From positions 3,286,001 to 3,350,000 of the forward strand of contig CM035362.1 of NCBI GenBank assembly GCA_020137815.1: a stretch of DNA of 64,000 bases, in the 5' to 3' direction. Made by a program: the position numbers and the translations under genes. Under the pieces are notes generated by a model. It was not told where the DNA came from. It searched no databases and saw only the letters and a program-made list of their open reading frames with translations. This document shows positions 1 through 64,000 of the stretch, one piece after another. Source of the stretch: Hormiphora californensis (Eukaryota > Animalia > Ctenophora). Positions within the stretch are counted from its first letter, which is position 1, and every line of letters starts with the position of its first letter.

Positions 1-874
1 CTCTGTGGCCCTTCCTATCCACCTCTGAGTACAGTGCCGGTGTACCTACTCTTGTGTGACCCGAACATTGATATTCAAATTGTAAAATGTATAAAACTGA
101 AAAAGGAGTAGTAGAGAGAGGGCAATGTGAGTTCATTTGCCCATCAAGACAATTATTGGTGAATGGTGATATAAAATGGGGGCATGCTAATAGATAGGTG
201 ACAGGTGTCTATATCACCAAGCTAATAGACACTGATGTGGACCCAGTGATATCACCACCATGGGACTTACCATCATATTTATAATAATTGTGTTATAATA
301 ATTGTGTTTCATCTTTTTGAGCCGAAAGAAGTTTGTGTTTTGTGTATTTTGGCATACAATTTAATATGTTTCCGGTGACGCCTTATCTGTAACCTGAGAA
401 ATGCAGTGTCACAGTTTTCTATCGCCGCTATACTTTGTGTCGACATGAATTATGTACATTGTACTCATATACAATTGGACCCCGATTAACCAGACACCCC
501 GATTTACCGGGAAAACCTTTTCCGGTAAATCGGTGTCCGACTGTACATGAATCTACATCAACAAATGGCTCAGATTGTGTTTTTTCATGATTAGTTCTTT
601 CTCCACACACATGCCTTTAACTTCCTATTATAATACTGCTGTTTTGCCTACTCCTGGAGTGGTTTACCGTCGGTTTTAACATGTGCACTTCTAAAATACT
701 CTAGTTTTTGTTCAAATGAATCGTTATACAATCAGACCCCGATATACCGGACGGATTAGATTCCCCCGATATACCCATGTCTACTGAATCTTTTTCCTCC
801 AGCATCCCTGAAAATCGGGGTCCAACTGCTATATATCCATATTTTGTCAGGCCCACCCCATGTAGATTGATGGT

Positions 875-3437
875 ATGGATGTAACGACAGTGGACTCCCA
901 TGATGAACTATCACGGGCCGAACATTTAGCTGAGCACGACCATTGGTACATTCCAATAATAATCTTTTGAAAACCCTCTTTAATCTATGATATAGTGGAG
1001 TCTCGACTTACCGGACCTCGTTATATATAACCGTGCGAAAACCCTTACCCTGAACCCTAAGACCCTAGAAACCCAGGTTTGACTGTATCAGGTACAATAT
1101 TGGTATTATGTGATATTTCAGGATATATATAGCAGCATCACTGGTTGGCAGTTTCCTGGGTACCTTTGGTGCAGGGATGATCATTATAACTAGTCTGAAA
1201 CTCAGGGCACCCACCATGGTCAACAAGATCATCAGAAATATCTCCATATTTGGTAATAACATCTCCATATTTGGTAATAACATCTCCATATTTGGTAATA
1301 ATATCTCCATATTTGGTAATAAGATCTCCGCATTTTGTAATTTACATTAATTGATGGTGTATTGTCTAAGGGGCGTGACGTGCCAAAGTCCAAGGACTTG
1401 GAACATTGAGTTGTTTTAGGTTGTTTTGTCCTATATCTGTGATTATTACCTTTCTACTTTTTATTCCAAAATGATGCCCTAATTTCCCCGACAGATATGT
1501 TCATCTCACTTCCCATTCTTGTCCTAAACGTTCTCCACCTTGAACTACATCTATCGCACAGCGAAGGCCACAAGAGGTAAATTGCCAGCTAAATTCAAAA
1601 GTTTGCTATATTAATATTTGACGAATAACCGAATGCTCATTAGTCAACCAATCATTCAATTATAATAATTGTCCATTATGTCGGCAGCGCCTGGTGGATG
1701 GAATCACATTCCTGCAAAATCCAATCCTACATCATCACAACCGCCGCTATGCTCTCATTCCTGTGGACCTGTGACTTTATCCCAACACGTGTTCCTTCTG
1801 TTGGCATACGGGATAAAAGGGGCACACCTTGTATATGTGGCAATTTACCCTCTCTCCATCATACCCCTGGCGGTAAATGGAGTCGGATATGCTTATAATG
1901 TGTTAGGTCAAGGTTAGTAGCTGCATTGATTTGTACATACACACATCACATGATATCTTATTATATACTAATTCTTCAATTGGATCAAGCCATTTCATTA
2001 AAGATTTGCTCACTACAAATTACTTTGTTTTGTTCTGTTCTAACATTTGTGCAAAACATGGTCGAGCACTTAGGCAAGGAAAACTTTGTTGCAACACGCC
2101 ATTTCATTATGTTTGATCACTTATACACAGATTTCCATTACAGATTTCCGGTTTGATATAGCTGAATTGGAAGGTAACAGCAGTAGTGGACATTACCACT
2201 CAATTAGTTGGTGCTGGATTAACGTTACCCAGGACGAGAGCAACAAATCCTGGATGGAGAAAAAGTGTCAAGCAACAGTTTGGGAGGGAAAAGGCTGGGA
2301 ATTACTTGCTTATCTTGGTTAGTTTGGGCGGGTATAATTTCGGCCTACTTGAATAATATTCAATGAATATGGTATTGGTCTATAAACCTAACACCTCCCA
2401 CGCAAGCAGTCTGGGTCCGAATGTTTCAACGGACAGTCGGGTTCCGACAAGCAGCTGCCTCAAATTAAAACCTGCAGGTGTTTTGATATATTCCACTTTG
2501 ACCTACATTCGCCTGCGGAGAATTCAAAACACCGACTATGATGATGAGGAGCTGATGGAAAGCAATGCTTTGGAAAGAAGTGCCCTACTGACTAACACAT
2601 CCCGCCAAAATATCAACTCCTCTGTTCGGGGTTACTTGCAATTGTGGCTCATACCACACTCTGTTACCCCTCCCTTAAGGGGCCCTTGTCTGCCGGTAAG
2701 GGCCCTTGCCGGCGCGACAAGAGTGTGAGGTGTCTTCGATACCAAGCTCATACCACACTCTGTGAGGGTTCGGCAGATCAAGGCCGGTAACTACTAACTT
2801 TGATAATTTCACCAACCAACAATGTGTGACCGAGATCTAAACCGAGATTCCTAATCTCAGTTTTCACTGGAGTACTTTTGCTAGAATAATTCCACACAAA
2901 ACCATATTATGATGATATAATTTCAGGGGCGAATCTTAAGATCATAAAGCTTCTCGCGATACCAGCAGTTTTTGTTTTCTTTCGGATTTGGGGAACCATC
3001 TATAGGTGAGGATTAAAATAAAGTTAATCTGTAAGTGATTCATCAAAGTTTGATGAATCTCTTACAGTTTTTTAAACTTATTATTAATTATCAATTATAT
3101 ACTAAAGCTGTTCTAATTAATAACAATTATGCCTGATCCCTGCACAATCCTAGCCGATTTAAAAATGGAAGATTCGGATCGATCTGATTTGCCATTTTAT
3201 TTCCGCAGGTTTGCGTGTAACTGCGGTTCTGATGAAGAGGGAAGCATAGCAGTTCGAACCTGCCAAAACAACTTTTTGTTTTTCATGCTGTGTCTGTTTG
3301 ACCCCATGCAGGGGATGGCCAACTTCCTATTGTACTGGAAATCTCTCAGACAGGAAGACAGCTGGACTGCTGAGTCGCCAACTTGCTGCATTATTCCTAA
3401 AATTAGAGGTAACAATACAATACAAGGAGGTGCATGA
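875..3437 (+). CDS. GPR157: GPR157-like (cAMP-receptor-like) 7TM GPCR, 8 exons
   Basis: Phase-consistent GT-AG exons 875-945, 1122-1252, 1495-1576, 1688-1912, 2144-2317, 2478-2630, 2927-3005, 3209-3437. Motifs CKIQ..SFLWT, WCWI..GKGWELLAY, KLLAIPAVFVFFRIWGT and QGMANFLLY fit the GPR157 family. One extra base at 1769-1770. The C-terminus may splice further (donor near 3408). Confidence 0.85.
1240..1340 (+). repeat. 21-bp tandem repeat (ATCTCCATATTTG|GTAATAAC) x~4.7 spanning the exon 2 donor
   Basis: Directly visible; the first copy contains the donor used at 1252/1253. Confidence 0.9.
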
Positions 3438-3654
3438 GGAATTGAAAGTTGGAGTATTTGAAAGAAATGAAATAGGCCGGTCAGGCAGAAGATCTGACAG
3501 AAAATTGGAGTAGATTTTAGATACGAATTCTTTAACGAGTATTCACAATTGTTTTTAGGCAGGCCAGGGTTTGCTGCTTGGAAGGCAGGTCGATCAGGAC
3601 AAAATGCACCCTCAAGCAGAGACCCAGTGACGGTGGTTGTACCTTGTCCTAATG

Positions 3655-3904
3655 ATGACGTCATATAACGGTGACGTCATATAACGGTGACGTCATATAA
3701 TGATGACGTCATATAACGGTGACGTCATATAACGGTGACGTCATATAACGGTGACGTCATATAACGGTGACGTCATATAACGGTGACGTCATATAACGGT
3801 GACGTCATATAACGGTGACGTCATATAACGGTGACGTCATATAACGGTGACGTCATATAACGGTGACGTCATATAACGGTGACGTCATATAACGGTGACG
3901 TCAT
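3655..3904. repeat. 16-bp minisatellite (GTGACGTCATATAACG) x~16, each unit containing TGACGTCA
   Basis: Directly visible near-perfect tandem array. Confidence 0.95.
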
Positions 3905-4214
3905 CATAGATAGAGGTGGCGTATTGGAGTGACCTCAGGAATCCAACCCTTCACTGACCGTGGGTAGTGATAGATAGGCCCCATTGGCGACGGATGACCA
4001 GACCGTGATGGATGCTGTGATGGTGGCAGATGACCGTATTGACAATTTGGAACATGTGATTGATCTGCCCCGTGTGATTTTACCAAACGCACACTACATG
4101 AACGATCCCAACTTGAAGTGGTTTAAATATAGTAAGAGCATCCTTTGTTGTTAAATTTGATTTTTTCTTTGTCTTTTAAACTAATTTCGATGACTGGATT
4201 GTATAACTGTATGT

Positions 4215-4685
4215 ACGAACTGACTGTACTGCAGAACTAAACAGTATGAAGGACCCCCTCTTCCCCGGTTACCCAATACCCACGCCCCCAGACCCCGGTT
4301 CCAGCACGTCACCATGGGACATGGGTGTGTATAACTTAGTACGGACTGACTGTACTGCAGAACCCCCCCCCCCCCCCCCGGGTTACCCAATACCCACGCC
4401 CCCAGACCCCGGTTCCAGCACGTCACCATGGGACATGGGTGTGTATAACTTAGTACGGACTGACTGTACTGCAGAACCCCCCCCCCCCCCCCCGGGTTAC
4501 CCAATACCCACGCCCCCAGACCCGTTCCAGCACGTCACCATGGGACATGGGTGTGTATAACTTAGTACGGACTGACTGTACTGCAGAACCCCCCCCCCCC
4601 CCCCCGGGTTACCCAATACCCACACGCCCCCAATATCCACCCCCAGACCCCAGTTCCACTGCAGCACGTCACGATGGGTGTGTCA
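4215..4685. repeat. ~115-bp tandem repeat x3-4 with poly-C tracts
   Basis: Unit GACTGACTGTACTGCAGAACCCC..GGGTTACCCAATACCCACGCCCCCAGACCCC..CATGGGTGTGTATAACTTAGTACG recurs. Confidence 0.9.
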
Positions 4686-4899
4686 CTGTGGCACGGTAAC
4701 AGCTTGTCCCATCTAGTATATCAATTTAGGAGTTCCAACCTTCCCGAAAACTATTAATTGTCATGGGCGTTGAGCAAGAGAACAATGGGGCACTTTTTGT
4801 GCGCTCATTTCGGACAATGGAAGCGTCAGTCTGGGCGTGAACAGCGTCACCCTTTGTTGTTTCCGGTCTATCTGTCTTGGACTATCTTTCTCACTCTAT

Positions 4900-5019
<120 letters not shown>

Positions 5020-5087
5020 ACTTTATCCCTCCCTCCATTTCCATTGTCCCTTCACTAACGTTGTTTCTTGTTTCGTATACGTGTGTT

Positions 5088-6971
5088 ATGTTCCGTGTTC
5101 CAATGTTTCGTGTCTTGTTGATAACAGTCCTGGTGGGATGGTGCAATGGGGAGGCTGTAAAGGAATGTCTGTCTGAGGAGGTGTTCCATCGGGCATCCTG
5201 CGATGAAATCAAGAAACATGTGGGTTGTAATTCTTTGACTTAATTTTTCTCTATTTTTCACTCCCAGAAAACCAACTTCAGCCTAAATAATTATATACAC
5301 TAGAGCTATAGGTACCAAATGTGTCATGTAGTGGTAATAACAGTCGGACCTCGATTTACCGGCATGCTCGGGGGAAGCCCAGTATATCGGGGTGCCCGCT
5401 AAATCGGGGTCCGCTAAATCGGGGTCCGACTGCAGTTTAAACATTTCAATTTGCTCTACAAAATCTAACCCGACTTTCCCTCGTCCTAAAAGGTAAGCGG
5501 ACAGTGGGTCGAGGTGAGAAGGCTCGCCCTTCCCTTTAAGATGTACGAGGAGGAATCATGTGTAATTTGGGAGGTATCACCGCAAACCGTCACCACGGGG
5601 AAATCCGTCTTTGATATGGTCGTTATGTAAGTGTTGAACTTTGAGTAAATTTGCAAAATAGGGTGTATTTGAATTTGAATTTAGTCATCCGCCATACTCA
5701 TACCCGTTGGTGTATAAGTCTGGGAGAGGTTTGGTTTGGACCGCTTATCTGGGACTGTAAACATCTGGGAGAGGTGCTTGAATTGCCGAATCCAAACATT
5801 GTCTCGACAACTCTAACTCTCTACCGGCTAGAAATAACATATTTAATCACACGTGTTTCTATTGCAGGGAGTATGGAACAGAGCTGGGAACGACTGCAAA
5901 TCTAACACTGACGGAGGATGGGGAATTTTGCTCTGTCCAGGTAAAATAAGACACCATATTTGGGCATATGACGTCACCAAATCTCCAAACATGGTTAAAT
6001 TCATTGGTTATCATACAGCGGGTCTATTTTACCTACTACTTTTGGTAATGCTGTCACCTCTCCTTGGCAAAAAGATCCCTCATGATAGCTAGCTGCTAGA
6101 TAAAGATTTTTGCTGGCTTGCACGATATTGTTTGTCGGTATTAATTACCCATGCCCTAAATCTATGACTGTCATAGACTGATAGGTCTCAATAAATCAAT
6201 TAAAGTGTATTGGTATAGCTACCTGTTATTATATTATCCATGTTTAGATGAGGATAGATGTACCTTCACAAGGTATATCAAGAGTCACACCCGACTGGTG
6301 GATTACGTTTGACGAGCACAATCAAATAATGGCAGGGTATGTAACACACAATTTACTAGGTTTTGATAGCCTGAGATCGAGAGACTCTGGGACAGTTTCA
6401 CTCTCTCGGAGAAAGTGAAATTCTCCAAGACAGGAAATGCTCGTACTGCAGAGTGCAGCTGCTGAGCTTGATACATAAAGATGCCAACCTATACCATGGC
6501 TAATTAATTAGATAATGGCTAATTATTAATTAATTAGATAATTAGATAAATTAAACTGATTATGTTCTCTATAGATACGTTTGTATTGACAACTTTGTGC
6601 CAACTGATATTGCCAAGGGCCTCCTTTATCGGAACCTACTGTTCATCTACATCAAACCTCAACTTGGACCGGACGCGGTTAGTTTTTTGTTACTTTTCTT
6701 ACTCAACAAATTGCAGTGCTATAACTGGCGCACTGATCGTTAAGATTTTCAAGAGTTTCAAATTATAACTAATATAGTGTAAAACATATATTTTTGATTC
6801 AGAAAAGTATTAATTAAATACTGCGCAATGTTTCAGATGACTGACATTGGAAAAAGCCTGGATACAATGGCCAAAAGGTTTGAGAAGGAGCTGGAGGGAA
6901 TTCGTGATGAGACGAGTGAAGATTTCGAGTCTCTCCTGAACAGCAAGTGTCACGGGTTCGAAACTTTATAG
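5088..6971 (+). CDS. Secreted lipocalin-like (ApoD-type) protein, 221 aa, 6 exons
   Basis: Exons 5088-5219, 5493-5626, 5868-5940, 6248-6336, 6575-6677, 6837-6971 are all in phase. Signal peptide, N-terminal Cys, lipocalin SCR1-like motif VSGQWVEVRR, alternating beta-strand pattern, C-terminal helix and Cys. Confidence 0.75.
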
Positions 6972-7987
6972 TTTAGTATTCGAGTTGGATTGACTTTTTA
7001 ATAGCCACACAATGACATGGTCAAATAATTAGGTAAACGGTTTGCAGTAAACTATAGTAAACTAAACATTGCTTGGATTGAGATTTAGTTAGATTTAGAA
7101 CTATATTTGTCAGTGTTGTTAATATGTACTTTTCGCGAGTTGTGATATTTCTTTATTCTATTCTGAAACCCAAAGTAACTCTATTTAATGACTAAAAAGG
7201 CCGGACATTGAGAGCAATGATTAATGAACTGGAACAACGAATCAATGTGGTTCATAACAAGAAATGAAGAAGCACACCATTCAAATATTGAGCGCGCGCG
7301 TAGAGTACTCTCGCGCGAGGGGTATAAGAAATGAGACGTGCGGTGTTCGCGGCCGACCAACCAAAAAAAAAAACCACAAATTGAGACGGGATCAAGAGCG
7401 GCCATTTCCATATCTATCTATCTAATCCGTTTTACTGCTGCCTGCAGTTGTTTCACCTCCCTGGGCTATAAGAGACAAGAAAAAAAGTCATGATTTTAAG
7501 AAACGGAAAAATATAACTCCAGAGATTTCATACACAAATAAACAGTTCGTTCTACAAGAAATGCAGGAAACACGAAAACAAAACAAGTATTAGAGATAAT
7601 ATAAGGGCGATATCATAGGTCCAGCCTATTAGTATTCCACCCGTCTAAATTATGTTAACTTTAATTTAGTTTACTAGCTACAGTTCAGTCACCATGCATT
7701 AAGCAAACATATATTAGGTTTCCCCTATATTATAATACGAGGACTAAAATAATTCTACCTAACTCGACCAACGACACTCTCTTCCCGCATGTAAAGGAGG
7801 GATAGAACATAACAACGCTCTCTCCAGGCTACAGAGTTTAACATTTTAGATCCTAACAGAACTATATGTCAATTCGGTCAAAAACACTACATTCAAAACG
7901 AATTCAAGAAACACACTGGCAAGGAAAAAGAGAGACATTTAAAACAAATTATCATAATTAATATGGTAATTATACCATATTTGGTCA

Positions 7988-9378
7988 TTAAACGATTTTG
8001 TTTTTCTTTAAATTGTCTCGTGTAAATATCACTGTATCAACAACAGCAACGTCTGCTACTATTTTGTACTGTATGTTCACTCGTCGGAGGGGTACGCCCC
8101 ATATCGCCTTATTTTCTCGTCCCTGCCCTGTAGTATTTGCATTGGATGGCCACCTGAGAAGGAGAGGGTGTGAGATGTGACGTGTAGATTTGACCTTATC
8201 TATGTCTCTTTTTTACCTCTCTCTCACTCATTTTCCCTAGCTCTAAATTAGAATACAATCAGAATATACTTTCTATTTTAGTCGATCAATAACTCTACTC
8301 TTTCTATTTTACTCTCTCTGTAACATCATTCTTTCTATTTTACTCTCTCGGTAACTCGATCATTATCTCCAAATTACTCTTTGAGTATTACTCTATTTTT
8401 TATTATTCTTTCTATTTTACTCTCTCTCTCTCTCTCTCGATCCTATAATCCACTCACCAGTATTCCCGAGGGTAGGGTTGGTATTTGAACAGCAAGAACG
8501 CTCCGATCAGCTCGCTTCGTTTTCTCAATTCCACCCGTGTTAAATACAACGCTGTATACTTGCTGCAGAGTAAACAAGGCGTTAGTATCATACTTGATTA
8601 CTTGTAAAATGGGGTTAGTAGTGGCATATGTTCTGCTAGAAGAGGTTAGTATCATACTTGCTGTAAGAATAAACAAGGGGTTAGTGACATACACTTGCTG
8701 TCAGAGAGTTGGGTTAGCGTGCTGAGTTCTGTAGAACTATTGGATGGCAGTAGTAGTATGTTGAGACTTGAGGGCCGGGGAAGGGGGGGGGGGGTCATTC
8801 ATTGCTTTTATTGGGATTATACGGCATACGCGGGAAACTTAAACATTACCAAGGAAGCAAAATTAGTAGGATAAACAGACGCCGGCACAGAGATATTGAG
8901 AGAGAGGTAGGGGGTCAGAGAGAGAAATGGAGAGAGCGAGCGAGAGAGAGAAGAAGAACAATAGTTTCCCGTTCGGTATTCTTGCAATAAAACAGTCCGA
9001 ACATTATCTATGTTATTGTTATGTTCTAACCCTCCTTTACGTTGCCTAGCTAGACTGTGATTCGCGCGCCCCGCCCGCGAAACACAAATGTAGTAAAGGA
9101 GGGTTAGAACATAACAACCTTTACGCACGAAAAACAGTCTAGCTAGGCAAATCTATTATACACAATATTTTCTTTCTTTTTTGTTGCTTATACCTGTCTC
9201 CCTTCTTCTTGTCTCTCTCCAGGTATCATTTGAAGTATATCTCCATTTATCAAAATATCGCTACCAGAAAAGTCTTTTTTACTGCAAAGGAAATTGTGGT
9301 AAGCAAAAATAGAAAAAAATGGATTTGTTTTTCTGTCTGACGAACTTGTGTATTGAGACATTTTAAAGACAGAAAGGC

Positions 9379-9415
<37 letters not shown>

Positions 9416-10340
9416 GGTAAACACAATTATAGACATGAACTAACAAGGCCCTATTTTTCATATCAGTATGCAAGTCAACTATGTGAGTTTATAGGCTTAC
9501 AAGGCATGTAGGTTTGTATTCGGCAATTATCCGGTATTTGATTTGAACGCTGGCAAACAGAATATTATTATAGATAGACTATCGTGGCCACATACAAACA
9601 GAGACACACTACAGACACACAGAGAGACACACGAATTATACTAATGATGATAAATACCGGTGTACACTAGTCGTACACACACATCATACTACTTACTATT
9701 CAAATTGTCAGTGCTACATCACCTAGCAACTACACCTGCACGTGCAATTATTAGAGCAACTTAGAAACCTCACTCCCAGTTGCAGTTTTGGGTACTAAGG
9801 GAAATTCAATTCTGCACGTGCATTCTTTTACTTTTGTCCTGATGTCTAACTCTTCAACCCCAAGCGCTATTCGGCAACGGTCATCTGGGTCCGGAAGATC
9901 TGCTGCTGTCAGGGAGCAGGCTAGAGAATATGACAGATTACGCCAACGTGTTCAAGCGAGCCAATCAACGACTACGGATAGCTTTACTCAACGTCGCCCA
10001 AGGGTGATTACTCCAGTCGAATATAGAAATCTCCGAATCGGCTACATAGCGGCAAAGTTTTCACGTGATGAGTTTCTGGAACAGCACTGCACCTCCATGA
10101 CATCGATCTCTTAAATTCGTACCTTGACATTGTTAGGAAGCCCATAGCGTACAACAACATGGGTAGGGAGAAAGTGAGAGATAGGCTAGGAACGGATGGT
10201 GCAGTGCAGGTGATGTCAGCGTTCCCTAATCCAGCTACCATTTCCCCGAAATTCGCCCGTAGGGCGAACGGGCCTACTAGTTTAAGTAACGGAAATTAAG
10301 CTATCATACAACTGTCACACACATACTCACTGACACGCTG

Positions 10341-10424
<84 letters not shown>

Positions 10425-10901
10425 ACACACACACACACACAGATGTACGTCACACTGTACAAAATGCCATGCATCTGTTACAGAGAATCATTAGTTAGGA
10501 CAGTACTAGTACTGACTACTGTCCTAACTAATGATTCTCTGTGTGCGGGGAAGAATATAATGATTGATTGTCATGAAGGGAGAGAGTGAGATGGGTGAAG
10601 ATATATGAACTGAGAAAAATAAAATAAATAATGAGACGACCAGGTGTACACTACATGTATGTACAGACTTTGAATGAACCGAGTGTGTCCTAATATTGCC
10701 CTAGAATCCCTGGATTCTGGAATGTGCCCTAAATTGCCCTAAAATGAACCACACCTGTAAACTCTCAGTGTATATTTAGTATCAATCATCAATTTGAGAG
10801 TTTGTGGAGTGTCGAATCCGTCCTCCATCTTCCTTAAAAAACACGGCTTCCCCCTCCTCATCTTGTGGAACTATCTCTAACTGTACCGACTCATCCTCCA
10901 T
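7988..10901 (-). CDS. CNRIP1: CB1 cannabinoid receptor-interacting protein 1 (CRIP1a) homologue, ~167 aa, 4 exons
   Basis: Exons 10901-10755, 9281-9194, 8562-8458, 8153-7988. Motifs AVFFKEDGGRF..QTLKLM..KY, VYSVVFNTGGIEKTKRADR, IQCKYY..AIWGVPL are collinear with the CRIP1a motifs as I recall them. Two single-base insertions (10817-8, 8120-1). Confidence 0.8.
9016..9117. mobile_element. MITE with TIR TTGTTATGTTCTAACCCTCCTTTAC; partial copies near 7790, 20272-20357, 30390-30428, 34715-34992, 46935, 51432
   Basis: 25-bp perfect inverted termini; shared internal GCCTAGCTAGACT motif. Confidence 0.8.
9788..10280 (+). mobile_element. Helitron-like fragment (3' terminus) in CNRIP1 intron 1
   Basis: Hairpin GCCCGT-AGGGCGA-ACGGGC (10255-10273), then CTAG (10277-10280) and T: the canonical Helitron 3' end. 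An Arg/Gln-rich ORF remnant lies upstream. The 5' end is not defined. Confidence 0.6.
10345..10440. repeat. (CA)n microsatellite
   Basis: Directly visible. Confidence 0.95.
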
Positions 10902-11331
10902 CTCGCTAATTGGGTATTTAATTTGTTAATTAATTTGTTAAGTACATAAATATTGTAATTATTTCATTAATTAATCAAGTAATTATAATTGGGTCTGAAA
11001 ATGATAAATGTGAAACGGGGGAAGTTGAAATGGTGGTAAAAACATGCTGGAGAGGCGATCGCGATCTTTTATAAAATATGCCGCAAAAGAATAACTATCG
11101 AAGGTTGCAAAAATAGTGATACGAGGTAAAGTAGGAAGTGTGGGCAAACAAGTGACAAATTAAATAATGGGTGTGCGGTATAGAATTGAAATATTTGAGG
11201 CATTTCAAGGATGAAAACAAAAATAAAATACATCTCGTTCAGTAATATCGCTCTTTGAGATACAAAGAAATCTGAAAACGAGTTACTTCATTGAATTGTT
11301 CCACTCTACTTCACAGGACAGAAGCTCAGTA

Positions 11332-11502
11332 CAGTCGGACCCCGATTTAGGGACACCCTCGGGGGAAAGGCTCTTGTCCACTAAATCGGGGTGTCCACTA
11401 AATCGGGGTCAAATAAGGTTAATTTCCTACATCAGGGGAAAAAATCCTGTCCCTAAATCGGGGTGCCACTAAATCGGGGGCCCCTAAATCGGGGTCCGAC
11501 TG
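11332..11502. mobile_element. Tc1/mariner-pogo-type MITE (TIR CAGTCGGACCCCGATTTA, TA TSD); relatives at ~470-545, 727-830, 992-1088, 5341-5433, 14607-14761, 21685-21752, 38193, 45575-45690, 55970-56020, 59138-59345, 61315-61420
   Basis: TA|CAGTCGGACCCCGATTTAG...CTAAATCGGGGTCCGACTG|TA with internal TAAATCGGGG sub-repeats; about 12 copies in the window. Confidence 0.9.
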
Positions 11503-13624
11503 TAGTTGCATGCTATGTGTAATCACCAACAAAACAACGAGCACTATTTGATATTGAGTAAAATGAGTGATCTTATACTGTCTCATTTAGTTGCGACACA
11601 CACACACACACATGATATATATCAGGAGTAATGAGGTGTGTTATTCGCTATGTGCGGGCCCACGTGGCGCCATGTCACTCTTTTTTAGTCCACTAACTTG
11701 TGTCAATCCCTCTTTGTCAAGTGACATCACATTTAAATCACTCTTTGTCAATAACATGTTAGATAGTTGCTAGGTTACACAGTGAGAATGCACCTCTACT
11801 TTGTTACATCATATATTAGAAAATTCCATTCAATCCACTTTTCTATTTTAGAATTTCTAGAAGTACCCCTGGCCTTAGAATGTTCTCGAATTCAAGGTTG
11901 ACATAAGACAAAAAACAAATAAAAGATTTAATAAGAGATTCTGAAGGTAAAGTCATCTACAATTTTGAGACCCCGGTCCCCACCTCGCTTCTACTACTCA
12001 TTGTATATTTTCACGATGGGCGTGATGCCCAAAAACAGCAACACTAGATTCCTAATACGGCAGCAGGCAGCGTCATATGACTCTAAATCTGGTGCAGTTT
12101 GACACCTGTTATCTGGAAAGCCGATAGAGTAGTGGAGTGAGATTTCATTAGTGGGGAGGAGGGCTACATTAGTGGTGAGGTTTGCCTTGTTTGAACAAAA
12201 CAAGGTGAAGTCACGTGCAAAGGGTGGAGGTTAAAAAATAAAACCAAGTATATTATATATATCTGTCTGTATAGCTTGTAAAATAATATACATCTTTTTT
12301 TTAATTTATAAACTGTAACCAAGATATAAAATTCGAATATGAGACATAACACGAAGAAAAGGAGTGAGAATAGAAAGACGCCAGACGGCCAGACTACTGC
12401 AGAAGGGAAGGAAAATACGAGAGATAGAGAAATATGGAGAAACCAAAAAGGAAGGAAAATGAGGAGCCTGGAGATCGGGGAATTAGAGTGAGAAAAAGAA
12501 GAGGAAAAAAAGAGAGATTGCTGCTGCAGGATTGGTAAATACGATTAGTTACATGGAAAATGCCATCTGCTCATGTCTTCAATTCGTGCGAAATGCACCA
12601 GGGAATAAATAATATTCGAAGGGTTATAAGAGTGGAACGAATTGCTAACAAGTTCATAATTCAATTTCTTATCAGAGATTGTCGCCTACTCCATACTGAG
12701 CAGAATTTCTATTCATAACATCTTCTTAAATGAATTATGGAATATTATTATATGCCTATTATATAAACTTTTAATATGACTGATATCCGGCTTCAATAAA
12801 TCGGAATTAGCCATTAGGGAATACAGAAAAATATGATTAGTTAATCAAATAAGAACTCTTGAGGGAACGCCTGTAATTTCGGATTTTATGTTGTCACTCC
12901 AAACTCGTTATTTAACGATATATATCCGTTTCAGATAGTGGCCGGTGGGGAAAACGAGCGCACGAGAAGGGGGTAGTGTCTGACTGTGGTCTGGAAAGCC
13001 CCGTCACGGAGCCTAGCTTTTATGAATAAGCTTTACGAGACGAATTCAAGTTCCAACGCAACCGGATTTAGCTTTCTATCTTATCGGAACGTTGGGCTTA
13101 AGCCCCTTCATTTTTTGGTATTTTTTTTCGGTGCGTAGGCCAATCAGAGGCCTTTATTTCGAAATTCAGTCAGACATGAGACACCAAAGAATTGACATCC
13201 TCAAAAAATCCGACAAATGCTAATTGTATCTAGAACTATTGATACCAATTACAAAATCACAGACGCGTTTTAACAAAAAGTCGCAAAAGGAACTTGGCAA
13301 ACGCTACTGCAGCCCCCGGGATAAAGCAGCGCTTTTCAAAAAAGGAACAAAAGAAAAAAAACAACGCGTAAAAGCTGAACTGAATTCAACTCCGATTTTT
13401 ATGTTTTACTACTTACCCGAAACGCGCTGCGCGGCGTTTATAATGCGTGGTATATTTTGTTTTTACGCGCCATTCATTATTTTTGACTCTCGTCATATAA
13501 AATTATCACACTGGATTTTGTTATTCAATTAAAACCAAAACTCGAGTACTATCGCTAAAATATCGAGATAAATTTAAATTCTGAACAGTGAACAATCACC
13601 CGCATTTTGTCACATTGGCATTTA

Positions 13625-14396
13625 AGGGCGCGCACAGACTGTTCATGCGTGATCATGTCCATAAGTGGACAAGATTTTGATCAAGTCACGCAGACTGATC
13701 AAGCTTGATCATCTGATCAAGCTTGGACAGTAAAAACTGAAACTTATTCATATCAAAGCGAAAACCACTGTACCCGACTAATTTTGATACTCTGAATCAC
13801 GTAAGCTAGTTTTCAAATCCGTCAGAGGTCAGGAAAGTGTTCTAATTGGGCATAATTGGGTCTAATTGACCCCACTAAAAACTTGTCACCTGGAAATAAT
13901 AAACGCTTATGTGAGGGCACTTTTCCGACTAATTTTGATACGCTGAATCACATAAACAACTTTTTCACGCCCCCAGAGGTCGGGAAAGTGTCCTAATTGA
14001 GTATAATTGGATCTAATTGGCCTTAATTGCTCAATTAGGGCATTTCCCGACCTCTGGGGGCTTGGAAAAGTTGCTTATGTGATTCAGCGTATCAAAATTA
14101 GTCGGAAAAAGTGCCCTCACGTCATTTCCAGGTGACAAGTTGTAAGTGGGGTCAATTAGACCCAATTATGCCCAATTAGGACACATTCCCAACCTCCGAA
14201 GGATTTGAAAACTAGCTTACGTGATTCAGAGTATCAAAATTAGTCGGGTACAGTGGTTTTCGCTTTGATATGAATAAGTTTCAGTTTTTCCTGTCCAAGC
14301 TTGATCAGATGATCAAGCTTGATCAGTCTGCGTGACTTGATCAAAATCTTGCCCACTTATGGACATGATCACGCATGAACAGTCTGTGCGCGCCCT
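13625..14396. mobile_element. ~770-bp foldback element (near-perfect palindrome, ~380-bp arms)
   Basis: AGGGCGCGCACAGACTGTTCATGCGTGATC... is mirrored by ...GATCACGCATGAACAGTCTGTGCGCGCCCT; centre near 14010-14030. TSD unclear. Confidence 0.85.
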
Positions 14397-15114
14397 ATTT
14401 GGCCCGTCTTCATCTTGAGACGGAAAAGCTGAAGATAAGACGAAAAAAGTTGAATTTTAGTCTGGCTAAATTGCTGATTACCGTTGAATGACAACAGGAC
14501 AATTCTTGACAAGTGGCAACTCTTATTTATTCATTTGGGAGAGAGAGAGAAAAGAATGAATATTAGGACATTTCCTACAGAAATAGACCAATGGCAATAC
14601 CATATACAGTCGGACCCCGATATACCGGGCCCCGATTTACCGGACCCCCTATTTACCGGGAGGATAAACTTCCCCGAATATAGGATTTGAACAGTATTTG
14701 ACCCCGATATACCGGGCAAAACCCTTTCTCCCGAGCATCCCGGTAAATCGGGGTCCGACTGACTCCGTACGTGACAAAAAGTGTGCGATTAAACCTATAA
14801 CATCCTAAAACACAGTTCACATATTTTATCTTTACACAGTAAGACGCCCAAAACAAATAAATTATCTGGTCTCTCAGTTCTCACAGTAGTACATTTGCAT
14901 TACTCCAGTTTTAGTCGATCACAATTCTTCTCACATTATTCTCACATTATTCTCACAAGTCGGGGGTGTTACTTTTGTGATTATCGTATGAGTCTGGTCT
15001 ATACAATAATTGTTGACAAAAGTAGACTCTGCGGGGGCTACCATTTGACTACATTTCCTATTGTCTCACAAAATACTGCCCTCTCCGAACCGGGCATATA
15101 CCATGACATATTTC

Positions 15115-22066
<6,952 letters not shown>

Positions 22067-22765
22067 ATTGATCGTTAGTATCTCGTCTCAGTAGAATGGT
22101 CTTTCTGGCGACATGTGCGGTCCAAGAGATGGGTAATGAAATCGCTATAAAATACGCTTTTATGAACTTTTTTTGAAAACAGGGTTCGTGAATTGGTAAA
22201 AAGTTTAATAAAGTCTTAAAATCTTGGAAAAATTTGGCATACGCTGGAGGCCCCTCTTCAGAGGGGCCTGTAGTTACAGAGTGCGGATGTGTAAAATAAG
22301 ACTTTACAGGTTCCACTGTATGTCCCATTAGTCATATGGGACGGGAGTAATTTTACGACGTTTTCTCCATCGCCCCGAACCTTCTACCTGACTCAGCCCT
22401 GATTCAAAAGTCACTTTCCTGATCCGATGTGGCTACGTTTGTCGTTCATCAGTGATCAGATACGCAGATGCATCGAGTGGATACTCATCCTAAATACCTT
22501 TGTCAGGCACTGACTGTACATCGGTGTACATCGCTACGGCGTACGCAGGCTCGCGTAGCCGTACCGGGCCTTCGGCCTGGTGCGGAGAGGACGGTCTTAT
22601 ATGAGACAAAAATATCTGGGCTGTGGTTGGTATGGCAGGTGGCTCAGTACTATAGTAGTAGCGAAATATTGTCTTTAGTAGCCTTTTTCCGTCATAAAGG
22701 AAGAAGAAAATATGATAAGAGTGAGAGAGATGGAAAGCAAGATAAAAGAAAAAATGAGCAAGAGA

Positions 22766-22862
<97 letters not shown>

Positions 22863-23277
22863 CTATGATGTGCGAATGAATCCTGAAATATGTGATTGAG
22901 TAGTTATCCGCGTACGCCGCCCCATACATGCCAATTGGCCAATTGCAGTTGCTAACTCGACTATAGCCTGCATTTCTTCTTCTCTGTTTTCAACTGTCTG
23001 TTGGCATTCATGGTCATTATATATCAAGTATGCGCTGGCCGCTGGTGTTTGGTTGTGTAAAACCTCAACGATGCTGAGTCACCAAAACTAGTGTTTTTAT
23101 ATGGATTCACCAATTTATCAGTTCATTTCATGTTCATCTCTTGGAAGAGGGATTAGGATAATTGGGGCCTCAGCGTTTCGGTCGAGATCATCAAATGGCC
23201 TAATTTGGCCCTAATCACTTTTTCAAGACATACAGTTCATCTTAAATTCTTAACTCTTCCTTTGTGGTCTAGGTGAA

Positions 23278-24393
23278 ATGTGGAGGTCTGCGGTTTTGTT
23301 AGTGTTAGCTGTTCTAGGGGCGACGGTTGAGAGCTCTGACTGCCTCTGTAAGTAAAATGTGTATATTACACTTTTATTATGACGTAAACTATTGTGTAGT
23401 TACAGCCAATTTACTAGACCGCACCGTTTTCTTTCTCTATCAGTGGTCAATCCACGTCGGATTATGTCGGATGACCAGTGGTCATCCGACGTGAGATTCG
23501 ACGACTCGACGAGGAATTCTACCAGATCAGAGAGACACGCCGCACTAATTAAATGCGGTCGCGCTTCAATTCTTCTCTCTCGTTAGTCTTTACGTCTCTC
23601 TCACTACGAATGCACGGCGCATCCCACGTCGAATTTCTCGTCGAATTTTACGTCGAGATATGGCAATTATGTCAGATGACCACTGTATTGATGTCTTTAT
23701 ACTGAGCTTGTTACACTTGCTTTGCTTCGACACCCCACAAGGGCAAATGTTGTCAAGTCATTTTTCATAAAAGTCTTCCATGATGACATTTAATCGTGTA
23801 GTACAATCAAATTATAATGAAAAGGTCAAAGTTGAATTTTTCAGCCAAACAAGATCATTTGGACCAATGCCCACGTTATGACCATACCGATCAAATATGC
23901 GGTATTTGTCCACAGGAAACAGCTACCCTCGAATGTCCCAAAAGTGTAAGTGTAAAACATGTGTGGTACCGTTGGTGAATAAGTAATCCAGTTGATTAGC
24001 CAACAACTATTAGTGACACAGGCCAGGGATCAGTAAATTATATCTCCGTGGACGAGGAACACAGTGTTCAAGTCAATTTGATTTAGTATCATTATCCATA
24101 TCGTTGTGTATCTCGTTAATTGAATTCTATTTCAGCATCCCTTCCGTAAGGAGGGTCTGGTATCGAAACTGTGGGGGTAACCGGGATATACCTTTCGGTA
24201 AGTGTATCCCACTGTTTGAAGAACCAGGCTTTTAGGTCTAGAGAGTTGTAATTAATTAACTAATTACTAATTCAATTAATTACTAGGTATCGATTGTGTC
24301 GCGGATGTGAAAGATCAACTATGTAACCAGAGTGGTACTAGACTTAAACTGGTGAGGAAAACAGGACAAGCCGCTGCTATGATCACCACTTAA
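23278..24393 (+). CDS. Small secreted cysteine-rich orphan protein, 112 aa, 8 Cys
   Basis: Exons 23278-23347, 23845-23945, 24136-24197, 24287-24393 give MWRSAVLLVLAVLGATVESSDCLSKQDHLDQCPRYDHTDQICGICPQETATLECPKSHPFRRRVWYRNCGGNRDIPFGIDCVADVKDQLCNQSGTRLKLVRKTGQAAAMITT, requiring one extra base at 24147-8. Confidence 0.7.
23441..23685. mobile_element. MITE with CAGTGGTCA...TGACCACTG termini
   Basis: Inverted termini and an internal mirrored CGACGTGAGATTCGAC/GTCGAATTTTACGTCG. Confidence 0.65.
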
Positions 24394-24992
24394 AACCCCA
24401 CGTGGAAAGGAGCCAACTAGTAGATTCGATTAGCACACATGATTCTCGTGATCTTTTCAGGTTTTTCTTAGTTTCAATGTTGAATAATTCACAATTATTA
24501 TTATGAAGATCATGGACTCGTTTATGTAAGGAACTTTATACACTTTTGTTTTTTACTTTTTCTCCCCAATAAATCATTATCACTACCAATTGATAAACTT
24601 TTCGAAATACATAGTTGTTTGAATCGCGTTCAAGCTAAATCTCTTTGTTTGAAAATCCTCCAAAATCCAAATGAAACCACAGAGGGACTGCTTCGGATTG
24701 GAAGGGAAACTGATCAGGACAGCGAGTAATGGGCCATAGCACTGCATAGATCGACTATCGAGTACTCAACCACACTGGTTGAGTCAACCAGGTGGTGAAT
24801 TCATAGATGGATCCATGGGTAAATATGGATAATATTATATCCTACATTCTCAACAAAGCAATCAGCCTAAGTAAAATCGTCTTAGTCGAACGTTTGTCGA
24901 ACTTATTAATGACAAAAAGTGAGAAATTGAAGATAAAAAGTGGTGTTCGCTTTTTTATGAATGTGAGAATGTCAACTTCCTTCTGGTAGAGA

Positions 24993-25077
<85 letters not shown>

Positions 25078-26052
25078 AGAAAGAGAGAGACAGAGAGTGT
25101 GTGCCTGCTAATTTTGCTGAGAAGCTACTACGGGTGCCGCAGTACATATAATTGATCAAAACTAATTTCTTCACTACCGTTCCATGCCACGTAGTTTTTA
25201 TATATCTCTCTCTATACACTCCCTCTCCTGCATTCTTTTGTGTATTATGTATGTTGAAATTAAATTTTATCAGAGTCTATTCCGTGGTTTTTTTATTCTC
25301 ATCCGCAATTATATCCCTCTTACCAAAATATATTTCTTTTTTGTCTATCTTCCTTTCCTCCTATACCTCTCTCACTCTCCCTCCATCTCCTACCCTACCT
25401 ACTACATCTCCCACCGTACCTTTTACATTTTCCTAGTTTGTGTTGTTTTCGAAGCTTAACTCGATTTTCATGCAACAATTGTCTTAGCTACTGCTGCACA
25501 ACGACCTGTACTTGTACCTGCACTGCGACTCGCTATATTGTCATGTTATATATTGTGACATTTCAGAATTGTGTATAAAATTTAAATTGTAAGTATGTAT
25601 ATATCTTTAAATGCCAAAGATGCTGCAGGTTTAATAATGATATGAACAAGACTCTGATTGCTAGACCGGCTTTCTGCAGCAGCAAGCAATTTGAGCTTTC
25701 CGACAAAAATCTATGTGGGAAATTTACATGGTGCTCTGATCAGCCATGAATTTACAAGAAGAGATTTTTAGTACGCGAAACTTTTCTGTTCTCCAAAGGT
25801 AATGCTGCTGTTATCACTGCGCTGGCAAGCGCAAAGGTGACCATCCCCTCCCCCAGCCATGCCTGACCTCTTATATAAACTGACCACTCTCAATTATTTA
25901 AAAGTTTTTCATTGCATTAAAAATTTGAATTGGATAAGAAAAATTAAAATTAGCCCGTGCAGGGCCACTACTCAGTAACTGCCCAGCAGCGTGCCATGCT
26001 AAAAGATTATTGTTTTTCCAATGTCCATGTCCTGTACCTACCATGCAGATCT

Positions 26053-28356
26053 CTAAACAGCAGCCGGGTTCTTAGTGACAGTGCCAGCATCATCTCCTGT
26101 ACCATCTCTCCTCAGCTTGAACCTCAGCCGCCGTACTGAGAGTAGGCACCTTGGCCGTGTCAGGCAAGTCGGAAGAGAATCAGCCCGGCAGATCCCGATA
26201 GAACAGCAAATATGATCAGAGCTCCAGTGTTGCTCCAGCTGAACTAGTAGGGGTGCCTGAGGTCCCATGAAGGCGCCAATCCTAGCGGCAAAGGAGCAAT
26301 TTCCCAGAATCTTCCCTCGATGGGATGTGGGTGCCAGCTCCATTGTGTAGAGGTAGATGGAGCCGAGGCCAGCTGCTATGGCCATGGATCCAATAAGACA
26401 GCCCAGTTGGGTAAGAGTGAACTCTGGACCGAGATTCACATTCGCCATAGCAACCAGGAAGGATGCAGCACCGGTAAAGAAGAAGCACATGTTGGACCAC
26501 TTCCTACCCATCTTGTCGAGCATGGGTACCATAAGAATGTAAGCGATCACCTCGCCAACCGCCGCCATTAGGTACCCCATGTACATGTCCGAGCTAAGGC
26601 TGCTCCAGCTAAAACCGAACCCGTAGTACACGAACCCACTAACAATCCACAGCCACATTTGGCAGAGAGTTTGTATTGTCAATTCCTTGTACAACCAGAA
26701 ATCCTTGAGGGACTGGATGAAGGTTGGTTGTTCCTCGGGGATCTGCTCTCGGTCCGTTAACTCCAAATCAATAGCGTCAAGAGAGGAGTTGTTCAGCTTA
26801 GCCAGCCACTTGAGGTTCTCCGTCGCTCTCTTCGCGTTGTCCTTGCCCACCAGAAGGAACCGGGCTGACTCGGGGATGAGGACCAGGGGAATGACAGGAA
26901 TGATTGACGCGAACCCGGTAATGGCGGAGTTCCATCTCCAGCTGTAAACAGTGTACCCGAGAAGACTGGTTAGGAGATACCCAACAGCCCACATCATTTG
27001 GATACCGCTATTCCCCAGACTCCTCCACTTACCGGCAGTGTACTCTAACAATAACACATACATGCCTGTGAAGCCTACATAGACACCGACACCCTGGAGG
27101 AACCTGCAGACAAACAGGAATATCACGTTTGGGGAGGCGGACACCGCGAACGTTGCTACGGTTACGATAGCGTAGCCAATGAGTGATCCAAACTTCCGGC
27201 CGATCAAATCGTACAGGGTGCCCCCTCCAATAGTCCCCAGAAACGCCCCACCAAAGAAGATGGACCCGATTGCCGCCTTCAACCACTCCCTATCACACAA
27301 CAAATCCCATTCCTGTGTGAAGTAACTTCTACCCTGGAGATCCCAGATAAAATCTGCTCCATCCTGGAGTTTTCCTTGCTTCACATCACTCTTCACCACC
27401 CCACACATCGTGTCCTTGTTATACTGCGCCTTGTCTGGGCAGTGCACCTTGTACCCTGTCCCCTGGACAAACTCGACGAACCTGATATTAGCGGTGGAGT
27501 TCTCCAGGGCAACGACTGCTTCTCCACCCTCATCCAGATCAAAACTGGTTGTCGTGTTGACCGTGTTGTGGCAGATCAGGATGTTGTTGTCTCTCCGTGG
27601 TGTGGGGAACTCTAATCTGCAGTCTGTGACAGAGTCCTCTAAATCCACCGTTACTGTACACTTCTTCCCTGTGCAATCGCTGCCACTGGAGATGGTGAGA
27701 GCTCCTTCCTTGGTAGTCAGTTCCCCCAGCAGGGCCTTACCCTCCACATCTAACAGTGCCATCTTGTAATCACGCGTAGCTGGCTCAGCTAGCACCACGG
27801 AGCAGTAGCTATCCAAATAGAAGGTATCTCCCGGGTTCCCTGATCCAGTTATTGCCGTGTCAGTGAAGTTTTCCAGGCGGCTGAAGCACTCCTCGCTCTC
27901 CCAGGAGCACCGCCACATCGTGTAGGGCAGGTAACCACCAAAGTTGGGGAAATATGCCACCAACGCACACACCTGTAGGAGGATATTGAAGTTGGTTACG
28001 AAGTCACCCACTCGCACGGAGGGATTGGATTCAGGGTGTTTGATCAATAATCAATTAAGGTTACTTTTTATGGGGTTCAGGCTTGTATATTCCCTACTGA
28101 AAGATAATAGCTACACTTTTACCAGGAACCGACCGACACAAGTAAACAACCATTCAGAACTCGTTATTTAGGTCACGTGACTGGTTATCAGCCAATAAGG
28201 GACCAGTATTTCCTGATTCGGTCGGTTCCTGACTTTTACTTTAAGTTAGCATACCGACATAAAGGACATGACCAACAGCCATAGGATGACATAAGAAGGG
28301 GACGGTTTTCCTGCTATGGAGTCCACGACCTCCTCTGTCGTCTGTTGACGGGCCAT
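26053..28356 (-). CDS. SLC22-family (organic cation transporter-like) MFS transporter
   Basis: Exon 28356-28255 (TM1) plus a large exon 27972-26053. Motifs EWDLLCDR, DLIGRK, PESARFL, DKMGRK, ELAPTSHRG. Extra bases at ~26244 and ~26165 hide TM12 and LPDT..ST..EV. Confidence 0.92.
28123..28231. mobile_element. 109-bp hAT-type MITE (TIR CAGGAACCGACCGA, 8-bp TSD); copies at 46729-46837, 48482-48590, 49979-50087, partial 40076-40140
   Basis: TSDs ACTTTTAC, ACAGAATA, ATATAGAT (perfect) and AAGCACAG/AAGCACCG. The full copies are the same length and near-identical, so the family is recently active. Confidence 0.95.
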
Positions 28357-29039
28357 GTCTCAGCTCTGATTCTGTACTAGGCAGCTTATTATAGGACTGA
28401 TCTGTTGTAAAACCAATTGTGTTTGCAGAAACGATCAAAAAACAAAATGCAATGGCCTTGCAGGAGATTTAGGAAAGGAAAAGCCTCCTCGTTGAATAAA
28501 TTATTAATTATAGCACATTAATAAGAAACATACTACCTATAATAGTATAGAGTTACCTGGCTGGCTTCTTCTTCTCTACCTAGCAGGTATTAATTATGGT
28601 GCCTAGTGGGCAGTGGTACTCTTTTATCTCATTCCTTCTGTCTCTCTGTTCCTCAGAACCTATCATTGTGCCTCTTAATATCCAGGAGCATTTAGCATTA
28701 TAATAATGACTCAACTCAAAGATGATAAAAATGAATGAGTAAGAACAAAATGAGCCACCTTTCCGGCGAACTAATTTCAATTAGTTTTTGCTCTAAATAG
28801 TGTATCAATTAGTTTTGAATGTAGCAATGAATATTTTATTGGGGGGGGGGTCACAATATATTTCTTTGGCCATGAAATAGTTTTCTGTTTCACTCCTGAA
28901 TTATTTGCCTGTGATTGATTTGCAAAATTTACTCAAAGTGTCCTCAAAAAGCTCTCAAAATGTCCTAAATGTGTCGTCAAACGTTCCGTAGACAGTTTGT
29001 CATACTCCCGACAGTTTGTCATTTTAACCATAATTCCAG

Positions 29040-32000
29040 GTTCAGAAGCGAGGCGAAGTTGTGTGACGTGACTCTGAGGTGTACAGATCAGCAAATACCA
29101 TGTCACAGCGTTGTACTCGCATCACAGAGCCATTATTTTCACCGAGTCCTTACGGAAACAGATAAACCAATCACGTGAGTCCGTATAGAAATGATTCATT
29201 TTGATTGGTTGAACTTTTCTGCTTTGAATGTGATAAGTATAGCCAGACTGAAGACACAGGGCCTATTACCAGTATCGTTATTCCTTTGCAAAATTCTTTG
29301 ACGTATGGTCCAGATGATGTCTGGTTACCATGGTAACAAAACATTAAATCTCCAGGGAGGTCCAGATGCCTGGTGAGTTTCGGAGTTATATCGTTGAACT
29401 GGTGGTAGGATTCCTCTACTCTGGCTCCCTGATTCTAGATCAGCAGAACTACCTTGAAGTCCTTCAACTTCACGGTCTCCTTGATATCGTGGATTTTGAT
29501 GGTGTCATTTACAGGTGAATTAATTATTAATCAAACTTCATGTTTTCCTCATAATTGGTGTATCCTGCAGTAACTTGACTGTTTGCGTTCCCCGTTTCAG
29601 GTCGCTCCGAAAGTGGATAGTCCCTTCCAACATTGCCCACTTTATCACCGCATACCAGTACCTCCGGAAACTTCCCAAACTCAGGGAATTCTTTGATCAC
29701 GTCTTCCTACACTCTTTCTCGGAGATTAAAGACGATTTGTTGGGTATGTGCCTGATGTTTTTTAATAGCTGTAGACGACATTTTTAGGGTTGTTCCAGTT
29801 CATTCTAAGAGAATATATTAGCGAGCCATGGCGAAAAACCTGTGAAGTATACGATTTGATTTGATAAGAGCGGTTGCTATGGGCGTGAACAGGTGAACTT
29901 CCTTTAGGGGACCTTATAATGCACGAGGGCCAATCACTTAGTGATACCAGCACTTTCCATTTACCTGTACCTGCACTGACCGTTGTGAAGGGTTTGATTT
30001 CACATTTCACATGCTTGCAGGAGTTGGGGCAGAGCTGCTGACCGTGATAAGCTTACTGGGACGTCCCGAGTTGAATATTCAGAGTGAAAGTGAAGTTCAC
30101 AGCTTTCTAACAAAGTGGATGTATCTTAACCAGTACCAGGTAGGGAGAGAATATAATATGGTTACCATGGTTACCAGAAACATAATGGGAGAGGGTTACT
30201 AGGAGGCGTGCATGTGAAAGTTGCCATGGTAACCAAGCGTCCAATTCTGTAGTTGACACAGCAAGACATAACGGAAGTACTGAAGTTGATTTGGTGGAAT
30301 GATCTTGATCTAACTTATCTCTCCACCACGTACTTCTTGGATTCTGCTCCTCTAAAGGTACAATGTGTGTTACTAAGTAGATCCAACTTTGCCTAGCTCG
30401 ACTTTGTTTTGCGCGTTAGAACATAACAAATCCAACTCATATGGTCGTGTTTCATATTGATTGGTCGTTTGACCAAAAATTTTCAGAAGAGAATTGCGAA
30501 TCAACCAAAAGGCTTGGCTGGTTACTCATATACTGCAATAAGTGCATAATACTTTGAACTATACTTTAGTGAAGAAACGGTTACTCTTATTCAACGGCTT
30601 TCAGAGATATAGGCTAAAACATCAGTGCGGTTCAAAGTTGCGGCACAGGCCTCTCATAGTTTGCTAGTTGTGATTAAACTTTTGAAATTTCAGGAATAAT
30701 TAGAAATAATTTTTCGTCAAAGGATTAGCTAGGTTTTGAGAAAAATTTACTCATATTGTGCGGCATACAGCTATTTTCTACCGAAAATCTTACTCCTAAG
30801 GTGTAAAATGAGTAAATTGATGTTTAAGTTTTTGCACATATCTCCTTTGAACAATTATGAGTATGATAAGGCGATAACTGGTACTCTCAGTTACTCATAT
30901 TGTGCGGTACGAGACCTGAAAATATGGTTGATTTAAACCGACAGTCAATAGAGCCGCAATTTTTGAGTAAACAGATTGTAAACATGGTAGATACATTAGA
31001 TATTGGCCATATGAACTGTATCCAACCTCTTTCAGATCTGTTTACTCATTTAGTGCGGTGCTATAGCAGGTTAAAGTTTTGTGCTATTTTTAGCCCCACC
31101 GCACAATTTGAGTAAAATTTTGTAGTTTTCTTTAGCTAATATGGTTGTTCACTTTATTTGCAACATTTTAGTATCACTTTACTCATAAATCGGAACCAAA
31201 GAGGGGTGTTAAATGCAATTCCAAAAATTCCAAAAATTCAACCACCATTTACACCGCACAATATGAGTAATTCGCTTACTCCTAGCTATGGATAAGAAAT
31301 ATGTAACATTTTTCTGTATTTTACACAGAAAATTGTGACAATATTTTTTACTCTGATTGATTGGTGCCAGCTTTAGCAAAGTTGGTCCCCAGAGCCGCAA
31401 TTTATGAGTAAATCCAATTTAAAGTACATAAAAGTGATCAAAAGACACTTTTACTACTAGGGTTGGAATATCAACTGATTTTTACTAGATTAAGTGCCGC
31501 ATTTTTGAGTAAACGTAACATTTGCTCATTTTTGAAAATTTTTAACGACCAATCAATATGAAACACGACCATATACCCATCAATAAACTGTGTTTTGGGT
31601 TATACTAGACCCATCAACATTCATATTGCCTCATAATTTTATTCCAATTAAAAACCTGAATCTGATTATTAAAAAAAAGAACTCTTTTTGTATAGGAGAA
31701 CCAGGCAGAGCAACTTTTGGCTGCGATCAAACTGAAAACGAGGAGTACGGAGGAAACAGTTGAAAAAACGGTAAATATTTGTTCAGTTTGGTTGATTTTG
31801 AGGTACGTTATAAACGAACCAATCAGATGCATGCACCACAAAATCACCATAATTAACCAAATTGGAGTCCGAAATCTCCAAACCACATTCAAATGTCCAA
31901 ACTACCCCCCTATCCTAGGGTGACCCACCGTCCAGATCTGGTCAGTATAAGAGGGCTATATTCTCTATTGCGAGCTACGAGGAAACTCACCAGTGGTTAC

Positions 32001-34504
32001 TCCTCCGTGCTGATGTACACCAACAGCAGGTCTCACTTCTCTTCCTTTAGTAAAATTAACGATCTCACTTCTCTCTCTTTTAAGTAAAAGTAACGATCTC
32101 ACTTCTCTCTCTTTAGTAAAAGTAACAATCTCACCTTTGAACCTCATTTCAGTGGTTTGACCTCGGGGAATGCCCATTAGTAGATACGGAAAAGGCAGAG
32201 TGTTGCTTTCTCAATGGCTGGTTGTTTGTCCTTGGAAATAAGGGAGATTTACTGCGATATTCCCCTTACGTAAAGGTAAAATTAACTTTTTCATTAATCT
32301 GCAAATAACGATAAAGCTGCCTTGTTCGATCATCCTTCCCCCCACCCCACGAGTTTGAACAAAACAAAAATCTGCAAAGTAATTCATTTTTCATCGATCA
32401 AAAGGTGAGATTCCTAAAAAAAGCATCCCTGATCCCTTTTCAGGTTTGGGAGGAATGTCGAAGACTGCCTTATGTTTTAACACGCAGTCACGTGGTTACC
32501 AGTACTTCGGATATGCTTTTTGTCGTTGGAGGAGATCATGGTTCAGGTTGGTTACCATGGTTCTGTTAGTCAATACCATGGTTACCAGTAAGAGGTTTTG
32601 TTAGTCAATACCATGGTTACCAGTAAGAGGTTTTGTTAGTCAATACAATGGTTACCATGGTTACCAGAATTGTACTTTCCTCAGGTAGGTCAGTCATGAG
32701 ATACGACTGTGAAAGTGACACGTGGCACACGTGTCAGCCCTTGCCGCGATTTTGTGATCGCATCAGTGGAACCTCCATAGCTGATATTCTATACATAGGT
32801 AAACTTTTCAACACTACTTTAAACAAATTAATTTGAGCACTGATGAGCGGAATGTTACATTCTGTGAAACATATGTTTGCGTAAATCTCCGTGTTTCATT
32901 TCTACTATAAAAGTAGGAGATCGTTACTTTTACTAATGATCATAAAAGAGAGATCGTTACTTTTACTAATAATCATAAAAGAGAGATCGTTACTTTTACT
33001 AATGATCACAAAAGAGAGATCGTTACTTTTACTAATGCTCGCAAAATTGAGAGATCGTTACAATGTTACATGTACTAATGGTCATAAAAGAGATTTATAA
33101 TAAGAGTAAAAGTGAGATATTTAAATTAACTAGAGTGATAGCTAAACATCTCAATTTTGCTACAGTGGGTCAGAGTGCGATGGAGGAAGTGATTGTCCAA
33201 CACTACAACTCTCTTACCTCTGGTCCCTGGGTTACTCTTGATGAGGACTCAAAAGGGCCCTTTGATGTCCCAATCTCTGCTTGTGCTGACGAGAAAATGA
33301 TTTATATTCTTGGTGGGCAGACACCCAATGACACCAAGTAAGTCGTCACTGGCAGACACCAAATGACACCAAGTAAGTCGTCACTGACAGACACCCAATG
33401 ACACCAAGTAAGTCGTCACTGGCAGACACCAAATGACACCAAGTAAGTCGTCACTGACAGACACCAAATGACACCAAGTAAGTCGTTACTGAACAATATT
33501 TTTTGCCAATGCTGGGTAGTCACGTATTTTGGGTGTGACCAGGATGATGCAGCGCTGGGAACAAGACACAGCTAGGGGGGCAAGTAGGGGTCATTAGGCT
33601 TTTCTTCGCGAAGTTACCCCAACTACGAATTGGCCGGTTAAGTGGTTATTCCATTACCAAGCCGGGGCTAGGGTTTGTAAAAACAGCGATACTGACGATA
33701 GGATCAATAATTTAAATAGAATCATCATAAAACCCCTTTTAGTCCAGATGACGATGGACCTCTGTGAGTTGAACCCCCCATGTGTAACCGTGTAACGTGA
33801 TTTTTTATTTCATCATCCACCATTTTCCTTCTGGGAATGTTTCTTCAAAAGTTTGCGTAGATTTTGTCGGTGCCACTCTGTTTTCTGTGAAAATCGTCCA
33901 ATTTGATCTCGATCGGTTTCCGGACACTAACTTTGCTTCCGATTAAAATCATTATATCCTAACCACTAACGTAGTAGATCAAATGAAATGGTACACTGTA
34001 TTCTTGTTTTAATCCGTGTCTTACTTTCCCTTTCAGTCCTGATGAAGCATCCATCTTGTTCCGATTCAATCCCAGTTTTGAGAATGCGACCGTTCTCCAT
34101 CCACCTCCGACTTGCTGCATAAGTAAGTATAGATTTCCACATTATATGCAGGAAATAATACGATAAAATTCGTCGTAATATTTAAATTGCTTCCCCAGAG
34201 ATTATATGAGTAGTGAGTACATATTACTGCGGTTTAATAGTTATGATTTTTAGAACTGCACCCAACAACATGGCTAGTTTCTCGTGTTGCCCCTTTTCCC
34301 AACTTAAAACATTTCTCTCCTATAAACATTTCAGACGGTAAAGTAGTGGCCGCTGGAGACTTGGTTTACGGAGTGGGGGGAATGGAAAAGGGGCAAGTTC
34401 TGGACACCATCAACGCTTACAGCCCACGATCCGATACGTGGAAGACGTTGTCCTGGAAATACCCGTTCCATACAAAGAGATATGCGGTGTGCAAACACGC
34501 TTAA
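29040..34504 (+). CDS. BTB-BACK-Kelch (KLHL-like) protein; first exon unresolved
   Basis: 12 phase-consistent exons: LCDVTL..CHSVVLASQSHYF (BTB), FLYSGSL, LNIQSESEV..KW (BACK), kelch blades LFVVGG, RYDCESDTW, IYILGG, VYGVGG..AYSPRSDTW; stop TAA 34502-34504. Confidence 0.88.
30439..31574. mobile_element. ~1.1-kb non-autonomous TIR element in a KLHL intron
   Basis: ATAT-GGTCGTGTTTCATATTGATTGGTCGTT...AACGACCAATCAATATGAAACACGACC-ATAT; internal TTACTCATATTGTGCGG sub-repeats. Confidence 0.85.
32801..32886 (+). ncRNA. Spliced-leader exon copy fused to a minimal type I hammerhead ribozyme
   Basis: AAACTTTTCAACACTACTTTAAACAAATTAATTTGAG (32801-32837), then CA-CTGATGA-GCGGAATG-TTA-CATTCTGT-GAAAC-ATAT-GTT-TGCGTAAAT: core boxes, 8-bp stem II, palindromic mini stem III, stem I ATTTGAGCA/TGCGTAAAT. 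Confidence 0.75.
33316..33492 (+). repeat. 35-bp tandem repeat x5 spanning a KLHL splice donor
   Basis: CAGACACC(C/A)AATGACACCAA|GTAAGTCGTCACTG repeated; GTAAGT at 33338, 33373, 33408, 33443, 33478. Confidence 0.95.
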
Positions 34505-35933
34505 GACAATAAGAAGTGTGAAACCTAACGGACAGTTACATTATACTAATAGCATTAAATTTGTTTTGTTAAAACTGGGGTGAGGTGTAAGGGGCTCGAG
34601 AAAGAAACATATAGATATGAAAATAATATATATTGAGCAAGAAACCGTGTGTGTAGATAGAAGATGTATGCGTATTTTTGGTTTAATTGAAAGCTTTGTT
34701 TGTATCGTCCTATTGCCTAGCTAGACTCTGATTCGTGCACCCTACACTTTGTATGTAAATGTAAATGTAATATAATCATTTATATATACCACTTTATAGT
34801 GTAAAATAATGGAGCACGCACCAACAGCCTACGCTTGACATACTCGCTCACTTTCAAAAGTGGTACGGATACAAAACACGAACATTGTAAACGCGAACAT
34901 ACAAAACATGAACATATAACACGAACATTCAAAACACGATCATAACAGTTGCTAGAACATTTAAAATTTTAAAGGAGGGTTAGAACATAACAAAATGTCA
35001 ATCGGTCTGCCGTCCCGGACAAGTGGTGGTGGTGGTAGTGACTAGTGTGTATTACAAGTGGCAGGTGTCGTCCCGAACAAGTTACAACTTACTACAGAGG
35101 CACGGACGAACACACCTGTAATCTGTATTAATGATTATCTGTATTAACAACTTACAGACTACTGTAAAGTCGGATTTTTTGAAGTTGTCACCCCCAAACG
35201 ACCGCGCATGTCAAATTTATCAATTTTGACGCGCACACCACACGTTAACATGTGATGTGACGCGCAAAAACATTCCGCGCACGAGAAGGGGGGTGACAAC
35301 TTCAAAAAATCCGACTTTACTGTAATTTTCTCAGGTTGGCACATACTAATCGTCTATTTGCGGGGGTACGTACTACGTGCATAAGGCCATAGCCCATAAG
35401 GGGACGACAAAGTTCTTTTTTCAACTGTTCACCCCCCCCCTTTTATTTCTGAGATAATCCCGGTTCACTGGTCACCCGGTATAGATCAGACGTCATGAAA
35501 ATAAATTACAATAAATTACCCACACACCCTCATATACTCATTCTCCCTCTCTCCCGGTATAGATTATCTTTCTAACGCACGGTGCACCCGGGATAAAGTC
35601 GTATCTTATCAGGAGCCGGAGTCCGGAGATTTATCGCAGAAAATTTTTTTTAGAGAAACAGCAATCCGACACCGGGGTCTCAGATAATAAACGCACACCA
35701 CGATCGGTTTGTTGAGTACTCAACAACGATCGGTCACAGATCGCAGAAAATCTAAGGGGTGAGAAAAGTTGAAAAATAAAAAAAAGGACTTTGTTAAAAA
35801 AATGTCGCGACTTTGGAGCATTTGCGCGGCTCGACGCGCGCGATGAAAAGACGCGGTATTTGCGCGTACCATTTTGTTAGGATTTGTGCGCGTTTGAAAA
35901 ATAATAAAGGTTGAAATTTTCAAAAACAGATGA

Positions 35934-36082
35934 GGCCCCTTACCTCGGAAATGTTCAAGTCATGCACAATCAAGTCACGCCCACCAATCACAGCCCAGAA
36001 CGCGCGGAGTGCTTTGCGCGTTCTGAGCTGTGATTGGTGGGCGTGACTTGATTGTGCATGACTTGAACATTTCCGAGGGGCC
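35934..36082. mobile_element. 149-bp palindromic MITE with 4-bp TSD ATGA
   Basis: GGCCCC..CCTCGGAAATGTTCAAGTCATGCAC.. is mirrored; ATGA on both flanks. Confidence 0.8.
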
Positions 36083-36710
36083 ATGAGAAACTTTATTATG
36101 GCCAGCGTTAAAATCTGGGTGTTTTGGGAGTGCTGACAAACGGTTTTTTAGGGTTAGGGCTAAAGTAGGGTTAGGGTTAGGGTTGGGGTTGGGGTTAGGC
36201 CTTGACATTCCCTACCATATAAACTTTGAATCAGCCAAAACGGTTGAGTGGTTTGGCGGTTAGAGCCATTTTAGTGAATCAACTTTTTTGGCGGCGCGCA
36301 CCTGTAAACAGGCCTCCAAACACCCAGATCGTAACGGCGCCCGTTCCTTATGATGTTTCAAAGTTGAAAGTGACAAACGAGTTCCATGATAGATCGGCAT
36401 TGTTTCAGGTTTATTGTTTAACCACTCATTTGTTGATTCAATCGTGTTCGACCCTTTCTCACCACGGTGCACCGCGGGTTTGACAAAACAAACCAATCAT
36501 TGATCTGCCAAACCCTCACAGAAAGATAGGCAGTGTGAGTTACACCAATTTTTCTCACAAAGCAATCGCCAATCGTGGATGTGTGATCTGATATATTATA
36601 TTGTTTCTTGAAATGTTTTGAAATTTAATTAGTTGCACTGTTGGAGGTGCAACTGAGGCTGAAATAGATTGATTAAGGATTGAGACAAGTCAAGACTAGA
36701 AGGTAGTATG

Positions 36711-36810
36711 AAAGTTTGAAACTTGAAACAGTTTCAAACTTTTCAACACTACTTTAAACAAATTAATTTGATTTGATAATGACGTTAAACGTCGAAATGA
36801 ATCTCCGAGT
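36711..36810 (+). ncRNA. Second SL exon copy with a 5' inverted duplication, followed by a degenerate hammerhead-like motif
   Basis: AGTTTCAAACTTTTCAACACTACTTTAAACAAATTAATTTGA (36730-36771), then TTGATAAT-GACGT-TAA-ACGTC-GAAA. 36711-36723 is the reverse complement of 36730-36742. Confidence 0.65.
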
Positions 36811-37551
36811 CGTCTACAGTCCTAAATAAACACTATTTCATTGTATCAAAACTATGCGACTCAAAAACAGCCGATTGGTCAACTTATTGATTCAACCCTG
36901 TCAAGTTTCTAGATGAAATTGAGACGATATGTGCTGATTATCATGGGATTACACACGACACCGAGCCACCTAATTAGGGGTTGTGAGCCGATACCAACTT
37001 AGACTCAGCATAGAACAATTTTCATGTTTCTACAGTCATAACACAACTAAAACATAGAGCTATGGAAAAAATCATGGTATCAAAATGAACTTTAGACGAT
37101 TCCAATGAAGCTCTTGTAAATTTCAAATCATTTTACCCATTTGTTGATGACACGTGATCCCCTCAAAAATGCTGGTTGAATTTCGTCTTTAGACAGTCAT
37201 AACACACTCTAAACATTGAGCTAGGACAAAAACCCGGGTACCAAAATGACCGCCAGACAATTCCCTATAACTCTTATGAGGGATGCAATGTGATCCGAGC
37301 AACTTTGCATTTGTGAATTTTTCAAAACGTGAACCCCGGTCGGATTTCATGAACATGTACTTTTGACTTTACGACGATATATCTGACGATTGGTAAAACT
37401 TGGAACGTCAATCTTGCCACCAAAATGTTTGCCAGACAATTCTCTAGAACACTGGTTTTTGTTAGAACCATTTTGACCAATTTTTCGATGAGTTTTGGTT
37501 AGTTTAATGGAGCCCGGTCATGACCCAAAATCACAGGTGATGCAAAGACAG

Positions 37552-37634
37552 CTGTCAGAGCATTGGCCTGACCCTATTCTCATTTCTCTCACGCGGAGCG
37601 CGCGAGAACTGTGGTCAGAGCATTGGCCTGACAG
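37552..37634 (+). mobile_element. Micro-element CTGTCAG...CTGACAG with 8-bp TSD (83 bp); copies 55027-55104 (78 bp, reverse), 54836-54858 and 17097-17119 (23 bp), 59174-59199 (26 bp)
   Basis: TSDs AAAGACAG, ACATTCAG, CGGGGGAA (perfect), ATGAAACT/GTGAAACT and GTACGTCA/TGACGTCA. Confidence 0.88.
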
Positions 37635-37967
37635 AAAGACAGTGGGACACCCTGTATATAGAGTACAAAGCTTGTATACGAACAAAGTTAATTATTTATC
37701 TTGCACATATATAAACACAGCGCTTGAAATGCATGTAAATAAGTTGTACAACTAACAATTAACAACAATTTTACCAGTTTTAGCGAGGATATGGTATTTT
37801 CTGTTCTTTCATGTCTTTATACGGCGACAGTAGCGATTATGGTAAGTAAATGAGCCCATTTCAAATGAAAACAATAATAATAATCATGTTTACAATTCAA
37901 CAAGTACTATACTATCATTAATTTGCAAAATACTCACTCACTCAAAATTAATGTTTCAATTTTTAAT

Positions 37968-39438
<1,471 letters not shown>

Positions 39439-39927
39439 GAGATAAAGTTGGCGTATACTGAGAGATTATCCACTTTTACTTAAACTATTACGCTGTGTAT
39501 ATTAAATAATAAAATAAGTAATTTAAAATTAAACCAGAGGCGTGTCACTAAATTTTATAATCTCTTCCCACCACAATATAGTAGTAGTATAGTTCTCATT
39601 TCTCCACTATCTTTAGACCGTAATTTCTATCTTTATAATAGATGGCCTTTAATTTTATCTATATGGCCTTTCTCATTCTCTCACTCTATTGACTATTCCC
39701 ATCTCTCTTTCTGACTTTTTTCTCTCCTTCTTTTTCATCATAAACGTGTTGAGTAAGGGGTGAGAGTGGCTCTCTGCAGTCTCCACCCCTTACTCAACAA
39801 TCATAAACAATGTTTGTGTCATATAAGACCGTCCTCTTCACACCGGGGGGCGCGATGTACAGTCAGTGCCTGACAAAACAATGTGAACTTACTGGAAGAT
39901 GCCGTTAGTACCGATAAGACCAAGATC

Positions 39928-42900
39928 ATGAGATGTTGCAGTCCCATTTTCAGTTTTCTCTACGATGATGTATCAGCGAGTGACAAAGAAAGGAAGGTTG
40001 TAAAACGAGAAATGAGCGGAAAAGTTGTCGTTGAGTATTTAACGGTACGGTTGCATCACGTGACAGTGAGAATACAACAACCAATCATAACTCGTTATTT
40101 AGGTCACGTGACTGGTTATCAGCCAATCAGGGACCAGTATCACGTGCCATAGGCGTACAGTGAGGATACAAATGAATAGAAATGGAGAAAGAATAGAGTG
40201 AGCTGAGAGAAAAAGAAAAAGAGATACGAATTCTGTGACTGAGTAGTCACACATATAGGAAAGGAGGAGTTGGTAAAAGGAAGTTAAAATATAAAATATG
40301 TGGCCATATTTGTGATAGTCGCCAGATAGGGGCGGGGCTATCTGGGATGGGCTATCTGGCATTTTTCAATTCATTCATAACTTTTTTAAATTTCTTCTAC
40401 CCCAGGCCACGGAAACGGTAACAACATTTTTTCAAACCTTGATATGTAATTCCTGACAAGCATCTTATGTCATCACGGTCCCTATCAGGCCCTATGTCAG
40501 TCCAATTCTCTGATATGACAGGTCGGCCTTACCTGTCCTTAATTCCTAAACATTTTATTAGAAACTGCACTTATCCGTTCCACACATAATCACCCCCCCC
40601 CCCCCCCATATTGCTTGTTGAATCTCACCTCGCCAATCCAAGAATTATTATTGCATTATGTTTCATAATGCTGTGTTTCCCTGCCATCGAATACCCCAAC
40701 CGATCACTTATAAACGATGAGATCTGGTAAGCGCCGCTCACAGTCTCACCAGACGATACCGTGCAATGTGATCTGATCGTCGTCCGCCAACGCCTAATTA
40801 CAATGTTATGTGAGACGAAGCTATGCATGGGAAACTTCTCACGTTCTCTCAGTCACCATACTAACGAGCTGAGCTTTCAACGCCTTTAAGTTTCAATCAG
40901 ATTTACCAAGAAGTTAAACCCATTCGAGCGCTGGTTCTGTAACGCGTGAGGTGTGTATAAATACGCTGCATTGAGAGTGGCGCGCGCAGCAAATTTTGAG
41001 CGCGCGCCACCGAAATCCGTACTGTAATAACTTTGCGGACGACGCTTTCAAAACGGATCGGTTGTCAGGCGTTGTCCGTGACGGACGGACGGACGGACGG
41101 ACATTTAGTTAACTCTAGGATCTGCTGATTTCTAAACCCCAATCCCCAATCCCCATTATTCCCCATATTGCTTGTTGAATCTCACCTCGAGATTCTCACA
41201 GTTCCTAATCCATTTCAGCATCTCACCGAGATTCTCACCCTAATACATACCCTATAATTCCCAACCCATTTCAGGTCTCCTGTGGTTCCGTTCTCCTGGG
41301 TCTAACTTGGCTCATGGCAAGAAACTTCCCCAAATACGGCATAGATGAGAACTTGCATGAATTGGTTTATGTGACTGGATTCATCGGAGCTGCCACCCTG
41401 ACATCAGGTAATTAACTGTATTAATTAGTTAATTAGTTAAAACTGGGGGAAATGAGTGGTAATTGGTAAACTATGTGAAATTCATTAATCAATCTATTTT
41501 GAATTTGAGTTTGGATAGACTATTTCTTCAAACCAGGAAGATATTAATTACTATATGTAGCTAATACCCCAGTTCACCTAAACAGTACAATTAGTACACG
41601 AAGCTAGACCTCCTGTTCCAATCTCTATAAAGTCTCGAGCAGAGTCATTCCACTTCTGCTTCACTCTCAGTACCATGTTTTATAGAACGCACACGTCATG
41701 TCATGTCGTCATGATGGTACTGTTGTCTTTAAACCAAATGAATTACTTTACTTTACTGAAAACAGACACATTCTTCAGGGATACTAATGGGGATAGCAGG
41801 GATGTCACGACAAAGGTGTATCCTTTACATTTTGGCTCTTAGCTCACTCCCTGTTTCCTTTCTCAATTTAATCAGTTTGGTTTGGCTGGCGTCACAGGTA
41901 GGTTGATAAATCGAACAGTCGAATAATTAATATGTTCAGGTGTTTACCTCTGACATATTAATTATTTAAATCTCAAAATTTTAAAATATACCTGTGACAG
42001 TGTCACAATTAAACTCGAAATTTTAAAATACCTGTCACATTTCAAACTCGAAATGAGTGTTTGACGTAACGCGCGACAACAATTACTCCAAATGTTAGTC
42101 GCGCGTTAGAAAAGCCACATGTTGGTCGCCGCGCGATGTATACATTTTCCACGATCATGTACAATGTCGAATATTATACATTTTGTACATATTTAATTAT
42201 AGAATCTCCATGTAAAGTTGGATTTTTTGAAACTGTCACCCCCCTGGGTATTTTCAAATTTCGTAAATGACCATAAATCCGGTTCCTGACGAGATAGAGA
42301 CTTGAAATTTGGAGGTTACGAAGATCTTGCTAAGTTCTTCCGAACCTCCAAATTTCAAGTCTCTATCTTATCAGGAACCGGAGATATGGCAAATTTTGTT
42401 ATTTCAGGGGGGTGACAGTTTCAAAAAATCCGACTTTAGTACACCATGTATTGAGCATGTAGATTTAACTCTCTTAATTCTCAGATGGGCACAGAGAAAG
42501 TCTCGGAATTGAGCCTGAAGGCATATACGGAAGACCCTATTTGGATTGATAGTATTCAGACATCATTAAAGTGTTGTGGGTTGGTGGAGGCGTCAGACTG
42601 GACAAACACCACTTGGACGAGACAGAGAACAGATCGTGAGTATCACGTGTAATATTGTATATAGTTCACAGTTCACACACAGTTCACACACAGTTCACAC
42701 ACAGTGTAATTGTGTACAGTCTCACAAACAGTTGCTAGTCTCCACCCTCCGGCTTATGCTATAAATTAGGCGCAAATCCTGGGCTACAATAATCCATTTT
42801 CTAATCAATAACCCGCCCTATAATACCAGATACTGGAAAAGTTCCCTACTCGTGCTGTCCTCGACACCATCATCACCACCACACAGACCACACCCTGGGA

Positions 42901-43277
42901 CAGCCATGCTCTCTAGCTGAGGCCTATCAGCGAGGGTGTGTGAGACCTCTGTTCCTGCATGTCAGTAGGGTATACAATGGAATTATCGTGGCTACAATCC
43001 TTGGATTTCTCTTTCAGGTGAGGAAAATGAGAGATATGAGCGAGAGACATTGAACTGTTCCCACGAAAATATGATAACAAATCTGTAGTGCGGACTCAGT
43101 CAAGTCTGACAGTCTGACTCTTTATAATACCTAACCATCCATTATAATACGTATCCATGCACCTTCCAATAACGTGATTATAATTTTCAGTTTTCCGGAA
43201 TCTTTCTCACCTGCTGCCTGGCCCGGTCTCTCAGAGGTGCTGAGGAATACGAGTTGTTTCCCGGGGAAAAGAAATAA
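39928..43277 (+). CDS. Tetraspanin
   Basis: Exons 41275-41407, 41779-41897, 42485-42635, 42830-43017, 43191-43277 are in phase: IQTSLKCCG, VPYSCC, YQRGC, TM2-TM4, juxtamembrane CC, C-terminal YELF. The 5' exons (39928-40044, 40406-40521) are tentative. Confidence 0.88.
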
Positions 43278-43283
43278 TGAGAG

Positions 43284-43373
<90 letters not shown>

Positions 43374-44041
43374 ATTGATCCCTGGTGATGACTTTACTCA
43401 AAGTTAATGTGAATCAATATTGAATGTGAATGTGAATTAATATGAATTTGATGTTTATTTGAAATAAACTATCGCTAATGCTGTAATTAAATGTACATAT
43501 ATTTATTAAATTGATTAAATTGATATTTGGAAATAAGTACATACATTTACGTTGCATTTTGTAAAATCAGCTTCTTTTTACTATTTTGAACTCCTGCAAC
43601 ACAGTTGCCATGGTAAAAAAGTATCACAGTCAATTTCCAGTCTTTCATTGACATACCACTAATGGGTAATTGGCAGGCTACTGCACTTTCCCTAATCTTG
43701 TCAGCGCTCATGATACCACCTCACAGCATGTCATTTAGTGCTGCGACTTCCGGGAGGGACAGTGTAGCTGTAGCATGTGTCAAGTCTTTGAGATCATAGT
43801 CCTTTAGTTTTATTACTTTTGGATCTCACTCTATATAATTGACACATTATTTCACACACGAATCCATATAGTAATCTTATGCTGCTCACAGCATTCTCAA
43901 ATATAGCTGGTCACTCAGCCTCAAATTACCGACTCAACCTCAAATTGCCGACTCAACCTCAAATATTGCCTACTCAACCTCAAATTGCCGACTCAACCTC
44001 ATAAAAAGACAAATTAATAAGTCCTCTCTTTTTACCCCCAC

Positions 44042-44835
44042 CTGATCCCAACTTGCCATCTCCTCCCTCGGTCACCATGATACTATTCCTTAGGACATGC
44101 CGAGATATCGGATCTGAGTAACGGATCGGTAACCCCCGAGTTCCATTGGTTGCTATGACGACCGTACTGGAACTCCGCAGTTGTTGCTTGGTGGGTATCC
44201 GCATTGATCTGGAGTGTGGTTCCTGAGTGTGTCATTTGACACAGTGTTACCAGCACATATAGTTAGAATCAAACACATTCACAAGCAGAGATATTGATCG
44301 GGATAATCAGCTAACATGTAGAGATAATTAGTTGATTAAGTAACTAATTAACGATTAATTAACACGCAAAGTTACACATTTCTCACCTCCGCCAGTTCTA
44401 TGTTTGGGGCCATCCGTAGTTTTCCGTCGAGTGTTGCACCTTGATGAAAAACTTCATTATCAATAAATTATATATGGATAATTTAATGTGTAATGTAATT
44501 AATTAATTAATTACCTTCACTAAGAGTTGTCTGAGAGATACCCACGTGACTCCCTCTCGAACTAGTCAGTGGAACGCTAGCTGTTCGAGATACCTGGCGC
44601 TGTGATAGGATCGTTGTGCAGTGTTAATATATTAATTGGTTAATTAATTAACTAATTAGCTAATCAACTACATAATTAATTAATATGCGTACCATGAAGT
44701 TGTTGGGGGTATATCCAAAGAGGCTGAGAGCGGCCATTCTGAATTCTTTGTTGAGTAGAAAATACACCAAAGGGTTGATTGCCGCGTTACTTAGCATTAG
44801 AAAGGTGAACGCTTGGACTTCTTTGTACTGGATCT

Positions 44836-44875
<40 letters not shown>

Positions 44876-47800
44876 GAGAAAGGGAGAGAGAGAGAGAGAA
44901 AAGAGAAGAAAAAGAAGGACGGAGAGAGAGAGAGATAGACATAGAGAAGGGAGAAGAAGAAGGGCTTTCTATCTCGCTCGTCTGCCCTACTCAGCTCTCC
45001 GTCCCCTAAACATCCTCTCTCTCTCTCTCCGTCTTCTCTCTCTACTCGCTCCTCTCTCTCTCTCCCTTCTCCTCTTCGTCTCGCTCTCTCTTCTCTCGCT
45101 TTCTCTCTCCTCGCTCGTCTCCTCTATCACTCCTCTCTCTCGCTCTCTCTCTGCTGCTCTCTCTCTCCTTGCGCTGCTATCTCTCGCTCTCTCTCTCTCT
45201 CGTCTCTCTCTCGCTCTCCTCTCTTCCTCTCTCTCTCCTCTCTCGCTCTCTCTCTCTCTCCTCTCTCCGCTCTCTCTCTCTCTTCTCTCTCTTCGCTCAT
45301 CTCTCTCTCGCTCTCTCTAGGCTCTCTCTGCTCTCCTCTCCTCGTCGATCTCTTCTCGCTCTCTCTCTCTCCTCTCGCGTCCCTTCTTCTCTGCTCTTCA
45401 TCTGTCATCAGCATCTGTCTTCTCTCCCTAGCGCCTCTGCTCTGCTCTCTTGTCGCTCTCCTTCTCCCTCTCTCTCCTCTCCCTCTCTTTCTCGATCGTC
45501 AGAGAAAGAGAGGCATTAGAAAGGTGAAGGCTTGGACTTCTTTGTACTGAATCTGCAGGGGATTTCAAATAGAGTTAGATCCCGATTTACCGGGATATAC
45601 TCGGGGGAAAGGGTTTTGTAGGGTGAATATCTGGGTGCCCGATAAATTGGAGTTCCGGGATTTCGGGGTTCCGGTAAATCGAGGTCCTGCACTTACCTTG
45701 ACGCGGTACTTGAAGGCAGCTAGAGTGGATATGGACAACATGGGTGTGTAGGAGATCAGAATAGTGGTGCCAATTACAATTAGTAAAGTTCCAGCTTGCT
45801 TTCGAAGTTTCCTCGCTGCCGCCTCCTCTTCCGACTGCGAAGGGTAGATAATTCAAAGCAGGGGGTTTAGATGCATCTAGATGTCATCAAACTAGGCGGG
45901 CCTGACCCCGACTCGCAAGAGCACTCAGATCAAGGCTGCCGGACAGATTTCACAATTTTAATTGTCTAATGTCTAGGTAGTTACCATGTATGATCGAGTC
46001 CTAATAACGGGCTGTTTCTTCGTTCCACAAAGAGCCTCTTTAACGTGATCAAAACTGTACCACAACACCTGCAGAGTGAGATCGTAAATCGTAATTACTT
46101 TTTTATACAACGAAATAATAATGCTGTATGTATTTAGGAAACAACACATGTTTCATGGAATCCCTGATGACGGGAAACCAATCATCAATTAATTTTTATA
46201 AACTAGTAAGGTCGTTAAATTTAGTGGAGCTACTTTTAGTGGGTGATTGTGAGACTTGTACATTGTAAGTAACAATTACCTTTTTGTAAAAAGGAGGCTG
46301 GTCAATAGTGGTGGTAAGCTGGGGGTTCCAGCTTGTGTGTTTCTTCAGCTTATCAAATGTACTTGTACCATCACAAAATGTACTGGGTGTGTACTCTGTA
46401 CTTGGCGTGGACCTAATTTGAGAAGGAGACATAAACTATGTACCGAATTAATATGTCTGGCGGCGCTGCATGTACCCATTTAACATTTGTGTAGTGCGCT
46501 CAGATCTGGTCAGAGTATGGCCAGACAGCTGAATTCAAAGATGATGGCCTGTGTCAAACGACATTTTTGGTAATTTAGTAACCATGGTTACCAATAGTTA
46601 CCTTGTCCCTGGGCTCTCAGCAGCAGTTCCTTTTTGTACCGTGTTCATGGAACAGCTCTGGTCCAGTGCCTCTGTTATACAGGTCGTGTCCTGGTCACAC
46701 CCTGCGTCGCCTGAAGGAAAACAGAATACAGGAACCGACCGAATCAGGAAATACTGGTCCCTGATTGGCTGATAACCAGTCACGTGACCTAAATAATGAG
46801 TTCTGATTGGTTGTTTACTTGTGTCGGTCGGTTCCTGACAGAATACATATTGATCCGATTTGATTTTATAAGAGCGGTTACCATGAGCGTGAACCCTTTT
46901 TGGAATCAGCTACGCACAAAGGCCAGGTTTGTTTTGCCTAGCTAGACACCCTTTCATAGTCTCTCCCACTAATTGATCAGTTAATTACTAATTAACTGAT
47001 CAATTAGTGGCAATTAATATTTTACTAATTATACCTCCGCTCCACATGCCCACAGAGCTGATCCTATCCAGTTGTCGTCGAGTGTACCCTTTAGTTGTCA
47101 CAAAGATAACTGCAGAGAAGGGTATATACAAGTTAGGGGGGTGTAGGTTTGCCTTGTTCGACCCTCCCTCCCCGCGCCCCGCAACAAACAACAAACAAAA
47201 CAAGTGTAGGTATCCACATCAGGGGTTACAAAATACTTTAGGGCCGCCAATTATACATCCGGAGATAATACCGATAGAAAACTCACCAACGTAGCTTGTT
47301 AGAATAATAACAAGGGGCAGGGGAAGAAAGCCAAGGAAGAATACCAGGAAGTAAGTTAGCCGTGTTTTTGGGGTTATAGCACACCTAAAACAGAAAATAG
47401 AATTGGTGAAATATATCGATACAATTGCAGCCCCTAAAGGTCCCCCCAAACTACTATGTCCCTTGCTGCGCGCGACCGGATTTTAGACGGCCATAGCTCC
47501 ACCCCCTGATAAGATAGAGACTTGAAATTTGTTTTGTGAGGAGATCATGTCGAGTTCTTCCTACAAAACAAATTTCAAGTCTCTATCTCATCAGGGAGTG
47601 GAGTTATGACCGTGGGAAATTTTACAAAACCCGAGTGAGGGACATAGTAGTTTGGGGTGTACTTTAGCAAGGGATCATTTCATTCTATGAAACACCTAGC
47701 TGTAAATTATTCCCTCGCGTATTTAATACTCAGTACTATCTAACTACTTATATTACCATGGGTGTGCGGGTGAGTAGCTGTAGTATCCGATAGAACCAAT

Positions 47801-48843
47801 ATGAAGGAGAGGTGGTGCGGAGAGTAGAGAAGCATAGCACCAAGTTCCAATAATCAAAGTTAGCAATCGTTTCTTAGTCATAATCGACCTGTTAACATAT
47901 GTTCATTACTTAGCTTCATTCGGATTATCTTTCGAATTTTGGTTATCACCATCTCCAAACGTTTATCCCGGCCCATGGGATCCCAGACTTTTTTGAATCG
48001 CTTGACACTGCGGACTCCGCACTAAACATAGTACATATAATTCAAAGACATTGATCCCAAAAATATACCTATGTTTAAATGGGAAATTGATCTCAAAAAT
48101 ATACCTGTGTTTAAATGGGACCCTAATGGCAAAGCACCGGTCAATGCTTCCGAGGGCCACTGTCCACAGACTGTTGACAAGGGCGACATTATTCAGGAAA
48201 CCAGTCAACTGACAGAGGAAGGAACCAAATACCCACCTGTTTTCTAACTCCGTTACTATACCCAGACCCATCATCTGCAAGATTAGGGTATTAATTACTG
48301 TTAATTAGCATTAATTAGCATTGATTAGTATTAATTAGCACATGTTAATTACACTTACCAGGCCGATCCAAAGATCAGAAACTGCCAGAGAGATCAAGTA
48401 CGCTACGATATTCTGTTTTAGTTTTCGTCTAAACTTCAGGAAACAGAATATAGCCAGAATATTTCCTGAAATCATATAGATCAGGAACCGACCGAAACAA
48501 GTAAACAACCAATCAGAGCTCGTTATTTAGGTCACGTGACTGGTTATCAGCCAATCAGGGACCAGTGTTTCCTGATTCGGTCGGTTCCTGATATAGATAT
48601 CATGAGCTATAACAACAATTCGACCAACGGCTCTTATAGGTTCATCAATAGGCGAACTTCAAACCAAAAGAGAATCAAGGTATAATTGTATAGTTGCTCA
48701 CCTAAAATAGCTAGTACTGAGATGGAGCCCATAATGGATATTATTGCCCACTCGGGAAGGGCTGGGGGAGGGCCACGACGCCGGGGTGGTCCACAGTAAC
48801 TGGTACCATTGGGACATGGCAAGGAGCTGTTCAACGAGGCCAT
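44042..48843 (-). CDS. Rhodopsin-class (family A) orphan GPCR with long ICL3 and C-tail
   Basis: Spliced motifs LGNIL (TM1), LAVSD (TM2), WVFGSFLC, SIDRC, TM4 W..P, FLPLP (TM5), SYTP (TM6), NAAINPLVY..NKEFR (TM7/H8). One extra base at 46526-7. Last exon unresolved. Confidence 0.9.
47435..47666. mobile_element. MITE with TIR TAAAG..CCCCAAACTACTATGTCCC and an internal hairpin
   Basis: Inverted termini bounded by TA; internal GATAGAGACTTGAAATTT...AAATTTCAAGTCTCTATC. Confidence 0.8.
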
Positions 48844-51482
48844 CCTGCTGCAGACTTTCTAATTGTTCTGGAGAAATTGAAAAGATATATGTTTGTGGAA
48901 AGTGGAAAGATCTTTTTAATTTAATAGTATTAAACAAATGCAAAGACGATATTGATCAAGATTGTATTCAAGTCGTAGGAAACTACATTGTATGTACTAT
49001 CAAAAGCTTAAAAAATATACTTTAGAAAACAATGTGTCTTTGCAAATATATTTGTCATCTATGCGTAGCAAGGGTGAAATAGCGGCTTGTATTATATATT
49101 ATTATTGACAAAAAAGCGAGTAGAGACGCCGGAACCTTTTGACTTTGTCAGTTTTTAACACAGTGTCTTAACCTACAAAGCCTCTGTCATCAGCTGCTGG
49201 ACAGTGCAGAGTTTACTGCAGCAGTCTAGCCTTGTTGAGCCTTTACACGCTTCTTGACTCTGTCAACAAACAGCTCTGTCAACGTATCGAAGCTGCTGTG
49301 AAAATGATAGAAATCCTGTCAACTATTATAACAGTGTGTTATTATATACGGCTATCGAGTATCACAACCAAACATGGCGGCGGCTGGTGAAGTTTTAAAA
49401 AAGGAGGAAGAGAGAGTGAGAGAGTGAGAGAGAGAGAGAGAGAGAGTGACTAGTGAGTGAGAGAGTGAGAGATCAGAGACAGAAAATAGAGAGAGAGTAG
49501 GGATCTGGTGAGAAGAATTCGACTTGAGGCCGTGTGTCATTTGTGTTGACTTGTGGAAAAATCACGTGAGTTCACCGACATTCAAGGTGGTGAAAGAAAC
49601 AAATGGAAAGAGCAAAAAAGAAAGAAAGGGAGAGATAGAAGGGGGAGGAATAAATTTGGTCAAAAACTCAAAAAGGGGATGATTTTATTTAAGAGACCTG
49701 AGACCTGTTGTCTGCGATAAGGGATTGATTAATTAGAATTGAATCAACATGAAAGCAGCTGTAGGATGACAAACGTCAAACAAATATATCCGAATAATTC
49801 GTAATATAGTGGCTTGGGCTTTCTCAACTTCTTCGAATAAAGGGAAATTTTTGGGAAAACAGAGGGAAAATAATAAACTTATTCGGCTTGATTAATCTCA
49901 ATGGAGGCCGTTGCCGACAAAAGAAATTACAATGTCGAGGGGGCGTCAGGCTGTCGTACATGGTACAATAAAGCACAGCAGGAACCGACCGAATCAGGAA
50001 ATACTGGTCCCTGATTGGCTGATAACCAGTCACGTGACCTAAACAACGAGTTCTGATTGGTTGTTTACTTGTTTCGGTCGGTTCCTGAAGCACCGAATGC
50101 TTTATGAACACACGTGCACATGATTCGTCGATTATTTTATTTACATCATCGAGAAAATATCAATCTTATCTATTGTTAAAGTATATCGAATAAAAACTCT
50201 CAAAATTTGTTTGAGATAAGTTAACGAAAGAAAACCTGCAGACCAATACAATTTCAGGTGCGGGATCTGAGCAACACAGAATTGCTAGTAAATTGCCAAT
50301 TGATAGAATTGCAACAATACTTGAAGTTTCAATCTGAAAGAGAGAAACTATATTGAAAAACACCCACATTTCCAAGAATTTCTCTCAGCAGAACTCGAAG
50401 CATTCTCCTGTGGGAGCTCAACCAAGGCAACTCTCTCTCACTCTAGTTAAACTAACAATCTCTCCTCCTCTCTCACTCTAGTTAAACTAACAATCTCTCC
50501 CCCTCTCTCTTCTTCTCCAGCTCTGTTAGTGTTGCGGGTGGCCAATTGACACCCAATTTGTTGCAGTGAGTTGAGAGAATAAAGGAGGCTCCTCCCCCTC
50601 CTTGGGTCAATTGCATTAAGTTGTTACTTCGCAATTGTAACGAAATGTTGAAAATTATAGAGACTTGCTCTCTGTTCCGTATTGTTAATGTTCTTTAATT
50701 GGGTGCGATCAATTAGTGTTTCGTATCAACTTGTTTAACTTTACCGATATAGAATATAGCTCTTTTCACACTATATATTGGCCAAGGAAAAGGCATTCTA
50801 TTCAAGTTTTACCGTCCAAGCTGTTTTATCAAAACCTGCACGTGCAAATATATTATATCGACATGTCCCACAAAGGAGAATTACACCGATGCACGTGCAG
50901 TAGCCGCAACAAGAATAGAAAGATCCGTGAGGTGTGTGTGTCAATAGCTTTCACGTGACATGTACTTTGTAAGTTTCTGCGCGTACTTGCTCCCAACAAG
51001 GTATGTGTGACAAGATGAAAGTGATTAGAGGAGCCTAGGAGGAGGTGTAGATGAGAAGCTGTCCGCGCCAACTGTCGAAAGAGATGAAGAGCTTCCGGAG
51101 AAAAGCAATTAAATTTAAGATTTTTAAGGGTTTCACCCAAGTAGCAGACGCCAACCATTCTGACAACTTTCGATCCACAGTAACAGTATTATGATTAGGA
51201 ATCGTGAAACGTGCCATCATCAAGTAAAGGTGTCAATCGGCATGTTCACAATTATCAAACCTCATAAAGCACACAATTTGTGTATGAATATATGTTTCTA
51301 AATACCACGTTTCAAGATCGTGACGATTGTCAGTTGACTGACGAGCAATGACGCAAGTCGCGATCACAGTCGCCTTGAGTTTCTCACCTTTATAATAACC
51401 CTCTGGAAGAAGAATTGTGACGAAGCTGACGTTGTTATGTTCTTGTTAATAACCTTCCTTTACACGGAAAGAGGGTCGAACT

Positions 51483-51546
51483 TTGGTGACATAGACACCG
51501 TGCGCGACCAAGATTGAGCTCACACCAGGTGTTTATATGTCACCAA
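51483..51546. mobile_element. 64-bp MITE with 9-bp TSD GGTCGAACT (Mutator-like)
   Basis: TTGGTGACATA...TATGTCACCAA flanked by GGTCGAACT at 51474-51482 and 51547-51555. Confidence 0.75.
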
Positions 51547-51858
51547 GGTCGAACTAAGACTGGCGATTGTCTGGTAACTCTCAGCAAACTGAATCTCTCA
51601 GTAAGTTGTTAGGTTTCTGCCAAGAACCCCAATTGCTCGGCGATATGTGGAATCTCATTGTGCGAATAGTAGTAAATTAGTGTGGCATTCTGACTACAAT
51701 TAGAGAAAAAGAAACTGTAATAAGTAATTCGTATGCTCGTGTCAAGAAGAAATTATGATAGGAACCTGAAGAAACTTTTCAGGCTCGGAATTAGGAACTG
51801 GCAGCTGCAATTAGAGGGAACTGCACATCTCTGAAAGTTTCTGAAACAATTGTGGAGT

Positions 51859-52073
51859 GTGGAGGGTGGAGGGTGGAGGGTGGAGGGTGGAGGGTGGAGG
51901 GTGGAGGGTGGAGGGTGGAGGGTGGAGGGTGGAGGGTGGAGGGTGGAGGGTGGAGGGTGGAGGGTGGAGGGTGGAGGGTGGAGGGTGGAGGGTGGAGGGT
52001 GGAGGGTGGAGGGTGGAGGGTGGAGGGTGGAGGGTGGAGGGTGGAGGGTGGAGGGTGGAGGGTGGAGGGTGGA
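51859..52073. repeat. (GGAGGGT)n heptamer array x~30
   Basis: Directly visible perfect array. Confidence 0.95.
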
Positions 52074-55000
52074 TGGGATGTAACTCTTAAAATAAGGATA
52101 AAATTGTAACTTTTCAATTACAAAATTAACATTTCTTCACACTATGGAGGTGCTAATTGAAGCGTTTATAACCGCCCGGGTACTGTACTAAACACTTGTA
52201 CAAAAATTTAAAACTTCCATATAAGGTTCTTGCAGTATAGGCACTGGCCTTTCGAAAACTTTTAGTACATTGTTTTTTACCAAAGCACTTTATTTCAAGG
52301 CCCACAGTATATCAAGATCCATCCATCATTATGAGCTTTTTACTGTTAATTAATGTATGAAAATATGTGGTTAACACCGTTACATCTTTCAATAAAAGGT
52401 ACATCACAATATGAAAGCGTATGAATACAAGGAGCAACACATCTCTCAGGCGCCACTAGCTGAGAGAAGAACAAATTCGGTCCGTCAGATTTTAATAAAT
52501 TAGTTCAATTAAGAGCTCACCGGCCGAGCTGTGTATCAAAGTATAACAGGTTGAGTGTTATACATGAAATATGCACATGGTGGGGGAATTCTTAACATTT
52601 TCAAAAAATACCGTAAAAAGAGATCAAAACACTCTAAACAGTGTTTAGTAAACACTCTAAATGAACCCCTTATTATGAAGGATACTCGACCAAACGTGCA
52701 AAGCACAGTGTCCTCGAAAGCGTCTGCCCATTCGTTGATTTAGTACCATTATTATATGATCGATATATGTTTATTTTGTTAATCGACCGGTCGCGACCTA
52801 GCGTAGCTGCAGTGCAGCAGATATGTCTATTTAGATGCAAACTGCACGGCTCGTCTAGTTCCATGGCTGCTGAATCTATAGTCTGTGAAACTGCAAATCA
52901 TCTCTATCTAGACGAAAACAGGACACACAAACCTAATTTCATCCAAAGTTCGATATATCAAGATACGGTCAAGCGCCAAACGGACACGATTTAATGCGCA
53001 TCGAGTTGACATATAACTCGATATGGAAACTAATAATATTGTTGGGCTGACTAGACGGAACCTTCCAGAATTATATGTGTTGGATTAATATGCAAGCACC
53101 ACGCTTTCTAGCTCGCGACCTTTCAGCAGTGCAAAACTCCCTAATCGTATATGGGGGAGAGGGGAGGGAGGGGGGAGGAGAAAAGAGTCAGGGAGAAGAA
53201 AAGGCAGAGAGAGAGAGAGAGAAGCAAGGTGAGAGAGGGGGGAAAGAGAGAGAGGAGAGGGGAAAGGGAAGAGAAGGGGAAAAGAGAGAGAGGAGAGGAG
53301 AAGAGAGAAGAGAGAGGAGAGAGAAGAGGAAGAAGGAGAGAGGAGAAGAAGGAGGAGAGAGGGGGAGGATAGAGGAAGAAGAGGGGAAGAAAGAAAGAGG
53401 AGAAGAGAGGGGAGAAGAGGGACGAGAGAGAGAGGATGCTAGAGAAGAGAGGAGAGGAGAGAGAGGAGAGAGAGAAGCGAAAAAACGGAGATAAAAGGGA
53501 AATGTAGTAATTTCCAGGTGCGAGAGAGGAGAAGGAGGCGAGCGACGCAGAAAAAGTACAGAAGAGGCCCCCCAAGACCCCAACTAAACAAACCTAAAAC
53601 AATGAGAAGGGGAAAAAAATAGAACCGTACATGACAACAAACTAGTACCATGAGAGATACGGACTGCCATAAAGAAGCTTCTAAAGAAATTATATTTGAA
53701 GCGAAACGCCGAAACGATTAAGGACAAGTTCCAAATTAAAAGGAACATTAAACCTTATTAACCACCCATCCCAAAATAGTAATGAAACCGAAACAAAAGC
53801 TGACGCCTCGATTCATTGATTTCACTATAAGACATCGAAAACTTCCCTTTTTTTCCTTAGATATCCAAACCAACTGGAGATCAAGCTAAAAAAATGACTG
53901 TACTGTCTTGCAATGTGCAGGAGTGGCCGCCGCGGCCAATATCAGTCTCATGAAAATCAGACACCATGAATTTCATGAAAATCAGACACCATGAAACGTG
54001 CAAAAACCTATACGTACGCGTAGTGTGAAAAGGTTGTTGCTAGATACATATAGTAGATAAGACGCACAAACTGTTGTCAGAAAATGGCGGAAAACAATCA
54101 GAGCTATGTGCCTCATGCCCTATTTGCTGCAGCTACCTACTGCTATCAGTAAAGTGAAACATTGTTACTTATATACGGCAATTGATAAGCGATGATCCCT
54201 CCCCCGCGGCTCGATTCCTGACCGCTCCCCCGCAGAGAATTTGATTTGTCCCCGCTACGATACTTAATCAGCCCGCCCTATATCTATATCTCTCTCCAAA
54301 GAATAGCATATCACTCACATAAAGAAGTACTTGGAACATTGAGAAGCTATAGCTCGTTTGAGGAAAGGATGACTGCCGCAAACTTCAAAATTAAATCAAC
54401 CGTAACCGCAACAAGTATAATCTAGGTCTTTGTAGAATATGATCCTACAAAAACAACAGGATATTGTTACCATGGAAACAATTCTAGTTTTAAGGAAAAA
54501 CAATGCTATTCAAGGATTCGATCTTCATGACACCTTGCAGTAGTAGACTGCTGTGAAATATCTTTCCGGCGGCACCGACTCAATTAACTGAGTGAATGGG
54601 GGAAGGCGGCGAATGACAGAAAAACATTAGATTTGTTTATTGTTTAGTGTAAGACGTGTTTCAAGCGCTGCTGGACAGATCAAAGAGAGTCCAGTGGACC
54701 GTGAAAAGAGCGTGGGGAGGTTTGTTGAATTGAGTATTAGGGGAGGCGTGTGGGAGGGAAGTGTTGATGAATTGTAAATTTATCATACGAGATGTATACT
54801 GCTGCAGCTGGGGATATACTTCTGTAGGTACGTCACTGTCAGAGCATTGGCCTGACAGTGACGTCATGCAAGGACAATGAAAAACAGACAAATCGAAAGA
54901 TACAGAAGCTTACAAAATACAAATACATCATTTGACCGCGTGTATTCACCCATTGCAATGTACGTCGTCAGCTTGATATTAGGTATGTCAAGCTGCTCTG

Positions 55001-55397
55001 CTCCATATAAAACAGACAACATTCAGCTGTCAGGCCAATGCCCTGACCACAGTTCTCACGCGCTCCGAGAGAAACGAGAATGGGTCAGGCCAATGCTCTG
55101 ACAGACATTCAGCAGCTTGTACTAGTAAAAACAAACAAGATGTGGCGCTCTTCACAATACATCCTCTAGCTGTCACGATCAGGACTCTCCTGTAAGCAGT
55201 GGTTTGTAGTATACAAAGCAAACACAACACATGTGTGAGTTGGTATAAAAGCGGGGTGCGGTGAAACAGGGTCGAGCAAGGCAAATAAAAGCTTAAAGCA
55301 GCTAAATAACAATGTGTGGGATGGATTTGTTGAGTACAAAAGAGTGTCCGACTGAACACGACATCTCAACGAAGCTTTGGATTCGTCTTGAATAGCT

Positions 55398-55524
55398 GGC
55401 TCAGAAAAGCTGGAGGGCTCAGAAAAGCTGGAGGGCTCAGAAAAGCTGGAGGGCTCAGAAAAGCTGGAGGGCTCAGAAAAGCTGGAGGGCTCAGAAAAGC
55501 TGGAGGGCTCAGAAAAGCTGGAGG
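55398..55524. repeat. 18-bp minisatellite (GCTCAGAAAAGCTGGAGG) x7
   Basis: Directly visible. Confidence 0.95.
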
Positions 55525-56922
55525 TTGGGCTGGGGGTTTCCATTTTCCAGATAATAGCTGTCAGTTTGGCAAACGCTGCTGGCCCCCGATTATAGGGATA
55601 AGGCAGCGCTTTTCAAGCTGTCAGTCAGAAACTAGAATATATTGAGTATAAAACAAAGTTGGCTGTACTTGGGTTGGGCAAGTGAATTACTGCATTAGAA
55701 TTGACACCGGCTTCGGGTGCATAAATAGAACGAGATAAAAGAAAAGCTCAAAGAATATTCTCACGGTGCTCAAACTAGAGATAAGATTAAGAGAGAGAGA
55801 GAGGTTAGAGTCAAAATCCAGAATACCTAATGCTCGACTGATAAGATAAAAAGGTAATGAAGTAACGAGGATTAAGTGAAGGGTTTAAAAATAAACTGAA
55901 TTGTCCAGACAGCAACCTCCCGTTGTTTAAAGAACGGTACAAACACTGAAGTCATATTAGGACATCTATCCAAATCGGGGTTCTGGTACTGCATCGGAGC
56001 CCGGTAAATTGGGGTCCTAGGATGAGTGATAAAAAATAAGCCGACGGATATCCGGGGGACATTCCAAACCTCTCCCTTCACTGTCTCTCTCTCTCTCATC
56101 TTCCCCAAGCTCACATAACACAGCAAAAATATATCTCTCCATGTACCTCCCCAACAAGCTACATAAATATATTTCTCAGTACCTCCCCTACAATTTAATA
56201 TGAAAATGTCGAACGTTGGGGAATACTAAGTAGCTGTGAAGAATGCCTGGCTTCATAGTTTTTACGGCGACGACACTTGGAATGATGGGATGGGAGGGAA
56301 GGAGGGAGAGGAATGCTTAGAATTAATTAAGAAACCTCACAACATATAATACAAGAAGAATTTACTGAATAAACTATTTTTAATCAATTAATTTTGCTTA
56401 ATCAATGATGTGTAATAGCGAGGAAACGGCAAAATCAGAAAGGCCAGAAAAGAAATTACTAGAAGTAGCCGAATATCGTTATAAAGATTCGGCTACTCCT
56501 AGTAATTACTTTTAGCTCTTGAAAGATCTTGAACAATAATGATAGGGCGTGGCTGCGTGAAGCTGTGTGATACTATCACAGCTTGATGCTGCGGGATTTC
56601 CTACTCTCTATTATAATTCGGAAACAGCTATTGATTGATCTCTCTGCTCAGTGTGTGAGTGCAACACACGTGACATATCGTATCGAGCCTAATTTGGAAA
56701 TTTTGTGCAAAATTGTTGCAGGATCTAGGTCAGGAGGAAGCAATTTCTATTGTGATTAATCATTGGAAGCGTGGGAATTGCAATTGGTCTTTAAGCTTTT
56801 CTTAAAGATGCAAATAGGACAATATTTCAAAAGCAAATATGTGAAAGAGATTTGGGATATTACATTTTTAAATTCTGGTATCTGATTAATTAGCTAATTC
56901 TCGTTGTGTTGGATTCATCTCA

Positions 56923-57817
56923 AGGAGGGATCATGAGGTTCGTTTTGTTCAGGGAGGGATCATGTGGTTCGTTTTGTTCAGGGAGGGATCATGTGGTTCG
57001 TTTTGTTCAGGGAGGGATCATGTGGTTCATTTTGTTCAGGGAGGGATCATGTGGTTCATTTTGTTCAGGGAGGGATCATGTGGTTCGTTTTGTTCAGGGA
57101 GGGATCATGTGGTTCGTTTTGTTCAGGGAGGGATCATGTGGTTCGTTTTGTTCAGGGAGGGATCATGTGGTTCGTTTTGTTCAGGGAGGGATCATGTGGT
57201 TCGTTTTGTTCAGGGAGGGATCATGTGGTTCGTTTTGTTCAGGGAGGGATCATGTGGTTCGTTTTGTTCAGGGAGGGATCATGTGGTTCGTTTTGTTCAG
57301 GGAGGGATCATGTGGTTCGTTTTGTTCAGGGAGGGATCATGTGGTTCGTTTTGTTCAGGGAGGGATCATGTGGTTCGTTTTGTTCAGGGAGGGATCATGT
57401 GGTTCGTTTTGTTCAGGGAGGGATCATGTGGTTCGTTTTGTTCAGGGAGGGATCATGTGGTTCGTTTTGTTCAGGGAGGGATCATGTGGTTCGTTTTGTT
57501 CAGGGAGGGATCATGTGGTTCGTTTTGTTCAGGGAGGGATCATGTGGTTCGTTTTGTTCAGGGAGGGATCATGTGGTTCGTTTTGTTCAGGGAGGGATCA
57601 TGTGGTTCGTTTTGTTCAGGGAGGGATCATGTGGTTCGTTTTGTTCAGGGAGGGATCATGTGGTTCGTTTTGTTCAGGGAGGGATCATGTGGTTCGTTTT
57701 GTTCAGGGAGGATCATGTGGTTCGTTTTGTTCATGGAGGGATCAGGTGGTTCGTTTTGTTCAGGGAGGGATCATGTGGTTCGTTTTGTTCAGGGAGGGAT
57801 CATGTGATTCGTTTTTT
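56923..57817. repeat. 29-bp minisatellite (AGGGAGGGATCATGTGGTTCGTTTTGTTC) x~30
   Basis: Head-to-tail identical units with no spacers; it accounts for the three ~300-aa spurious ORFs. Confidence 0.97.
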
Positions 57818-59478
57818 TCGAGATAGGGGTTATGGATGTCTGAATGGACCCGCCGCCATTCAGTGAAACTTAATGGACATTGGACCCGCCTAAAAAGGGG
57901 TCAGGAAGCCGAAAACCTCAGAAAACTCCACCTGTGCATTCGTCGGAGTACAGGGTATAGCGCGACGTACCCAAGTAAAGTGCATGGTAGATTGTGTGGC
58001 TGTCAGTCCATTATTGGCATATTATGCTCTCATATATGCTCCGACAGTCATGTGGTTTCTTTTTGTTTTGTTCGAACTTGGGGAAGGAGTGTCGAACAAG
58101 GGAAGTTTCTTCGAGTATGAAGCTGTGAAAACTGAACGCAACGAATTATCCTAGCGCACATGTAACCCCCACAAAATAGCATGCGCAAGTGGAGTTTTCT
58201 GAGCTTTTTTCTGGTCCTTTTTCTTAACTCGCCATTAATATACAGATTCTGACAGAAAATACGAGCAGGGAATTCCAGGTGGAAATTTGTATCACGGACT
58301 GTAAAGGGCGTCCTCTTTTCTCGTCTCTCCTTTCACTTTTTTAAATTCTTCACTCTTTCCCTTCCATGAAATTGCCGACGAAAATAAAAGCATCGATTGT
58401 TGCGCAAAATAATAAAACAAGTTCTTACAAAGAGAAAAAAATAAACAGACAGCTGTTAAAAACACACATTGTACACCAACCATGATCTTTTTCATTTTTA
58501 AAGAAAAATATAATTATCCTTACCCATGATTATGCTAATAATGTTAATCATAAAATAAGTTTAATCATTTATTCATAATTTATGATCATGAAAAATCTCA
58601 ATGTACAATTGCGAACCTCGATTTACTGGACAGAAAACGACATGTTATTTTATACCTCTAAACCTGGTAAAATATAATTTATTCTTATTTAAGGGACCAA
58701 CTTACAAAAAAAGAACTCGGGTATGTTAACCACAAGTACCAGGTTTAGAGATAAAATAACATAATGTTTATATTATAACCATCCAATAACACTCCTCGTG
58801 GAGGAGTTGACCGGTTGATTGAGGTTGTTTGTGTGCAGGAAAATAGTAAACCCACAATATTAAATACACATGACAGTTGCAGTACTAACTGCGTCCCCAT
58901 ATGACGAAGCCACACTACAGCACTGCAGTATTGACTTGACGACTTGTAATATTGTGTTTGAAAACTATAGTGATACCCTATTACCCTGATCTCTGACTCA
59001 ATAATCTCTATCTACCTAATAAATTACCTATATATATTAACACTGCTAAGCAGTAACAATTACTCTGTGTCAAACCCTGATAATATCAGGGCGATGTATA
59101 AAATTAAAATATTGCGGTTAAAACTAGCATTATAATACAGTTGGACCCCGATTAAACGGCACCCTCGGGGGAACTGTGGTCAGAGCATTGGCCTGACAGC
59201 GGGGGAAAGGGTTTTATCCGTTAAATCGGGGTGTCCGCTAAATCGGGGTCAAATACTGTTGATTTTCTATATATCAGGGGAAGATTAGGCTGCCGTTAAA
59301 TCGGGGGGCCGCTAAATCGGGGGCCGTTAAATCGGGGTCCGACTGTACTACAATTCACCTGATGCAGCCCCCTATAAAATTGCGAATTTCTGGCGGCGCC
59401 AGGTCCCGATCATTTAATTTGATTCTCAATTCCCAAATTACAGTGCTGTCAGATGGGGTCTGGCGCCGCCACCCAGAT

Positions 59479-62312
59479 CTAAACATGGGCCGTATGAACA
59501 ATCGTCACTTCATTTGATGCCACCTCCCACTCAGATCCATTGTTATCATCGATCGGGAAAATATTAGCATAACTCGGCTCAAGGGCCTGTTTAATCCGGT
59601 TAACAATATCCGGACATCGCGTCCTTACCACAGCTCTAACAGTTACAAGTAGTATTGCAACGATACATGCACACACCACGGGTACAACAACAAAGGACCA
59701 GTTAAACTTTGTCCGGACCTCCATACACTCCGACCAGGGGGACGTGGAGAATCCGTTTGAGGCGTGAACACGAACTGAGTAGGTTGAGAAGGATGAGAGG
59801 TCATCGATTATGAATTTATCTGTTTTGAGTTTGTAGAGCTCTGAAACGGGTTTCTCGGTTGCGTAAAAGCACTGATTTTCAGGGAAGATTTCCAACATTT
59901 TGGATACATTCGTTGCTGTTGCAGTTTCTGAATCCCAGACAAGGATTTCAATGGATGATTTAGATGTTTCCACTAGTCGGACGCGGGGGCTACTTTTCAG
60001 TACTTGATGGTTTGTTCGTGCGGGAACCACCGTTAATGGTCCATCTCCAACTGAGTTTTGGGGGGTAATTGTGATATTGTACTCCGTTCCCATGGAAAGC
60101 TTCTCGAAGAGCGCATAGCCACTGTCAACAACATAACTCTGATCGCCCGGAGAAATGGAAACCGTGAAACGCAACGTCTCATCAAACCATAGAGTCCTGG
60201 GTATCTCGGGCCAATCAAGGGCTAGGCTTGTTTCACCTGATATCACTGCCACCGGCCCGACCACTGCGTCTCTTGGCTCAGCTTTGGCAGTTTGAAATGT
60301 TAGAGTGTCTGTTAGGGGGGAATTGTAGGTGGTCGTTACCCACCACTTATACACACGATATGGCGTCAGGGAGATTAATGTCAGAGTTGTGTTAGATGTT
60401 GTTGTGAACGGATCAGTGGCGGGGGAGGGATCAGAAATGAAGACCCGGAATAATCCTGAGTATCCATCAGGTCGTTTCCATGACAACATAACACTTGTAT
60501 CAGTCTTGTTTGACGTCACCCCACCTCCATCACCTCCACCAGGCTGGACTGTGATCCTTGTGTGTGATGAAATATAGAAGACATCATAAAACACCCCACA
60601 CTGATAGTACCCGCTGTCCCGGTCCCGTGGTGACGTCACTGTGACATTAAACTCCCAGTAAGGCTCCACAAACTCCACCGTTATGGCAGTTCGCCAATCT
60701 GGGACAAGGGGTAGGCCATTTCGGTAGCAGCGTGTGTTTGCGGTGTTGATAAACCGTCCTTCAGGTTGGTTAGCCTCGTTGGAGAGTGAGTGGAAGGAGA
60801 GGGTGAAGGAGGGGGAGGAGGGAGGGAGAAGGATGGATGCGGAGTGAGAGGAAGAGATGACGGGACCCGGGTAGACTGTTGTTATGAATTTCATCATTAT
60901 CGCATTGTTGGATATCATGATGCTGTAGCTGGAATCAAACCTGGGTAGAATGAAGGAGCGGTAAGTTTTATGAAGGAGCAGTTTACAGATTTATGAAGGA
61001 GCATTTATAATGATCACCAAAAATTGTAAGAACTCTTGCCTTCTTTACCTTTCTGAAAAGTAGTAATTAAAGGTACTTTCCCCGTTAACAGAGGGCTCGG
61101 TGGTTCCTCGACCCGTACTTGATAAGGCGTAGTTGTGGTAATGGAGTAACATATTAGGAGGGGGAGAGTGGAGAAACACCTGCAGGAATAATATATATTC
61201 ATTTAATTTGATTTTGAGTTAGTAGAACTGGGGCAATTTTGGTTCATGTTGCTGAGGAATTTTAGTTTTCTCCTTCCGGAAACTAAACTTCCTCATAAAT
61301 TCTACAATGTTACTACAGTTGGATCCGTTTACCGGGATCCTGATCGGTCAGGGACCCTGCAGCAGGGGAAAGCGTTTTTTCCTGGTAACTCGCGGTTCCC
61401 GGTAACTCTAAGTCTGACTGTTATACCTCTGCAGTAAATGAAGGCTGGGAGGAGCGTAATCTCCACATTTCGTATTCTGTCAGATTCATTGTCACATCCT
61501 TATTGTACATCTCTGCAGTTGTAGAAAATAGTTTTATGAAGGAGCAGCACTATACATGGGCATCAATATTGCTAGAGTAACGTACTGTTATAAGTAACAA
61601 CACTTTTTATCTCTACACGGCCATATATCAAGTCAAAAGGATGTACTATTTACCGTAGTTCGAGTGATGAACCTCCTCCAGTCGAGACTCCTTGGTCCGG
61701 GGTGAGAGAATGTGGCCTATTTCTGTAGTTGTAGAGGAGGAACTATAATCTCCAGGGATTATGTTCAGATGGTAGGGGGTAGTGAATATGTGACCTCCAC
61801 AGTCGCTACTGGCACGGCACCTGGAATTATATATAGACAATTAAAGAGAAACAAGTACAGTGCTGCTGTAATACGACTATACATTCAATCAAAAATAGGA
61901 GCTTTCGACTGATCTATGTCAGACCTCTTCAGCTATGTCAGCTCGCTATATATGTCAGCTTACGGCTTACGCTTCGGGCTCGCGTAAGCTCACACCGGGC
62001 CTTCGGCCCGGTGTGAGAGCTGACAGACGAGGAACATGTCAAATATAGACCCGGGGTTATTGATCCCAGCTTCAAGCCACATGATCGACCTGCCGTGTTA
62101 TACGTGTCACTGACTGTGACTGATATAAAGATATTTTACTACTCATATCGCAGAGGGATCACGTGGTAGAGGAACTCAGTATAACTCACCGGTACCAGCC
62201 AGCGTCATCCAAGGTAACATGTGGAAAGAGGAAGTGCCCAGCACCCGTCCTTACCAGAACATCTGGATGGATCTCCACGGGAACATCTTCATCACACTCC
62301 TCGCTATCACAT
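59479..62312 (-). CDS. Ig + 3xFN3 single-pass receptor (RTK-like ectodomain); 5' part continues toward or beyond the window end
   Basis: Ig motifs DDAGWYR|C and DSGYYQC; FN3 motifs LSW..LTPYRVY, LDW..LSMGTEY, LSSFSTY; TM FVVVPVVCACIVAILLVTV; juxtamembrane SEWEV. Exons about 62312-62190, 61819-61653, 61512-61427, 61178-61077, 60940-59479. Confidence 0.85.
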
Positions 62313-62959
62313 CTGTGGGAGGGGGGGGGGGGGTATTAATAGAGGATATCTGTGGAGAGGCGGAGGGGGGGGGGGGTATTAATCGAGGATATCTGTGGGG
62401 GGGGGGGGCGGGGGGTATTAATCAAGGATATCTGGTGGAGGGGGGGGGGTATTAATCGAGCAATTTCATTGGGGGAACAATTTCATTGGGGGGACCTAAG
62501 GTTCAGACACCAATTCTTTCATTTTGTACCAACCCGCAGCTCCTTTGGCAACTTTTGAGTTTTGCCAAAGGAAGGAATTAATGGCGAAAGCCAATCATAA
62601 AGTTAGTTAGTAGAAGCGAGCATGAATAGAACTGCAATTTCTGGTGAGGGAGAGGATTTATAAAATTATATATATTAATATTATTCTATTTCTATCCGCC
62701 GCATTTTACAACTCGATTATGATATTTTGGAATTTAATTCAGTCGTGCATATTGCAGCTGAAATTTAATCTCTCCTTATCTAATCTAACAATCTCTCTTT
62801 TGTTTCCTGTAGTAAGATAAAAGTAAAAGTAAGAGATCTTATTTGCCAGGCCGGCCGTAACTTATAAATAAAACGAGTAAAACTACCCCCAGTAAAAATA
62901 TGCAGAGAATTTGCCGAAATATGTAGCTTTCCCTATATAATATTGCAACATAACATATC

Positions 62960-63680
62960 TCTCTCTCGATCTCTATAGTCTCTCTCTCTCTCTCTCTCTC
63001 TCCCCCCCTCCCTCTCCCTTTTCTTCTCCTTTTCCCCTCTCTCTCTTCTTTTTCAACCTTCCCCCCCCCTTCCTTTTTTTTTTTTTTTCCTTTTTTTTTC
63101 CAAAATTTTCCCCCCCCTTTTTTCCTTTTTTTTTTTTTTTTCCCCTTTTTTTTCCCAAAACCCCCTCCCTTCCTTTTTCCCTTAAACCCCTTCTCCCCTT
63201 TCCATTTCCAAACTCCCCTTTCCTTTCTTTCCCCCTTTCCCCCCTTCTTTTAACTCCTCCTTCCTTCTTCGGGGGGGGCCCCCCCCCACCAGGGAAAAAA
63301 CCCGGGTCTGGGTTTTAAAAAAAAAGGGGGATTTCCTCCCCCCCTCCAAAAATCGGGGGGCTTTGTCTTTTCCCCTTTTTCCTTTAAAAAAAATCTCCCG
63401 GCTTTTACACACTTTTTTTAAAATTAAAGGGGGTTCCTTTTTTTTTAAAATTTAAAAAAAAAAAAATAAAAAAAAAAAAAAAAAAAAATCTTTTTTTACC
63501 CTTCTAAATTTTTTTTTTTTTTGTTTGGGGGGTTTTTTCCCCACCCCAATTTTGGGGGGGGGTGGGGGGGGTCCCCAAAAACCCTTTTTAAAAAATTTTA
63601 ATTTAAAAAAGTTAAAAAAAAGGTGGGGAAAAAAAGGACCAAAGTTTTCTCCGGTTTTCTCTCTCTCTCCACTTTCTTCT
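62960..63680. other. Low-quality homopolymer-rich sequence (probably unpolished read); similar tracts at 44836-45510 and 53155-53600
   Basis: Scrambled poly-Y/poly-R runs adjoining (CT)/(GA) microsatellites. Confidence 0.7.
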
Positions 63681-64000
63681 CTCTCTCTCTTTTCTCAACC
63701 TTGCCCACCCACCAAGCGGCTGTGCCATTTATTATTAGGTTATTATTAGGTTAGGATCAAACATAAATTCCAGTTTCACATGGGGTAACCTGAAATAACA
63801 CAAACACAAAAATATGCTGCCATGCTTATATTATATATATATATTATTAATATAAATGAACAACGATAAAATGATAACCATATTGACCATGATAACTGCG
63901 ATAACCACTATAACCATGGTTACCACATGGTAACCAGGCCATGATAACTGACAACTTCATAACCATGATAACCATGATAACTGGCAACTTCATAACCATG

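Follow-up and report, generated by a model that had tools for sequence, protein, structure and literature searches.

Links between retroelements and spliced leaders (SLs) are known from SLACS, CRE and NeSL-1, retrotransposons that target SL RNA genes. The element described here also ties a retroelement to an SL, but those three insert into SL genes, whereas here the transposed RNA itself contains the SL and its target has no relation to SL genes. The relict SLs of dinoflagellate retrogenes likewise reached the DNA by reverse transcription of trans-spliced RNA, and their terminal AG is likewise reusable (PMC5585692, PMC12014239). Those derive from host mRNAs in protists, whereas we describe mobile-element RNAs in an animal, with the acceptor beside a ribozyme motif.

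The minimal hammerheads of Penelope-like elements (PMC4209133) share with the motifs described here the CUGAUGA and GAAA boxes, a helix II of 7-8 bp, a helix I that is short and open, a helix III of 1 bp whose palindromic loop implies action as a dimer, and the presence of many divergent families within one genome. The intron of the D. virilis Penelope has its 3′ splice site at the 5′ end of helix I, and spliced and unspliced RNAs carry different hammerheads (PMC4209133); the geometry of splice site and helix I is the same as in the family that we call family A. Its reappearance in a ctenophore suggests that a 3′ splice site abutting helix I is an old, conserved feature of such elements. In contrast to the hammerheads of the Penelope pseudo-LTRs, the splice site here serves SL trans-splicing and not cis-splicing, and the spliced product is copied back. 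Family A also lacks the canonical G10.1-C11.1 pair, and no flanking reverse transcriptase (RT)/GIY-YIG open reading frame (ORF) was found here.

Metazoan non-LTR retrozymes are also small, non-coding and hammerhead-bearing, and are thought to depend on Penelope-like enzymes (PMC7229834; preprint 10.64898/2026.07.22.740005). They differ in forming tandem arrays of 170-400-nt units, with circular RNAs after double cleavage (PMC7229834), whereas the element here is a solitary copy of 109 bp that starts with an SL and has a single hammerhead, apparently made from an uncleaved linear RNA. Our literature search found no publication on SL-capped hammerhead retroposons, or on SL trans-splicing and a Penelope hammerhead together; a chaetognath genome paper contained nothing relevant. 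The locus would thereby provide a new link between two RNA-processing systems, SL trans-splicing and the Penelope-like hammerhead.

We analysed a window of 64,000 nt from Hormiphora californensis (contig CM035362.1, positions 3,286,001 to 3,350,000); coordinates below refer to this window, and all features given lie on its + strand. At 32801..32909 we find a 109-bp insertion that has the same orientation as its host gene and is heterozygous in the reference animal. Our main reading, to which we give a probability of roughly 80%, is that it is a retro-insertion of an RNA of ~107 nt, composed of SL, hammerhead and tail, from a Penelope-type element of family A.

The host gene encodes Kelch repeats. 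Its exon at 32685..32798 (frame ...GRSVMRYDCESDTWHTCQPLPRFCDRISGTSIADILYI) matches Pfam Kelch_1 with E=1e-4 (22.2 bits, against a cut-off of 20.1) and ends in ...ADILYI. The final G of the exon opens a split codon (G|TG), and the frame resumes at 33166 with (V)GGQSAMEEV.... The splice donor GT occupies 32799..32800 and the insertion begins directly after it, which agrees with the preliminary description of this DNA, where the 37-mer was placed 2 nt past the exon. The donor context changes from GTAAAG in the empty allele to GTAAAC in the filled one. A heterozygous insertion at donor position +3 is a natural experiment, in which the effect on host splicing is testable allele by allele.

The empty-site allele, ...ACATAG|GTAAAGTAGG (...ACATAGGTAAAGTAGGAGAG...), is found in contigs of X1, which is the sequenced individual, and of X6, an independent marine sample. 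It joins 32803 to 32917 with GTAGGA between. In X1 the joint is seen at haplotype depth: it has 17.8, where the flanks have about 25 and the contig that crosses the filled 3′ junction has 10.1. The TA at the 3′ junction (32908..32909) is absent from the empty allele and also from the family consensus. Over 107 nt the sequence agrees 100% with L002, a copy located on a different chromosome. The insertion's own target duplication amounts to 0-3 bp, none of them clear (AAA ambiguous), while those of sister copies measure 14, 10, 14, 14, 9 and 6 bp (L003-L007 and L009); L025 has one of 10 bp. Comparison of these sequences supports a young, still polymorphic retro-insertion. The empty-site allele and the 6-14-bp duplications of the sister copies also bear out the earlier proposal of a reverse-transcribed copy. 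The span of 32801-32886 proposed at that time is correct at its start and too short at its end, as the element continues to 32907-32909.

The first part of the insertion (32801..32837) is the 37-mer AAACTTTTCAACACTACTTTAAACAAATTAATTTGAG, corresponding to nt 8-44 of the 44-nt H. californensis SL and matching the 3′-terminal 37 nt of the published leader without a difference (PMC8527503). As at least 56% of Iso-Seq reads carry that leader (PMC8527503), the 37-mer does stand at mRNA 5′ ends and its identification as an SL holds (for the name 'Pleurobrachia-type' given to it initially, the Hormiphora paper is the one basis). RNA-labelled contigs of run X17 join the SL stretch to many different sequences at 32837-32845; this single small run covers the SL only, and the hammerhead part is covered by no RNA contig. 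As had been supposed, the insertion is not an SL RNA gene. True SL RNA genes (L058/L059) carry the SL before GTAAG, together with stem-loops and a CCUUUUGG site, and have a GU donor and an SL-RNA-type fold (z=-3.4). The anatomy of the junction also rules out a variant SL gene.

The junction between SL and element lies at 32837|32838. The CA linker at 32838..32839 represents the first two acceptor-side bases and belongs to the 5′ strand of helix I. The core box CUGAUGA (C3-A9) at 32840..32846 was read from the sequence and recovered by the descriptor scan. Helix II (GCGGAAUG / CAUUCUGU) occupies 32847..32865, with 8 bp (strands 32847-54/32858-65) and a UUA loop. GAAA, C-AUAU-G-U (ACAUAUGU) and U17 fill 32866..32877 (GAAA 32866-69, C 32870, ATAT 32871-74, GTT 32875-77) in the architecture of the Penelope-like minimal hammerheads (PMC4209133), with ACAUAUGU forming a helix III that is a perfect 8-nt palindrome of minimal length. 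The predicted cleavage site lies between 32877 and 32878. The 3′ module (32878..32907) comprises the helix I 3′ strand (UGCGUAAAU; TGCGTAAAT at 32878-86) and a tail to ...CAUUUCUACUA, giving a 30-nt region past GUU. All positions of the type I hammerhead core (C3 U4 G5 A6 N7 G8 A9, G12 A13 A14 A15.1, U16.1, H17 not G) are present. Each part of the layout originally described was recovered at its place, and the attribution of a minimal type I hammerhead with palindromic stem III to Penelope-like elements fits the published account (PMC4209133).

The same core boxes are found in families B-F. Across the six families the helix II sequences are unrelated yet fully paired over 4-9 bp, and covariation is seen in L005/L020, where G-C becomes A-U at one pair and G.U becomes A-U at another; L015 has a longer helix II. 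Two pairs of helix II at the present locus are G.U, namely the closing pair G10.1.U11.1 and the third pair. The closing pair is thus G.U in family A (or an unpaired G, a C-G pair and an unpaired U) and U.U in family B, while families C, D, E and F have a canonical extra U/A and then G...C. Helix III is the palindrome AGUACU in family C and an imperfect ACCGU in families D and F.

Helix I depends on the leader to a variable degree. Its 5′ strand, if formed, would be AUUUGAGCA at 32831..32839, with 7 of its 9 bases from the SL. Opposite 32878-86 this strand makes 8 of 9 in-register pairs with the SL, compared to 3 in the unspliced form. Family C also has 8 bp with the SL, families B, D, E and F pair poorly with it, and in family F the unspliced AUAG pairs better (4/5, compared to 2/5 with the SL). 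A general role of the SL in building helix I was therefore rejected, as it fits only families A and C.

The association of SL and hammerhead extends across the genome. CTGATGA lies 0-10 nt after an SL 21-mer in 91 of 568 copies (16%), compared to about 0.4 expected and 0 for a reversed-pattern control, which bears out the suspected enrichment of hammerheads downstream of SL copies. The SL-CUGAUGA junctions are of at least 12 types. A descriptor of the hammerhead layout, run on both strands of 247 kb, gave 25 matches, each of which lay either at an SL junction or in a family A relative. Many genomic 'spliced-leader loci', of which hundreds were reported with the genome, are probably the 5′ ends of retro-copied mobile-element RNAs and not SL genes.

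Genomic copies that lack the SL reveal what precedes the hammerhead in its place. In family A these unspliced copies read CATAG|CACTGATGAG (L008, L010, L014) or AAATAG|CACTG (L009), so that CATAG|CACUGAUGAG stands against ...UUUGAG|CACUGAUGAG in the SL-bearing form. The unspliced genomic form of family F, read from short pattern matches and coordinates, is ...TTATAG|CTGATGA, with about 10 copies of UUCUAUUUAUAG|CUGAUGA compared to about 40 of AAUUAAUUUGAG|CUGAUGA. The sequence expected after the SL is CACUGAUGAGCGG in family A and CUGAUGAUGACG in family F. In these two unrelated families, a YAG in the unspliced form thus lies exactly at the point of attachment of the SL. In family D there are NAGNAG-like alternatives (GAG|CAGCCUGAUGA and GAG|CCUGAUGA), and unspliced copies reach far upstream of the position of the SL junction. 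In addition, a second leader is joined at the same nucleotide as the first in L007; this leader type occurs in the genome at least 182 times, before a wide variety of sequences. Addition of the SL by trans-splicing, as first proposed, is supported by a junction at the 3′ end of the SL exon, by the genomic AG of families A and F and by the second leader, and parent copies with an AG acceptor in place of the SL, which the proposal foresaw, do exist in both families.

Together these features suggest the following course. The source would be a non-coding family A element of at least 330 nt, whose 3′-terminal ~70 nt hold a minimal type I hammerhead motif of the Penelope type, with a 3′ tail of 30 nt after it. 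Its transcript would carry a 3′ splice site (..CAUUCUKCAUAG|) immediately 5′ of helix I. Trans-splicing of the host SL RNA to this site would remove the upstream part and leave an RNA of SL, CA, hammerhead and tail, presumably capped, as a cap is expected from the nature of an SL. This RNA would remain uncleaved and would still possess the 3′ end where the RT starts, presumably at the ...CAUUUCUACUA end of the tail. It would then be copied by target-primed reverse transcription, landing at +3 of the Kelch-gene intron. To judge from the hallmarks of the copies, the copying was most probably done by the RT/GIY-YIG protein of this genome's Penelope-like elements. We infer that the terminal AG of the SL lets inserted copies be trans-spliced again.

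Several hallmarks point to such an enzyme. Inverted 5′-truncated partners, tails of 30-40 bp and ragged internal RT initiation are features of Penelope-like elements (PMC8557442, PMC11167929). Here we find 18 head-to-head (-,+) pairs with their axis at the SL 5′ end, a ~35-nt 'tail' that is direct 3′ of L002 and inverse 5′ of L005/L006, and a 3′ module common to all family A copies that ends raggedly at CTAC, CTACTA, CTACTAAT or further. The copy at 32801-32909 is itself solitary with a single hammerhead, and the inverted partners are seen in other copies. As judged by short pattern matches and their coordinates, the genome has 66 GIY-YIG matches, whose open frames reach 1039 aa and which are arranged in 3.3-kb tandems and in inverted pairs. 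The linked ORF that the preliminary description anticipated was not found: none of the SL-hammerhead sites listed has an RT/GIY-YIG ORF within 3.5 kb, an ORF search to 1.5 kb was also negative, and the window holds no Penelope-like ORF. The partner enzyme is thus assigned by hallmarks only. The proposed kinship with Penelope elements and retrozymes therefore keeps its support from inverted pairs, ragged 3′ ends and tails while losing that of a linked ORF; nor does the copy lie in tandem retrozyme units.

The same SL-trans-spliced RNA could instead have been copied by a LINE RT of this genome, as a SINE-like passenger. The SL also stands at the start of many LINE copies here (L050 has an APE endonuclease domain and L049 has RVT_1), so that LINE machinery retroposes SL-tagged RNAs too, and LINE-type priming would equally account for duplications of 6-14 bp at the target. 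However, a passenger would share its 3′ tail with a longer partner, and none was found for ...GUGUUUCAUUUCUAC, as this tail occurs in about 20 copies that all belong to family A. There is no poly(A) or microsatellite end, and the head-to-head copies, inverse tails and ragged internal initiation are all Penelope-like signatures. We consider mobilisation by a LINE unlikely. Far less probable still is the addition of the SL by a template switch, in which the RT would pass to an SL RNA on reaching the element RNA's 5′ end, as in U6-L1 chimeras. SL RNA is abundant, template jumping is common among such enzymes and the fold-back copies do show jumps at RNA 5′ ends. Nevertheless, the anatomy of the junctions led us to reject it: the SL exon is in every case joined by its exact 3′ end, with neither SL intron bases nor non-AG junctions among the junctions listed, and the element part of two unrelated families always begins just past a genomic AG. 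The NAGNAG-type alternatives and the far upstream reach of unspliced copies also speak against a switch. Trans-splicing followed by Penelope-type copying remains our preferred reading, and the genomic sequences support the view that host trans-splicing shapes the RNAs that Penelope-type elements copy back to the genome.

Whether the motif acts as a ribozyme is a separate matter. The hammerhead-like motif might be a protein-binding or structural signal for the RT, with a core match that is historical and no working ribozyme. Rfam hammerhead models, with which the motif was to be confirmed, give no match at the gathering threshold in the window, nor at E<=10 for the site and five loci; only spurious miRNA-like matches on head-to-head SL fold-backs were returned. 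Minimal hammerheads are known to require relaxed descriptors (PMC4209133). By minimum free energy the element folds no better than shuffled sequences (z=+0.33), and cofolding was dominated by trivial intermolecular pairing of helix II, which is uninformative on a helix III dimer. The G.U at 10.1-11.1 in family A, the U.U in family B and the weak helix I of most families also favour a structural role, as does the finding that Penelope-like minimal hammerheads cleave poorly in vitro and that insertion is possible without cleavage (PMC4209133, PMC11167929). Finally, every SL-bearing copy, that at 32801-32909 included, spans the predicted cleavage site, and their template RNAs were thus uncleaved.

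Against a purely structural role, three copies of family A begin exactly at TGCGTAAATC, the predicted cleavage site, and four to six copies of family F also begin exactly at theirs, GUC|CCGUAU, as read from short pattern matches and coordinates; no other truncation points were seen in the 11 nt inspected. Moreover, the core boxes are kept in at least six families, in which helix II differs wholly yet always pairs. These starts suggest, from the genomic copies, self-cleavage in vivo, and we regard the loss of ribozyme function as possible though the less probable alternative. A ribozyme used for processing, as first envisaged, would therefore apply to these other copies in two families, and not to the SL-bearing copies. 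The cleavage-site starts would represent a genomic record of in vivo ribozyme activity, which is hard to get for weak, dimer-dependent motifs.

With the acceptor at the 5′ edge of helix I, splicing exchanges the 5′ strand of this helix. In families A and C the AUUUGAG of the SL completes an 8-bp helix I, and in the abundant family F the SL destroys a 4-bp helix that the unspliced AUAG can form. We speculate that SL trans-splicing may be a switch deciding between self-cutting and survival as a capped template, an idea that we hold to be rather improbable at present. As the terminal AG of the SL re-creates an acceptor in each new copy, a promoter-less module of 70 nt could be re-launched from any transcribed intron and, if the switch existed, could do so indefinitely.

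The window contains a second, independent SL-bearing insertion at 36711..36810 (listed as C13:3322761). Here the SL is joined to a degenerate family F-like core in which TTGATAA replaces CTGATGA, and GTTTC and an inverted SL stub lie upstream of the SL.

The host exon (32685-32798) encodes ...CESDTWHTCQPLPRFCDRISGTSIADILYI, scores above the cut-off of Pfam Kelch_1 and has as its last base the first position of a codon split by the intron; the Kelch reading frame picks up again at 33166 as (V)GGQSAMEEV.... The donor GT (32799-32800) is followed by the 37-mer leader AAACTTTTCAACACTACTTTAAACAAATTAATTTGAG (32801-32837), CA and the core box CTGATGA (32840-46), and then by an 8-bp helix II with loop TTA (32847-65), GAAA (32866-69) and C-ATAT-G-T-T (32870-77). 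The 3′ part of the element starts at 32878 with TGCGTAAAT... and reaches 32907 at ...CATTTCTACTA. This order, from 37-mer to GTT, is that of the preliminary description, which proved correct when the sequence was inspected.

The element is a recent insertion (32801-32909, 109 bp). Public contigs aligned to 32300-33500 contain an element-less form, ...ACATAG|GTAAAGTAGGAGAG..., in which GTAGGA stands between 32803 and 32917. The individual from which the assembly was made has this empty form at a depth of 17.8, compared to 10.1 for a contig that crosses the 3′ junction of the filled form and around 25 for the flanks; the animal is therefore heterozygous for the insertion. The empty form is also present, with additional SNPs, in an independent marine sample. 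The sole change made to the donor is GTAAAG to GTAAAC. Because AAA at both edges leaves an ambiguity of 0-3 bp, the window copy has no clear target duplication. Sister copies elsewhere in the genome have clean duplications that immediately border the leader on one side and the CTAC end on the other (14 bp in L003, L005 and L006, 10 in L004, 9 in L009, 6 in L007), and L025, a copy of another family, has one of 10 bp. Locus L002, on another chromosome, is 100% identical to the window copy across 107 nt. The proposed retro-copy is thus supported by an empty site in two sources and by target duplications of 6-14 bp in sister copies.

Around the element, a minisatellite of about 5.5 units of ~32 nt (AAAAGAGAGATCGTTACTTTTACTAATGATCAT) begins exactly at the 3′ edge of the insertion (32910-33095), and GGTTACCATGG-type repeats are found in the preceding intron (32540-32670). 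A 2-nt AG indel separates the empty allele from the window at the intron repeat region.

The H. californensis leader was published as GAGTTTCAAACTTTTCAACACTACTTTAAACAAATTAATTTGAG; at least 56% of Iso-Seq reads carry it, and the 718 copies counted in the genome were taken for leader loci (PMC8527503). Window positions 32801-32837 match its final 37 nt exactly, which confirms the 37-mer as a spliced leader (SL), and H. californensis contigs (RNA-labelled run) continue from this stretch, at 32837-32845, into many different sequences. As previously proposed, the window copy is no SL RNA gene, since CA rather than GU follows the leader. Real SL RNA genes were found at loci L058 and L059, where the leader is followed by GTAAGCUGAG, two stem-loops, an Sm-like site CCUUUUGG and a terminal hairpin, with good folding (z=-3.4); they are the only two among 30 sampled loci with leader and GT.

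Across the assembly (45 contigs, 110,691,255 bp), we counted 568 occurrences of the leader's last 21 nt. CTGATGA lies 0-10 nt downstream in 91 of these (16%) compared to a chance expectation of ~0.4, so that the suspected enrichment of hammerheads after SL copies is borne out; a genome-wide control with the reversed pattern gave 0 matches. These SL-hammerhead sites comprise at least 12 junction types. From the loci read and the pattern matches we defined six families (A-F, the window copy belonging to A), which have in common the core boxes CUGAUGA and GAAA, a helix II that is unrelated in sequence between families and paired in every one, and a short helix III, palindromic or almost so. In 247 kb, on both strands, the descriptor matched only at SL junctions and family A relatives.

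Next, we considered how the leader was acquired. In family A, which is small (~20 copies), five copies have the leader-joined junction ...TTTGAG|CACTGATGAG, and three run further upstream instead, as ...AACCCTAACATTCT(G/T)CATAG|CACTGATGAG, two of them with 260 nt or more of non-coding sequence in common upstream. In leader-joined copies, then, nothing is left of the sequence 5′ of a pyrimidine-rich YAG, and the leader stands in its place. The unrelated family F, the commonest, has ~40 copies of AATTAATTTGAG|CTGATGATGACG... and ~10 of TTCTATTTATAG|CTGATGATGACG..., so that copies with a genomic AG acceptor in place of the SL exist in both families. Family D has junctions at two positions separated by 3 nt (GAG|CAGCCTGATGA and GAG|CCTGATGA), the pattern that tandem NAG acceptors would give. 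At L007, a different leader (...ACTACAACGTAAAACTATTTATTGAG) takes the place of the main one at exactly the same base of family A; at least 182 genomic copies of it precede many different sequences, which makes it a second SL type. Exact exon-end junctions, the YAG of unspliced copies and this second leader support a gain of the SL by trans-splicing, as the preliminary description suggested. Template switching onto the SL RNA is improbable, as it would not be expected to yield such junctions: in all those listed, the SL side is the exact end of the exon with no SL intron included, and the element side begins after an AG.

The second leader type, ...AAACTTTCATCAACTACAACGTAAAACTATTTATTGAG (L007, about 1490-1540; minus strand of G000:C11:4148340-4148435), also precedes many different repeat families at its genomic sites (at least 182) and adjoins a hammerhead in only ~1 of 100 among the sites listed. 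In one family A copy (L006, about 1445-1500, oriented; G000:C3:7275338 upstream), ...CATTTGAG-TATTTGAG stands before the hammerhead. Both short pieces resemble the leader's 3′ end and may be relict leaders left by more than one round of trans-splicing and retroposition, as in dinoflagellates.

Published Penelope-like min-hammerheads likewise have a long helix II, a short open helix I, a palindromic helix III and the extra base after A9 seen here in families C-F (PMC4209133). Helix II pairing is preserved by compensatory changes (L005, L020, L015). The Rfam hammerhead covariance models, the check proposed earlier, gave the motif no score; pair 10.1-11.1 of family A is G.U, and the fold of the element is not unusually stable. 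Three family A copies have TGCGTAAATC as their exact start, immediately 3′ of the predicted cut (32877/32878 in the window), and one of them has CTAGAA on both sides. In family F, 4 of 57 copies start exactly at CCGTATTATC and two more within 1-2 nt, with no other truncation point (11 nt upstream visible). Most simply, self-cleaved 3′ products would have been retro-copied as well, in which case the motif would cleave in vivo; alternatively, reverse transcriptase may have stopped at this base. The window copy spans the predicted cut, so its template was uncleaved, in agreement with unprocessed RNA being the main substrate in vitro (PMC11167929).

Leader bases may also contribute to helix I. In family A, leader AUUUGAG plus CA pairs in register with UGCGUAAAU at 8 of 9 positions, compared to 3 in the unspliced form. 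In family C, two subfamilies arrive at 8 bp in separate ways, with a mismatch in one case and a bulge in the other; A and C share a homologous downstream motif and so are not independent tests. For family F, pairing is poor with the leader (2/5) and better with the unspliced AUAG (4/5), and families B, D and E have no convincing leader pairing in helix I. Given this inconsistency, a leader acting as a helix I switch would be a minority possibility, not a finding. In Drosophila Penelope the intron's end coincides with the 5′ edge of helix I (PMC4209133), which suggests that the splice-site/helix I geometry is old.

Penelope-like elements have inverted 5′-truncated partners, 30-40-bp tails and internal RT initiation downstream of the hammerhead (PMC8557442, PMC11167929). 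Similarly, 18 head-to-head (-,+) pairs with their axis at the leader's 5′ end occur among the 91 SL-hammerhead sites, 3′ ends are ragged (CTAC, CTACTA, CTACTAAT...), and a ~35-nt sequence that extends the 3′ end in L002 is found in reverse complement ahead of L005 and L006. We therefore infer a Penelope-like partner. The linked GIY-YIG ORF proposed earlier as a check was not found: of 66 matches in the genome, which have open frames of up to 1039 aa and are arranged in 3.3-kb tandems and inverted pairs, none is immediately downstream of an SL-hammerhead site. A LINE is a rival candidate for the partner enzyme, since other leader copies stand at the head of LINE-like elements that encode APE and RT domains, so that SL-tagged retro-copies extend, in this genome, beyond the hammerhead families.

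Each component was known before: min-hammerheads of Penelope-like elements, SL trans-splicing in ctenophores, and relict leaders on the retrogenes of dinoflagellates. In the full-text literature, we found no paper meaningfully combining spliced leaders with hammerheads or Penelope-like elements, and only passing mentions of hammerheads in ctenophores. The cut-site starts of family A and F copies are a new observation that bears on hammerhead activity.

Most leader+GT copies (L031-L060; L050:2201-3025, L049:1526-3025, L033, L036) are not SL RNA genes but 5′ ends, belonging to several LINE-like families (APE/RT domains) and to other repeated ORF-bearing elements. These 5′ ends imply that full-length retrotransposon mRNAs are SL-trans-spliced and re-integrated. 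A repeated ORF after a 5′-truncated leader (L043:1558-3024, L055) carries 2OG-Fe(II) oxygenase (AlkB-like) and GDSL-lipase-like domains, an unusual cargo in an SL-tagged repeat. Head-to-head SL-hammerhead pairs (L017:1453-1547 and others) form near-perfect hairpins of ~90 nt or more, which Rfam miRNA precursor models match (E about 1e-9) and which, if transcribed, could be small-RNA sources. Finally, the window holds a second SL-bearing insertion (36711-36810), with an inverted SL stub, GTTTC, a leader whose last base is altered (...TTTGAT) and a degenerate family F-like core (TTGATAA, stem GACG/CGTC, GAAA).
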